NCBI GenBank assembly: GCA_009103225.1 | Contig: RHPI01002048.1 | Location: 1-64,000 of the forward strand | Direction: 5' to 3' | Source of the DNA: Chlorokybus atmophyticus | Lineage: Eukaryota > Plantae > Mesostigma and Chlorokybus algae | Length of the DNA: 64,000 bases | Shown: positions 1 through 64,000 of the stretch, one piece after another | How positions within the stretch are numbered: the stretch's first letter is position 1 | Layout: the number at the start of each line of letters is the position of its first letter | Program-made: the position numbers and the translations under genes | Notes under the pieces: model-generated | The model's database searches: none | Told to the model about the DNA's origin: nothing | The model's input: only the letters and a program-made list of their open reading frames with translations

Positions 1-281
1 CACAATGTGTTTCACGTGAGTGTAATGAAACCGTATCGTTCTGACGGTCGGGTTCAACCTCCTCCACCCCCCGTTGCAGTGGATGCAACGATACTTTCGA
101 GTATGAGGTGGAAGCAGTCCTAAGTCATCGTAAGCCTCGGCGCGGACGCGCGCCGTCTTACTTGGTGAAATGGAAAGGGTATGGTGTTGAACACAATACA
201 TGGGAGCCCGAAAGGAATCTTACCAACTGCCAAAAGATTCTTCGGGGGTACTGGAGTACGGTGTCCACACGCGAACGGTAA
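1..281 (+). mobile_element. 3' end of Ty3/gypsy (chromovirus) pol: integrase C-terminus plus chromodomain, with a frameshift
   Basis: Frame 1 reads HNVFHVSVMKPYRSDGRVQPPPP (integrase tail). After an apparent 1-nt deletion near 85-90, the next frame reads EYEVEAVLSHRK...YLVKWKGYGVEHNTWEPERNL, a typical chromodomain, ending at TAA 279-281. Confidence 0.93.
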
Positions 282-403
282 AAGGGTGCTGGCAGACATC
301 TTTACCGTTTCGGCCCTGGTTCTCTCACTGCTTTCGTTTCTTTACTCGTGGTGGGGCTTTGCTAACCCTTCAATGAGGACATTGAAACCTAAGTGGGGGG
401 GAA

Positions 404-839
404 TGTAACGGTGTGCTACCTCCATAGAGGTTCCCCGCCCTTATTTAGGATTAAATAAGGGTCCCAACGGGATTATACAGTCTATTAAGCCATATTAGGG
501 CCGTTAACCTAGTGTTAAGGCCCTAATGTAGTGTTACTTAATTGTAACACTGATATCGACATGAGACATGAGTCTCATGTCGATATCAGCCGTATGGCGG
601 CGCTGCTAACGCAGCGGCCGCCATAGCCAGGGGATCTTCTGCTCCGGCAGATTCCCCTGGCGGCGGCGGCGGTGGCGTCGTGGCTGGTGGTGGTGTTGGG
701 GTAGGGGATTAAAGGGAGGAGGGGGCACACCCCCTCTAGTCTCTTTACACTGTCACAAATTGGGATAAACTGTGATAGACCTCACTCATGGTAGTGTCTT
801 TTACTACCATAGCCTAGTTGTCGGGCCCCAATTGTTACA
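404..839 (+). mobile_element. 3' LTR of the chromovirus element
   Basis: Polypurine tract AAGTGGGGGGGAA (391-403) is directly followed by TGTAAC at 404. The LTR ends in the inverted GTTACA at 834-839. The end point is inferred because the 5' LTR is outside the window. Confidence 0.8.
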
Positions 840-1258
840 ATAGTAACGGAGCTTGACGTCTCAGGTTCAATTCCCGTAAGGGATGGAGGCAGATCCAAGG
901 CAAAACCAAAAACATTTGGGGCGGCTTGCCCTGGGCTGGGCGCGGGATCACGACCTGCGCGCTGAGCCAGTTCAACCTAAGGCCGCGTGAGCGGTCGCGC
1001 TGCGATGGCAGATCGCGCGATGAGGATGGCCGTTCGGTCGGTCAGGACCATTTGTGGGCCGGATTTAACAGGCCGCGGGCAGACCAATTGTGGTACGGTC
1101 GCGAACACGGCGACGTGGGCTAGTGCCTTATTGGATTATGAGGAACTCATGGGTTAAATTGGGGAGGAGTGTCAAAAATTGGGATAATTTGTGACAAACC
1201 TCACTCATGGTAGTGTCTTTTACTACCATAGCCTAGTGGTCGGGCCCCAATTGTTACA
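751..1258 (+). mobile_element. TRIM-like non-autonomous LTR mini-element sharing its left repeat with the chromovirus LTR
   Basis: 89-bp direct repeats at 751-839 and 1170-1258 (6 mismatches by hand), both TG...CA. PBS-like TAGTAACGGAGC at 841-852 and PPT GGGGAGGAG at 1161-1169. The interior is non-coding and no local TSD is visible. Confidence 0.6.
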
Positions 1259-1400
1259 GTTATGATGCACTGTCAATGCCACATGCTAGGGTTCTTTTAT
1301 CTTGCACGTGCACAGCCTCAAGTATCTTGCACATGACATACACTGTCAATACCACATGCACACCCTCATGCACAGCCTCCAGTGTCATTCACATGAACAG

Positions 1401-1869
1401 CATGACCAATCTCGCAAATGCACGACGTATTTCTACTTGCGGGAGCTCACAAGTCGCAAAAGAGAAGCTGCAAAGTACCACGAACGGGTGATCCATGACC
1501 TAGTTTAATGTTTCCAGCAGCAATTAAGCAGTATGCTTGCAGATTGCCATGTTGGTCAGAGTGAACCGAGAGCAGCGCGGCAGGCTGATTGTCTGCCTGG
1601 CGGAGTGCAACAAAGTGGAAGACGAGGTAAGCATGTGTATGCTGATGGGCTAGTCCTCTGGCAGCACGCCACTCTTACAGCATTACCAAATGCAAGTGGT
1701 CACACTCAAAGCGACCATCAAGCGCATGCGCGTGCACGGCGAGGCGCTGACATTCAAGCTAAAGAACAAAGTAGCCGCTGTACTGTCAGCGAGCGAGGCA
1801 GCAGATGAAGATGACTCCGATGTTGAAGCAGAAGACTTGTCGGAGGAGGAACATGAGGAGGGGGGTTGA
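1401..1869 (+). pseudogene. 3' remnant of a spliced gene (coiled-coil plus acidic tail), cut off upstream by the LTR element
   Basis: Phase-0 exons 1401-1487, 1543-1626 and 1696-1869 give HDQSRK...IAMLVRVNREQ...VVTLKATIKRMRV...DEDDSDVEAEDLSEEEHEEGG*. The last acceptor reads CAA instead of CAG. Confidence 0.45.
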
Positions 1870-3226
1870 GGAGGAGCTCTAAGGCAAGCGCCACGGGTTG
1901 ACAAGCTGTGTGCATGAGTGCGACAGCTAGACTCAATGTTATAGGGTAGTTTCATGCGCAAGTCGGCTGCCCAGTTGCAAGTGGACACTCTCACCACTGC
2001 CAGTACATTGTATATATTGTGGGCTTATAGGTGCAAGACCAAACAATCAGTCCAAGGTTTGTACAAGCTGCATGGCATGTTAGTGTTGGCTTACGGCAAA
2101 AATTGCCAACTTTTGTTAAACGGTAAGGGTCACATATAAAAAGCAATGTAACGGCAAAGAAAGTGCCGGCTATTGCTGTCAGCTGTCCGTAACTACCGGC
2201 TAACGGCCGTCTGTGCACATCGACCAAAGGGTAACTAGTTGACAACTCTTGGCCGGTCAGTGCCACTGACAACCACTTTCGGCCCGCGGCCGTCTGCTTC
2301 AATCCACTCAAGCCAATGGCAAACCCAATAGTTCAAAGGTAACATTTCAGGCAGCGGCAGGCAGGCTCAAGCACCCGTCAGTCCCTCAGTCCTTAGTCAG
2401 TCACCGTGTCACCGAGAATTTGCAACAATGTATCGACAATATGGCAAAGGAAAAACGCATGCACGTGATCAATCAAGCATTGTAATGATAACAAGCAGGG
2501 TCCGTGTTTGACTTGCTACTCTTAACTGTTTATTGCACGGTACACCTACATGTTTGCAAGATTCAAAAGATCAAACTAGCTGAAAGCGTGTCTTGTTCAT
2601 ATTTGTAACCAAAAGCGCAATAAGTTATTTCGGCTTTTACGCAAGTCGTGTTATTTACGCAATGGACTTTTGCTCTGCATTTGTGTGCCGTTTCAGAATA
2701 TTGTGAACGAGAGTAAAAGTGTTACCATCGCTGTCTTGTCATCTGTGCTTAAGAGCTAAGAATGCATCAAATGTGTCGCGCTTGAGCATGTGGAGCTCAA
2801 ATAAGGCGGTGTATATGTTTTGTTTAAACTCGATGAGACGCCTTGTCAACCTTAAGTAAGAGTAGCAGGGTGTATACAAAAGTGTATTATATTTAATGGT
2901 GTATAACGATTGTGTGCACGTGATACTTGTGCTGATGAAGAGTCATAAAGGCTTCAGTACTAAAATGGCTGTTTGGCAAAGAGATCAGGTTGTTGAGCAC
3001 GGTGTTAAATGGCTTGATGCATTGGCTGTTGAAATCACAGGCGGTTGTGCAACAGAACTTTTTAAAGCATAAATGGCAAGGTAACGACCAACAGTTGGTC
3101 CATTGATAACTTACTGATTAAATCATCAACTGGCAAGTGGTATTGCGCATTTCAAGCGCCACGCACATAAAGCATTTAGGAATAAACCATCAATTGTCAG
3201 ATAGTTCAACTGATAACAAGTGTTAA

Positions 3227-6200
3227 CACTAGGGATGTAGCTTAATGTACACTGAAGTGTACAATTAAGTGATCTTGTGGGCACAGTCATTATATATGGA
3301 ATATGATGATTGAGCCCTTGAGATATCTATCCTTTTCTTTTAACCCATTGGACTATCTACTAAAAGTAGTTTCATCTCATTTGGATCAGTTATGCATGAG
3401 ATACAATAGATAGAGTAAGGATTTTAGTACTTTTTATTGTACACTTAAGTGTACAGTTATGCAAGTAATATGATGTGGTCTCAACTCATCCGGGTTGAGT
3501 TGGACGTTGGGTTTGAGGTGTTGGGTGACTGTATTGGGTCTAGTAGAGCACTTTCACATACTGAGTCCTACTAACTCCTCTTATGCCCGGAGTTACACTT
3601 GTTGGCAAATACGCATGCGCACGCATCAAATGTCAAATTCTGGCACAATGTGCACCTAACATTATAAGTGTTGTATACATAAGTGTTCTATGCATAAGGA
3701 AGCATTCAAGAACATCACTTAAGGCCGTAGGCACACTACTAGCAAGTGTATACAAGCTCAACCAAGTTTAGCCTACACTTGTGAAGCGGATCCGCTTGGG
3801 TCCAACATCCAAGCCGTGGATGTTGCGCTCGACATGGTAGCATCGGAAGCAACCCGGATTGCATAGCCTAACCCCGCATTGCTCACACCAAAAGAGTGAG
3901 CGCTTGCCACGAGCACCAGTCCCACGCATGTCAGCAGCACACACCAAACAGTACCGCTGCTGACGAGAAGGATGCGGTGTGGGGAAGTGCTTGCCAGTGT
4001 ATCTGCCAGTGGGGTCTGCACGCTCAGCAGCGGTTCTGGTCATGGTGAAGGGAGCGCCGTCCAACATGTTGTCCACGATTGGCCCTGCAGCTCGATGATG
4101 AAGTCGATGTGGGCTGCATCAGGGTGTGCATGGTTGTAGATGATCCAAGCGTTGGTGACTGCGCCGTCAAAGAGCCCCCGAAAAGCCCTGTGCCACCACT
4201 TCAACGCTACACTAGTTTGCTGCGTGCTATAGCAATACGCTAAGCAAAGCCTATCATACTAATCAACAGCGTCCTTGTAGCTATTGTACTGAATGGCTAT
4301 GGAAGGGCAATCAACACCAACACGGTGGCCATCAGATTGCAACCTACTGACACTACTCATTGCAACCCCATGACTGGTCGAGAGAAAGTTTACAGGCCTT
4401 TTATCCATCCATTGCACAGCAATTAATCCACTTGACGGACTTATAGCACACACAGTGGTTCCTTGCGTACAGCGTGGTGGTAGTGATAGTAAATGTGCAG
4501 GATAGCCCTTCCTGTTAGTAACTATAGTTCCAGTAGCATTGTGACCATGTGCTTTGATCCATAATAGTAACTTAGGGCTAGTGAAACCTCTGTCCAAATA
4601 GATATCGTGTTGTTGACCAAGCAGCTCAGCAAGTAGCTGCTGAACCACCACTGTGTGTAAGTCAGGACATTTAAGTTTATCGTATATAATGAAGTCGTGA
4701 CAGTAGTAGGTATTAGCGTCATTGACTGGAAAGATTTATATCCCAAACTTGTACGATGTTTGGTTGAGCTTGTACGGTTTACTTGGGTTATATATGCGCA
4801 CAGGACACATGCGGTTTTTGATAGGGGTAGTACGCTCATCAACAATCAGTTCTTTACCACATCTATACCATTTCTTAAAGTTTTTTGTCAACACACCAAT
4901 GATAGGTAGTATGTGCCATAATTTATATTCTCTACTTTGTTTATCATATGGCCCACACCGGTTGTCATTCAAGTGAAAGTATCTTTTTATTTGTTCAAAC
5001 CGTTCAAGTTTCGTGAAGCGTTCAACGTCAGGATACGTAAGAGCACCATGACTTCCTCTCGACCAATAACACTTTACGCGGTTCATGGGATGCAGGGCCA
5101 TGGCTAAGTTCAAACTAACCCAACGTAAAAGTTCATGCACAGACTGGCTGCCAAGTTCTTCCGATGGGGTTGCTTGCACGCTGATCAGCAGCATACAAGT
5201 TGGTTTGCGACACTACTTGCCAAAAAGAGTACGGTAGAAACAGCAACAAGACTTGTAGTACTACTACTAAAGCGGAGAAAGCCCACTACGATCTCTAATG
5301 CCGATGGGACTAGAACTTCCTTGAAAAGGTTGTGCATGCAGCCACGGGTATGATTCATCAGCACGTCCAGTCCGCCAGTGAATGTTCTCAGCAACATACT
5401 CTTCATCTTCAATGTCATGCCAGCTGTTCATTTACGAACGCAACGGCATACCTTCCAACTCTAGTTCATCATTCTCCGCATCCCCTATGCTCCCCTCATC
5501 CTCCGAATTTGGTTGCTGGCGAGTGCTTTGACGCTGGCGAGGAACACGCCCAGCCCCTTGTTTGGCAGGGCGCCCCATGCGCACACTGTTCCCTCTGCCT
5601 CTCCCTCCACTACCGCCCCTACCACGGCCTCTCCCTGTGCTAAGAACACCATCACTGCCCTCACTATCGCTCCCCTCCTCATCCCCTTCCTCCCCGTCAC
5701 TAGAGCTGCTGCCAGAAGGCGTTGCTGCCTCCGCCTCATTGTTATCATGGTCGTCCATGTCCTCCTCGTCCTCCTCGTCAGATTTTGTGGCCCCACCATC
5801 CTCCCCCCCCACTCCCTCCACCACATCCCTCACACACTGTGCATGCACAGATGCTTGACTTTGAGTGCTTGGCACGAGCCAAGGAGCTATGGTAGCTGCC
5901 TGTAGCTCTAGGCACTGATCATCATACTCAAATACTACCTCCCATCTATCTCTGTTGGGCGTGCCGCCCGATCTAAACTCCTCCACCACTGCCTTGAGCT
6001 TGGTGGTGGTGTAGGCGTTGCCAAACTGTTGCTTGGCCCATTGGACGGTGAAAAATTTGCCGGACTAGCAGATTGCGCCCTACCCAGCCTCTATCCCTCC
6101 CCACGGGCGTCCTTGACCTCCCCGCCATGTCCCCCTCGGACACCGCCGCCAACACCGCCGCCCAGGCCGCCGCCAGGGCCGCCACCCAGCTGTCAGTCAC

Positions 6201-6436
6201 ATTAAAAAACGCGCCAACTTGGCGCGTTTTTGCAAACCTAACCCTAACTTGCAATAGTGATTTCTTACTCATACGTGATGAGAAAATTATGAAACTACTT
6301 TTCCCGTGTCCCTCTCGAAGTTATCTATGCAGCCATGTACATACATGCATGATTATATGTACTTATGGGCTCGATAACACGGGGGCAAGTGGGTCGCTTT
6401 AAATGTACACTTAAGTGTACATTTACATCCCTAGTG
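3227..6436 (-). mobile_element. piggyBac-superfamily DNA transposon with complete ends and a decayed transposase
   Basis: TTAA at 3223-3226 and 6437-6440 flanks 13-bp TIRs CACTAGGGATGTA (3227-3239) and TACATCCCTAGTG (6424-6436). The interior encodes piggyBac transposase motifs. Confidence 0.95.
3768..6128 (-). pseudogene. piggyBac transposase pseudogene (DDD core plus C-terminal Cys-rich domain)
   Basis: Motifs LIVDE...YNPSKPYK..FGI, DIYLDRGFTS, VAVQWMDKRPV-like AVQWMDKRPV, YNSYKDAVD, KWWHRAF and C-terminal CLVC...WCEQCGVRLC...CFRCYH. In-frame stops near 5432, 4736 and 4259, plus several frameshifts. Confidence 0.9.
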
Positions 6437-7120
6437 TTAATCAAAACCATCTCATGTGTAATTTATTTATCAAAGTATATTCGAGACACCACTGACCAGC
6501 GGTGTCTCAGCATAGTCTATTGCAACATTGCCGCGCCGACATGCGTGTGACATTACTATCTAATTTTGAACTGAATTAACATTGAATAAAAGCGATTGTT
6601 GAAAACATTCATATCGTATAAGGATGCTGCAATGAACATGGCATTACATTTGCTCACTAGTAGTGATAATCATTACCATGATGAGTGTTAAGATTTCAAT
6701 CAACGTGCACATCATACAGAATGGGCGCTTTCTGGCACTATTGACATGCCGACATCATGATGTGCTTTGTCAAGCGGTTAGTTGATGATATCACGGAATA
6801 AATATATTTCGCGCATGCCATTGTATAAGTGCTTACATATGAAGTCAATCTCATTAGCATTGCTTTAAACACCGAATTTCAACCATTTTATTTAATTGAT
6901 ACGTATGACGTTTTATATTTTTAGCACGCAATCTTCACATTGAATCATTATATTGATAATCAGTATAACTAATAAGTTATCATGTTTACACCACGGTGGC
7001 AAAACAGGCGATAAATGAGGGGCTTGTATTATGAATATACAGCACATCGCATATGTCTACAAGCAACCTATCATTGTGATGTTGGAATATATAACATTTG
7101 TTATATACCGTATATATAAA

Positions 7121-7121
<1 letters not shown>

Positions 7122-7215
<94 letters not shown>
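7122..7215. repeat. Poly-C homopolymer (about 94 nt, followed by an N)
   Basis: Seen directly. The length may be an assembly or sequencing artefact. Confidence 0.85.
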
Positions 7216-7744
7216 NTCGGGCAAATACGATACATACAAAATCACGTGATGGCTATATATAAAATGTTTTAATTGGTTGACATAAGCATAATCAGATTTA
7301 CAAGGGCTGTTTGCTATGTGCAAGGGCAGGGTAGACTGATACCAGGTTGTGCACCTTTGTCATCGTCAACTTTGTTAATCAAGGTATCTTGTTATATTTA
7401 ATACCTTCTATTTCTTATTTTTAAAAACCCTCTATGTTTAATAGTGGTTCTTAAGAGAATTCATTTATTATTAACCTTCCCTATGTAATTACCTTTTGGG
7501 GAACATCTAACATTTTACTACATGCAGCTAATTGAGACAGCCAAACAGGGTACATCTGCGAGTACTCCGTTGACTTATTCCTTGATCGCTTGGTCTTCGA
7601 GTAGCACGCTGCTGCAGGCTGAGCTGCATTGCTGAGTTTAAAAGATCAAATCTTTTAGCGGTTTTTTAAGCTCTCTTATCGCTCATCGATGCAATGCAGC
7701 ACAGGTAATCGCCAGAGTAGAGAGGCAGATTAGAGAGGCAGATT

Positions 7745-8121
7745 ACCCCTTCTCCCGAAGTTACGGGGTCAATTTGCCAAGTTCCTTCAACATGGTTACC
7801 TCAAACGCCTTAGTATACTCTACTAGTTCACCTGTATCGGTTTAAGGTACGGTCTAGGAGGGGGCTTATGTAGCCACCTACGTTTTTTTACTAGAACTTA
7901 TTTCCAGGAATGCAATGAGGTCAAAAAGTATTAATTCAATCTCATTAATTTAGCTAGATATCAGTATTAAATTAAAGACTTATACTAACTAGACACCATA
8001 TTCGTCATCTTTTTAGCAGGCATTTTTTCTGTAAATTAAAACATTTATAGAATTAAATTTTAAACAGCATCGGTTAGCTTTTTCCCATCGAAAACGGCTT
8101 TTGCCATAAGTCTTAGGGGCC
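7745..8121 (-). pseudogene. Nuclear copy (NUMT) of part of the mitochondrial large-subunit rRNA gene
   Basis: The + strand reads as antisense LSU rRNA: CCCTTCTCCCGAAGTTACGGGGTCAATTTGCCAAGTTCCTTCAACATGG...GCCTTAGTATACTCTAC...CACCTGTATCGGTTT, and later TTTTCCCATCGAAAACGGC...CTTAGGGGCC. The variants and AT-rich insert look mitochondrial or alphaproteobacterial rather than plastid. Confidence 0.8.
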
Positions 8122-9296
8122 AGCAGCAAACAGCACCCATCTACAAGAGGGGAGGAAAGGGGCTAAAAGGTGTGAACTATGCAATAGCTGTGACTGAGAA
8201 TAACAACGTTAACGACAATGAAGACGCCGCTGCTCACAACCCTCCCCTCAACGCCAGTTCACTAAACGGTCCCCGACGATAAGGGTTTAGCCGTTAAATT
8301 TGATCCTTTACGACCATTTACATGTGTGCGTAATGCTGGTCTCAAACCATGTAAGTGACATCATCATGAAGTGAGATATATCTCTTATAATATCATAATA
8401 TCATTCGTTGTTGCTCATGAGTTGAGGTGTGCAAAAGTGTGCAGACGTCTCTGCACCCGGTGCATTGCCGGTGGCATTATTCACATTCATATGCACGTAA
8501 TTTTGCGTGCATATAGGTTGGTTGCTCATGTAGGCTAATGCGAACGTAAGCGAAGGTTATAAAATATGTTGTTTTGTGTTTGTCATTAACTGCCATGTTG
8601 TGTTCTGAACGCTCTATTTATAAACATTACAGTAAAGAGATGCCTTAACACAAGCATTATAACAGACAATAGGTGAGCAACCTAGTATACAAGGCCACAC
8701 TCTGTGGTCGTCTGAGACCACGCCAACTACGCAACAACCGCAAGTTATTCAGTTAGGCAAAGAGGAATGTCGTAGGTATGACTTACATGTATAAACATGC
8801 AGCCCCCGCCCGCTTTCAAGTCACTTGAGCACATGGTGCTTCCCTTGCTTTGTTGTTCAACTCTTAACAACCATTAAAGTTCGATGGTATGTGCGCCGTC
8901 TTGCTGTATGCATCACACCAGTCTATGATATGACATGATAAATGATTCGTACTTATCCTATGCATGATGCAGGTGTTGGATGTATCAGGCGTTCACACAT
9001 GCAGTTGCATACTTTCAGTGGACGCATGCAGCTCAGCAGGTCAACAGCTGCATGCGTTCAGCTGCATGCTCACAATGTGCGCTACGCATACACTGGTCAG
9101 TTCCTCGGTAGTACCGGCGGCGTCGGGGTTGGCGGCGGCGGCGGTTGGGTATTAGTCGCCCTGCACAGCGTTGTCTGGATCGGCGCCGTGAGCATGGTCC
9201 TGCAAGAAGGACGCCTTCGTGCTGAGGTGGCATGGTGCATGGCAGTCTAAGGCCCAGCGTGTCGCCTCCACCGCCGCCGCCGCCGGGTGCAGCCTC

Positions 9297-12154
9297 ATGG
9301 GCGGATGCTTCTCGCTTCATGGGAGCGGCGGCGGCGGTGATGGCGACCGTCTTCATGGGGCTACGCACATGCTCTCGGAGGAGCTGAAGCTCGGACCCTC
9401 CCAGCGCCTTCAGGACGACTATAAGGTCACCAGGCATGCCCTTGGCTACGGCCGCTACGGCGCAGTTAGGTGCGTGCAAATGCCGGGTGAGCACGCAAAC
9501 TATCAACCAGCGGCATGTAGCTTGGCGCTGACATGCAACTGAGCATTGGCACAATGCATTATTACGTGCTTATGGCGACAGTACAGCACTGCAGATCAGT
9601 CAAATGGACCTGGAAGTGACAGGCTGAATGCATGCTCCCATGCAGCCATCTGCCGCTGGCACACACAGCAATCAGTGTGCTTGTTGCAAGCAGCACCACT
9701 GTTCATAACTGCCGCTGTGTCCTGTGTTGCGATTATCAATGTCGGTCACTGAGCCGCATTGATTTAGTTGTTTGTGTGTAGCATGCATGTTACCTCCAGT
9801 GACACTACTATAACTTTTTGCAGGCAGGGCACCAGGGTCAAGGATGGCGAGCAGGTTGCTATCAAGACATGTGCAAAGCGGGTGCTCAATCAGCGACCAG
9901 ACTGGATCAGTCGGGTGGGCTTTGATAAACAGCATGCAAACAGGATCATCGCAGCTTTTTGTAGTGCGCTGACACTTGTTTCTTGCATATTTGTGCAGAC
10001 TGGTGAGATTGAGGCTTTAATCAAGGTACATTCAGTTTTTATTGACCCTGTTCAAAGCCGTGTCTAGTACATGTGTTCGGCTTGCGTGCTTGTGTGCTCA
10101 TCGGGATAGAATGAAGAAAATAAGTGTAATCTCTCTTTCTTGCTGGCAGCTGTCGGAACAGCCATGCGACAGCATTATCCGGCTGGTGGCCACTTACGAA
10201 GACCAACAGAACTTGTACATAGTGACTGAGCTTGCGCGCGGCGGCGAGCTCTTCAGCAACATCTCGGAAAGACCGGATTTTGGGGAATACGAGGCATCAC
10301 AAGTAGGCAAGTTTGGTGTGCTGTTACCGAGGAACTGTTCTATCTACTCACAAGTCTGTAGCAGGGTACATTCTTTGCTATATGCCCATACTAGACTAAT
10401 AGCTTGCATGAGCAACAGCAAAACTTTCCACACGTGTTACAAGCTTTGTGACTAAGCAACCTGAGCTCTATTCTCATCATGGCTCTGATGTATACCCTCC
10501 AGCCCGTCAGTTACTTGAGGCGGTGGCTCATTGCCATCGGCATGGCATCATGCACAGAGGTATGCACACAAAGGTGCAAGTAATAGCACGCTGTTGTTTA
10601 CTTCAATTGGCTGATCTAATCACTCGCATGCAGACATCAAGCCCGACAACCTGTTGTTTGCTGACGAAGCGGGCACCCAACTGAAATTGGTCGATTTTGG
10701 CAGCGCCACGCCTTTTGTTGAGAAATGTTTATACCATGACTTCATGTCAACTCCTTACTACGCCGCACCCGAGGTATAACACCGTTGTCTATCGGCGGAC
10801 TAGTAGTGATGCTGTCTCAATTCGATATGTGTTGTGTGCTAACATGCAAGCCTCCAGGTGTGGGCGAGAAACTACAATGCAAGCTGCGACATGTGGGCAG
10901 TTGGCGCAACTATTTATGTGATGATGCGGGGTGGTCCTCCCACAGTTTGCAGCAGAGCGTGCAAGAATAGCCCTGACTGGCAGGCCATTCAGGTTCAGTT
11001 ACTGTTACTGTCCTGACTGTGCATGCACGCTGTAAACCTTTGCCAACTCTACTTGTATTGTGAGCAGAGAGGTGAACCAATGGACCTTCCGGACTCGTGC
11101 TCAAGTGCGCTGCGTGACTTGCTTGCACAGCTGCTCACTCCAGACACAGGTAACATCAACATGTTGGCAGAGATGTAGTACATGCACTTAACTTTGGATT
11201 CAGAGTTGGTGTCCTTGTTGGCAGCTCCGTGTGCACTTGACACAAAATCTTTGTGTGCAGACAAGCGGTTGACGGCCACTGCGGCTTTGCGGCATCCATG
11301 GATTCATGGAGATGCCAGTCTGCATGCTGGTGCCTTGCCAGGTTCTTCAATGCGAGGCTTGCGACTCTATGCCAGAGTTGTGAAGGTGTGTACATTACGA
11401 GCAAGAATTGGTAACAGCATCGGCAGGTTGTTGTCTCAAACATGTTAACTGGCTTGTGATTATGCAGTTCCAAGACACTGCCGCGGTGCTGCTAGCTGTC
11501 CAAAGCTCTCGCTGCCAGGCGCTGGTGCAAAAATACCTGACCGAGCATGCTGGAGGCACCTCTGGCGCCATCAGAGTCACTGAGCTCGAGGGCTTGTTAA
11601 TGGTAGGTCGGCATGTTGCAACCTCTGATTGACTTTTGACATGATGATGATGATGATGGTGGTACTTTGTGCTTGTGTTGCCATTGGTGATGAGCATTGT
11701 GTTTGTGACCATTCAGGACAATGCATTTGTGGAACCAGCAAGGCAGCTGAAAGGCCTGCGCCTTCGGTTGCTCGGCTCTGATGATGGCGCGGATGGCTTT
11801 GAACTCGATGCGGAGAAGTTCAAACAGCTGCTGGCTGCACGCCAACTAGCGCTCAGCCAGGACGGCCATGGGCTGACCGCAAAGGTCAGCATGTTGCCAT
11901 GTGACACATGCTGTTACCTTGGTTGCCAACAATTGTGTGGTACTCATCAACACTTTACTTGCTCCCAGAGTGCAAAGGTCCAGCTTGTGAGCATACGGCC
12001 TTCAAAGTCATCAGAAAACTTGAGGTCATTGTTGGGGAGCACCAAGTCATCCGATGCCACGACCTCATCTGCTGCACAGGACACTCACATCATGCACGGC
12101 TCTGTCCATGGCGTCAACTTGCTCTCCTTTCAGAGGACGTTTACCATCCAGTAG
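9297..12154 (+). CDS. CDPK-related Ser/Thr kinase, N-myristoylated, with degenerate EF-hand region (about 12 exons)
   Basis: MGGCFS N-terminus, LGYGRYGAV, VAIK, YIVTELARGGELF, HRDIKPDNLL, DFG, TPYYAAPE, DMWAVG, RLTATAALRHPW, then a CDPK-like junction and EF-like remnants. Confidence 0.88.
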
Positions 12155-12898
12155 CCACATGTTTGCGCTGGTCACATTGCGCTGGTCAGCGCATGTGCAA
12201 CACCCATTGTCATGTGATGCTCGCAGTGACCGGTCTGGTTACTGCGAGCATCACATGACAATGGTAGTATATTGTAGCATCTGCTGGGAGCGCTCTGTCC
12301 TTATAGGATCAGCTGCAGTGCATGCTAGCTCGCTGATGCGCGCAAGAATGGCATGCGTGAATGCACATAAAGTGCTGCTTGTGCTCCACCTCCCTTCACC
12401 TCATCCTCATACATGGGGGCCTCGTGGCAAGTTGTGTACGCAACATCCAATCAACATCCACTTTGACTACGAAATTGTGTAGCTACCGCAGGTAGGTTGG
12501 GCAAGATGTGACTTGCTTGTAACAGTACAAACCGACAATGGAACATGCTCGAGCAGTAGTCACTTGTGGGCACGCCTTTAGGCCCACCATGAAAATGTGA
12601 AGCTTGACGCATTTCCAAATGCGTTTCACAAGGCAGACAGACTCGACATTGGAAATAGTTGGCAGTACATGAGCACAGTACACCAGGTGCACACCCGTAC
12701 AAACCCCTCAACCAGAAAGGGTTGCAATCGCCCGTCTGCCACAGGCAAGCTGCTGCAAATGACAACCCACGCTGTGCGGCCCACAGCGTGGGCTCCCTGC
12801 TTCAACAAGCTTCTCAGTGGAATGCAGGCGAAAGGCTTGGGCCTTGCGCATGCAGCAACAACGGTGTTGAGGGGCGGGCTGGCCGGCGGCGAAGGTTG

Positions 12899-14327
12899 AT
12901 GGCGGCGGCGGAGGCGGCAGCGGCGGCGGTGACGGTGCTGCCACCGGCGCAGTTCATTGAGGACGTGGAGAAGTGGCTCGACGGCAGGGAGGCGGACATC
13001 GCCATACAGCAGCTCAACAATAAGTACGCACAAACACTTGACGTGCGTAACTTATAGCTGCCAGCTTTACTTTGGTTGAGTTTCGCCTGCACTTAACCTC
13101 GAGCAGTTGTTGTCTTGCATTTCTCACAATATCTACCTCTAGCTGGAGCAGGCACTGGGGCCACTGCATCATGCAAAGCACGTGCATGCTTGTTACCTCT
13201 TTGCGTGTGTGCAACGGTCTGGTGTGCATTGCCTTGACACAGGGTTGATAAACCCTAACTCATGATCTTTGATATGCCGCCTTGACTGTAGTTTATTTCT
13301 GTCTGTTTATTCTCTCGTTCCGCAGCTATCAACAGTACAAGCTCGCAGAGTCCAAGTTGCTTCAGCAACGAGTCGCTCTTCAGGTGCTTCTCGTTGTGTG
13401 CTTTGTTGAAGTTGATTGACTGTAGCTTGCATGCATGATGAACTAGTTTCGTTCGCTTGCCTCCAATTCTGGATTAAACCCAGCAAGCTGCATGCCACTA
13501 ACATCAACACCAACATGTTGCACGCAGAGTAAGCTAATAGATATCAACAAGGCGCTGGATGTTGTGAAGCTTCTGCAGGCAAAAGAGGGCACAGGCGAGG
13601 TGTGAGTGCTGTGTTGTGTACATATTTGAACGATACTTGACGCTTACTGTGCATAATCTCCCAACAGAAAGTTGAGGCGGATTTCGAGGTCGCCGAGCAT
13701 GTGTACGCAAAAGTGGACATATCAGAGGCGAGGACGGTCAGTCTATGGCTTGGCGCCAATGTGATGCTGGAGTACTCGCTTGAAGAGGTGAGAGCTTTTG
13801 GTGCCTTCATGAAAACTGTGCGTGTGCCTTGTTCGAGACTTGGGCTTCAGCTTGAACAAGGCACTTGCGGTATCCGCTTATTCAAGTGTCGCATGGTTGG
13901 CAAGCAGGCATTTGAACTGTTGCAGAAGAACTCCACCACTGCCGCGAGCAGTCTTGAGGCCATGCAAGCTGACTTGCAAAGGTTGAGAGACAGCATTACC
14001 ATTACAGAGGTGCGAGCCAACTATGACAAATACGTGCACCAACACGCGCCCACGCACACATGCACGTACATGTGTTCAATGGCATCCATACATGCTTCAC
14101 CAATATGTAGTTCAGCAATCAAGCATGTCATGCGCTTGACAAGGCTTGCAATAGTGCTTCTGGGTGGTTGGGTGGCTGCATTATGCAATCTGCAGCCGTG
14201 CGTTTCTAATGGATTGGCTGTTATGCATCTCTGATACTTGGTTGATGATTAGGTGAGTGTGGCGCGAGTGCACAATCATGACGTCAAAACTCGAAGGCTA
14301 GCGCGTCAACGAGGCGAAACGACTTAA
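12899..14327 (+). CDS. PFDN3: Prefoldin subunit 3 (VBP1), 6 exons
   Basis: PAQFIEDVE...YQQYKLAESKL...DINKALDVVK...FEVAEHVYAK...VSLWLGANVMLEYSLEEA...ITITEVSVARVHNHDVK. Confidence 0.95.
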
Positions 14328-16649
14328 CACTTGTGCTCAGAGTTCTGAACTTAGTTACAAATGGCAGTTGCCTTCTTCTGTGTAATGTGTTGCACACACC
14401 CTACTGTTTGTGACAGGTTTTTATTTGACAGCCAACTTTGCCAGTTGCGTGCATATCAGCCTACTAATCTGAGGCAGTTACCTCTCCAACCCACCACTTG
14501 GAGGCAGTGACTTTCCCAGCTATCATCGTGCAATAAGCTCCCTAGGAACTTAAGCATGCAGTATACTTACCCTGCAGTGTACAATTGCACGTGGCAGCAT
14601 GAGTGCGCGGGACTGAGCATGGTGTGTGTCAATCACTGCGTCTTCTCTATGGATCCCTTCCATGCGCACTGGCCATGCCAATGCTGTCACCATCAGGCAC
14701 CCGCCCATGCAGTTCGTAGCAAGTTTATTGAGGGAGGGAAGCAGTAGTATCTGCTCGCATAGATGTGTCCACGCGCTGGTAGTTATAGCGAATTGTCACA
14801 GCACAGCATAAACAGCATATATGTTTGCGTTGCTACACCCTATCTGATGCATTGACAGTCAGTGTTTCATTTGTAGGACCTAGTTCGTGACATTATGCAC
14901 CAATGCACTCTTGTGTGCAACTGGTTCTCACTGTTTGTTGTGTGGATGCCACGGGTGTACAAACAATGCGAAACGGAAATGCACATGTATAGTGGCATGC
15001 ACCGTCAGCAGCATGCAGAGTGATACAACGCATACCAACCACACCATTGTAAGGTTGACCACCAGGTTCATTCACTACCTAACACACTACACTAACCCTA
15101 CTACCCCGTTAGCCATGCAAGCACGCACATGCACATGCGTTCACCTGCACAACGGCCGTGTGTGTATAGAGATCTAAGCTACATGTAGGGGTGTTGCACA
15201 GCATTGCACAACATTGCATTGAAGCTTGATATAGGCATGCATATGGTGTACCGTGTGCATGGTGCAGAGCAATCAACGGCAGTCACGATAGACAATCAGT
15301 CCATGCACGCAATCATGCAACCATCGCGCTAATCATTCTCACCTACGCCTAACACACTACTTGCCAAGCTGGTTCTACCGCCCATCCCAGTCAGTCATGC
15401 ATGCATATGGTATAGAGTTGGGTTGGTATGCCCAGTTATGCACACACCCACGCATACAGTTGGCAACACGACAACAGAGGCAAGCTCAATTACACCAGGG
15501 GCCTAAGCTAGGTGCTCAATTGTGCTATGTGCAAACGCAAGGCGGGGCAGTGGGCAGGGCAATGGGTACGAGTAGGCAGGCAGTGCAATTAACCAACCAA
15601 CCTGTTGCAACAAAGGCATGCATAGGGAATGCATCGTAGTCATCCCACAAACATGCTCATCTGCAAGCAGTCAGCACACAAAAACAAACGCCAACACCAA
15701 CACATTTATTACACCCGGGGCCTTCACCACCTATCCTACACCACACCAAGTGCCTTGTGTGCAATACAATGCAAGTGTCAAGCAGCAGGAGGCAGCAGCA
15801 GCCAACCAACGATTTAACCAACCTGTAAAGCACAGGCATGCATAGAGGCTTAGTTGTTACCTGCCACAACCACTTGGGATCAGTATCCACTCCACTCCAT
15901 TGTCGAGGACAAACAATACACTCCCGACGCAGCCGCTCCCAACCCCTCCACCAACAATCATCGCCGCGACTGCTGTGCAACTGCAGCAGTCGCAGCGGCG
16001 ATTGCTGCCATGTTTAGCAGTACTGCGCTTTAGTGTGTCATTAGCCACTGCACAGCATGCACACGCATGTCATGCACGGTACTGCCTCCATCGTTGCAGC
16101 TGTGTGATACTATAGCACACCACCTAGCAACGCATAGGCATGCTTATGGCGGAATGCACAGTATCAGCCGTGTCAGTAACGCAGTACAACGTCTTAGCAA
16201 AACACAACCATACTTCTGGTAAGCACAGTGACAAGTACCAGCACCAGTGTGCAGTGTGCAGTGTGTGTGCAAACAGTGTGCATAACAAAGTGCACTGCGC
16301 TGGACATGGGCTTGCAAAATGTACATACAGCCAAGTTGCGGCCGCCCAGGTACACTCCCATTGTCTACAAACACATCTGGTACAAGTAGACCACACTATT
16401 GTCGCACTAAGATGCTACAGCAAGGCTCGCAGCCACTTGCATACACCCGTCACAACACATATCCTTATACAATTATCCAATTAGATTTTCTAATCCTGCT
16501 CACATGCAGGCTCATGCCATGTAGCAAGAGTAATCCTCTCGACGCACCCTGCTGTATATACACATACGCAACCGCCTCACAGCAACTCGGCAGCCGACAC
16601 GTTATACATAAACCAACCACTACCATACAAGATGAGCTCCACATGGTCT

Positions 16650-19600
16650 TTAACAGCTGATCTTTGGCCTGATGTCGTGCGGGGCATACAGTCCTGTGAG
16701 CGTATCCGCGCAGGCCAAGCGGATGCGTTCAGGTGTGGCTGGCGAGTCCAACACAAAGTGCCCCGCGAGGCCGTTATCCTCCCGAGCGCTCTTTACGGCC
16801 TCTTTGATGGCAAAGAACACCGATGCAGCGAGGAAAAGCGGGGGTTCGCCCACGGCCTTTGATGAGTGGACTGCACGGGGGTTCTCAGAGTTCTTTAGTA
16901 AGTGGACTCGGAAGTCAACTGGTATGTCATTCGCAGAGGGGATCTTGTATGTTCCGGGACCTTTTGTAAACAACTCCCCTGGCCTTACCCATGGGTGCTC
17001 ACGGTCTCCCCATACCAACTCCTCTATCGCACACCAACCCACGCCTTGGACAAAGGCACCTTCGACCTAAAAAAAAGATGACAACATGAGAGCCAACGAT
17101 GACCAAAGCGCCCACTCAAGGCTGTGATCAGAGCGCATGTTTACAACAGATCTGTGCAATGCCTGACCAATACCAGGTGGTGCACACGATATTCACGCAC
17201 GCATGCACGAGTGCAGACTGCTTGTTGCAAGCACATGTCGAGTGCTCAAACGCTCACCTGTCCAACGTCGATGGCCGGGTTGAGAGACTTGCCGAGATCC
17301 ATCACAACATCCGAACGTAGGATTTGCAGGTCGCCAGTCAGTGTATCAACCTCCACCTGTGCACAACAAAACAACCGCAATGTGTTAGCCAACCCGGTAC
17401 CAATACTTTTGCATGAATACATAAGCCTGTCAGTTGTCACTACCTCTGAGCAGGCCGCCCCATAGGTGAAGTAACTGAAAGGCATGCCAGTCTTATTTGT
17501 CCAGTCAAAGTGGATGTCGGGTGTCTTGTAGAAGCCATGCGCGCACAAGTCCACTCTCTCCATATATGCCTTGTGCGCAATCTGAGAAGACATGTGTGCA
17601 TGTATTCAGCTACTACGTCCATACATGCAAGTCTTGCCCCAATAAGGACAGCAAACCAGACTACCTCTCCAAATGTAGCCTCAGGGTTGGCCTCGCGCAA
17701 GGGTCGGAGGCGTTCTGCCAACTGGAGACAAGCATCGAGAACCGCCCCGCCATACAGATCAGAACTGGCTGATGCTGCTGTTGGTGACGCATTTGGGACC
17801 TGTATAAGACGGCTTACTGATGCATTGCTGCAACCGGAACTGGCCATTAATTGTGTTATTGAAGCTCAACTCGCCTTGTCTGTGCTTGTTTCTTGTATGA
17901 ACACCGAAGAGACTGGGATGTTGAGGGCGCCAGCTGCTACCTGTGGTACAGCAAACATAAATACAATAGCTTGTTGTGGCCAAATGTGATGACGAGGCAA
18001 ACCTCAAAGCCAACGCACCTGTGCCATCTTGGTGTGTAAACCCTGGCCCATCTCAACACCACCATGAGCGACCAATACCGTGCCATCCGTGTACACATGA
18101 ACCAGCGCACCGGCCTTCAAGCAGCATTAGCATCAATATCAAGGGCAAGACATGCATTGCGCACAACAATGTGCGCATTCAGTTTGTTACCTGATTCAGG
18201 AACTTGACGGTAAACGCAATCCCAAACTTGGTGGGTACCAGCGCAATCCCTCTCTTCCGGTATCGGTGCATGTGGTTGAACTCCTTAGCAGCTTCCAGGC
18301 GATGCTCAAGGTCGCAGGAGCTGCGCAGAAGGCCCCAGACGGCAGGGGCCTGGCAGAGAGTGAGAGTCTGGCCGTAGTGGGTGACATCTGAAGACGAGGA
18401 ATAGAGGTTGAGCTCCTGCATAAGAGCGACACGGAAAAGGTAAGGCCACATGGTGAGACTGCGTGTGTGAGAAAGTGTAGGTTGTTTGTGTCCCTACTAG
18501 CTCACAAGTTGCTTACCTGTACTTCAGTCTTGGTCTTGCCAACAGCGGTAGCGACGTGGTCCAGCAGCATCTCCATCACCATCATGCCTTGCGGGCCGCC
18601 AAAGCCTCTGAATGCTGTATTGGATGGCATGTTGGTCTTGCACACCTGCAGAAGATGCGTGTTCGCGTCAATAGAGTCTTACAAAAGCTGTTTTCATACA
18701 GAAATGCAGTGAATCATCTTACCTTGCCGACCACGTGGGCGTTAGGGAGGCGGTATGAGTTGTCGATGTGAAACATAGCCCGCTCCATGACGCCCCATGA
18801 GAGGTCATACGTGTTGCCGGCATTGCTATAAAGGGTGGCATCGAGAGCTACCAACTTGCCCTCGCGCGTCACACACACCTAGAAAGGAAATATGGTGAGC
18901 TGCACTGGTTTGGAAACACACGCTAACTTCAACCTGTTAGCACAGCCGTCCTGACCTTGTATTTTCCCATGAACGGATGGCGCTGGCCGGTGATAGCCAT
19001 GTCCACATCTCTGTCCAAAGCTACGCGCACTGGCCGCCGCAACAGAGCGGCAGCAACAACCACGGCACAACCAATAAACTGGCTGCGGGACTCTTTGCCT
19101 CCAAACCCACCTCCCAATCGCTTTGTCTTCGCAACAACCTGAGATATAACACAGGCACCAATGTACATGCGCGTACATTAGTGCGGGCGTGCGTGCCTGT
19201 GCATTAACCTGAGCTCCAGAACAGAATGACAGTTGGGCCCCTCACCTTGTTGTTTGGAACGCCAAGCACCTCAGCCGCAAGCTTCTGCTGAGCATCAGGG
19301 TTTTGCGTGGAGGATAGGATGATCATCTCGTTGTGTTCACCCGGCAGCGCGAGAGTTGCATTGGGCTCCAGGTAGAAGTGCTCCTGACCCCCTATCCTGC
19401 TCTCTCCTTCCAGCACAATGAAGTCACTATTGCCTTTGGCAGACTCGAACGCCGCGTCCGCATCACCACACCTGAGAAAGGGTAGCTTAACACCCAATCA
19501 TTGTTGTTGCAACACACACACAACACAACAAACAATGCATGCATGAACCAACCTCAACTCGCGCTCGGGCCATTCGTGAACTGATCCCACGGCGATAGCA

Positions 19601-22600
19601 TCGTCTATGCTGAGGATGGCGGGCAGATCCTCATAGGTAATGGCAACGGCACGCGCTGCTGCCTTGGCATTCTCGTAGGTGTCCGCCGCAATCACGCCAA
19701 TGACCTGCCATAAGTTGTCAGTAACTCTTGATACACCATGCAAAAATGCACAACATCACATCACATCACATATCATAAGTCAAATCGAACACAAACCTGT
19801 CCAACACAAGTCACTTCATCTTCGGCAAAGCATAGCTCATCTTTTTTCACGTGCCCAAAATTGTTGCTGCCAGGCACGTCTTTGGCGCAAAAGAAGCCTT
19901 CAAAGCCAGGACACAACTCCGCAGCTGAGGTGTCAATGTGCAGCAGCCGCGCATGGGGACGGGTGCTGACCACCAGGGCTGCATGCAAGCAGTCGGAGGG
20001 TGCTGCAACATCATCCACGTATTGCGCCTCACCCGTCACCTGTCAGATACACAAAGGCGGGTTTGCACCGACATGTTGCTAGCAAGCTACACCGATGAAG
20101 GCGTGGATTGAGGAGCAGCAAAAATTGTAAAATGTTGTGGCTAGTTCAGAAACGGTTGCAGCTTAGCAGCTGATAGATTGAGTGCAGCAATAAGATATCA
20201 TACACGAGTGGCGTACCATGTCAAGCTTATACACTTGTTTAGTTCTTCCTACCTGAAGTTCCGCTGTCATGTGCATGAGAGGTGCACCAACTGGCTCGCC
20301 ATTCTGGCTATGGTCATAGTATTGGAGTCCACTAGATGTGGGCCGCTCATATGCAACTGGAGCTGACCTGTACACAGCAAAAAACATTTGCACAAGTTGC
20401 TGATTGACCACCAACACCGTACACCCACCTGTAGGTGTCTGGTAAGGAGTGTTTGAAGTCTGGGACCTCCTGCTCCAACTTGTATGTGGTGTGGACAAAG
20501 AACTTGAACAGAAAACTTGCCGCTAGCGATCGCCGGAACTCAATCATGCCACCTGATACAAAAAGTGAGGAACAGTGAGATGTACAACGGGTACCTCACA
20601 AAGATGACCAAGACGCCCTCTTCAGCGAATTTTACCACAACGGTGTGTCATGTATGCATACAATACCTGTTATGCACAAGCATGCCATATGTGGGTATCT
20701 CCTTCCGTACCTGGTGCATTCTGTGCAAGCGGGAGGTCCTCCGCAAGTGCCTTCAACGCTTCTTGCAGTGTTTCCTCGTTCCACGGGCGTCCCATGAGCA
20801 GGGCCTCCGTGCGTGGTGCCGACACTGAGCGTGGAGCCATGCCACCAAAGGCAAGGGACACTGTAGATACGCAAGGGGAGTCGCCAGAAAGATCAAAGGC
20901 CACACGCATGCCTGCGCATTGCACAGACTGTCAGCGTACCATGCATGCGGGACATGTTGCAGTGTACGAAGGAGAGGAGTTACTACATACCAGCATTGAC
21001 AATGGCAATGTCGTCCTCACGGCGGTGGGCCTGCTTGAACTCCTTCACGTATTCATACTTGCCCGTGTATGGAACAAAGACAGAGACCAGGACCTCTTCA
21101 GGACGCATGTCCACCTTTCGATAGCTGATGAAGAACTCTTTGGCCGGCGCAGAGCGCGGAGCAGAGGCGCCTCTTGACATGATGTTGAATGTTGCACCCG
21201 AGGCCATCCATATGGGGTTTAAATCTGATATCGGGCTGGCGGTGATGATGTTGCCACCCAAGCATGCCACATTGCGAATTTGCGAGCCAGCAAACCAACG
21301 CAGCTGCTCATGAACAGCAGCAAATGTGGATGTTTCATGGGCGGGTCGGCTTGCAATCAGCTCCTTGCATGCTTCCATCACAGCCGACAAACTAACGGAT
21401 GCACCGAACGTGACGCCTTCGTCCGCCAAAGCAATATCGTTCATCTCCGGCACTTGTGAAGCTGCTATCAACAGCGGGTACTTGATGTTCTTGAACCTCT
21501 GCTCGATCCCAACCTGACCAGATGTTCACAGCTTCCTCAGCGTACTGTCACAGCAACAAACACACTTGTAGCACACACCACTACTTGCCTCGCTGTTGCC
21601 AACAACAAGCTTTGCTGTTGGATGTTCAGCTTTGAGCGCCAGCAGCTCTTCAAGCGAAGAAGGCCGGAACCAGGAGGCGTCATTGCCAATTATCGCGAGG
21701 GGTGTTAGCTTCCTGTTCATCAGCTCCGGAGGAAAGATAGGCTCTGAGACGCCAACCTTCTTTGATTCCTTGCCAACAGCTGCTTCATTGGATGTGATTC
21801 CATTGCTTTTGCCACAATCGCACGGCTTGCCAGTTGATGGGCAGACATTCGTGCCGGCGTCATGGACATGGCTGGCGTCATGAACACCATTGGCGGCTTG
21901 GGCGTCCTCCGTGTAGGCGCTGGCATCCGTTTTAGCGAATGTCTTAAAAGCATCGAGGATGGGACGGTACCCCGTACATCGACAGAGGTTTCCAGCAAGA
22001 CACTCTTCAATCTCTGCTTCGGAAGGTGTGTGGCCATTTAAAGACCTCAGCAACGCGTACATCGACATCACAAAACCGGGAGTGCAGAAGCCACATTGCG
22101 AGCCATGCGCATTCGCCAACCTCTCCTGTACATGTCAACTCCAACTTATCAATATGTGTCGATGCATGCACGATTGCAAAGTGTCTGGTGTCTGGTGGCG
22201 GGGNNNNNNNNNNNNNNNNNNNNNNNNNNNNNNNNNNNNNNNNNNNNNNNNNNNNNNNNNNNNNNNNNNNNNNNNNNNNNNNNNNNNNNNNNNNNNNNNN
22301 NNNNNNNNNNNNNNNNNNNNNNNNNNNNNNNNNNNNNNNNNNNNNNNNNNNNNNNNNNNNNNNNNNNNNNNNNNNNNNNNNNNNNNNNNNNNNNNNNNNN
22401 NNNNNNNNNNNNNNNNNNNNNNNNNNNNNNNGGGGGGACTTACTTGGACAGGATGAAGGCCGTCTCTGCGGTTGCCAATCCCCTCCACAGTGACAACATG
22501 CATGCCTTCAATGGAGTACACCGGTGCAAGGCATGCGTTGACAGCACGATGACTGTGTGATGTATAGTCAAGGACACAACTGTACTGCATAAAATGAATG

Positions 22601-23307
22601 CAAGTAACATGCGGCATACTCTACGCATGGTAATAGGCAGCAACTGGATACACGACTTTCTGGCGAAAGCGGTCATACTGCGAAACCATCACTGTGCATG
22701 CCCCGCAGCCGCCCTCTCCACATCCCAGTTTTGTCCCGGTCAACCCCAACTCTGCAGTACGAATTTTTAGTGACAAGGCGCCAAGCTGGCGCTTGTCAAC
22801 ATGTACTTTTTGTTCATGTTACACAACAGCAGCTTGCATACAGCCGTGCATACTCGCATGCCACCATGCATGCGAGTACGCTCGGCGATCATGGTTGGTG
22901 TGTACGCAAAGTGTTCGCAAACGTGTGCACCGAACCAGATGCGTGTTCTTGCATGCAAAAGGTGCACTGGAATGTGTCACAGGTGCAGCATGCAATAAAC
23001 ACAAGTGCAATCACATTACAATTCAGCTGCACTCAACGGCCCAACCTTCCCAAGCATGCAAACAAGCATGACAACTAGTGGCAGGTGTTGACATTACAAT
23101 TTAGCTTGCAGTAGTGGTAACCCTACCTCGAAGGTACTCAAGTAGGGTTTGAGTCGCCCTGTTGGGTGGAAGCACCCTGCGCTTGCCGTTGACGTAAGCC
23201 AGCGGCTGTGGGGATGACGACGAGGTGGACGGCGCCATGACGGGTGGCATCACACCCAGTGCAACTTCCGCCACCACCGCTTGCCCCGCATCCAGCCCAG
23301 GAGTCAT
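16650..23307 (-). CDS. XDH: Xanthine dehydrogenase/oxidoreductase (about 25 exons; one intron contains an N gap)
   Basis: 2Fe-2S motifs [18 protein letters not shown] and [12 protein letters not shown]; FAD domain [16 protein letters not shown]; Moco-domain motifs [19 protein letters not shown] and [12 protein letters not shown]. Confidence 0.97.
22204..22431. other. Assembly gap (N run) inside an XDH intron, flanked by G runs
   Basis: Seen directly. Confidence 0.99.
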
Positions 23308-24306
23308 ATTGCCGACACCAATACGACCACCAACGCCAACACCGACAACACTCCAACCAACAACACTACCTCAAACACCCAAAAACAGCTACTGTAACGC
23401 TGAGAGACTCAAACACAAAGACAAACACACGCAAATAAACAAGCTGCAAGTCCCGTGACTCCAACAACAGCGTCCACGTCGTCCACTTTGCCGCCGCTGC
23501 CTGGCCTACTACTGCTTCAGCCACATCGGCACGAAGCGCTCAGACAGTGCTCGTCGTTTAACGAAAAGCGCCTGCGCGCCGTTAATAGATACGTCCACGG
23601 CTAGCGCGGCGCCGACTTGTGTTGCAGCTTGCTTGACTGCTGCAACACGCTTAACGGCACGCACTGCCCTTTCAGCATTCAAGCCGACCACGAACACAAC
23701 CATGAGACCGCCACATTTGCCGGACAAAGAGCTCTGAAGTTCTGCTGCTATTATGCAACATATAATCAGCGCCGGTTTTTAAGCAGACGTTCAACCGAGG
23801 TGCACCGGATATGCAGCATGTGTTCAGGCTAGCGGCGTAACTTGAGGCCATGTCTGCCGGTGTTGTCGTATCGTGCCATCGCACAAGCGTACACAATTCA
23901 GTGCGCTTGTGCTCAAAAACCCCCGGGAGTCTGCATGCTTGAATGTCATGTTACAGGACTCCTGTTTCTAAGCGAGCTGGGACTGGATTTGGGACCAACG
24001 GTTGCAACCGCCGCGGCGCCAATTACGTGTTCAGAGACGGTAGGGCGCCGTATTTGAGCCATGCAGATACGCTATGAATCACGTGCGTGACGCTTTAGTT
24101 ACGCCGTCCGCTGGTGCATTCAGCAGCTGTGGCGCATGCGGGCGGCGTGGCCTGGTCTGGTCTGGCCTGGTAACCAACCTTTGGTCTGTGCCTGGTGGTT
24201 GCGCCGTTGCGAGCGTGTGTAAGCCTGCGAAAAAGGAAGCAAGCTTTTAATTTAAAGCTGTGAAGCTGTAAAGCTGTGAAGCTTTGGCCTGGTGCTAAAG
24301 CAGCAA

Positions 24307-27300
24307 ATGAGCAGTATGGGTGGTTGGAAGCTGCTGCTGGCGGCCTTGTGGCTGGCAGCATGCTTGGCGGGGTCAGCTTCCGTCCAGGCGGCGAAGGTAC
24401 TGGAAGTGTCCACTGACGCCCTGCCCAGGATTATAGAAAACCACAAGAAGCTTCTCTACGTCGAGTTCTACTCAGCAGGTGTGACCCCCCACTGAGTGCA
24501 GTGGCTAAGTTAGTCAATGTTGGAAGCATGGCACAGATTTGACAAGCTGTGGGGTAAATCATGTTTTTGTTTGCAGATTGTCAGCACTGTCGGACGCTGG
24601 AACCTGTTCTGGAGCAGGCGGCGGACTTGCTGAAGGACAAGGTGACCTTCGTGAAGGTGGACTACAAGGCTGCCGTGCACCTGAACATACGCTACAATGT
24701 CACTCAGACCCCAACTTTGCTACTGTTCAAGTAAGTTTGAGGTTGAGCTTTTCACATGCAGGTTCTTCGACAAGCATTGCTAATGATGCTGTCCTTGGTT
24801 GACAGTCACAACATATTGCTTTGCAAGCACAATGCACTTGTCGTGCATGATGCTACTGCCATACTGATGTTTGATCTGATCTGCATGCAGGAGTGGTCAG
24901 CTGCTGGAACACGCCCGCGAGGACCTGCAGGGGTATAGGTCTGCTTCTGCCATCCAGACCTATTTGGAGATGTAAGCATGGACTGCCGTCTGCCTGTGCG
25001 TGCTTGCATGCGCCTGCATTCAACGTGCCAGTTTTCATTTGCACTGACGTGCAGTGTGTGATGCACTTGTGCACGCATGCAAGCCCGTACCCTCATATGC
25101 ACAAGCAACTACGCTCGCACACAATCTTGTATACGCACGTGGGCACGCACATGCATGAACAGGCACAACAACGTGCACACACACGCGTGGGTTTGTGTGC
25201 AACCGGAAGGGCCACAAGGGGGCTGGAGGCAGTGCGTGTGCTGCGGTCTCTTAGTAAAGCTTGCCTTACAGCAAGAGGCTGAGCTCACCGTCTCTGTGCA
25301 CAGGTTGTTGGGGCCAAGTGTGACAGCATTGAACAGCGCCGCCGAGCTGGAGGATCTGGTGAGCCAGCACGGCATTGTCATCACGGGTGTGTTCCCCAGC
25401 AAGAACTCAACAGGTGGGTAGCACATGCATACCTCAGTGACAGCCAGCTCATGCACGCAAAGCACTTGAGCACTGATCTGCTCGTGGCACGCAGGTTATG
25501 GCATGTTCAGAGATGTGGCAAAGACGCTGCGCCATCACATCAAGTTTGCAGCATGTGCGGATGAAGCCATCGCGCAGAAGCTTGCTGCTGAGTAGGTTGC
25601 TTGCCATGTGCAGCATGCACTTCAAGCCCTTGTCCAGCATGCATGTGATGTTTGCTTCTTCGCATTCACAGGTACATGCTGGATGAAGTGCCCACCATGT
25701 TCGTGGCAAAGAAGAACAATTATGCCGAAGAGTACGACGGCAAGCTGACAAAGCGCACTGAGCTGGAGTCGTGGATCCAAACCAATGCTTTCCCACACGT
25801 GGTGAGTGGGCTTGCAAGTGTGTGCATGTATACACCACTAGTTGGCCATCTGCTATCTGATCTCAGAGCTTATCTCTACTGATAAACACAAAACCTACTC
25901 GTGTATTGAACTGTAACTGACTTGAACAGGGCAATCTGTCCATGGTGACATACTATCGCTACATGGGGCGCAATCTGCCGATGATGTATCTGTTTTATGA
26001 CGTCAACCAACCTGCCGATCTCGAAGAGCCTTTGGCAGAGTTTGAAAAGGCATGCGCGCTGCTCGATGGAGAGTTCAGCTGTGTGACTGTTGAGAGGTGA
26101 GACACGCTGCTGGCTCTTTGTGTGATAACGTTGCTGGTGCTGAGTTTGTTGTGTATGCGCAGACAAGCATCTGAAGCTGACGGGAGACTAATGCTGCGCA
26201 ACACTGGGCTTTCTTTCTTCCAGCTACCAGCGGTCTCTGTACGATCGGCAGACAGGGTGCGTGTGCGTCCATACCTACTGCATGCGCGCTCGACTTATTG
26301 GAGAATTGTGCCATTTGATTTGACATAGTTGTGTACTTTTGGACTCTGCCAGGGACACTCGCGGGCAATGAACCAGCTGGAAAGCTTGACACAGGAGAAC
26401 ATTCTGGAGGTGATCCCGTTGACATGCACATTGGGATCTGTTATGTTATGTGGCGTCCTCGTCTGCAAGTGCACACACCCACACACGCACAGAACCATTG
26501 TTTCCATCTCACCCGCTGTATGCACGCAGTTTGCCCGGGAGTTTCTAGACAAACCCGATGAATCGCGCAACCAGTGCACAGTGTCCACAACCAGCAGGCG
26601 CCAACAGGAGTACACTGAAGAGGAGCTGCAGCGTTATGAGGTAGCCAAGCAGTTGCACTTTCACAGTGGTTAATCTATCACCCAGCTAAGGGAGCATGAA
26701 GTGAATTCCTTTGTCTGCAGGAGTTTGCGCTGGCGGAGAAGACCCGACTGCAGTTCAACGATGATGAGATCCGCGAAGTGGATGAGGTGTCCTTCAAGAA
26801 GGTCCTGAAGACAACTCAGAAGGACGTCCTGATCGTTTACACCGCTCGCTGTAAGCATGCAACCAGCAACCACTGCGCATGGTTGAGTATGATCTGTATA
26901 GAAGTATTTCAGTCCCACCCATTGACACTTGCACTCACAGGGTGCGCATTCGCGGCACAAGTGGAGGACACGCTTCACAAGCTGATGCGTTTGGAGATGT
27001 TCAAAGACCTCATCGACGAGGATGAACTCATGGTTGTGAAGGTAGGCACCCAAAAGCTCATGGAGGCTGTGCTTTCATGAACAGCTACACCTGGGATCTG
27101 CTTCTCATGCTGTCATTTGTCAGGTTTGAAGCATGGCATTGGCATTGACGGTGTACTCCCTGCAGGTTGATGTGGTGCAAACAAGTGTACCGGACTTCCA
27201 CACGCTCAACACGGTGCCAGCTATGAAGTACGTGTCTGCGCGCTTCAAGGACTTCCCCAGCTGGCTGCCCAGCACAACGCTCAACGCGACAGAGGTCGTC

Positions 27301-27568
27301 GAGTTGGTGCGGTCCTACCACAGGTATGTGTGGGTGGGTGGGGGTGGGGGTGGGGGTGGGGGGGGGTTATGGGTGTTGGTGTTGTCAGTTTATGCACACG
27401 GCTGCTAGGCTGCATGATGTTGATGTGCGTATGTTGATGTCAAACAGCATGCGGCACCTGGAGATCCCGGGTGAAGGTCCAAGCCCGTTCACAGTAAAGA
27501 AGCAAGAGGCGCAGAAGCAGAAGCAGTTGATGGATGCTGTCATAGCTGAACAACTAGAGCTAGAATAG
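24307..27568 (+). CDS. Protein disulfide isomerase-family protein (a-b-b'-a') with atypical active sites
   Basis: Signal peptide (KLLLAALWLAACLAGSASVQA), YVEFYSA-DCQHC-RTLEP thioredoxin domain, two redox-inactive Trx-like repeats, and a last Trx domain with WCAFA. Confidence 0.82.
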
Positions 27569-29299
27569 AAGCAAGCATGTACATTAGGACACTATGTTTG
27601 GTCCACAGCAGTTGAGTTACGAATTAGCGTTGTCGCACACACATTCTTTCTATTTATGCCAATCCACCACTGCAAGGCAGCTATCTGGCTTGTGCTTGTA
27701 GTGGTTCCGGATGATAGCCAAGCTTCAACGTGTTGTTGTAATTTGCATCAGTCGCCAGTTTCCACAGGTTTCACTAGTGGCGATTCAGCTAACATTTGCT
27801 GCTGGCAAGTGCATTGCTGCATCTGCGTGCCTGCGAAGGGATGGTAGTGTTCAGTGTTGCAACCTCTAAGATGAGAGGGCTCACAAGATAGAACATATCA
27901 TCATGGGCACAAGAGAGTCCATGGTCACAACGTTGCGACCATGGGGACATCTCGCACACCCTGTTGCGCATTGTTTGTACATACACACCGACCAAGTCAG
28001 ACCCATGTGGGCAGGTAAATACAAACTAACACGTGTGCATGCATGTCTGACGGGGTAGGCGAAGTAGTGGTAGTGTAGTAGTGAAGGTTGTAGTGTACAA
28101 AAACCCGGTGGTTGTTGTACACTGGCAGTGTACAGGATATGCTCGAGGCAGTTGTATAGATGCAACCAGCACACAAGCGCATACTCAAACACATGCAATG
28201 ACGGTCACATGCCAAACCACCGGGCTATTTTGTACTGCTTGTTTCTACTTAGCACGCTACACTATCCTAGACCTCCCCGTGATACATGCACACATGCGTG
28301 TCAATGTTACCTGCCCACACGGGCGCAGCAAACACATGTGTGGAGCGTGTGCTCGCTGCTGCATGCGTGTGTTACACCCATGCATGTGATAGCTCAGGCA
28401 GAACAGTACCATGCTCATTTTATATACCACACAGGTATGTACTAGACGTAAGTGTCGCAGGTAAAAGAGGCCACCTCCTCAAATGAGGTCGATGCAGACG
28501 TGCTAGTTGCACTCGTCTGTGGCACATGTGTGCACTCTTGTGTGTTATGCAGCCCGCCGCCGTTGCCAGTATTTTCAGCGTGCTACTGGTATGCTATACC
28601 AAATTGAGTGGTGAAGCGCATTAAAGCCTTGGTCTCCAACCAACGTTGCTGGGCAATGCGTCGATTTTTGCTTACAGTCAGCTTAAATAGTGCTTTCCAA
28701 ACCACCGGCTTGCCTATGGTGAAGTAGAAGGGCCCAGAGTACAAACCAGATACCAGACAATTATGACCAAAAACTTGTCCCAATGGCCAAAAGCACAGCA
28801 TCGTCCTTGGGTAACAATCATACTACGATACATGGCTCAATGCCAACCCCTAACCCACACGCGACAGTATGACAACCTTTCACAGACCGCACACTGTATA
28901 GGGCACCTAGCAGTGAAGGCCTGCATAACCCACACCTGGACTGTGCCGCTACAGGCCATGATCAGTCATGCGTACTAATTGCGAAGCAGTTAAGAAGGCC
29001 AACAATGTCTCAGTGACATCTTCAGGCCATGCCACTACAGCCTACACGTTGCGAGGGCAAACCTAGCCCAGGATTTGGCTATTGGGAGCTGTTTCGGCCT
29101 GACGTGCTCAAAGAAGCAGCAAACTACACAAATGTTGTTGGTATGATGCATTGCAGGCTGTATTGCCACACAAGCAAGGAAACAAAGACTTTCGTTTATG
29201 CACAAACCGGAACCCGGCGCTGCAACATGACAGCCTGGCAATAACACCATTGAGAGTCAACTGCCACCCGCTCCCCACACCTAATTTGGCAATCGCCGC

Positions 29300-32200
29300 T
29301 CAATCAATCTTCACAGCAGCATAGATTGTACGCACGAACAAGTAGCAGGCGTAGAAGCCAATGGTTCCCGTGAGCACGAAGAACGAGTAGGAGATAATGA
29401 ACATGTAGCCGAAGTACAGGATGCCTGACACCATCTTGTCGATGTCCAGCTTGGTGAAGAAGTAGAAGGCAGCGTACAAGAACAAGTACAGGGCGGACGA
29501 GCCGGAGGTCAGGTACGCGCGCCACCACCAGTGATAATCTTCGGAGCACAGCTGAAAGTAGCACAGCACGATGGTGATCTCGGCGCAAGTGATAATGAGG
29601 ATGAGGAATACAATGAACAGGAAGCCGAAGATGTAATAGAACTGGTGTAGCCAGATGGAGGTGAGGATGAAGAAGAGCTCAATGAACACAGCGCCGAAGG
29701 GGAGGATGCCACCGATCATAATGGAGAACAGCGGCTTCATGTACCACGCCTGCTCGGGTATCTGGCGTGGAATCTTGTTGGTTCGCACGGGGTCTTCCGG
29801 TACGGGCTTCTTAAACCCAAAGTATGAGCCCACAAAGACCAACGGGACGGATATACCAAACCACAAGAACATCAGCGCGAACATGGTACCAAAGGGGATG
29901 GCACCAGAGGACTTCTCAGCCCAGCACACAGCGTTGAGGACGAAGAACACCGCAAACACCACACCGGGGAACATGACGGCTGTCTTCACGGTGTTGTTCT
30001 TCCATTCGGTGCCTTTGAACATCTTGTAGAAGCGGGCCGAGTAGTAGCCAGCAAACAAGCCCATGAAGACGAAGAGTAGCAGCATGGCTGTTGTCAGGCC
30101 GCCGCGGTTGGCCGGGGATAGGAAGCCCAGCAGAGCGAAGACCATTGTGATGACTGCCATACCAAACAGCTGCACGCCAGTGCCGACATATACTGAAAGC
30201 AGTCCTGGTTGCGATGGAGGGCGGAAAACATCACCGTGGACTAGCTTCCAGCCAGTCTCCTCTTGTGCTTCGTCCTGTAGCATGGTGGTGAGCAGCCAGA
30301 CAAAGGGCCTCATACACAATGAGATTGGGCTTCAAGAGACGCTTTCCAACCAGCCTCAAGTCAAAGTCACCAGTGTTACCAGGCTAGATGATTATCGCAA
30401 TCAACTCCCATCAGAGTGTTCTGCATGCATCAATTACCTGCGTCTCCAACTGGTTGTACTTGGAAATGTCACGGTGCAGAGTGCGCATCATAATCATGGC
30501 CACCATTCCCGACAAGAACAGCACAATCATCAAGGAGTTAATGATAGAGAACCAGTGAATCTGGTCGTCTGTCATCAGCAGGTACGTGTCCCAGCGGGAT
30601 GCCCATCTGATGTCGCTAACCTGAACACGCATCAGTACTGGCATCAGAACTGCTCCACAAGGACTTTGTGCTTGTGTGCGTGACCAAGTCAAAGCATGCG
30701 ATGGGTGTGGATGGTTCCCGTTCCCACAACCATCTGTGTACATAACTTGCAGAGTTCTGTTTACAATCACACCTTGAACAGGACATCATAGGTGAAGATG
30801 ACTTCCTCCCCGGTTTCCACTTGCTGTGGGGGCAATCCATGGGTGACATACTGCATGCGTCCAGGGTTGCAGGTGTTCAGGACCGGCTTCTCCATGTCAA
30901 AAGGCGAGTCATACTCATGCTTGACGCTGCAAATGTGACATGTTGGCGAACGAGCATATAACCCGAGCAGTATCTACTGACGAGTAACTGGCACTTAGCA
31001 TGTAGGTACCACATGCTAGTCTTTAAAGCACACCTGAAGGGTTCAACCTCGAAGCCAACAATGCGGGCCTTGTCGGTCAGTGGGTCCTTGTGGTACAAGA
31101 TGGTGAAGCGCAGGTGGTTGTGCAAGAAGTGCTTTTCCGGGCCATTCTCCTGGTAGGAAGCAACACGCAACAACACTTGGTCAACAAATACGGTGGTATA
31201 CGACGATTAATACGAGTACTTGTTTACTGTTGCCATGATATTCCTGACACCGTAAATTAAGCTCAACATGGTCCAACAATACTTCGTGTTCAAGGCCACA
31301 TACTCTTTACATGTATCTGCGTAGATGAATCACACAGCTAGCACTCTTGTGACTAGTCTCAGCTACTGGCGTATAAGCGGCAATGCGCTCTTTCCGTCTA
31401 AATGTTAACATCATGCTCACTAGCAAATGGCACAATGCCAAAAATGACATGCATCAACGCATTGGGTAATACAAGAGCTGAGGACAAGCAGCTTATCAGC
31501 ACATCTGCATCGCTTCTTTGGCCAATGACACAGATCAAAGCCCATCAGCATGTCACACAATACCTCAATGGCAGCCTTGAAACCCACGGGGTAGCCGCGC
31601 TCGTAGGTCTTGATGGGATGGCCATTATCCTCACGCATCTTCACCATGGCCACTGGAAGATTGTCCAAAATCCTACAGACCAAATCAAACACACGGATCA
31701 TCAGTTACGACCACCTGGCGTTTGATTGCAGAAACAGACTTTGAATCGGTGCTTGAAATACGAGCAGACTGCAAGGGGGAGTGACAAGACATAACTCATG
31801 ACCCTGCATGGAACTGATACTGACTGCAATGCAAGTTGCAGCTTACATATTCACACGGTAATCATCATCAATGCGGCTCTGGAAAGCGCTGGCCTGCTGC
31901 TTGCTGAGGGCGTCAATCTTGCATATGTACTTGCATTGCTCATCTTCCCTGATGTCCAGCTGCAAAAGATTGGAAGGCAATCAGTGCTGACGACTTCACT
32001 GGTAAAGATTGCTAGCGACTATCTCCTGCTTAGCAAGCTATCTGATGCAACAGTCCCAGCGATATTCAGTTACGCCACAGCATGCTCCCTTCACGATACG
32101 TACCCAGTACACCGAGTTCTCGATGCGGTCGCCGCGCAGCACCTCTCCGAGGTTCTCTGCTGACTTGTTGATCCTGTCTGGTTTACAAAACGGTAGGCTG

Positions 32201-32842
32201 TAGTAGTCGTACGGCAGTTGCGTCTTGGTGCTCGACAACTTGTTTACTTTCACATTGACCCAATCACCCTGCACAGATTCAACCCCTCGATGAGGTGAAC
32301 AATGCATACACAGGTTACACTAAAGCTGATGCTGTTGCATGGGGTGGGCACCAACAGAATGCATGCTGCTCAGTAAGCAATAGCTTACAGTGTGCTGCAT
32401 TGGCCATACACTACGTAATGTACGGCCAATGCAGCACAGGAATGATGCCAGCTGGCATCATTTGACATGTCAGTCTTGAGCATGTATTGTGCTGTGCCAG
32501 GGGCAAGACGACCACAAGATCGGGAACAACCAACCAATCCTGCAAAGCAACTCGTCAAAATGCTCGCAGTTGCATGGGCACTAACGACTAACAAGCTACA
32601 CAAAGCATGCAGGAAAACCCGCTACGCAAACTGCATATATAAGTAGCACTCAAATGCTTGAGCAGGCAACAAGTACCACACGTAAAGGGGTACAGTGTCA
32701 AATGCATGTTTGAGCAGACAACCCCCCCAAGTCCCACCTTATCAAAATCTAGAGGGGCAACACCAGGCAAGTAAAAGGCGGAGGCAGATGCCAGCAGCAG
32801 CGCCACAACCACGGTCCGTAGCAGCGCGCAGGGGGGCGCCAT
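29300..32842 (-). CDS. TM9SF: Transmembrane 9 superfamily member (EMP70/TMN, TM9SF2/4-like)
   Basis: [82 protein letters not shown], nine TM segments, ending YAAVKID. Confidence 0.97.
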
Positions 32843-35800
32843 CGTCGCCGCCACCTCCGCCGCCTTGCGGCCCTAACCTGCAACCGTAACCACCTCCAAT
32901 GCTCTCAGATCTTGCCTCAAATACAGCACCAACAACCTGCAAGCCACAGCGCTCCGCCTTCACCCGTGTCTACACAGGCCACCTATCTAAGACGTCCACG
33001 TCCCCACCCACGATGACCCCGTCGCCGCCGTCCGGGCCGCCCAAACCCTACAGCTGGCAGGCCTCTGCCCTCGTGCGTGAAAGAACTCTATACAGGGTAA
33101 GAAACTAGTCTTTCTTAACCGAGACCAGAACCGTGACTGTAACCCGACAGATTGTCTTCATACCGATTAGGTGAGCTTGATTAACTAGGTTTTACGCGAG
33201 TGGTTAACCGGATCGGCGGTTGGTTTGACGGGGTTTGCCAACGGCCGCGGCAGCAGTGTTTGTTGAGCGAAGCACAGGTGGGTGGCGATGATATCACGCG
33301 CGCGAAACAAGGGACGGGTGCCAGCGATATCCTTCGCGACGCCGTGGTGCCTGCGGCGTGCGCGGAGGTAAGTCACATCATCGCAATCATGGACCATGAT
33401 GCATGATGCAACCCATGATGGATCAATGTTTAACGGTATGCCGGTACAGTCTAACCTCGATAAGTGCATACCATCGGGAACGCCTCTTCCTATGCACTTA
33501 TCGCGGAGTGCAGTGCAGATGCTGAACGGTGATGTGGATGCAATGTAACACGCAAAACTTACATGCGCACTCTTACCTACGGTCGCCTTCAACATCAGCA
33601 ACATCAAGCCGTTGAAGTCTGTAAGATATGCGCATGTATAGATGTAAGCATTGTCGTCGTCCGTAAGTGCATGCATGGGTAATACATTTAAGGTTTGTGT
33701 GAGATAGAGTTTCACAGATGACATGCGCGAGCAAATGCATTGGACTAATCTGTAACATTTCGTTAATAATGCAAGTTGATGCATTGTTGTTAATAATTGT
33801 ATACATGTTATATGATTATTATGCAATGTATTTTCACATGGCATTGCTCATGTTGAAGTCAATCCATGAACCTATGAACACGCTTTTGTGTAGGGCCGAA
33901 CGTAGGTTTGGGCATGACCAAAGGAACAGAGGACAAGAACTCAGACATTACTGTTATTTCAAGGTTCATATAATCTTATTTTGTTCCGGCAGAACAAAAC
34001 AAGCAATAATTATCAGTGACCGAACGAACCATTGAGGTATTAGACAAAAATATACACAAGATCCGTGAATGAGTTACACATAACATACATAATAAGTTAT
34101 AATTTATCAGCATGATCACATGCAAAACCCAACGTGAAACATCTTATCATTGATGGCACATTTGTTATTAAACATCATGAATTTTAAATCATGTATTTGA
34201 CAATAGTGTGACGCCAAGTCACGAAGCATCACGTGTGACGCATAATCACGCTGTAATGCAACGTGATCATACGTGGTACTGTGGTCATTTAAGGCTCGTT
34301 CCCACCATGCATGCAGAACGAAAGAATCATGTTCTTTGCGACCCTTATTTCGTCCAATATGTTGACCATTAACGTGAGAACGAACAAAGAACGTTTTTTG
34401 TTTTATTCAACATAGTTGTTATGTCGCAGCCCTACTTTGTGTATAACGCTGATGTATCCAAATAACTCCATCGGTTGCCTGCAGCTCATATGCATACACA
34501 TACCATTGTTGATGTGGCGAGCGAGATTTGAACAGTGTACGAAAATAATGGGAAAATGCACTACGATAACTGCTTGTTTGATTTTAAGATTCTACGCATA
34601 CACAATCAGCGTACCGTGCCGTGCCACGTCTCCTCGAAAGCCATGTCACCTCGATACAAACCCTAACACATGTCCACCATGCTGCTACTTATACACACCA
34701 CCGCAACTCCATGCAATGTCTGTTCCTTCTACCCATACAATAGCATGTCTAGCTACATGTGTAGTGAACAGGCTACACAAGGGTGACGATGATAATGCCC
34801 TCCTCCTTGCAGATGTACTTGCTGAGCAGGGTACGATGGTATGTGCCAGTGTCACACGCTCACAACATTAATCTCAGCTAAGGCACCAATTGCATACAAC
34901 ACAAGAAGATGTATTACATTAATGTTATGGCATTTGTAACTGAGTATGGTAACTTGCTGACCAGATAGCTACATCTTTTCAGTCACACTACTCATGCAAT
35001 GAACAAGTCAATGACACATGGCTTAATCTAGCACAACCAACTAGGGAATGCATTAGCCCATGATCAAAGCTACTTGGACAAGTTTGCTCTCCTTCAAGCT
35101 CTGATCCACGCCTTCAAGGATGAGATATTTCGTCTCCATGACCAGCTTTTGACTGCCACATGGATGCCCACTCCTTCCACTAGTCCTTCTCCACTCACAA
35201 CTCCCAAAATAGCCCTTGATTACTCCCATCAAATCTTGGTTACGCTGATGTCCGGTTACATTGGCTGTAACTCACCAAAGACACTTCCCCTCACTCAATA
35301 ACTTCCACATCTACCTTTCCATCACAAACCCTACAGACATTATTGTCTAGATATGTTTCTACAAGCAAATCCAACTACACCATGCCTACAACCAGCCCAT
35401 AATATATTATTGCCCTATAAAGTAGTCATATCCCAAGACAATCCAGCTCAAGTCCTTTACCGGCATGACAACCGCTTTCTATGAGTAAGGTTATTTTTCA
35501 CGACATTGCATTCATGGTAAGCGCGTTTCATCAATTGTGTTGATGCAATTTGATCGTTTTGTATGCAATGTCATAACGATGTTTAATCATGCAAATACAT
35601 ACAAGAATTATTCATCACAGTTCATGACGTTAATTCAAAATGTACATGCGCTTGCGGTCATGTTTATATCAATAAAAACATACAGCAACGTGAGCATTAC
35701 GTTGACTCACAGTGATCCGAGTACTTATAATGTCAAAAAACGTGTTACGTATAATGCATATGCAATATGTATGTATGCATAAAATCAACCCCGTGTGAGA

Positions 35801-36709
35801 TAATCGATTAACATGCATGTTATTTTACGGTACTTTGAGCAAATATTTGTTGAGTACTTGGTGAAATTGAAGTGTTGTGAACTTGTGATAGCGTCTGCAT
35901 CACATGTTGAAAAATGGTGTATTTAAGACATTACGCGTAACTTGATAGATATTGCATTAAGAATAGTGCATTAATTAAACATATTGTTATGGTCACGAAT
36001 GCTAAAGTTGACAAAGTGCAAGCAATCACGCATACACCTGCGACATAAGTTGATACTTAGTATAATTTATTGTAAGTAGATTTGTGCATCATGGCACGCC
36101 TCTCGAAGGGCATATGCTATTTGTTTGTACGTCTTAAGTCAGCATCAAGTTTTATGTAGCTATATCACTCTTAAATGCATGACGCTCGGTGACATAGCGC
36201 ACTGAATGTGCACTGTGTGCAGATAACATCATGATTGGTGTATGCACTGAAGTTTATTGATAGCAAGCACTTACATTTGTGGATTGCAATCTGTGTTGCA
36301 CCAAATAGCCAATGATCGTTAGGCAAAGTGTTTGTACTAGTAGTCTTGTGCTTGCTAGCAACGAAGTTTATTGTTGGCAAGCACGGACATTTCACGAGTG
36401 CAATTTGTGTTGCACATGTCTATCATTAATTTTTAAACAAAGCGTTTGTACTAGTAGTAGTTCAATAGTCACATGCAACAACAGTGGCGCTCTGCTAAGT
36501 TTGCAACACAAATCCTAAGTCTTCGGACTTAGGCTAAAACTTAGGCCCCCATCTTGTTCTCCATGCCTAAGTTACATTTGCAGGAGTTCGTGTATCTCGG
36601 CCATCGCCGGGCAAGTCGCCTACGTGCTGCAGCGTGCACACATGCTATGGCAAATCATGGAGCGATGAGCAGCGGAGCCTGTGGCAGCGATGCCGGGGTA
36701 GCCATCGGT

Positions 36710-36711
<2 letters not shown>

Positions 36712-36798
<87 letters not shown>

Positions 36799-36799
36799 N

Positions 36800-36839
<40 letters not shown>
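36712..36839. repeat. (GA)n microsatellite, about 64 units
   Basis: Seen directly. Confidence 0.97.
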
Positions 36840-36840
<1 letters not shown>

Positions 36841-37462
36841 CCAGTACATGCCAACAATTCAAACGCAATCGCCTGGAGTAACCAGTCTGCAAATGCAACT
36901 GCACATGTTGCCGCACCAGACCAGTTTCCGCCTAAGTCACAGCTATTCAGCTACTCACACACAAAACTACTTGAACCTGTACCTCCGAGAATCTTGGCAC
37001 CATTGCGCTCCAAGAGTTGAATTTTTTTCAAAGACTCAGTCCGGAGCAGAGTCTATGCAGCAGGGCACTTGGGGTATTTGGGACAACCACTTGCTGGACA
37101 ACTCGGGGCGCAACTAGCAGGCCTGACTAGAGCCGTGGAGTTGGTCGTCTGCGACATAGACTTATAGTGATGTCATGTGGGCTGTTTGAACACACTACTA
37201 GGTGCACGTGTGTGTGCGTGTATGCACGCGCGTGTGTGTGCGTGGATGCCCACGCGCGCACGCAGACACACATATGCTCTCGTGAAGCGCGCATGTACGT
37301 TTCAACTCGTATGACAGACACTATGGCTCTCAGATCTCAGACAACGACATCTGTTCGCAGATACCAATAGTTCTTTATAACACTTTCGTCAACCGCCGGC
37401 GATAGCAACTTTTGGAGTCAACCCAACACCACACAACTACCCCTCCCCTCCCACTCCTCCTG

Positions 37463-37505
<43 letters not shown>

Positions 37506-37519
37506 CGCGTGTGTGTGTG
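37463..37519. repeat. (GT)n/(GC)n alternating purine-pyrimidine tract
   Basis: Seen directly. Confidence 0.9.
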
Positions 37520-37773
37520 AGTGCGCTAACATGCCTGCACGTATGCACGGTTGTTGTGCATGAGTGGGCGCATACGCACACATGCGAGCATACATGCACG
37601 CGATTCTGTGTGTGGGTGTGCTTTCGTGCCTGCCTTGCGCGACGAGGCGTTTACACTCACTTGTGCGGAGGAATGCACGTCAGGTGAAGCGCTCGCGGGA
37701 TTGGAACGATGAGCTAAAGAGGTCGTCGACTTAAACACCGCTGCTCCTTTCCGCGAAACACAACATCGTACGC

Positions 37774-39315
37774 TCAACAAGCAGGCGCATGCGCGCATTG
37801 CATGGTCGATGTGCCTTGCGCACTGCGCAAGCCGTATTGTCCTGTCCGGAACGAAACGTCTGCAGCAATCGGGATACCCGCCGCAGAATATATCGCCCCA
37901 CCAACAAAGGTGTTCTGATTCCACAATAACAACACCAGGTAAACCCGCTGACTGCATCCCCCCACCCTCACCACCAACTCCTTACTCTAACCTTTATCGG
38001 TGTCCGTACTTGCGTCCCCTTCACCACCATTCCTCATCCTCATCGTCCCCTTCCCCACCCCACCCACATTCCCCCCCATGCCTCCTCCCCATCCATCTCC
38101 AGCACACCCCTCTCACATCCACATCCCTCCTCACAATTATCGGGCAGCAGCCGAGGCAGTGGGGGGAGATTGTGGGTGTGAGTTGGGTCGGTAGGTCTTC
38201 ACCACAACCGCGAAGATGATGCGCATGTGCGTGGGTGCGTGGGTGTGGGTCATCACAGGCTGCTTTTACCTTACCTTCGCGGGCTGTGTTGTATAAGCCG
38301 AGGTGAAGACGGATTCCAACAAGGGGGGAAGCAAGTAGGAGTCAGTCCAGGACCGACACGTTGTCAGCAAGCTGTGGGATGCACATGCGTCCCTGTGTAC
38401 CCGTGTTGGCGTGCTTGGGTGCGTGTCTCTTACTTATCTGGGTTGAAGGATGATGCTGGCCCGCAGCTGTCTCCGGCGTCAACGTGGCCGCCACACGATG
38501 AAAGCTCTCTCCTTATCAGCGGACACGACACCGGGAAAACGTTACTGCTCCTCATGTCAACTGTCAATGAGACACGCCTGTGTGCGAGTGCGTGTGTGCG
38601 TTTGTTGTGTTGGTGGGTTAAATGTTGTGAATGTCTTTCTTTGTGACAATACTCGCCAGTGAAGGTTGTTTTGAGAGCGTCGGCAAGGAAACCAAAGTTC
38701 CAGCAGCGAAACAACGACCCAAGCGTCACAAACTCAGCCGGTGGTTTGACTATCGTAGACCCTGACACGCCAACAACACACATTATTCATCACAACAACT
38801 GCGTGCGCGTGTAGCCACAAATCCTTACGTTTGGGTCCCCCATTCTGGAAAAGGTTGCTTTGGTGAGGCATTCCGGTACGTGTATGGAGAAGAAGCTTGC
38901 GAGGCGTGCGGGGCGACTAGTTGTCTTGCGGGTGACCGTGTACGTAAAGGTGGTCCTGCCACCTGCTGCTGTGGACACTGAGGAGGCGTGGGTGTAGGCG
39001 ACGGACTCCGTCGCCTCGTTGGACACAAAATTTGAGCTGCAAGCAGCTATGGAGAAAGAGAGAGTGTTACATATAGGAGGCTGCACGCACACGCACACGG
39101 GTATGCACACACCTGCACGCACACACGTACACGCCTGCATGTGTGACAGATGTAGAGGACATGACGGGTGATCATATGACTTACATGCTATCACCTTCGG
39201 TTGTGTGGAGCAAGGTGAGGGACAGCAGGGTCACAACAAGCAGCAAGCAGGCCTGTGTGTGAAGAGACATGTTGCTTCGACCACATAACCACATCATGTC
39301 ACCGTGCATCACCAT
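37774..39315 (-). CDS. Hypothetical secreted Cys-containing protein (multi-exon; one junction unresolved)
   Basis: ATG followed by an intron, then signal peptide ACLLLVVTLLSLTLLHTTEA. Most later exons join in phase with GT-AG sites. The 38829/38761 junction is out of phase with the best donor. Confidence 0.5.
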
Positions 39316-41808
39316 GGCTTTCTTGGCCAAGTCGAGTCAAGTCAGGGTCTCCAGCATGCAAAACAAACTGACCTGCATGCGGGCACAACAGAATCAGAGA
39401 GCGAACAGCAGCTGATGACTGATGCAAGTAAGCAACATGTCGGGAAGTATCACGACTCACCTCTCTCTTGGCCGACAGGCAGGGCACCAGTGCTGACATG
39501 CAGGACTGTGCATGATTACCTGCTGTGCGTACGCATCTGCAGTTCACCTGCTTTCCCCCGACACAGAAGAAGCAAACTTTCCTGCATGCTTGCGTTGTCA
39601 TGCTGTTTGTGGTGTTAGGTATGCTGGTGAGTGAACATGCAGCAAGGTATAGCGGCAACCGTGCAGAAGAAAACAACGCTCAACCGTTGCCAAAGGCCTA
39701 AGTTAAGGGTTATCACAAAGCATAACAAGCCGTCTTTAGCGTATACGTCGATGTGTCTGTAGAGTACCGTACAGCATGCTGTGTGTATTGTGCTGTTAGC
39801 ATCTGCTGCCGAATAATGGGCACTCCTTAGCGTTTTGTCTGTCAAGTCGACATGTTTGTGAGCAGCGAGCATCTGATGTGTTATGTTGCATGAAGTCCTT
39901 GACGAGTACACATACAGTGCAGCAAAGATACGGTGACCATGTTGACTACCATGCATCAAAGCACCTTTGCCTGCAGCTGCTGCCGTACGCATACACTGTG
40001 TGCATGTGTACACACACGTGCATGTGCAATCGAGACAAGCCCGTCCCTCCCAAGGGGGGAGGAGGGGGGCTACCCATGTGGCCACGCATAAGGTAATTGG
40101 TAAGGCGGATGTGCACCCTCCGTGGAGCATGGGTACTAACACTGCTGATTGGGCGATGTGTACAATATGTATATGCGCGCGCTCGTGAGCGTGTGAACGC
40201 CCGTCCGTCACACGCAGCAATACTGCATGATGTGACTGACAGTTGTGCGAGGGCAGTGTGCATTACCCACAAGCTGGTGACGGCATGCACAGGCATGCAA
40301 TCGACAGCATACTATGCAGGATTTCACCAGTTGAAGAGCACGACAAGATACTCAATGGCTAGAGCGTAAAGGGGCTCAGTCTCCGAGCGTATGTGCTATG
40401 CACTGGCTAGAAGCTCCTCCGCATGTTGTTCGAGACGAGAGGGAGGTATGTCGGTATATAGACCTGATGGATTGTCTGGCACACGCAAACACACAGTGTG
40501 CAAGCCAATCTTGGATTTGCCTGTGCACTACAGCGAGCTCAGGGTGTGGCTGCGTCGGAGAGAGCGATGACATCCGTGAGTGCATCTTCCGGGTTGGCTG
40601 CCACTGCGACCTGCTCCTATGACGACCCTGTCCGACGTGGCAGTGCTCTTGGCGTGAGGCCTACGCAGCTTATGCGCGCTAGCGTTCATGGCTGTATTGT
40701 CATGTGTCTTCGCGTTGCGTTTGTTGTTTTTGGTTTGCGTTGTTGTGTTAGCGTTATGGCTTTTGCACTGGGACCTTGTGAGCGTTTTACATAAAGCGGT
40801 CGGACTCTGAATGTGCTGAATCAGGTCTCCGCCCTCGTCCTGTTACATGTGACAATGCATGGCCTCACGTCGCATGGTAGGCCTTGCTTTGTTCAAGTTG
40901 GTATGATGTGTGTTTTGCAATTGCATGCTTTGCCTTTGCGAGTGATCACTGTGCGCTCCGTATGCACATGGCCTGACTTAGACTGCTACTACTCGCACGG
41001 TGAAAACACACGGCACACCACTAGAAGTGTATCATGTTACCATCTGCAAGCAACACGAGTGTGTACAACCCCGTACCAAGCGGTGCGCGCATATTATGAG
41101 AATTTTCACCACTTCAAACAAAAGGATTAGATAGAGCAAACTTACAGAAAACTGCAGAGGAAAATGAAGACAAAAAGTCTTGTTGTAAAAATCATCTTTT
41201 ATTTACTGCACTTGACTTTCATTATGGGTACCACCTGAAACCTTTTCAAATTCGATAGTGAAATCATTATACGCCATATGTATTGCTGTAATAATAGGTG
41301 AGAGACATTGTCTTTGTCAAGTTTTAACAATCAACTTATTAATCTTTCTTTCATTTTACTCTACTTCACATAGCGTTCAAGAAACCTGCCAAATACTACT
41401 ACAGCGCAACTAATACATCCCTAGCCTGACTGGCAGGCAAACAAGACAATCACCACACTTGCATTGGCATTGTTGCCTTTTGAATTGTGGCAAGCTTTGC
41501 CTGTGACAACAAGCACATCGACTGGTTTGAATGCAATGCGAATGAGATCTACAAGGCAGCACATTCCAATTAGCGAGCGCGAGTGATAATGGTGGACTAA
41601 CAGATGGATGAATGGTGGCTACCCTGCGCAAGTTACCTAACCACAACAAGACCTCAGCAATGCTGTCACGGTGAAGCAGCAAAGTGAAGCACACAGCCAG
41701 CATGCTTGCAGCGTTGCCAAAGCCAAACATGAACTACAACTCGCTAGCAGGATGTTAGCGAGTCTAAGCTGCGCGCACTAACCCAACATGCATCTTGCCT
41801 CAACAGCT

Positions 41809-44800
41809 TCAACTCTCCTTGTTTATTTGAAAACGGGGCTTGCTTCGCGCACCAGCTGCCTCCACGCATGTCAATGACAGCTCCTGGCCGACGTAGTTGC
41901 CGTGGACATTAAGGCCCTGCCAAACAGACGCATGTAGTTCACAACTGACGAAACAACTGCGCGATGACGCACTTGCCATGGAGAACACATCCAGCAGAAC
42001 GAACATGCATGTCAACCAAAGGTCCAAAAGCTTGTTTTGGGAGTTTACTTACAGGAGTTGTGACAACAATGCCTTCCACCGGTCGCCCTTCAATGCGGAG
42101 CCCGACGACGAGTGAAGACCGCGTCACTCGCTTGACCACCGCAGCATATTGCTTTCCAACAGCCGCTTCAGCCGGGTTGTGAGCGGCATGCTGCGCCGAC
42201 TCACCGGACTGTTGTTGTGATTGTTGCTCGGCGCCGTCCTTGTTCCTTCCTATGCTTTGCAGTCGCTGGCCGAAGCTGCGAGCAAAGCTATGCGGCTCGT
42301 CGGCCCTGTTGAATGCGTCCCTGCCTTGCTGTTCGGATGACTCATTTGATGATACAGTACCATTAGCTAGACTTGAGGAAGCTTCCCTCAAACCGCCTGA
42401 CGATGGCAAAAGCGTCTTGCGTGACAGGCGAACGTTGCCGCGTATGTCGCGGCCAATGCATTGGACGGTCAGCTCTTGCCCGATCGACAGCACATCCTCC
42501 ACGCGTATAACCTGCATGTATGCATCATGGGCACCAACACCAACACCAACACCAACACCAACACCAACACCAACACCAACACCAACATCATCGTCATCAG
42601 CATCACAACTTAATACTTCATCGTCCAACTTACCCGTTCATGGTCAAGTTCTGATATGTGCAGCAAGGCTTGTCGGCCTGACGGGAACTCCACAAACGCG
42701 CCGTAGTCTTTAATGGCGACGACGTTCACGTTGTACTTCTCGCCGACTTCCAACTCCTTGCCAGCCACTTCTTCGACTCGCTTCTTGACAGATGCGTAGA
42801 GCTCGGCGGAGGGCGCGAAGATGCTGACTGTGCCGTCCTCGGACACAGTCAGCTTCGCCCCGTACGCGGCCTCCATGGCTTTGATGTTGGAGCCGCTCGG
42901 GCCGATGATGCGGCCGAGGAACTCCTTGTCGATGCTGATGCGGCCGAAGCGCGGCGCGCTGTCCTTGAACGACTCCTCAGGACGCGCGATCGCCGCCTCC
43001 ATCTGATCGAGGAGACGAAGCCTTGCAGACTGTGCGTTGTGCATGCCTTCAACGAGCACCTGCACCAACAAACCGGCACGTTACACACAACACGCACCCA
43101 ATGCCAATGGCAAGTGACTAACACACGTGCAAGCCATGCCACGCATGCACGCGCACACACACAGCACACATACGCACAAGCATCATCCCCCCCCNNNNNN
43201 NNNNNNNNNNNNNNNNNNNNNNNNNNNNNNNNNNNNNNNNNNNNNNNNNNNNNNNNNNNNNNNNNNNNNNNNNNNNNNNNNNNNNNNNNNNNNNNNNNNN
43301 NNNNNNNNNNNNNNNNNNNNNNNNNNNNNNNNNNNNNNNNNNNNNNNNNNNNNNNNNNNNNNNNNNNNNNNNNNNNNNNNNNNNNNNNNNNNNNNNNNNN
43401 NNNNNNNNNNNNNNNNNNNNNNNNNNNNNNNNNNNACATTAACTCATGTTGCTGACCTCAATGGGAATGCCGGGGAGTTTGACATCCAGTTGGATGGCTG
43501 TGACACCTTTGCGCGTGCCTGCGACTTTGTAGTCCATGTCGCCAAAGTGGTCCTCAATGCCCAGGATGTCCGTGATCAGCTTGTAGTTCTGAATCTTGTT
43601 GGTCCAAGGGTCCATGTCGGCGACGAGGCCGATGGAGATGCCGGCCACGTGCTCCTTGATGGGCACGCCGGCGTTCATGAGCGCCATGCTGCCGCCGCAC
43701 ACGGTCGCCATTGAGCTCGAACCATCCGAAGCGAGCACCATCGAGTTGAGCCTAATGGAGAATGGGAACTCGTCTATTGAGGGCATGACAGCTACAAGGG
43801 ACTTCTCCGCCAACATGCCTGGCATCAAATTGAGAAGTGATACGCGAGTAAGCTCGTGAGGACAACATGCATGAACAACACACATAGCTCAAGACACTTT
43901 ACCGTGGCCGATCTCTCTTCGGTTGACGCCGCCAAGCTTGCCGACTTCGTTCACGGAGAATGGCGGAAACCCGTAGTGGACGTAGAATGGCTTCGACGGG
44001 GGTCCGACAAGCGCATTCGATCGCAAGCTGTCGTCAAGGCCGCCCAGAGTCACAGTACACAATGTCTGCATGGACGCAAGACAGGTTGAGAAGGAGAGTT
44101 GAACCTTGCGCTTTGTGCAGGGAACGACATAGCACTGAGAGAGATGCAACATACGGCACTGGTGATGGTAAGTGTGATGTGCTTATTTTAAGTTGGTGTG
44201 GTTCATGCCTGTGTGCTACCCCTGGAGAACAATGAAGACCCGTGCACAATTGGCAGGATGTCGGGCTCGCATTGGATATCGCGGATCTCTTGCAGCTGGC
44301 GGCCGTCGCAACGCACGCCGTTCTGCAGCACATTGTTACGGAGTACCTGCACGTCATCCAGGTGAGTAACAGCCCAAGTGCAATGGTGCGCTGGCAAGCA
44401 TTGCCGATGAAACAAAAGCTTGAAGCCAGCACCTTGGATTGCAGCGCGGATACTGCGGCAGTAGTTTCTGCAACATCAATGTGGCGAACGGCCTCTATGG
44501 TTGAAGTATGCATCTGCGAAAGAGCTTTGCTTCGACCTGCCTATAAAACGTCGGTTACAAGGTAAGTGATGGCACGACATACTCACACAAAGGCGCGCGG
44601 CGCGACAGACAGTGCGCATGATGCAGTTCTCTTTACTATGCAAATGGCTGTACATACAGTGCGAGCCCATTTTGCTATGAGGGATGGCGACCATGCATGC
44701 ACCATGTACCTTGTCTAAAGATCCATCCATTAAGATCTGTTCCACAGTGTCATTCGCGTAGGCCTCTACCCGCTGACTAATCAGATCCGGCACCTGGAAG

Positions 44801-46931
44801 AACTTCATCTCCCGCTTCGGCTTGCCGAGGCTGGCAGCCAATGCATGCTGTGGCTCTAGAAGCTTTGTAGCCTGCGAAGGAGATGTGCGTGTTACAGTTA
44901 GCAATAAATATCCCACAAGTGAATGAGTCAAGTCACGGGCTTTGCACCTCAGAGTGTGCAAACTTGAATGCCGACGCGATGGTCGACTCCGGCAGGCTCT
45001 CTGCCGATGCTTCCACCATGACGGCATCATCCCGCGTGCAAGCGTACACCAAGTTGAGGTCGCTGTCCTCCATCTGCACCAGCACAAAGCAACATGAAAA
45101 TGAGGGCAAGCACGCTTGTCACTACTACAATTATGCTGTGTGGGTGATACTAAGCAACGTGGCAATGTGTGCCACTACTTGTGGGTACCTGCTTGGTGTT
45201 TGGGTTGACCACAAAGTCGCCATTTATCCTGCCTATCCTGACTGCACCAATGGGCCCGGCCCAAGGAAGACCTGACGTGAGCAGCGCTGCAGACGCGCCG
45301 TTTATGCACAGGACATCCGGGTCTTGCAGTGCGTCCGCACACAGCACCGATGCCACAATCTGCGCATGACACCTTGTCATGAACACATACACACAACAAC
45401 ATAGCTCCTGCCAGCAGTGATCAAGGCCAAAGGTATGTGTACCTGCGTTTCATAGTAAAAACCCTTTGGGAAAAGCGGTCGGACAGCTCGGTCGATGACT
45501 CGACTGCAAAGAACCTCACGATCCTTTGGTGCGCCCTCTCGCCGCAGAAACGTGTTGGGTATCCTGCCAATGGCATATGCGGGCTCCCTATACTCCACCT
45601 GAGTTCGTAGCCAGCCAACATCATTTGTGAGACCAGACACGCCCTGAGCAATAGCACGTGTACAAACCCAAGCAGGACACTGGTTGATATACAGCACAAG
45701 TAAGGAGACTATGTATGCTGTGAGACTTCATGCAATGTAGTGGCGTGTACCTGTAGTGGGAGGAAGTCACGGTCGCGCGAGTATGAGGGGTCAACTACCA
45801 CTGTAACTAACACGTGCGTGTCTCCATACCTAACTAACACTGATCCATCCGCCAATTTGGCCAATTTGCCGCTTTCATACCCGAATGTGCTCCCCCCTAT
45901 CGTAACTTCTTCTACACATTGATCTGCAGGGTGATAGCAGGACATTGAGTATACGAGTAGTGTTATCATGACGAGAGCACTACACCAAGCGTACAAGGAT
46001 GCAGTCTTGCTTGATATATGGTTGTTGGGAAGGGGCCCCCACGCCCGGGGGGGGGGGGGGGGGNGGGGGGGGAGGGGGGCTTGCAAGTGTGCATGCGCGT
46101 ATGCACTCGTGCATATGTGCCTCCGCGACTACACGCTACGACACACGGCCTGTGCATGCGCATGTAGCCAACAGCGCACACGTGTTTTGTGCGCTGTTGG
46201 ATATATGCGCATGTACAGACGTGCTACCCACAGCTCTACCAGTTTGGTGATGTCAACATGCACGACTACACACCAGACAACTACCTGAAAGTAAAGTGAG
46301 ACCCCACCCCAACTGCTACTTGCTTGTTCCAACACACCCTATCCCATACGACTGTGTGCGTGCGAGCTGCGGCTAGACAGAGTGCAGGTAGGCAGTTCGT
46401 GTACACATGATGCTGCAGTCTTTGCTTATGTTGCACTCAACAGCTGCGAGATCATGAGTACAACCTCTCTGTGTGCTCAATGGCCCACCTTGCCACTTTG
46501 TGGGTGCGAGTTCAGAAGCAGCTGTTTGCAGCTGCCGCAAGGCCCCCAACACACCACCCCTGCGCAGCGATGGCCCAACCTGCACAATACGCTACAGCTG
46601 AGCAGCAGCTCAAGCAGTCAAAAGCAACCAATCGGAAGTAAACAAGGGGATTATACTACTGCTTGTGCTCACAGACAACTGCCTTCTGAAGTTCAATTAC
46701 CAACACAGCAAAGACTTGTGGTTACTAGCTGCTTGCAATGCTGAAACTTAGCAGAACAGCTGGCGTGCTTACCAACGGAGCAGCGCGCTGGCTTGTCGCA
46801 ACGCCACAAGCTCTAGTCGTGTAGCAGCTGCATGCACGCCCAGCGTGTTCGCAAATCCTAGCAGAGGCGTATTTAGAAGAGGCGAGGCGGGCAGCAGCTG
46901 ATGCTGCTGCTCTCCTAAGCGCCGCCGACAT
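41809..46931 (-). CDS. PNP2: Mitochondrial polyribonucleotide nucleotidyltransferase (PNPase, plant PNP2 type)
   Basis: Ala/Arg/Ser-rich presequence; RNase PH domains ([25 protein letters not shown]; [14 protein letters not shown]; [10 protein letters not shown]); KH ([12 protein letters not shown]); S1 ([10 protein letters not shown]...LLHISEL); a probable second S1 at the C-terminus. Confidence 0.95.
42532..42585. repeat. (CACCAA)9 hexanucleotide repeat in a PNPase intron
   Basis: Seen directly. It lies between the donor at about 42632 and the acceptor at about 42513. Confidence 0.92.
43195..43435. other. Assembly gap (N run) inside a PNPase intron, preceded by a C run
   Basis: Seen directly. 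Confidence 0.99.
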
Positions 46932-47441
46932 CACCAGGCCAGCACTGTTACTTACAGCTGTGTACTGCTATTCAGCATTGACCTCTAGCATGCCAGGCCT
47001 ACAACTCTCGCAACCCAAACAGCGTTGCTCTGCTATGCGTCTCTCTAACCGCTCCTGCCGCCAGCGCAAGACACCGTCGCCGCCGCCGCCGCCGCCGCCG
47101 CCGTTGTAGCGGACTGCTGGTTTGGCTGCTGTTTGACTTCCAGGCTCGTTCTCAGCCAACAGCCAAAGCTAGCAACTCAGAGCCAAAGATTTAACCATAA
47201 TACCTCGCTTGCGTTGGCGTCACATAGCCCAGTAGCCATAACTCGCTGGCTGGCTAGCGGCGGCGGCGGCGGTGGCGTGCGGGAGGGTGTACTGCACTGT
47301 GACATTGGCATCACTTGGACCTGGAGCTGATAGATCTTCGGGCTCTTACAATCATAAATTTCTTGTGCAGCACGGCAGCCGAGGCATGACAGCGGAGTGG
47401 TTTGTTAGCTAAGCCGGGCTGCTGGGCTACTGCTTGGTGCA
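46932..47441. promoter_or_regulatory. Probable bidirectional promoter between PNPase and the GON7-like gene
   Basis: Divergent ATGs about 510 bp apart, with GC-rich (GCC/GGC)n tracts in both 5' regions. Inferred from layout only. Confidence 0.5.
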
Positions 47442-48295
47442 ATGGCAGCAGTGCAGGGCAAGTTCACGTTTGAGGGCAAAGTGGAGCACACTTCCTCTGT
47501 GGCCGTGTCTTCAGGTGAGTCACAGTCACAGTACTAGCTTGTCTGCCTCTTCTCCTGCTGGATGTTGAGTTTGCCGCATACATAGCCTCTTTCCTTTATT
47601 CGCACATTTATTGTTGGCGTGTTATTACGTATGTTGCCAGCCGTTTAGAGGTGAAAGCCATTCCACGAGGGTTTTCTTGCCAACTTAGGCATGATGAGAG
47701 CTGCTGTAAGCTTGCATTGTGTGTGCAGGTGGCAAGCTGTCGGACGCGTTTGCGGAGTTGAAAGCGGATTGCATGCGCTTCCTGGGAGAGTACATTCAGC
47801 GGGAGTGCACTGACACGGGAACCACTGGTAAATGTCAAACTTATTAAGCAATGCATCTACATCTGCAAATAGCTCACCACAAGCATGTTGTGCACGCATC
47901 GGGCATGCGCTGTTGTGTACTGTCTTGGTTGTATGTGACATGCATGTGGTGCTGTGCAGACGAGGCAAATGACGACATGGACGTGCCACTTTCGGACGAG
48001 GAAGAGTTGGGTGAGAATGGGGAGGTACGCGCTGCTGCTGTAAAGAAGGGCATTGGAAAGCCAGTGCGGAAAAAGCAGAGGGTCAGTGCGTGTGACCCGC
48101 TCGCGAGTGTGTCTCGGCACTCCGACCCATCGCTTACAGCATCGTGCAGTATTGTTGATGACTGTACTATGCGGATCAGCAGTCCTAGGGGCATCACGAA
48201 TGCTATTGCATGCAAAGCACCTGGCATGCCTTGCGTTGACCGTGTGCTGATGGTGGCGTGTTGTAACAAATGGTCCTGGTTGTGCATAGGTCTGA
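47442..48295 (+). CDS. Small 99-aa acidic protein, candidate GON7-like KEOPS subunit
   Basis: In-phase exons 47442-47514, 47729-47827, 47960-48081 and 48290-48295 give MAAVQGKFTFEGKVEHTSSVAVSSGGKLSDAFAELKADCMRFLGEYIQRECTDTGTTDEANDDMDVPLSDEEELGENGEVRAAAVKKGIGKPVRKKQRV. The gene model is well supported; the family call is inference. Confidence 0.7.
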
Positions 48296-49404
48296 GGTAG
48301 ACAAAATGTGCGCATATGGCAGTTGAAGGTGCGGAGTGAACCCGCTGGAAGTGTTGATTAAAGCAGCAGGTAGGCGTTAGATCTTGGCAACGACACTGCC
48401 AGGGTCAAGTCATGCCATCACTTCTCTGCCTACCACCAAAAGACTGTTGCCAAGGTCGATGCTGCTTGAGAGGGTGCTATAGCACCAGTGCACTGGACTT
48501 GCTCTTATGCCATAGGTGCACTGCGAGGGTATGTATGCACCAGCGTAGCGAAGACGCACTCATGTTGTTGGGAGTTTTGACTCCTTTGCGACATTTACCA
48601 AAGTGCGGACAGACTGGCTTTGTTGGGTCCCAGACATGAGCGTCGTTTTAGTAATGAGAGTATTGCACTATGTGGACGCACTCATATACTGTGCGTGTTT
48701 AGCTTTCTTGGCATATGCGGCGCGGCACTGTGTCCATGTCCAATTGGCACAAGCCAAGATGACTTGCTGCCGAGCATGGGCACGTTGTCACATATGTACA
48801 AAAGATGCACGGCGGATCACGCACATGCAAACCACACAAACTCACATGGCATACACAACTTCCTCACACCATCTTCACCGTGCTTCCACATACGGCACCA
48901 CTGGGCTGTATGCTATCGTACGGCTACGCTGCGCGCTAAGCATCACACTGATTACTTCACCTACCCCGTTAAACATGCATGCATGGCAATGGCCTACAGT
49001 TATGCCCGCTTGCACGGGCAGGTAATAAATGTGTCACGTAGTGGTGCAGTAGCCTTGGTTGGCAACGTTTGAACCGACGCTAGTCTGTACTGCTACCCAA
49101 GCTAAAAGGTTTAAAGCTCTCCTTTCCACGCAAGCTCAGCATTGTGAGAAGCATCACCCTGCTCAGTGTTGTTGCAGACCTGATGCACACAGGGTCATGG
49201 CCAATGATACATAGCCATGAGAAATTATGAATGCTACGCAGCGCCTTCAACGACAATGACATTGCCCACCGCAAACGGCAAGTGTCCATGTAGCAGCTGT
49301 ACAACAACGCAGGCCCAACCCTACATCTATATAAGCAACGCATCTGTATCGCATCTGTATTTACCTATGCTAGTAGTACTATGCTAAGCAACATGTATTG
49401 TGCC

Positions 49405-52400
49405 TCAAACGGGCACTTTGTTCATCTCGATCAGCCCATCCTCAGCCTCTTCATTGGTGGCCACTTGGCTAAAGTCACCCCGTTGTTGGCTGCTCGCACG
49501 CTTCACGTAGTACCGATGCCCTAGCAATCCCGCAACCACCAGCACAGCACCCAACACAAGGCCCAAAAGCGCAGCAAGGACAACTGCACTTACTCCAACC
49601 ACCTTGTCCTTGGGCCTGTAGCCATGACGAAGTTATCAGGTAAGTACTTAACCATCAAATGGCATAACTAACCAGGGAAAGAAGGGAACACACCGCACTA
49701 CTCCAGACAGAAGTTACATCAACATCATGTACAACATGACTCAAGGTAGGTCTTACCTTAACTCCTCAAACGGGGAAACGGTACGGACAGACTCGACATG
49801 GTATGAGCCGAACTGGCTGTCCAGCTGAAGCTTTTGCAGCCCTTGGACAATGCGGTCGGTTGTTGTGGCATCCAACAGGTCACCTGCTCGCTCGGCTGTA
49901 ATCATATACGAGACGTCCACATTATCATCGTACGCCAACAGCTGAATCTGAAATGGGTAGAGCAACCAATTAGGGTCATGGCTGCTTGTAGTTACCGTAG
50001 CATCTCAACTGCAATTAAAGTTGGTTGAACATACCTGCGAGGGGCTCAGTTGAAGCTCCCGAGCAACGTTGCTTCTGAAAGTTTCCAGCCGCTGCGTGAA
50101 CGCCTCCAACGGCATAGAAAGCTTCATGTGCACCAATACTTGCGTGGCACAGCCATTGCATGCTGCCGGTTCAACAACAAATTCAGTTTGCAGCCAAGGC
50201 GTGTGTAGAAAGAACAACACCTGCTGTGCACGCCAATAACATGGGAAGCACTTACGAGGTGCGCTTGCGGGTGGGAATGCATCCCCCGTCGCGTTCGTTG
50301 TGGGTGAAACAGCAGGTGGCTGCACACCAGCGTCCGAGCTGGTTGAGGGAGTTGGAGGCAGCAATGCCGGAGGAGAGGGAGGAGGTGGGCCGGGAGCTGG
50401 CGGCGGAGAAGGCACTGTTGACGACAATGGCGCAAGCGAGCCACAGTCTGCTGCGGTGAAGCCGATGCGGCTGTTGCGCCTATCGTAGATGATAAGCTTG
50501 TCCCGCACAGCTATGCCTGCAGATATCGGAAAAAAATGCTTGTTGGTACATGTGTTTCAAGTAGATGTTATTGTCAAGCACCAGGCCCTCACCGCAACTC
50601 ACCTCCGATGAGTGTTCCATCACCAAAGTTGTTGAAGATGCCAAGGCAGTATGCCCCCGGGGTCACCGAGTGCTTAAAGAGGTAGTTGACGGGGAACAGC
50701 TCCAGCCTCGCATTGCCGTCAAATTCCATGTAAAGAGTTGGGAAGACGCTCCCGAGCATCCTCTCGTCCTCGCCGGCATTGCCGAAGCAGATGTCCTCAT
50801 AGCTCGCGTCCGGCCCATCCACAGCAGGCAGCTGAATCACTTGCTTCAACTGCATGCATGAAGCCACTATCAATTGTGCGGTGCAGAACCATGCGCACAA
50901 CATGCTGTTTAGATGCACGCCTCAATGAAGCTCACCCTGTTGACGATTGCCTCAAATGCAGGTGCTGGGATGTAGATAAATGTGGTCCCACTGTCAAGCA
51001 CCGTGCCATAGCTCTGCAGAAACGTGTAGGAGGGGAGTGACAGAGCTTCCCCTTCAACGCCCATGCCGACCGTCCTCAGAGTGTAGTATGATGGGTGCCT
51101 GCACAAGAGCGGACACTACGTGAACAACTTCACAATCCCAGTCAGACCCACTAACAGTCTGTACTTGCACTGTTAATACATTGGTGAAATGCACATTCAC
51201 ACCACAAAAATCACAACACTACTTACTGTGCGTTTTGCACAAGTGGGGTGTAGATCACATCACTCGTGCCAACTGGCAAGTCGTCGCCAAAAATAATAGC
51301 CCCTCCTCCCTCAAAGCCACCATAACACAGCGAGAACACGTCTTCCATAACACCGGCCTCCCTAAGTTGATTGACAACGGATATGTCACCCACACCCAAC
51401 CCCATGATACCATCCGCCAGTTGGTCGTGAATGTCACCAGTTTCCGCGGTCTCACATCCAAACAATATTCGAACCTGCACGCACAATAAGGTCAACCGGG
51501 ATGCCATTGCAAACATAAGTGTGTTATGACGTTGGGTTAGTGATGGATGACTGCAGTATGACATTGCCTCATTGTAAGCAATTCAATACCTCGCCAATTG
51601 GGCCGCCAACAGCAAGCATGTCGGATACGAGCAGGCCGCTGGAGGACGACTCTTCAGCATAGTGTCGCCAGTAAGTGCATTCTTCAGATCGCTGATCTGC
51701 AGCCGGGCATTTGCCTGCGCTGGCACGGCACTGCTGCGATTTGCAGCTCACCGCTTCGTAAGTTGTTGATGCCGCTGGGTTAAACTTTTCATCCTGCAGA
51801 TGAGCCATATTGTTTAGACATGTTCTACTCAACACCATGCTTCCGGCGGCTAAGCATGCACTTGTGCAAACAAGATCTGCCATGAAGCGCCTACGTATCC
51901 TCCAATGCATATGCAGACAGCTGAAGCTTGTGCAACAGGCATTAACGCCACAAGACTCTTCATATAGTCGTTCTTCTCTTGTATTGTACTTAGGCGTGAT
52001 GAGGTGCAGCACCATCAATGAATGCAACATTTGGTTGTCCTTTAAGCAAGAAGCGTGACACAGTGCACATTGCAACCAGCTGCATATTGTAGGTATGCGC
52101 GTACCCAGTGGTTGGAGCCGCAGTTGGTGCACGCGGAACAAGGCACATACGTGATGGTGCTGCCTGTGTCCACAATCACTTGAAACTTCTGGGGCGGTGT
52201 GCCCAAGTGGATGGTCGCATAGTAGTACCTGCATGCAACCATGCACTCAATACTATACTCGAGAGAACACTGCGCTGGCAAAGTGAAGTTATGCTCTCTG
52301 TGTTCCTAGCCATTGTTGCCTGGTATGCGGTACAAAAGCGCCCATGATACGGCGAGTAAGACCGTGTAATGCAAGGTGGTCATGTACATCAACACGAATG

Positions 52401-52796
52401 CAACCCAACCAATGCGCGGCGGTTGCGATGTGGACCTTCAACACAAGCGCTACAACAAAAGTTTAGGTTTCTGCGAGTTGCGTGTTGAGCAACCACAGCA
52501 GCTGGAAAGCAGAAGCGCAGCACAGTCAAACACACCATTCCGAGTCAGCTGACAATGGAAGCTCACCCAAGGCCACGGACAGAGCCGCTGATGTCCAGGC
52601 GGGCGCTAGCAAGGAGCTCCCTGGCGTTGGGGTGGGCGCCAAGAGCGGTCAGCCTGCGGGAGAGTGGAAAGACCAGCGGGGCGGCGGAGGCGAGGCAGCC
52701 CCAGGCGGCGAGCAGCAGGAGCACCGACACCAGACACGATACTCCCCTAGCTGGTAACGACATGGCCGAGCCGGCCGTGCGGTTCGCCGGCGTCAT
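49405..52796 (-). CDS. Pepsin-family (A1) aspartic protease with Pro-rich linker, extra C-terminal domain and TM anchor
   Basis: Signal peptide; YYYATIHLGTPPQKFQVIVDTGSTITYVPC; DGIMGLG; VLDSGTT; YCLGIF; IIYDRRNSRIGF; C-terminal hydrophobic helix VVLAALLGLVLGAVLVVAGLL. An alternative start lies at 52763. Confidence 0.93.
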
Positions 52797-55511
52797 CAGC
52801 CTCCGCTGCAGCGTCGCCACGCTCACCACCTCATCATTCCACCACCCACTGCGTCTCCAGCAAAAGCACACCAGCCCGGGCTTTCAACTGCTCCTGCAAG
52901 CTTCACACACGCAAAGCCCACTGTCGACCACCAGCAGCAATGTGACCAACGACCGTAGCGTCTCTACCACCGCCGCAGCCGACGTCCTGGAGGACGACGC
53001 CGTCGCCGCCGCTGCAGCGGGCCGTACTCGTCTACGCACGCTTACGTGCGCGAGATTCCACGTGCGTGGTGTTTTGAGTTTTGCCCCAATGGTGGCGTTA
53101 GGGTTTACGCCAGTAGCGAATGCCTGGCGTTAGGGCTGTTAAAAGATGGAATCACGAGTTTCACTCCTTTGGTTAGAGTCCTTGGTTGACTGCGGTGGTG
53201 GCAAAAAGGCGGAGTGAAAATGAATCTGTGTGTGACGGGCCGTCAGTCTGCCTCCTGAGGCACGACCCATCATGACTTGTTTGGGGTTTGAAGAGCCCCT
53301 TTTGCTAACAGGCCATTGGATGAAAAGGCTCTGGCAGAAAAGTTGTATGACTGCTTTGCATGAGTGTCGCCGTGTGCCGCATGCATCGACAGTCGGAGTT
53401 GGATGCTGATTGGGTGTCGGCGCACCAGGTGGCATATTCGAGGACGGCATCGCGGCTGTCCGCGGTCATCATGGGTGACTGATGAGAGCGGGTCCTTTGT
53501 CCCCATTAGTCCCATTAGTGTTGTAAGCTGTAAGCTGCGCACTCACAGGTCACGTGACTCAGACGATGAGCGTGCATGCATGATCTGTCCAAGTGTTGTA
53601 GATGCAAAGTGCACACCACACACAAGCAGTGCCACTAAGCAAACGCAAGCAACAATTACAAGCACAACAGCCAGCGAGAAAGATAATTAAGGCAAGAGCA
53701 CAACTAACTATGTGCACTGTCTAAGTAAATGACAAAGGCGAGGATGAGAGCGGTACAGCAGGCATGGCAAGGGTGGCAAGATAGCAGTGAGCCACCGATG
53801 GTCACACAATGCATGCATAAAGTAAGCCACAACTCGCGCCGCTTAGAAAGCAAGCTAAAGTTGAAGGCGGGGCGAGATATATAAATGCACAAATGCAACA
53901 ACCTAGAGTATATCAGTGCAAACACATTCACTGTCACACACGCACAGTCAACAAAGCAAGCGCACACTTAGCCGAGCAAGCACCATCTTGTTACAAGCTA
54001 GCAATAAATCAAGCGAAGGGGGCTGAGGTATGTGCCGCACTGTGACAGTGGTGGCGAAAGCATGACGGGTGCTGCATCGTCCAGCAGCGATAGTATCTGC
54101 GTAAGAGGAGGAGGGAGAAAAAGAGGTAGAGGTGAGATCACAAGGCAAACATTGCAAAGACAACATCCACGACCACGTAAATGCTCCGCCCATGAAGTGG
54201 TTCAGCCCAGCGGCCGCCACAAAAAACGGCTGCAGGCATGATATGACCACAGTCATACCACGCAGCAGTAGCACTCAGCAGCAAAGTCACACAGCAAGTT
54301 ATACACAGCATACACGTGTAGCACATGGTCGAGGAGGCGCTGAAATAGTTACACTCACTCGCACACTGCCTCACATCGCATGCCCAGAATAGGCACGCTC
54401 AGCTAGCATGTGACTTACCTAAAATGATATAACTTTTCACATGGTAGCAAGCACTCATTGAGCAATAGAGCGCTGTGCGCAATCGAAACACGTTAATCAT
54501 TGCAGGGCCTTTACAACCACGTGCGTTGTGTGCACTATGTGCACTAGGCTGGGCGGGACGGGGCAGGACAGTTGAGAATGCAATAGCAAGCAGCAAGTAA
54601 GCAGCAACCAACTGGAGCACACATGCACGGGTGGAAGCGGGGCAGGCTGCATGGTGTGCAGACAATGAATGACACGTTGCATAGCGTGCATTCTTTAAAT
54701 GTGTTGTCGTACATGTGCATAGGCTTTCCAAGCATAGGCAACATAGCAAACACACGCATAACACATGTTTGCATGCGGGTTGGTAATCCATGTTATTAAT
54801 CGTCATGCATGTCGCCTATTGTCTCGCGCATATCCTGTACAAATCACACACATGCATTTCGATTACCACAGGGCTAAGGGGTAGGGCTTAACTATATGCG
54901 CTATATAAGTGTGTGCATGGGGTAAGATGTTCATATCCGATAGTAAGATGCTTAATATACACATCGTAGAAGGAATGGGGATTTCGTGCATGCAAAATTA
55001 CACATGCCGTGTTAACATGCAACGGTGAGCAAAAAATAAAGTATGCAAGAGTGCAATCGTGCATGCTAGCGTGGAAAGAAGTGGCAACATAGATAATTGT
55101 CAATGTTCAACCCGTGTATGCTGATATACTACAAGCGTTAAGCTAGACATGATTGATTTCCTCAGGGCTTAAGTAACCAATGCAAGGCAATAGACATTGC
55201 ACCATCAAGATGCCCATCAGGCTTGACATTGATGTTGTGAACATGCTCCATCGCGGACATCACTACTCATTGACCGTTGCAGTACAATGCGTACAACCTG
55301 TACCACATGTGACAGAGAAAGCGCAGTGCATTAAACTATTCTACAAATTGTGCACATGTCATCCATACAGCACGCAACATTTGATAAAGATTGCTTGCTA
55401 TGGTTGGCCGCGTGCGATATCTAAGATTATATAACCACTGAGATGTGCTTATGAGTATGTGTACAACGACCCTGAAGCCAGGCCAGATGGAGCACCCAGC
55501 TTCTGTGCGGG

Positions 55512-58500
55512 TCAGGAGGTCAGTTCAGCTGCACTAACGTACTGACCATGCTGTTCAAAATACTCTACCATGCCCTTTAGGAAAGGGTCGTTGCCAACGG
55601 TATCACTGTTGCAAATAACAGCACAATGTCGCTGTGCACGTGTCACCGCCACATTCATGCGTCTCTGGTCTTTCAGAAAACCAACCTGTGCGTGCATGAC
55701 CACTAATTATATCACAAACACGTAATGCAATTGCTGCACATGCAATGGCGGATGCAACTGACCTCGCCTCTCTCATTGGACCGCACCATCGATATGATGA
55801 TTGCTTGCTTCTCGCGCCCCTGGAAGCCGTCAACTGAGCTGACCTCTAACGCTGCCAGCTGCTTGTGTTGCATGCGAAGTTCTCGCAGCGCTCCAACCTG
55901 GTGACAGCGTTTGTGAGTAGCTGCAAGTGTGCTCCATGTTAGAAGTTAATTGATACATTTTCAATACTCTGCAGAAGAGCGAGTGTTCAATGTGGTGTGC
56001 ATACGCTTCCATTCCAGATGTCAGATTAGCACATTTGATTGGAATATAGAGGCTGCCTACCTGTCCGTTGTAAGGAGTGATAACGCCAATGTTCAACGCG
56101 GAGACACCACATGACACCAAAGCCAGGGCATGCTTGATGACCAACGCCGCTTCACCAGCATTGAAATAGCTGTCACCATCCTCTTCCCTGCCCTCCTCCA
56201 TCTCGCAACTGTAAACAGATCACTCACTCACAGCGCACCAACTGAAGACGCTTGTATGTGACAGCAACCAGAAATAGATACAGTATTACAATGGCACGTT
56301 TATGTACTGCTGCCACAAACAGATGCTTATACCCAGCTGTGTCGATCAGCAACAAAGGATGCTCAGTAACATCTGCCTTTTTGACACCCTCCACATCACA
56401 AAGGCGATGGGATGCCACTTTAGCGTGAGCTGTCACCAATCCATCGTACAGCGCTGCGGATGACCAGCGCATGATGTCGGAATGCATGCGGTACTGCAAT
56501 ACAAGCACAGCATATTAACTGACGTGGTGTGACTGCAATACATGTAATTGCACAAGACAGAATGCGTGGGGACCTCTAATGCCAGAAATCCTGCCATGTC
56601 ACTAAGGGCACACGCTTACTTGGACAGTGAGCATGGCTGATGCGCCACTGTGTTTGGCCATGATGCGCTCGAAAAGGGTCCGCCCAAGACCCTTGCGTTC
56701 AGCTTCGGTGCTCTGAACTGTTGGGGGAAGCTGCAGGTGGTCCCCAGCGAGCACACAGCGCCGGCCCTTCAATTGAGGCAGCATCACATATAAGATCATG
56801 GTGGCACACGCTGCAGCATTGCCCTGAGCGTACTGTGTTTTTGCATGAAGTGTGCAGTTGAGTGCACTGCTTACCTTGAGAAGGGCCGACCAGCATGCGC
56901 ACTCCAAGGCTTGTGCAGCCTCGTCAATGACGACCAGGTCAAACTGAAGGCCTTGCAGATGGCGACTGCACCAAGCCATGGTCAAGATGCAAAGTTGACG
57001 CAACAAATGTTGTTGTTAACAACTAGTCTACCATACCTGCATGCTCCTGTCAAGGTTGTCAGCACGACATCAGCCGCCTTCATGACATCCACAACAGCCT
57101 GTGCTTGCCGCTGTCGTTCCTGTTGACACGATTGCCACATGATGGATAGTTATTAACATGACACATCACATTTAGGCAGGCATTCTTGAACGAAATCAGC
57201 ATGCCTCTTTCGCAAGCCGCTTCAACTCGCGACGCAGCTCTCCCTTCTCGCGGCGATCGCGAGACTTCAGCAGCTGTCCATTCAGTTTCTGCGGTTGACG
57301 CACAAGCGTCAATTGATTGCAAAGACAGCTTGTGAAGCTAAGCTCTGTGCATGCATGTACAGTTCGAATGCAACCGACACGGAGCACAGCAGAGCCCCAC
57401 GCGATCTCAACGAACTGGTCAATGTTGCACCGTGTTACGGGTCCAGAGGGATTGTCTTGCAGACACCCAACTCGACCGAAAAGAGAGCAGTGCGTTGCAA
57501 TAAGCTAACCTACAGAAAACAGACAGGCACACAGCCACTTGCAGATGCAGCAGCTGGTCCTAATACCTTAATATCTGTTCGTATATCCCGTGCAAGGGCG
57601 CTGTTGTCCGCTCGCAACACCTGTGATAGTGAGCACTGACAATGATAACGCGACACAAGCGAGGAAAGTGCAGCCCACAGCAACTCCCATCGTTCCATCC
57701 CCTGTGACGCGCACCTGTGCATCCAAACAGCTATCCAGAACTGAGGGCAACAACCGCGCCGGATGACCAACACGCACCAACGCGCACCTGCTTGTGGCAA
57801 ACACAGAAAAGACATATATGCACATATGCAACCAGCATGTAGCATGTACAAGTGCAGTGGACCAACTTACTTGTGCCTTGCCAAGCGCTCAACCAGATTG
57901 TCAACTGCAACGTTGGACGCAGCGCAAGCCAAGATTTTGTTGCCTCGCTTGACAGCCTGGAGGATGACCTGTGTGATTGTACCGCGTTGATTCGCAATAA
58001 CCGGTAACAGGTAAGATGAAGGTAGGGCCCGCATCAATCCACTAAGCGCTCACAACCAAAAACACACCTCTACAACAGCAGTCGTCTTTCCTGTGCCAGG
58101 AGGGCCATGTATCAGTGCCGCCTCCTTTGCTGCTAAGGCGCACCTGACTGCAGAAATCTGGAAGTCACAAACAACATCAGACTGCTTGCAGACATCCTGA
58201 TTGAGGCTGCATTCATGGTGTGCAGAATAAACAGCTTGTGACAATGGCTTGCACATGGGATGCAGGCTATAGCAATGTGCCTGAGTTAGCACTCATCCTC
58301 CTGTGCAACATTGCACCAACACAAGCGCCATCACCTGTGACTGATCCAAGTCTCTGTTGATTGGTGCAAAGGTTGCGGATTGTGGATGAGAGGTAGGTGA
58401 ACGAGAGCCAAATAGCACATCGATAAGATCCGCAGCTGGGCCTTTGTCCTGCGGTAACAAGTCTCAGAAGCTGGACACAGGCAATAGGAGATTAAACCGT

Positions 58501-60294
58501 TTGCATGCAACTGTTCATAAAGCAGGCAACATGCCTTACTTGGCTGCGCTTGAGATCAGCGAGGGTGTCCTTGAGGATCCGATAAGTGACCTGCAACATA
58601 TTGTGTTAATTGCAGACCTCTTGCAAGAGTTTATTGCTTGTCCGGAGAGCATCTTCTTGATTCAGTGAATGCACTCTAGCTCACGTCATTGGCAAGCTTC
58701 TCCAACTTCAAAGGTGCATCAAGACCCTCTTCTGGAACATCCTCCACCGCGATTGTTATCGCACTGTCCTACAAATACTATGTCAGCCACATGTTGTGAT
58801 GCAGTCAACATAGCTCACTAATTATCGAATGTCAGGCGTAACAACCATGCTCATGTTGCTTAGAGACATGAAACAACGGCACAAACCTTCAAGCGATATA
58901 CAACGCCTTGCCCAAGAGGAGGGCTGGAGGCCTCTGCTTTATTCGCTCTCAAGGCAACAACATCATGGACCGTGAACTGCACACGCAGCAACGCAATGTC
59001 AAGCACATAATAGCTGAACAGCATGCATGTGAAGTGAGGGAGAAGGTGTTCCGGATATGTCACCTTGTGTGGTGGAAGAAGCTCTCCTCGGTTTGGTTCG
59101 AGGACGAGCACTGTCTTGCCAAACAGGCCTGACTGGTCACAGACCCTGGCTTTGAGTCAGGACAAGATAAGAAAGAACATGACAAAAGCTACTGCAGCAG
59201 CGACATACCTGCACGTCTGTGCACTTCAAGTTGAGCAGTGTGCGTCCTCGCTTCAGAGTGCTCTGCACACTTGCGTTTGCAATTGCACTAGCCGCAGCGT
59301 CCATTTCAGCACTCTGCCCACGCAGCGATTAGTCACTTAATCTTACGCTGATGCATGAGGTAACACAATCACAACCTTCTCTAGGTCGATCAGCGGGAGG
59401 GTCTGTGCAACAAAGTCATCAAGACTCAGTGCCGTGTGGTGCTGAGGCTTCGCATAATGTTGCTTGGTTGAAGCAGCAGGCGCCTGCGGCTTTGAAGCAT
59501 TCAGCGCGTTCAACAGCTTTGCGCGAACATCCTGCTGCAGGAACTTGCACATGGCAGCTGCCAGGTCCTCGTTGGCGAAGAACTCGCCTGCTCTACATAT
59601 GTGTGACCATCAGCAAACCATTGAGGCTGAAGAGATTGCAAGCTACTGCACTTGACTTCAACCTACCCCACCTGAGCTGTCGATTTCCCAGTGCGTGCCA
59701 TCTGTGACATTATCGCGCCACAATGTTATTTGACGGGAGCCCTCGTCGCCCTGACTCTGGTGCCGCAGGCCATGCGCTTCTGCCAACTCTGCATAAACAA
59801 GAAGCGTGTCAGCAAAGATCGCCAGCATATACTGTTAACCTTGCAAGACAACACTCAATCAGATGCAACAAGACGGCGTTGGTTTCAGTAAGGCATGTGA
59901 CCATACACCCACCATGCAGGAGGGCTCGTTGACGTGCCGACAGCGTCGGTGGCAAGGTGATTCGTGCAATGGGTGAATCGTCTGACGGCGAAGCTGCGCT
60001 GTCCTGCAAACCGGTAGACATGCAATCGGCGTCAAAGCAACAATTAGCCAACATGGAGCATTGCAGATGTAACCACGGAGAAGGACGCGGCGGCTCAGTG
60101 CATGCAAGCAGTGCAACCAGGCAAGGAGCTTGATTCCTGACAATGCCTTCAGATGAGTGAGACTGTACCGTAGTGCTTATTGTTCTCGCTTGCGTGTGAG
60201 CATTAGCTGCTGCGCTGGAAGCCTGGCCTCCGTGCTTGCGGGCAGCCGCCGAGCGCTTGGCCGCCGCTTTGCGCTGCGCTGCTTCCGAAACCAT
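55512..60294 (-). CDS. IGHMBP2: IGHMBP2/SMUBP-2-like SF1 (Upf1-like) helicase with an N-terminal R3H domain
   Basis: [89 protein letters not shown]; upstream [21 protein letters not shown]. Confidence 0.93.
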
Positions 60295-60880
60295 GGCGGC
60301 GACCGTCCACGCACCTAGCCGCAATCAGACCCCAAGGCCAAGCCGCACTGGGCCGCAACGGGCGAGCCCAGGCCAGCCCAGGCCAGCCCAGCCCAGGCCA
60401 AGCAAGGCAAGGCAAGGCGAGGCCAGCCGCCGCCACAAAGCCACTGCACACACTGCAGTGCACGTTAGGGCTTCAAAACCAGCGCTAATATCTGTGCGAC
60501 AATATGTTTTTCATAGGCAGGCTGATATCTGCTTTGGCAATGCACACTGCAGTCACAGAGAAGATGCTTTGATCCAGCAGCTGAGTGCACTGTGCACCAC
60601 ACTGCGGCGGCGGCCGTGGAGGCGGTGTCGGCGTCGTTCAGGTGTGGCTGTAGCTGTGGTCTTCATGTGCAATGTACTTGCATGGTGTGCCTGTTGAGAG
60701 CAACGGGCAGGTTGGGTGTGCTTTGATCGCCCTTTTTCATGGGCATGCGCAATGCTGCTTGTCACCGCTCGCAGTGAGCGTTTGGTTCGCTTGCCAGCTG
60801 GCGTTTGACGTTGTTTGTATTCATTTTGAGGATGCATGAGCAGGTAGCGAGCACCTAGTGAAGATAAGGGGCTTGACGCC

Positions 60881-63821
60881 ATGTCCACCCAGCCGCTGAT
60901 AAACCCACCACCTGTAAGTAGCGCTTAAGCACACCATGCTGCTGGTAGTTCGCTTCTGCCTTCATGTTTCAGGCCAATGTGAATCAAACCAACCTACCTC
61001 ACCTACGGTACTTGTGCAGGAAGTTGAGGGTGGAGTTAATGGCCAAGACATTGAGTTGAGATCTCGCGAAAGCTATGCTGAAAGGCTGTCCCAAGTGCTA
61101 TGGGGCTTCCTGCCACTCGGGTGAGTGGGTTGATAGTTGTGCATGCTTGCTTGACGTAAGCACAGTGTCTTACTTGATTGTTTGCTTTGCACAGCGTGCT
61201 TGCGTTCGGAGGCCCGCAGGCGCACATTGCGCTGCTGCACGAGCGCTTTGTTGACAGAAAACGATGGCTGACCGAAAGGCAGTTTCTGGAGTTGCTCGGC
61301 TTGGGACAGGTAACTAGCATTACCAAAACGTTTGCAAGTATATCGGATACTAGCACGTCACGATTGCATGCAACTGTCTTGTCCGACAATCAGATGTCTG
61401 TATCATGGTCATAGCAGCTTGCCGAGTTGTTGCTTGGTAAACTGCAGCCGTAGGCAAGTACTTGGTGACAGCCAGGTTGGCCTGCTCTCACTTTATACAC
61501 GCTGTGCAGGCGACACCAGGACCGACCTCTACGCAAATGGTGGTGGCGATTGGGACGATGCATGCGGGCGTGCTGGGAGGAATGCTCGCATTCTTTCTCT
61601 TCCAACTGCCTGGCTTTGTCATCCTGATGTTCGCTGTAAGTGATGCAGTGTGCCCTGCGCCCGTTGTCTATATTCTTCATGCAGGAGGTGATTGCCTCAG
61701 CGCTGATGAGTACACATGCTTGTTGCAGGGTTTGGCAGTCCGCCACCTCCAAACAGAGCATGGCATCATGCCAGCATGGTATGAAGAGGTCAGGGTTTTA
61801 GCAGCTTGTATGGTCTTCTGTCATGGGCCCAGCTACGTTCCCTCAAGCACACCTGTCGCTAATGTGTGCGTCCTTTTGTGCAGGCCACAGTTGGAGTTGG
61901 ACCCGCGGCTGTGTCATTAGTCTTTATCGCTGCATACAAGCTTGGCGCAAAGGTGAGAACAGTGTGCTGCTGGTCTTGTGGTTGAATATTATGCATGCCA
62001 TGGGTAGATGCGTTTCAATTTGTTTAGGAAGTGAATGCGTGCAGATTTGTGGCAACGACCGTTTGTTGCTGTTTATCGGCTTGGTGTCGTCGCTCATAGC
62101 AACGTTGATTCCACCGCAAGCAGCCTCGTGGGTTTACCCCTCCATGATGGCTGCAGCAGGGTTGACAACATACATCTACTACCGCGCCCGCCCTGAGGCG
62201 ATGCCTGATAGTGCCGCAGAGTCAACGGACAAGCACTCCAGGTCAACGGGCATCTCAACTGCGGCTGGTGCAGGTAAGCACATGTATAACAAGGTGTTGC
62301 ATCGTTGCATGCCATGCAGTGTGTATGCATCCAGGCACATTGCGTGGCTAGTCATGACTTGCATGCGCATTCACCCTCCTTTGCTGTTGCTTACAACGCT
62401 GTGCCTTGCGTCCAGCCTTAATCACTCTTTTCTTCGCCATCTTGGCGGCACTCATCTACGGCCGTGCCAAGGGCTTAGGTGGCCCCTATCTTGCTCTGTT
62501 TGAGGCATTCTATCGCATTGGAGGCATTATCTTTGGCGGAGGCCAAGTCATCCTGCCCATGCTGCAAACTGAGGTAAATCCGTCCACCTTAAGTCAACAG
62601 TGCCGTTACATTGCGTATGGTTGTACGTTGCAAGCTGTCACCTTCTACGCTGCATATACTCCTCCGCGCCGACCATGCATGTACATCGTGTTGCGTGTCA
62701 AGCTTATTGGTGTCAAGGATGTCATGGTTGCAAGCTGGACAATGCACAGGCACAAGGCCACAGCAGCATGTGCCTGTGACAGGTTGTTGACAAGGGCTGG
62801 GTGACACAAGACGCGTACCTGAGCGGTCTTGGCCTGGTTCAGGTGAGTCATACTGAGGGCTAGACATTCGCTCTCGTGCAACCAAAGAAGTTACTATAAC
62901 TTACATGTCAGATGCTTCATGAGCAGCCATACTGTATTGACAAGCCATGGTGGCGCTGTCGTAGGCTCTTCCTGGTCCTCTGTTCAACATCTCTGCATAC
63001 CTTGGCGCCATCTACAAGGGTGTCACAGGCGGCTTTCTGGCATATGTAGCCATATTCCTGCCGGGCGTGCTGCTCATCCTGGCGCTGCTACCTTTCTGGG
63101 AGCGCTTCCGCTCAGCTACAGTAAGCATTGTTGAATGGAACATGCAGTCTTCGTGACAGCTGCTGCAATAAATGTTCAATTGAAGATCCATTCCACAATT
63201 GGCATTTGCGCGTGCATGTGATGCCATTAGCAACACGTGTTAAGCCTCGTACTGTAGTGACAGCTGCATAGTTGTTAATCACAGTCATGCAGGTTTGACT
63301 GAGTGCGAACGCCGCACCTGTGTTGGACCATGACTCACTCAGCTTGTATGTGACATGGCGCGTATGCAGGTTGTGCGCACTGGGTTTGCCGGCATCAACG
63401 CTGCGGCAATTGGCCTGGTAGTTGCCGCCGTGCTCATCTTATGGCAGGTAAGAACAACAACTACATATGACAACATGTCTTGTTATTGGACAGCAGCCCG
63501 GTACTGTTACCATTGTCATTTCCTCGTGCAGTGTTGCAGCAATATACCCCACTTGCCGTCAACACAGCTTCATTGATGAGTATCGTTACATTGTTTGCTT
63601 GATGCCATTGCTCGCAGTTTGCTGTGCACAACCTTGCGAATGCTTCGGTGGCGCTTCTGACTGGTGCGCTGGTGCTTTTCTTCAATGTTCCGGCGCCTGT
63701 GGGCATCATTGTTGGCGGCTTGTTTGGCTGGGGACTGTATCGGGAAGACGTGGGTGGGCGGTATTGCTACTTGGCACACTATGCGGCTAAGCATGCGGCT
63801 GAGTGCCTCATTAAGGTCTAA
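60881..63821 (+). CDS. Long-chain chromate ion transporter (CHR family)
   Basis: Two homologous halves: AFGGPQAHIALLH...FLELLGLGQATPGPTSTQ and IFGGGQVILPML...GLGLVQALPGPLFN. The start codon is tentative. Confidence 0.92.
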
Positions 63822-64000
63822 GTCACATACACATGTAGTTCGTTGCTAGAAATTCAAGGCTTAGGAGTCTATTTATTTATTATTGTGTTTGATTATCATT
63901 GGAGCAAGCGCAGAAACAAGCATGGGCAGTTGTAGTTGTTGCTGCTGATTGCCATGTAAAGCGCATGGAGGTCTCGGATAGCACGGTTTGTAAGGGGGTT

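Follow-up and report, generated by a model that had tools for sequence, protein, structure and literature searches.

A candidate gene for a GON7-type KEOPS subunit in the streptophyte alga Chlorokybus atmophyticus

The locus, its neighbour and its transcripts

The window analysed here (i.e., the whole stretch of 64,000 nucleotides from Chlorokybus atmophyticus, a streptophyte alga) contains a small plus-strand gene of four coding exons that lies next to, and points away from, a gene resembling that for PNPase (Table 1). When the exons are joined by script, they yield a 300-nt coding sequence for a protein of 99 amino acids, and its introns are bounded by GT..AG throughout. The protein is identical (100%, full length) to jgi/Chlat1/8354/Chrsp80S07785, deposited for the same species in eukprot, a model that carries neither a Pfam annotation nor a descriptive name.

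Table 1. Coordinates of features in the window (amino-acid ranges refer to the 99-aa protein)
Feature	Position	Strand	Description
Single N	7216, 36799, 46064
Assembly gap	22204..22431		228 N
PNPase-like gene	41939..46934	-	domains RNase_PH, RNase_PH, KH, S1; head-to-head with candidate gene
Dinucleotide microsatellite	42469..42606	-	translates as (GV)n run in an ORF in the PNPase-like gene region
Assembly gap	43195..43435		241 N; inside PNPase-like gene
Shared promoter region, putative	47067..47261	.	between divergent transcript contig ends
(GCC)8 repeat	47079..47102
(GGC)4 repeat	47259..47270
5' UTR	47262..47441	+	at least from 47262; limit set by contig ends
uORF	47386..47412	+	8 codons (ATG...TAA), 30 nt upstream of main ATG
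CDS exon 1	47442..47514	+	aa 1-24 and first base of codon 25; strand 1, EGK turn, strand 2 (predicted, AlphaFold2 strands 2-8 and 16-22)
CDS exon 2	47729..47827	+	aa 25-57; GG loop and amphipathic helix 28-52 (predicted)
CDS exon 3	47960..48081	+	aa 58-98; acidic disordered stretch, then basic KK/RKKQR end
CDS exon 4	48290..48295	+	V99 codon and TGA stop
3' UTR	48296..48680	+	contigs stop at 48679-48680

Contigs from public runs were aligned to positions 46800-49200; their origin from RNA is the tool's guess, but they are spliced. In contigs from two studies, the three splice joints match the gene model exactly (skips of 214, 132 and 208 bases): the joint 47514/47729 is present in contigs of both studies, the joint 48081/48290 is present in contigs of runs X1 and X2, and one 819-nt contig that covers 47307-48679 has all three introns spliced out. 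A scan of the spliced mRNA for open reading frames returns the 99-aa frame as the longest. The earlier note, made from the letters alone, had proposed a four-exon gene for 99 amino acids, and its coordinates proved exact, in agreement with both the deposited protein and the joints from the two studies; it had also placed a PNPase gene head-to-head with the candidate, and the minus-strand neighbour does carry two RNase_PH domains, a KH domain and an S1 domain.

Several contigs depart from the main form. Two come from run X1 at low depth: one joins an alternative donor at 48022 to the exon-4 acceptor (within 48022-48289, plus strand, skipping 265 bases), a form whose product would lack the basic C-terminus, and the other keeps intron 3 (48059-48269), from which a read-through product would be 169 amino acids long. 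In run X3, a single low-depth contig at 47827-47962 (plus strand) shows a GT..AC joint with two extra letters (AT) and several mismatches, and probably stems from an error in the assembly or the reads, not from a real isoform. Another contig of this run (454 nt, depth 63) aligns over just 35 bases at 48956-48990 and has long unmatched flanks on both sides; the match is probably a short repeat in common with another locus. The uORF in the 5' UTR (Table 1) may dampen translation of the candidate gene.

The start of the PNPase-like gene lies near 46934, and the contig of its transcript extends to 47066. Because the contig on this side ends there and that of the candidate starts at 47262, the two genes are divergent, with about 200 bp between transcript ends. 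The (GCC)8 and (GGC)4 repeats flank this intertranscript region, and the approximately 200 bp at 47067-47270 are probably a compact bidirectional promoter. Since one of the two assembly gaps in the window falls inside the PNPase-like gene, the model of this gene is incomplete in the current assembly. The (GV)n microsatellite probably lies in an intron or in a low-complexity linker near the exon for the S1 domain.

The encoded protein and its relative in Pyramimonas

The 99-aa protein has a mass of 10.7 kDa (10.68) and a pI of 4.9. In AlphaFold2 models, which were built on an alignment of two sequences (i.e., the Chlorokybus protein and the Pyramimonas relative described below), two strands flank an EGK turn and are followed by one helix, all at the residues given in Table 1, with pLDDT of 82-88 over residues 1-50; the tail, at about 50, is disordered. 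Net charge is -11 over residues 58-80 and +8 over residues 81-99, and this basic C-terminus may, by analogy, serve as a nuclear localisation signal. The layout that had been read from the letters, namely, two N-terminal beta segments around a turn, an amphipathic helix, an acidic disordered stretch and a basic end, is thus recovered in full by the structure prediction and the distribution of charge.

Exhaustive phmmer comparison with 1.84 billion representative sequences recovered a sole true relative, an 85-aa protein of Pyramimonas obovata (E = 1.4e-5), which is 39% identical to the Chlorokybus protein over residues 4-76 and is encoded by a complete open reading frame in an MMETSP transcriptome. 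A third match in this search, a repeat protein of 1160 amino acids that aligned in six stretches, was discarded as due to chance or to repeats. Word-index searches with the Chlorokybus protein and with the two-sequence alignment retrieved only the protein itself and its Pyramimonas homologue, and two metagenome pattern scans, each with one of the green proteins as the confirmation sequence, gave 162 pattern matches of which none was confirmed. One gene call of 129 amino acids (L001:87-476, on a 1004-nt contig of JGI sample 3300017171) falls in the 90% cluster that also contains the Pyramimonas protein and is probably an upstream extension of its 85-aa frame. The rows returned by a sequence search of the PDB, i.e., mS23 (E = 0.17), XerA (E = 1.1) and a designed repeat (E = 1.4), are at chance level and were rejected.

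Between the two green proteins, strand 1 with the turn shares FTFxGxVE, strand 2 shares VA, the segment ahead of the helix shares GGxLS and the helix itself shares ELKAxCMxxLGEY; both sequences then continue through an acidic stretch to a lysine-rich end. Conserved hydrophobic residues lie in strand 1 (F8, F10) and along one side of the helix (L28, L35, C39/M40, L43, Y46), and the Pyramimonas protein is itself predicted to adopt the strand-strand-helix topology, at lower confidence. Identity between the two is 44% in the core (residues 1-52) and 17% in the tail, a difference that agrees with a core for folding or binding and, after it, a disordered tail. Because Pyramimonas is a chlorophyte, the family spans Streptophyta and Chlorophyta; judged from these sequences, it would be older than the split between these lineages, or else it was transferred between them.

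An open reading frame this short, with a uORF in the 5' UTR of its transcript, could in principle have arisen by chance within a non-coding or mis-annotated transcript. This explanation is effectively refuted: The frame is the longest in a spliced mRNA found in two studies; its core is modelled with confidence; and the alignment with the 39%-identical chlorophyte protein crosses both internal exon joints, which lends independent support to the gene model and identifies the frame as conserved coding sequence. The candidate is a real, transcribed and correctly spliced gene for a conserved protein of 99 amino acids.

Similarity to GON7 in sequence and predicted structure

The only Pfam family to match the Chlorokybus protein at E<=10 is PF15387 (DUF4611), with an E-value of 0.017 over the whole library and a score of 15.7 bits, which is below the gathering cut-off of 32.1 bits; for comparison, a mammalian GON7 used as control scores 140.6 bits. 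This family is that of animal GON7, since all 102 of the members fetched are named GON7 and PDB chain 6gwj_D is described as 'EKC/KEOPS complex subunit GON7'. The match aligns residues 27-79 to profile positions 30-79 and is lost once the protein is split into residues 1-57 and 58-99, so that it needs the helix and the acidic stretch together. Two further families that surfaced with the protein halves, DUF4369 (E = 0.16) and RIH_assoc (E = 0.18), were dismissed as noise. Neither green protein matches the fungal Gon7 family PF08738 at E<=10, and the Pyramimonas protein matches no family at all in the Pfam scan. By curated Pfam thresholds, therefore, the Chlorokybus protein lies outside both families.

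The signal was calibrated against shuffled sequences in two ways. An HMM built from 26 non-human mammalian GON7 sequences, each of which carries PF15387, assigns the Chlorokybus protein 10.0 bits, a value that full shuffling reached in 7 of 20,000 decoys and segment-preserving shuffling in 18 of 20,000 (empirical P ~1e-3); the Pyramimonas protein receives 5.4 bits from the same HMM (P = 0.08). When the two green sequences together were aligned to the mammalian GON7 alignment with hhalign, the score was 18.9 (P = 0.01) against a null of 10.9 +/- 2.3, and segment-preserving shuffles of the columns attained at least 18.9 in 2 cases out of 400 (P ~0.005). The register in the mammalian HMM places helix on helix and acidic region on acidic region: The GxLS cap and hydrophobic helix face of the green proteins align with the GLLS cap and hydrophobic face of helix alpha1 of GON7, LGEYIQRE falls on FGPLVQRE with acidic residues on acidic residues after it, and AKKPR of Pyramimonas falls on AKRPK. 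It is the region encoded by exon 2 that aligns with helix alpha1, whether by Pfam, hhalign or the GON7 HMM.

Comparisons that make use of language-model features or predicted shape lead to the same family. Ranked by language-model features, the nearest clusters of both the Chlorokybus protein (0.91) and the Pyramimonas protein (0.87) are DUF4611/Gon7, as they are, with weak scores, for the core (residues 1-56) alone. In a Foldseek search of both models against 350,542 PDB chains, in which all E-values were at least 1, human GON7 (6gwj_D) ranked first for the Chlorokybus model and third for the Pyramimonas model, and human GON7 in KEOPS (9fl9_E) ranked 32nd and 47th, respectively. The yeast chains of 4wx8, which by length and by residue range (2-103) are taken to be Gon7 and not Pcc1, ranked 4th and 25th (chain F, with a TM of 0.71 by target for the Chlorokybus model), 19th and 22nd (chain D), and 20th and 39th (chain E). 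A search of the ESM Atlas by shape with the Chlorokybus model gave a chordate DUF4611 cluster in row 1, an unnamed 109-aa cluster from Streptophyta in row 2 and fungal Gon7 (PF08738) in row 5; no GON7 cluster came back when the less confident Pyramimonas model served as query. The nearest Atlas neighbours of the Chlorokybus protein, in features as well as in shape, include unnamed clusters from Streptophyta (91 and 109 aa). The strand-strand-helix motif is generic, and structural superposition of the predicted models leans towards GON7 at Foldseek E-values of 1 or more throughout.

It could be argued that these signals reflect only shared composition and chance, and that the gene encodes an unrelated, lineage-restricted small acidic protein, probably nuclear, whose generic hairpin-plus-helix core binds some other partner or serves a disordered chaperone or adaptor role. 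The sub-threshold Pfam score with its dependence on helix and acidic stretch together, the lack of significance for the Pyramimonas member when taken alone, and the Foldseek E-values would all be expected under such a scenario. We consider it rather unlikely, though by no means negligible, for three reasons: Shuffled sequences matched in composition and in segments rarely attain the observed scores; the HMM, the language-model features, the Foldseek 3Di comparison and the Atlas shape search each choose one and the same family among thousands; and, with two models that were built separately, all solved GON7/Gon7 entries head the second-look list.

Test by test, the evidence for GON7 is weak, but it points one way, and weak sequence scores are to be expected of a true member, since the human and yeast proteins bind their partners identically at 12-19% identity. 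The earlier note had gone further in naming the protein the algal orthologue of GON7. What stands of that claim is the sole Pfam match to PF15387, the P-values from the HMM and hhalign, and the nearest language-model clusters; what counts against it is that the Pfam match falls short of its cut-off, that the motif is generic and that the Pyramimonas protein reaches a P of only 0.08. In the profile comparison proposed there as a check, hhalign and the HMM spoke for GON7 and the Pfam score stayed under its threshold, and assignment to some other known family, which would have spoken against GON7, did not emerge, every test that was run having favoured GON7. Orthology to GON7 is therefore best described as a well-founded candidate and not as a demonstrated fact.

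A possible fifth KEOPS subunit in the green lineage

The modification t6A37, made by the KEOPS complex, is a universal and essential modification of tRNA, and the fifth subunit of the complex governs its oligomeric state and stability and is encoded in humans by a disease gene (Galloway-Mowat syndrome). [quoted passage not shown] Human and yeast GON7 are only 12-19% identical, yet they bind their partners identically, and the yeast protein is some 20 residues longer than its human counterpart (PMC6722078). Fifth subunits prevent the Pcc1-mediated dimerisation of four-subunit complexes (PMC9889334; PMC11077089).

The Chlorokybus protein has, by prediction, the layout of a GON7: a hairpin and a single helix that together span about 45-50 residues, an acidic disordered remainder, and a total length of about 100 amino acids. 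It resembles animal GON7 (C14orf142; PF15387; 6GWJ chain D and 9FL9 chain E) in its length of about 100 residues and acidic pI, in the glycine at position 12 within the hairpin turn, and in the amphipathic helix, acidic disordered stretch and short basic end; it differs in that structural alignments yield only 11-13% identity, in a pre-helix loop about 5 residues shorter, and in motifs (FTFxGxVE and ELKAxCMxxLGEY) that are the green proteins' own. With fungal Gon7 (PF08738; 4WX8 and 4WXA, both with Pcc1), the hairpin-plus-helix core is held in common and the Pyramimonas protein is 27% identical over 52 structurally aligned residues, whereas the family profile gives no match; in size, the algal protein is close to human GON7, the yeast protein being longer (PMC6722078).

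Taken together, these likenesses make it somewhat probable, in our judgement, that Chlorokybus has in this gene a GON7-type fifth subunit for its t6A tRNA-modifying KEOPS complex, and we regard the gene as a credible candidate for that role. By analogy with the human GON7-LAGE3 (6GWJ) and yeast Gon7-Pcc1 (4WX8/4WXA) structures, the protein would be largely disordered on its own. Because it presents the same parts in the same order, with conserved hydrophobic residues in the elements by which GON7 binds, we infer that it would cap Pcc1 as GON7 does and would occupy the surface through which Pcc1 homodimerises. With that surface occupied, we propose, KEOPS would stay a monomeric five-subunit complex, stabilised and fully working in t6A37 synthesis.

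The same role could have been acquired separately, the green protein having arisen on its own and come to bind Pcc1 in the manner of GON7. Its similarity to GON7 in sequence is marginal, and convergence between fifth subunits (GON7 and archaeal Pcc2) has been left open in the literature (PMC9889334). Independent origin is nonetheless improbable: The protein is colinear with animal GON7 from the G12 turn through the helix and acidic stretch to the basic end, and its profile scores are weak but significant, such that common descent is the more economical account. In Archaea, the Pcc2-Pcc1 dimer forms a six-stranded sheet as compared to the five strands of LAGE3-GON7 (PMC9889334), and although Pcc2, a paralogue of Pcc1, shares the proposed role of capping the Pcc1 dimerisation surface so that no KEOPS dimer forms, it has the full Pcc1 fold, as opposed to the two predicted strands and one helix of the algal protein, which showed no match to the Pcc1 family in the Pfam scan at E<=10. 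On its predicted structure, the Chlorokybus protein is not Pcc2-like.

In plants, a study of Arabidopsis KEOPS found no GON7 orthologue (PMC11077089). Its pull-down listed 671 proteins, among them the uncharacterised Q9FZG2 (At1g47820; 10.67 kDa), which the authors name as a candidate but left unvalidated and which they describe as disordered, its two antiparallel strands being connected to a helix (PMC11077089). Compared by description only, Q9FZG2 is of the same size as the Chlorokybus protein (10.67 vs. 10.68 kDa) and of like described shape, which makes it a lead towards land plants. The searchable literature up to 2026 contains no report of GON7 outside opisthokonts; what is new here is a GON7 candidate in the green lineage, GON7 having so far been reported only in animals and fungi.

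It is quite possible, though we put this more tentatively than the assignment of the gene itself, that GON7 is not an invention of opisthokonts but is at least as old as the common ancestor of plants and opisthokonts, and that the green lineage, probably including land plants, has a five-subunit KEOPS. If so, the land-plant members would be fast-evolving proteins of 90-110 amino acids such as those of the At1g47820 type, and the dimer that four-subunit Arabidopsis KEOPS forms through PCC1 when reconstituted would reflect a missing subunit and not the native state. Profile searches in land plants can now start from the two green proteins. An expressed candidate that has been kept across the streptophyte-chlorophyte split makes it testable whether the ancestral eukaryotic KEOPS had five subunits, how old GON7 is, and whether the dimeric four-subunit KEOPS of plants is the native form.
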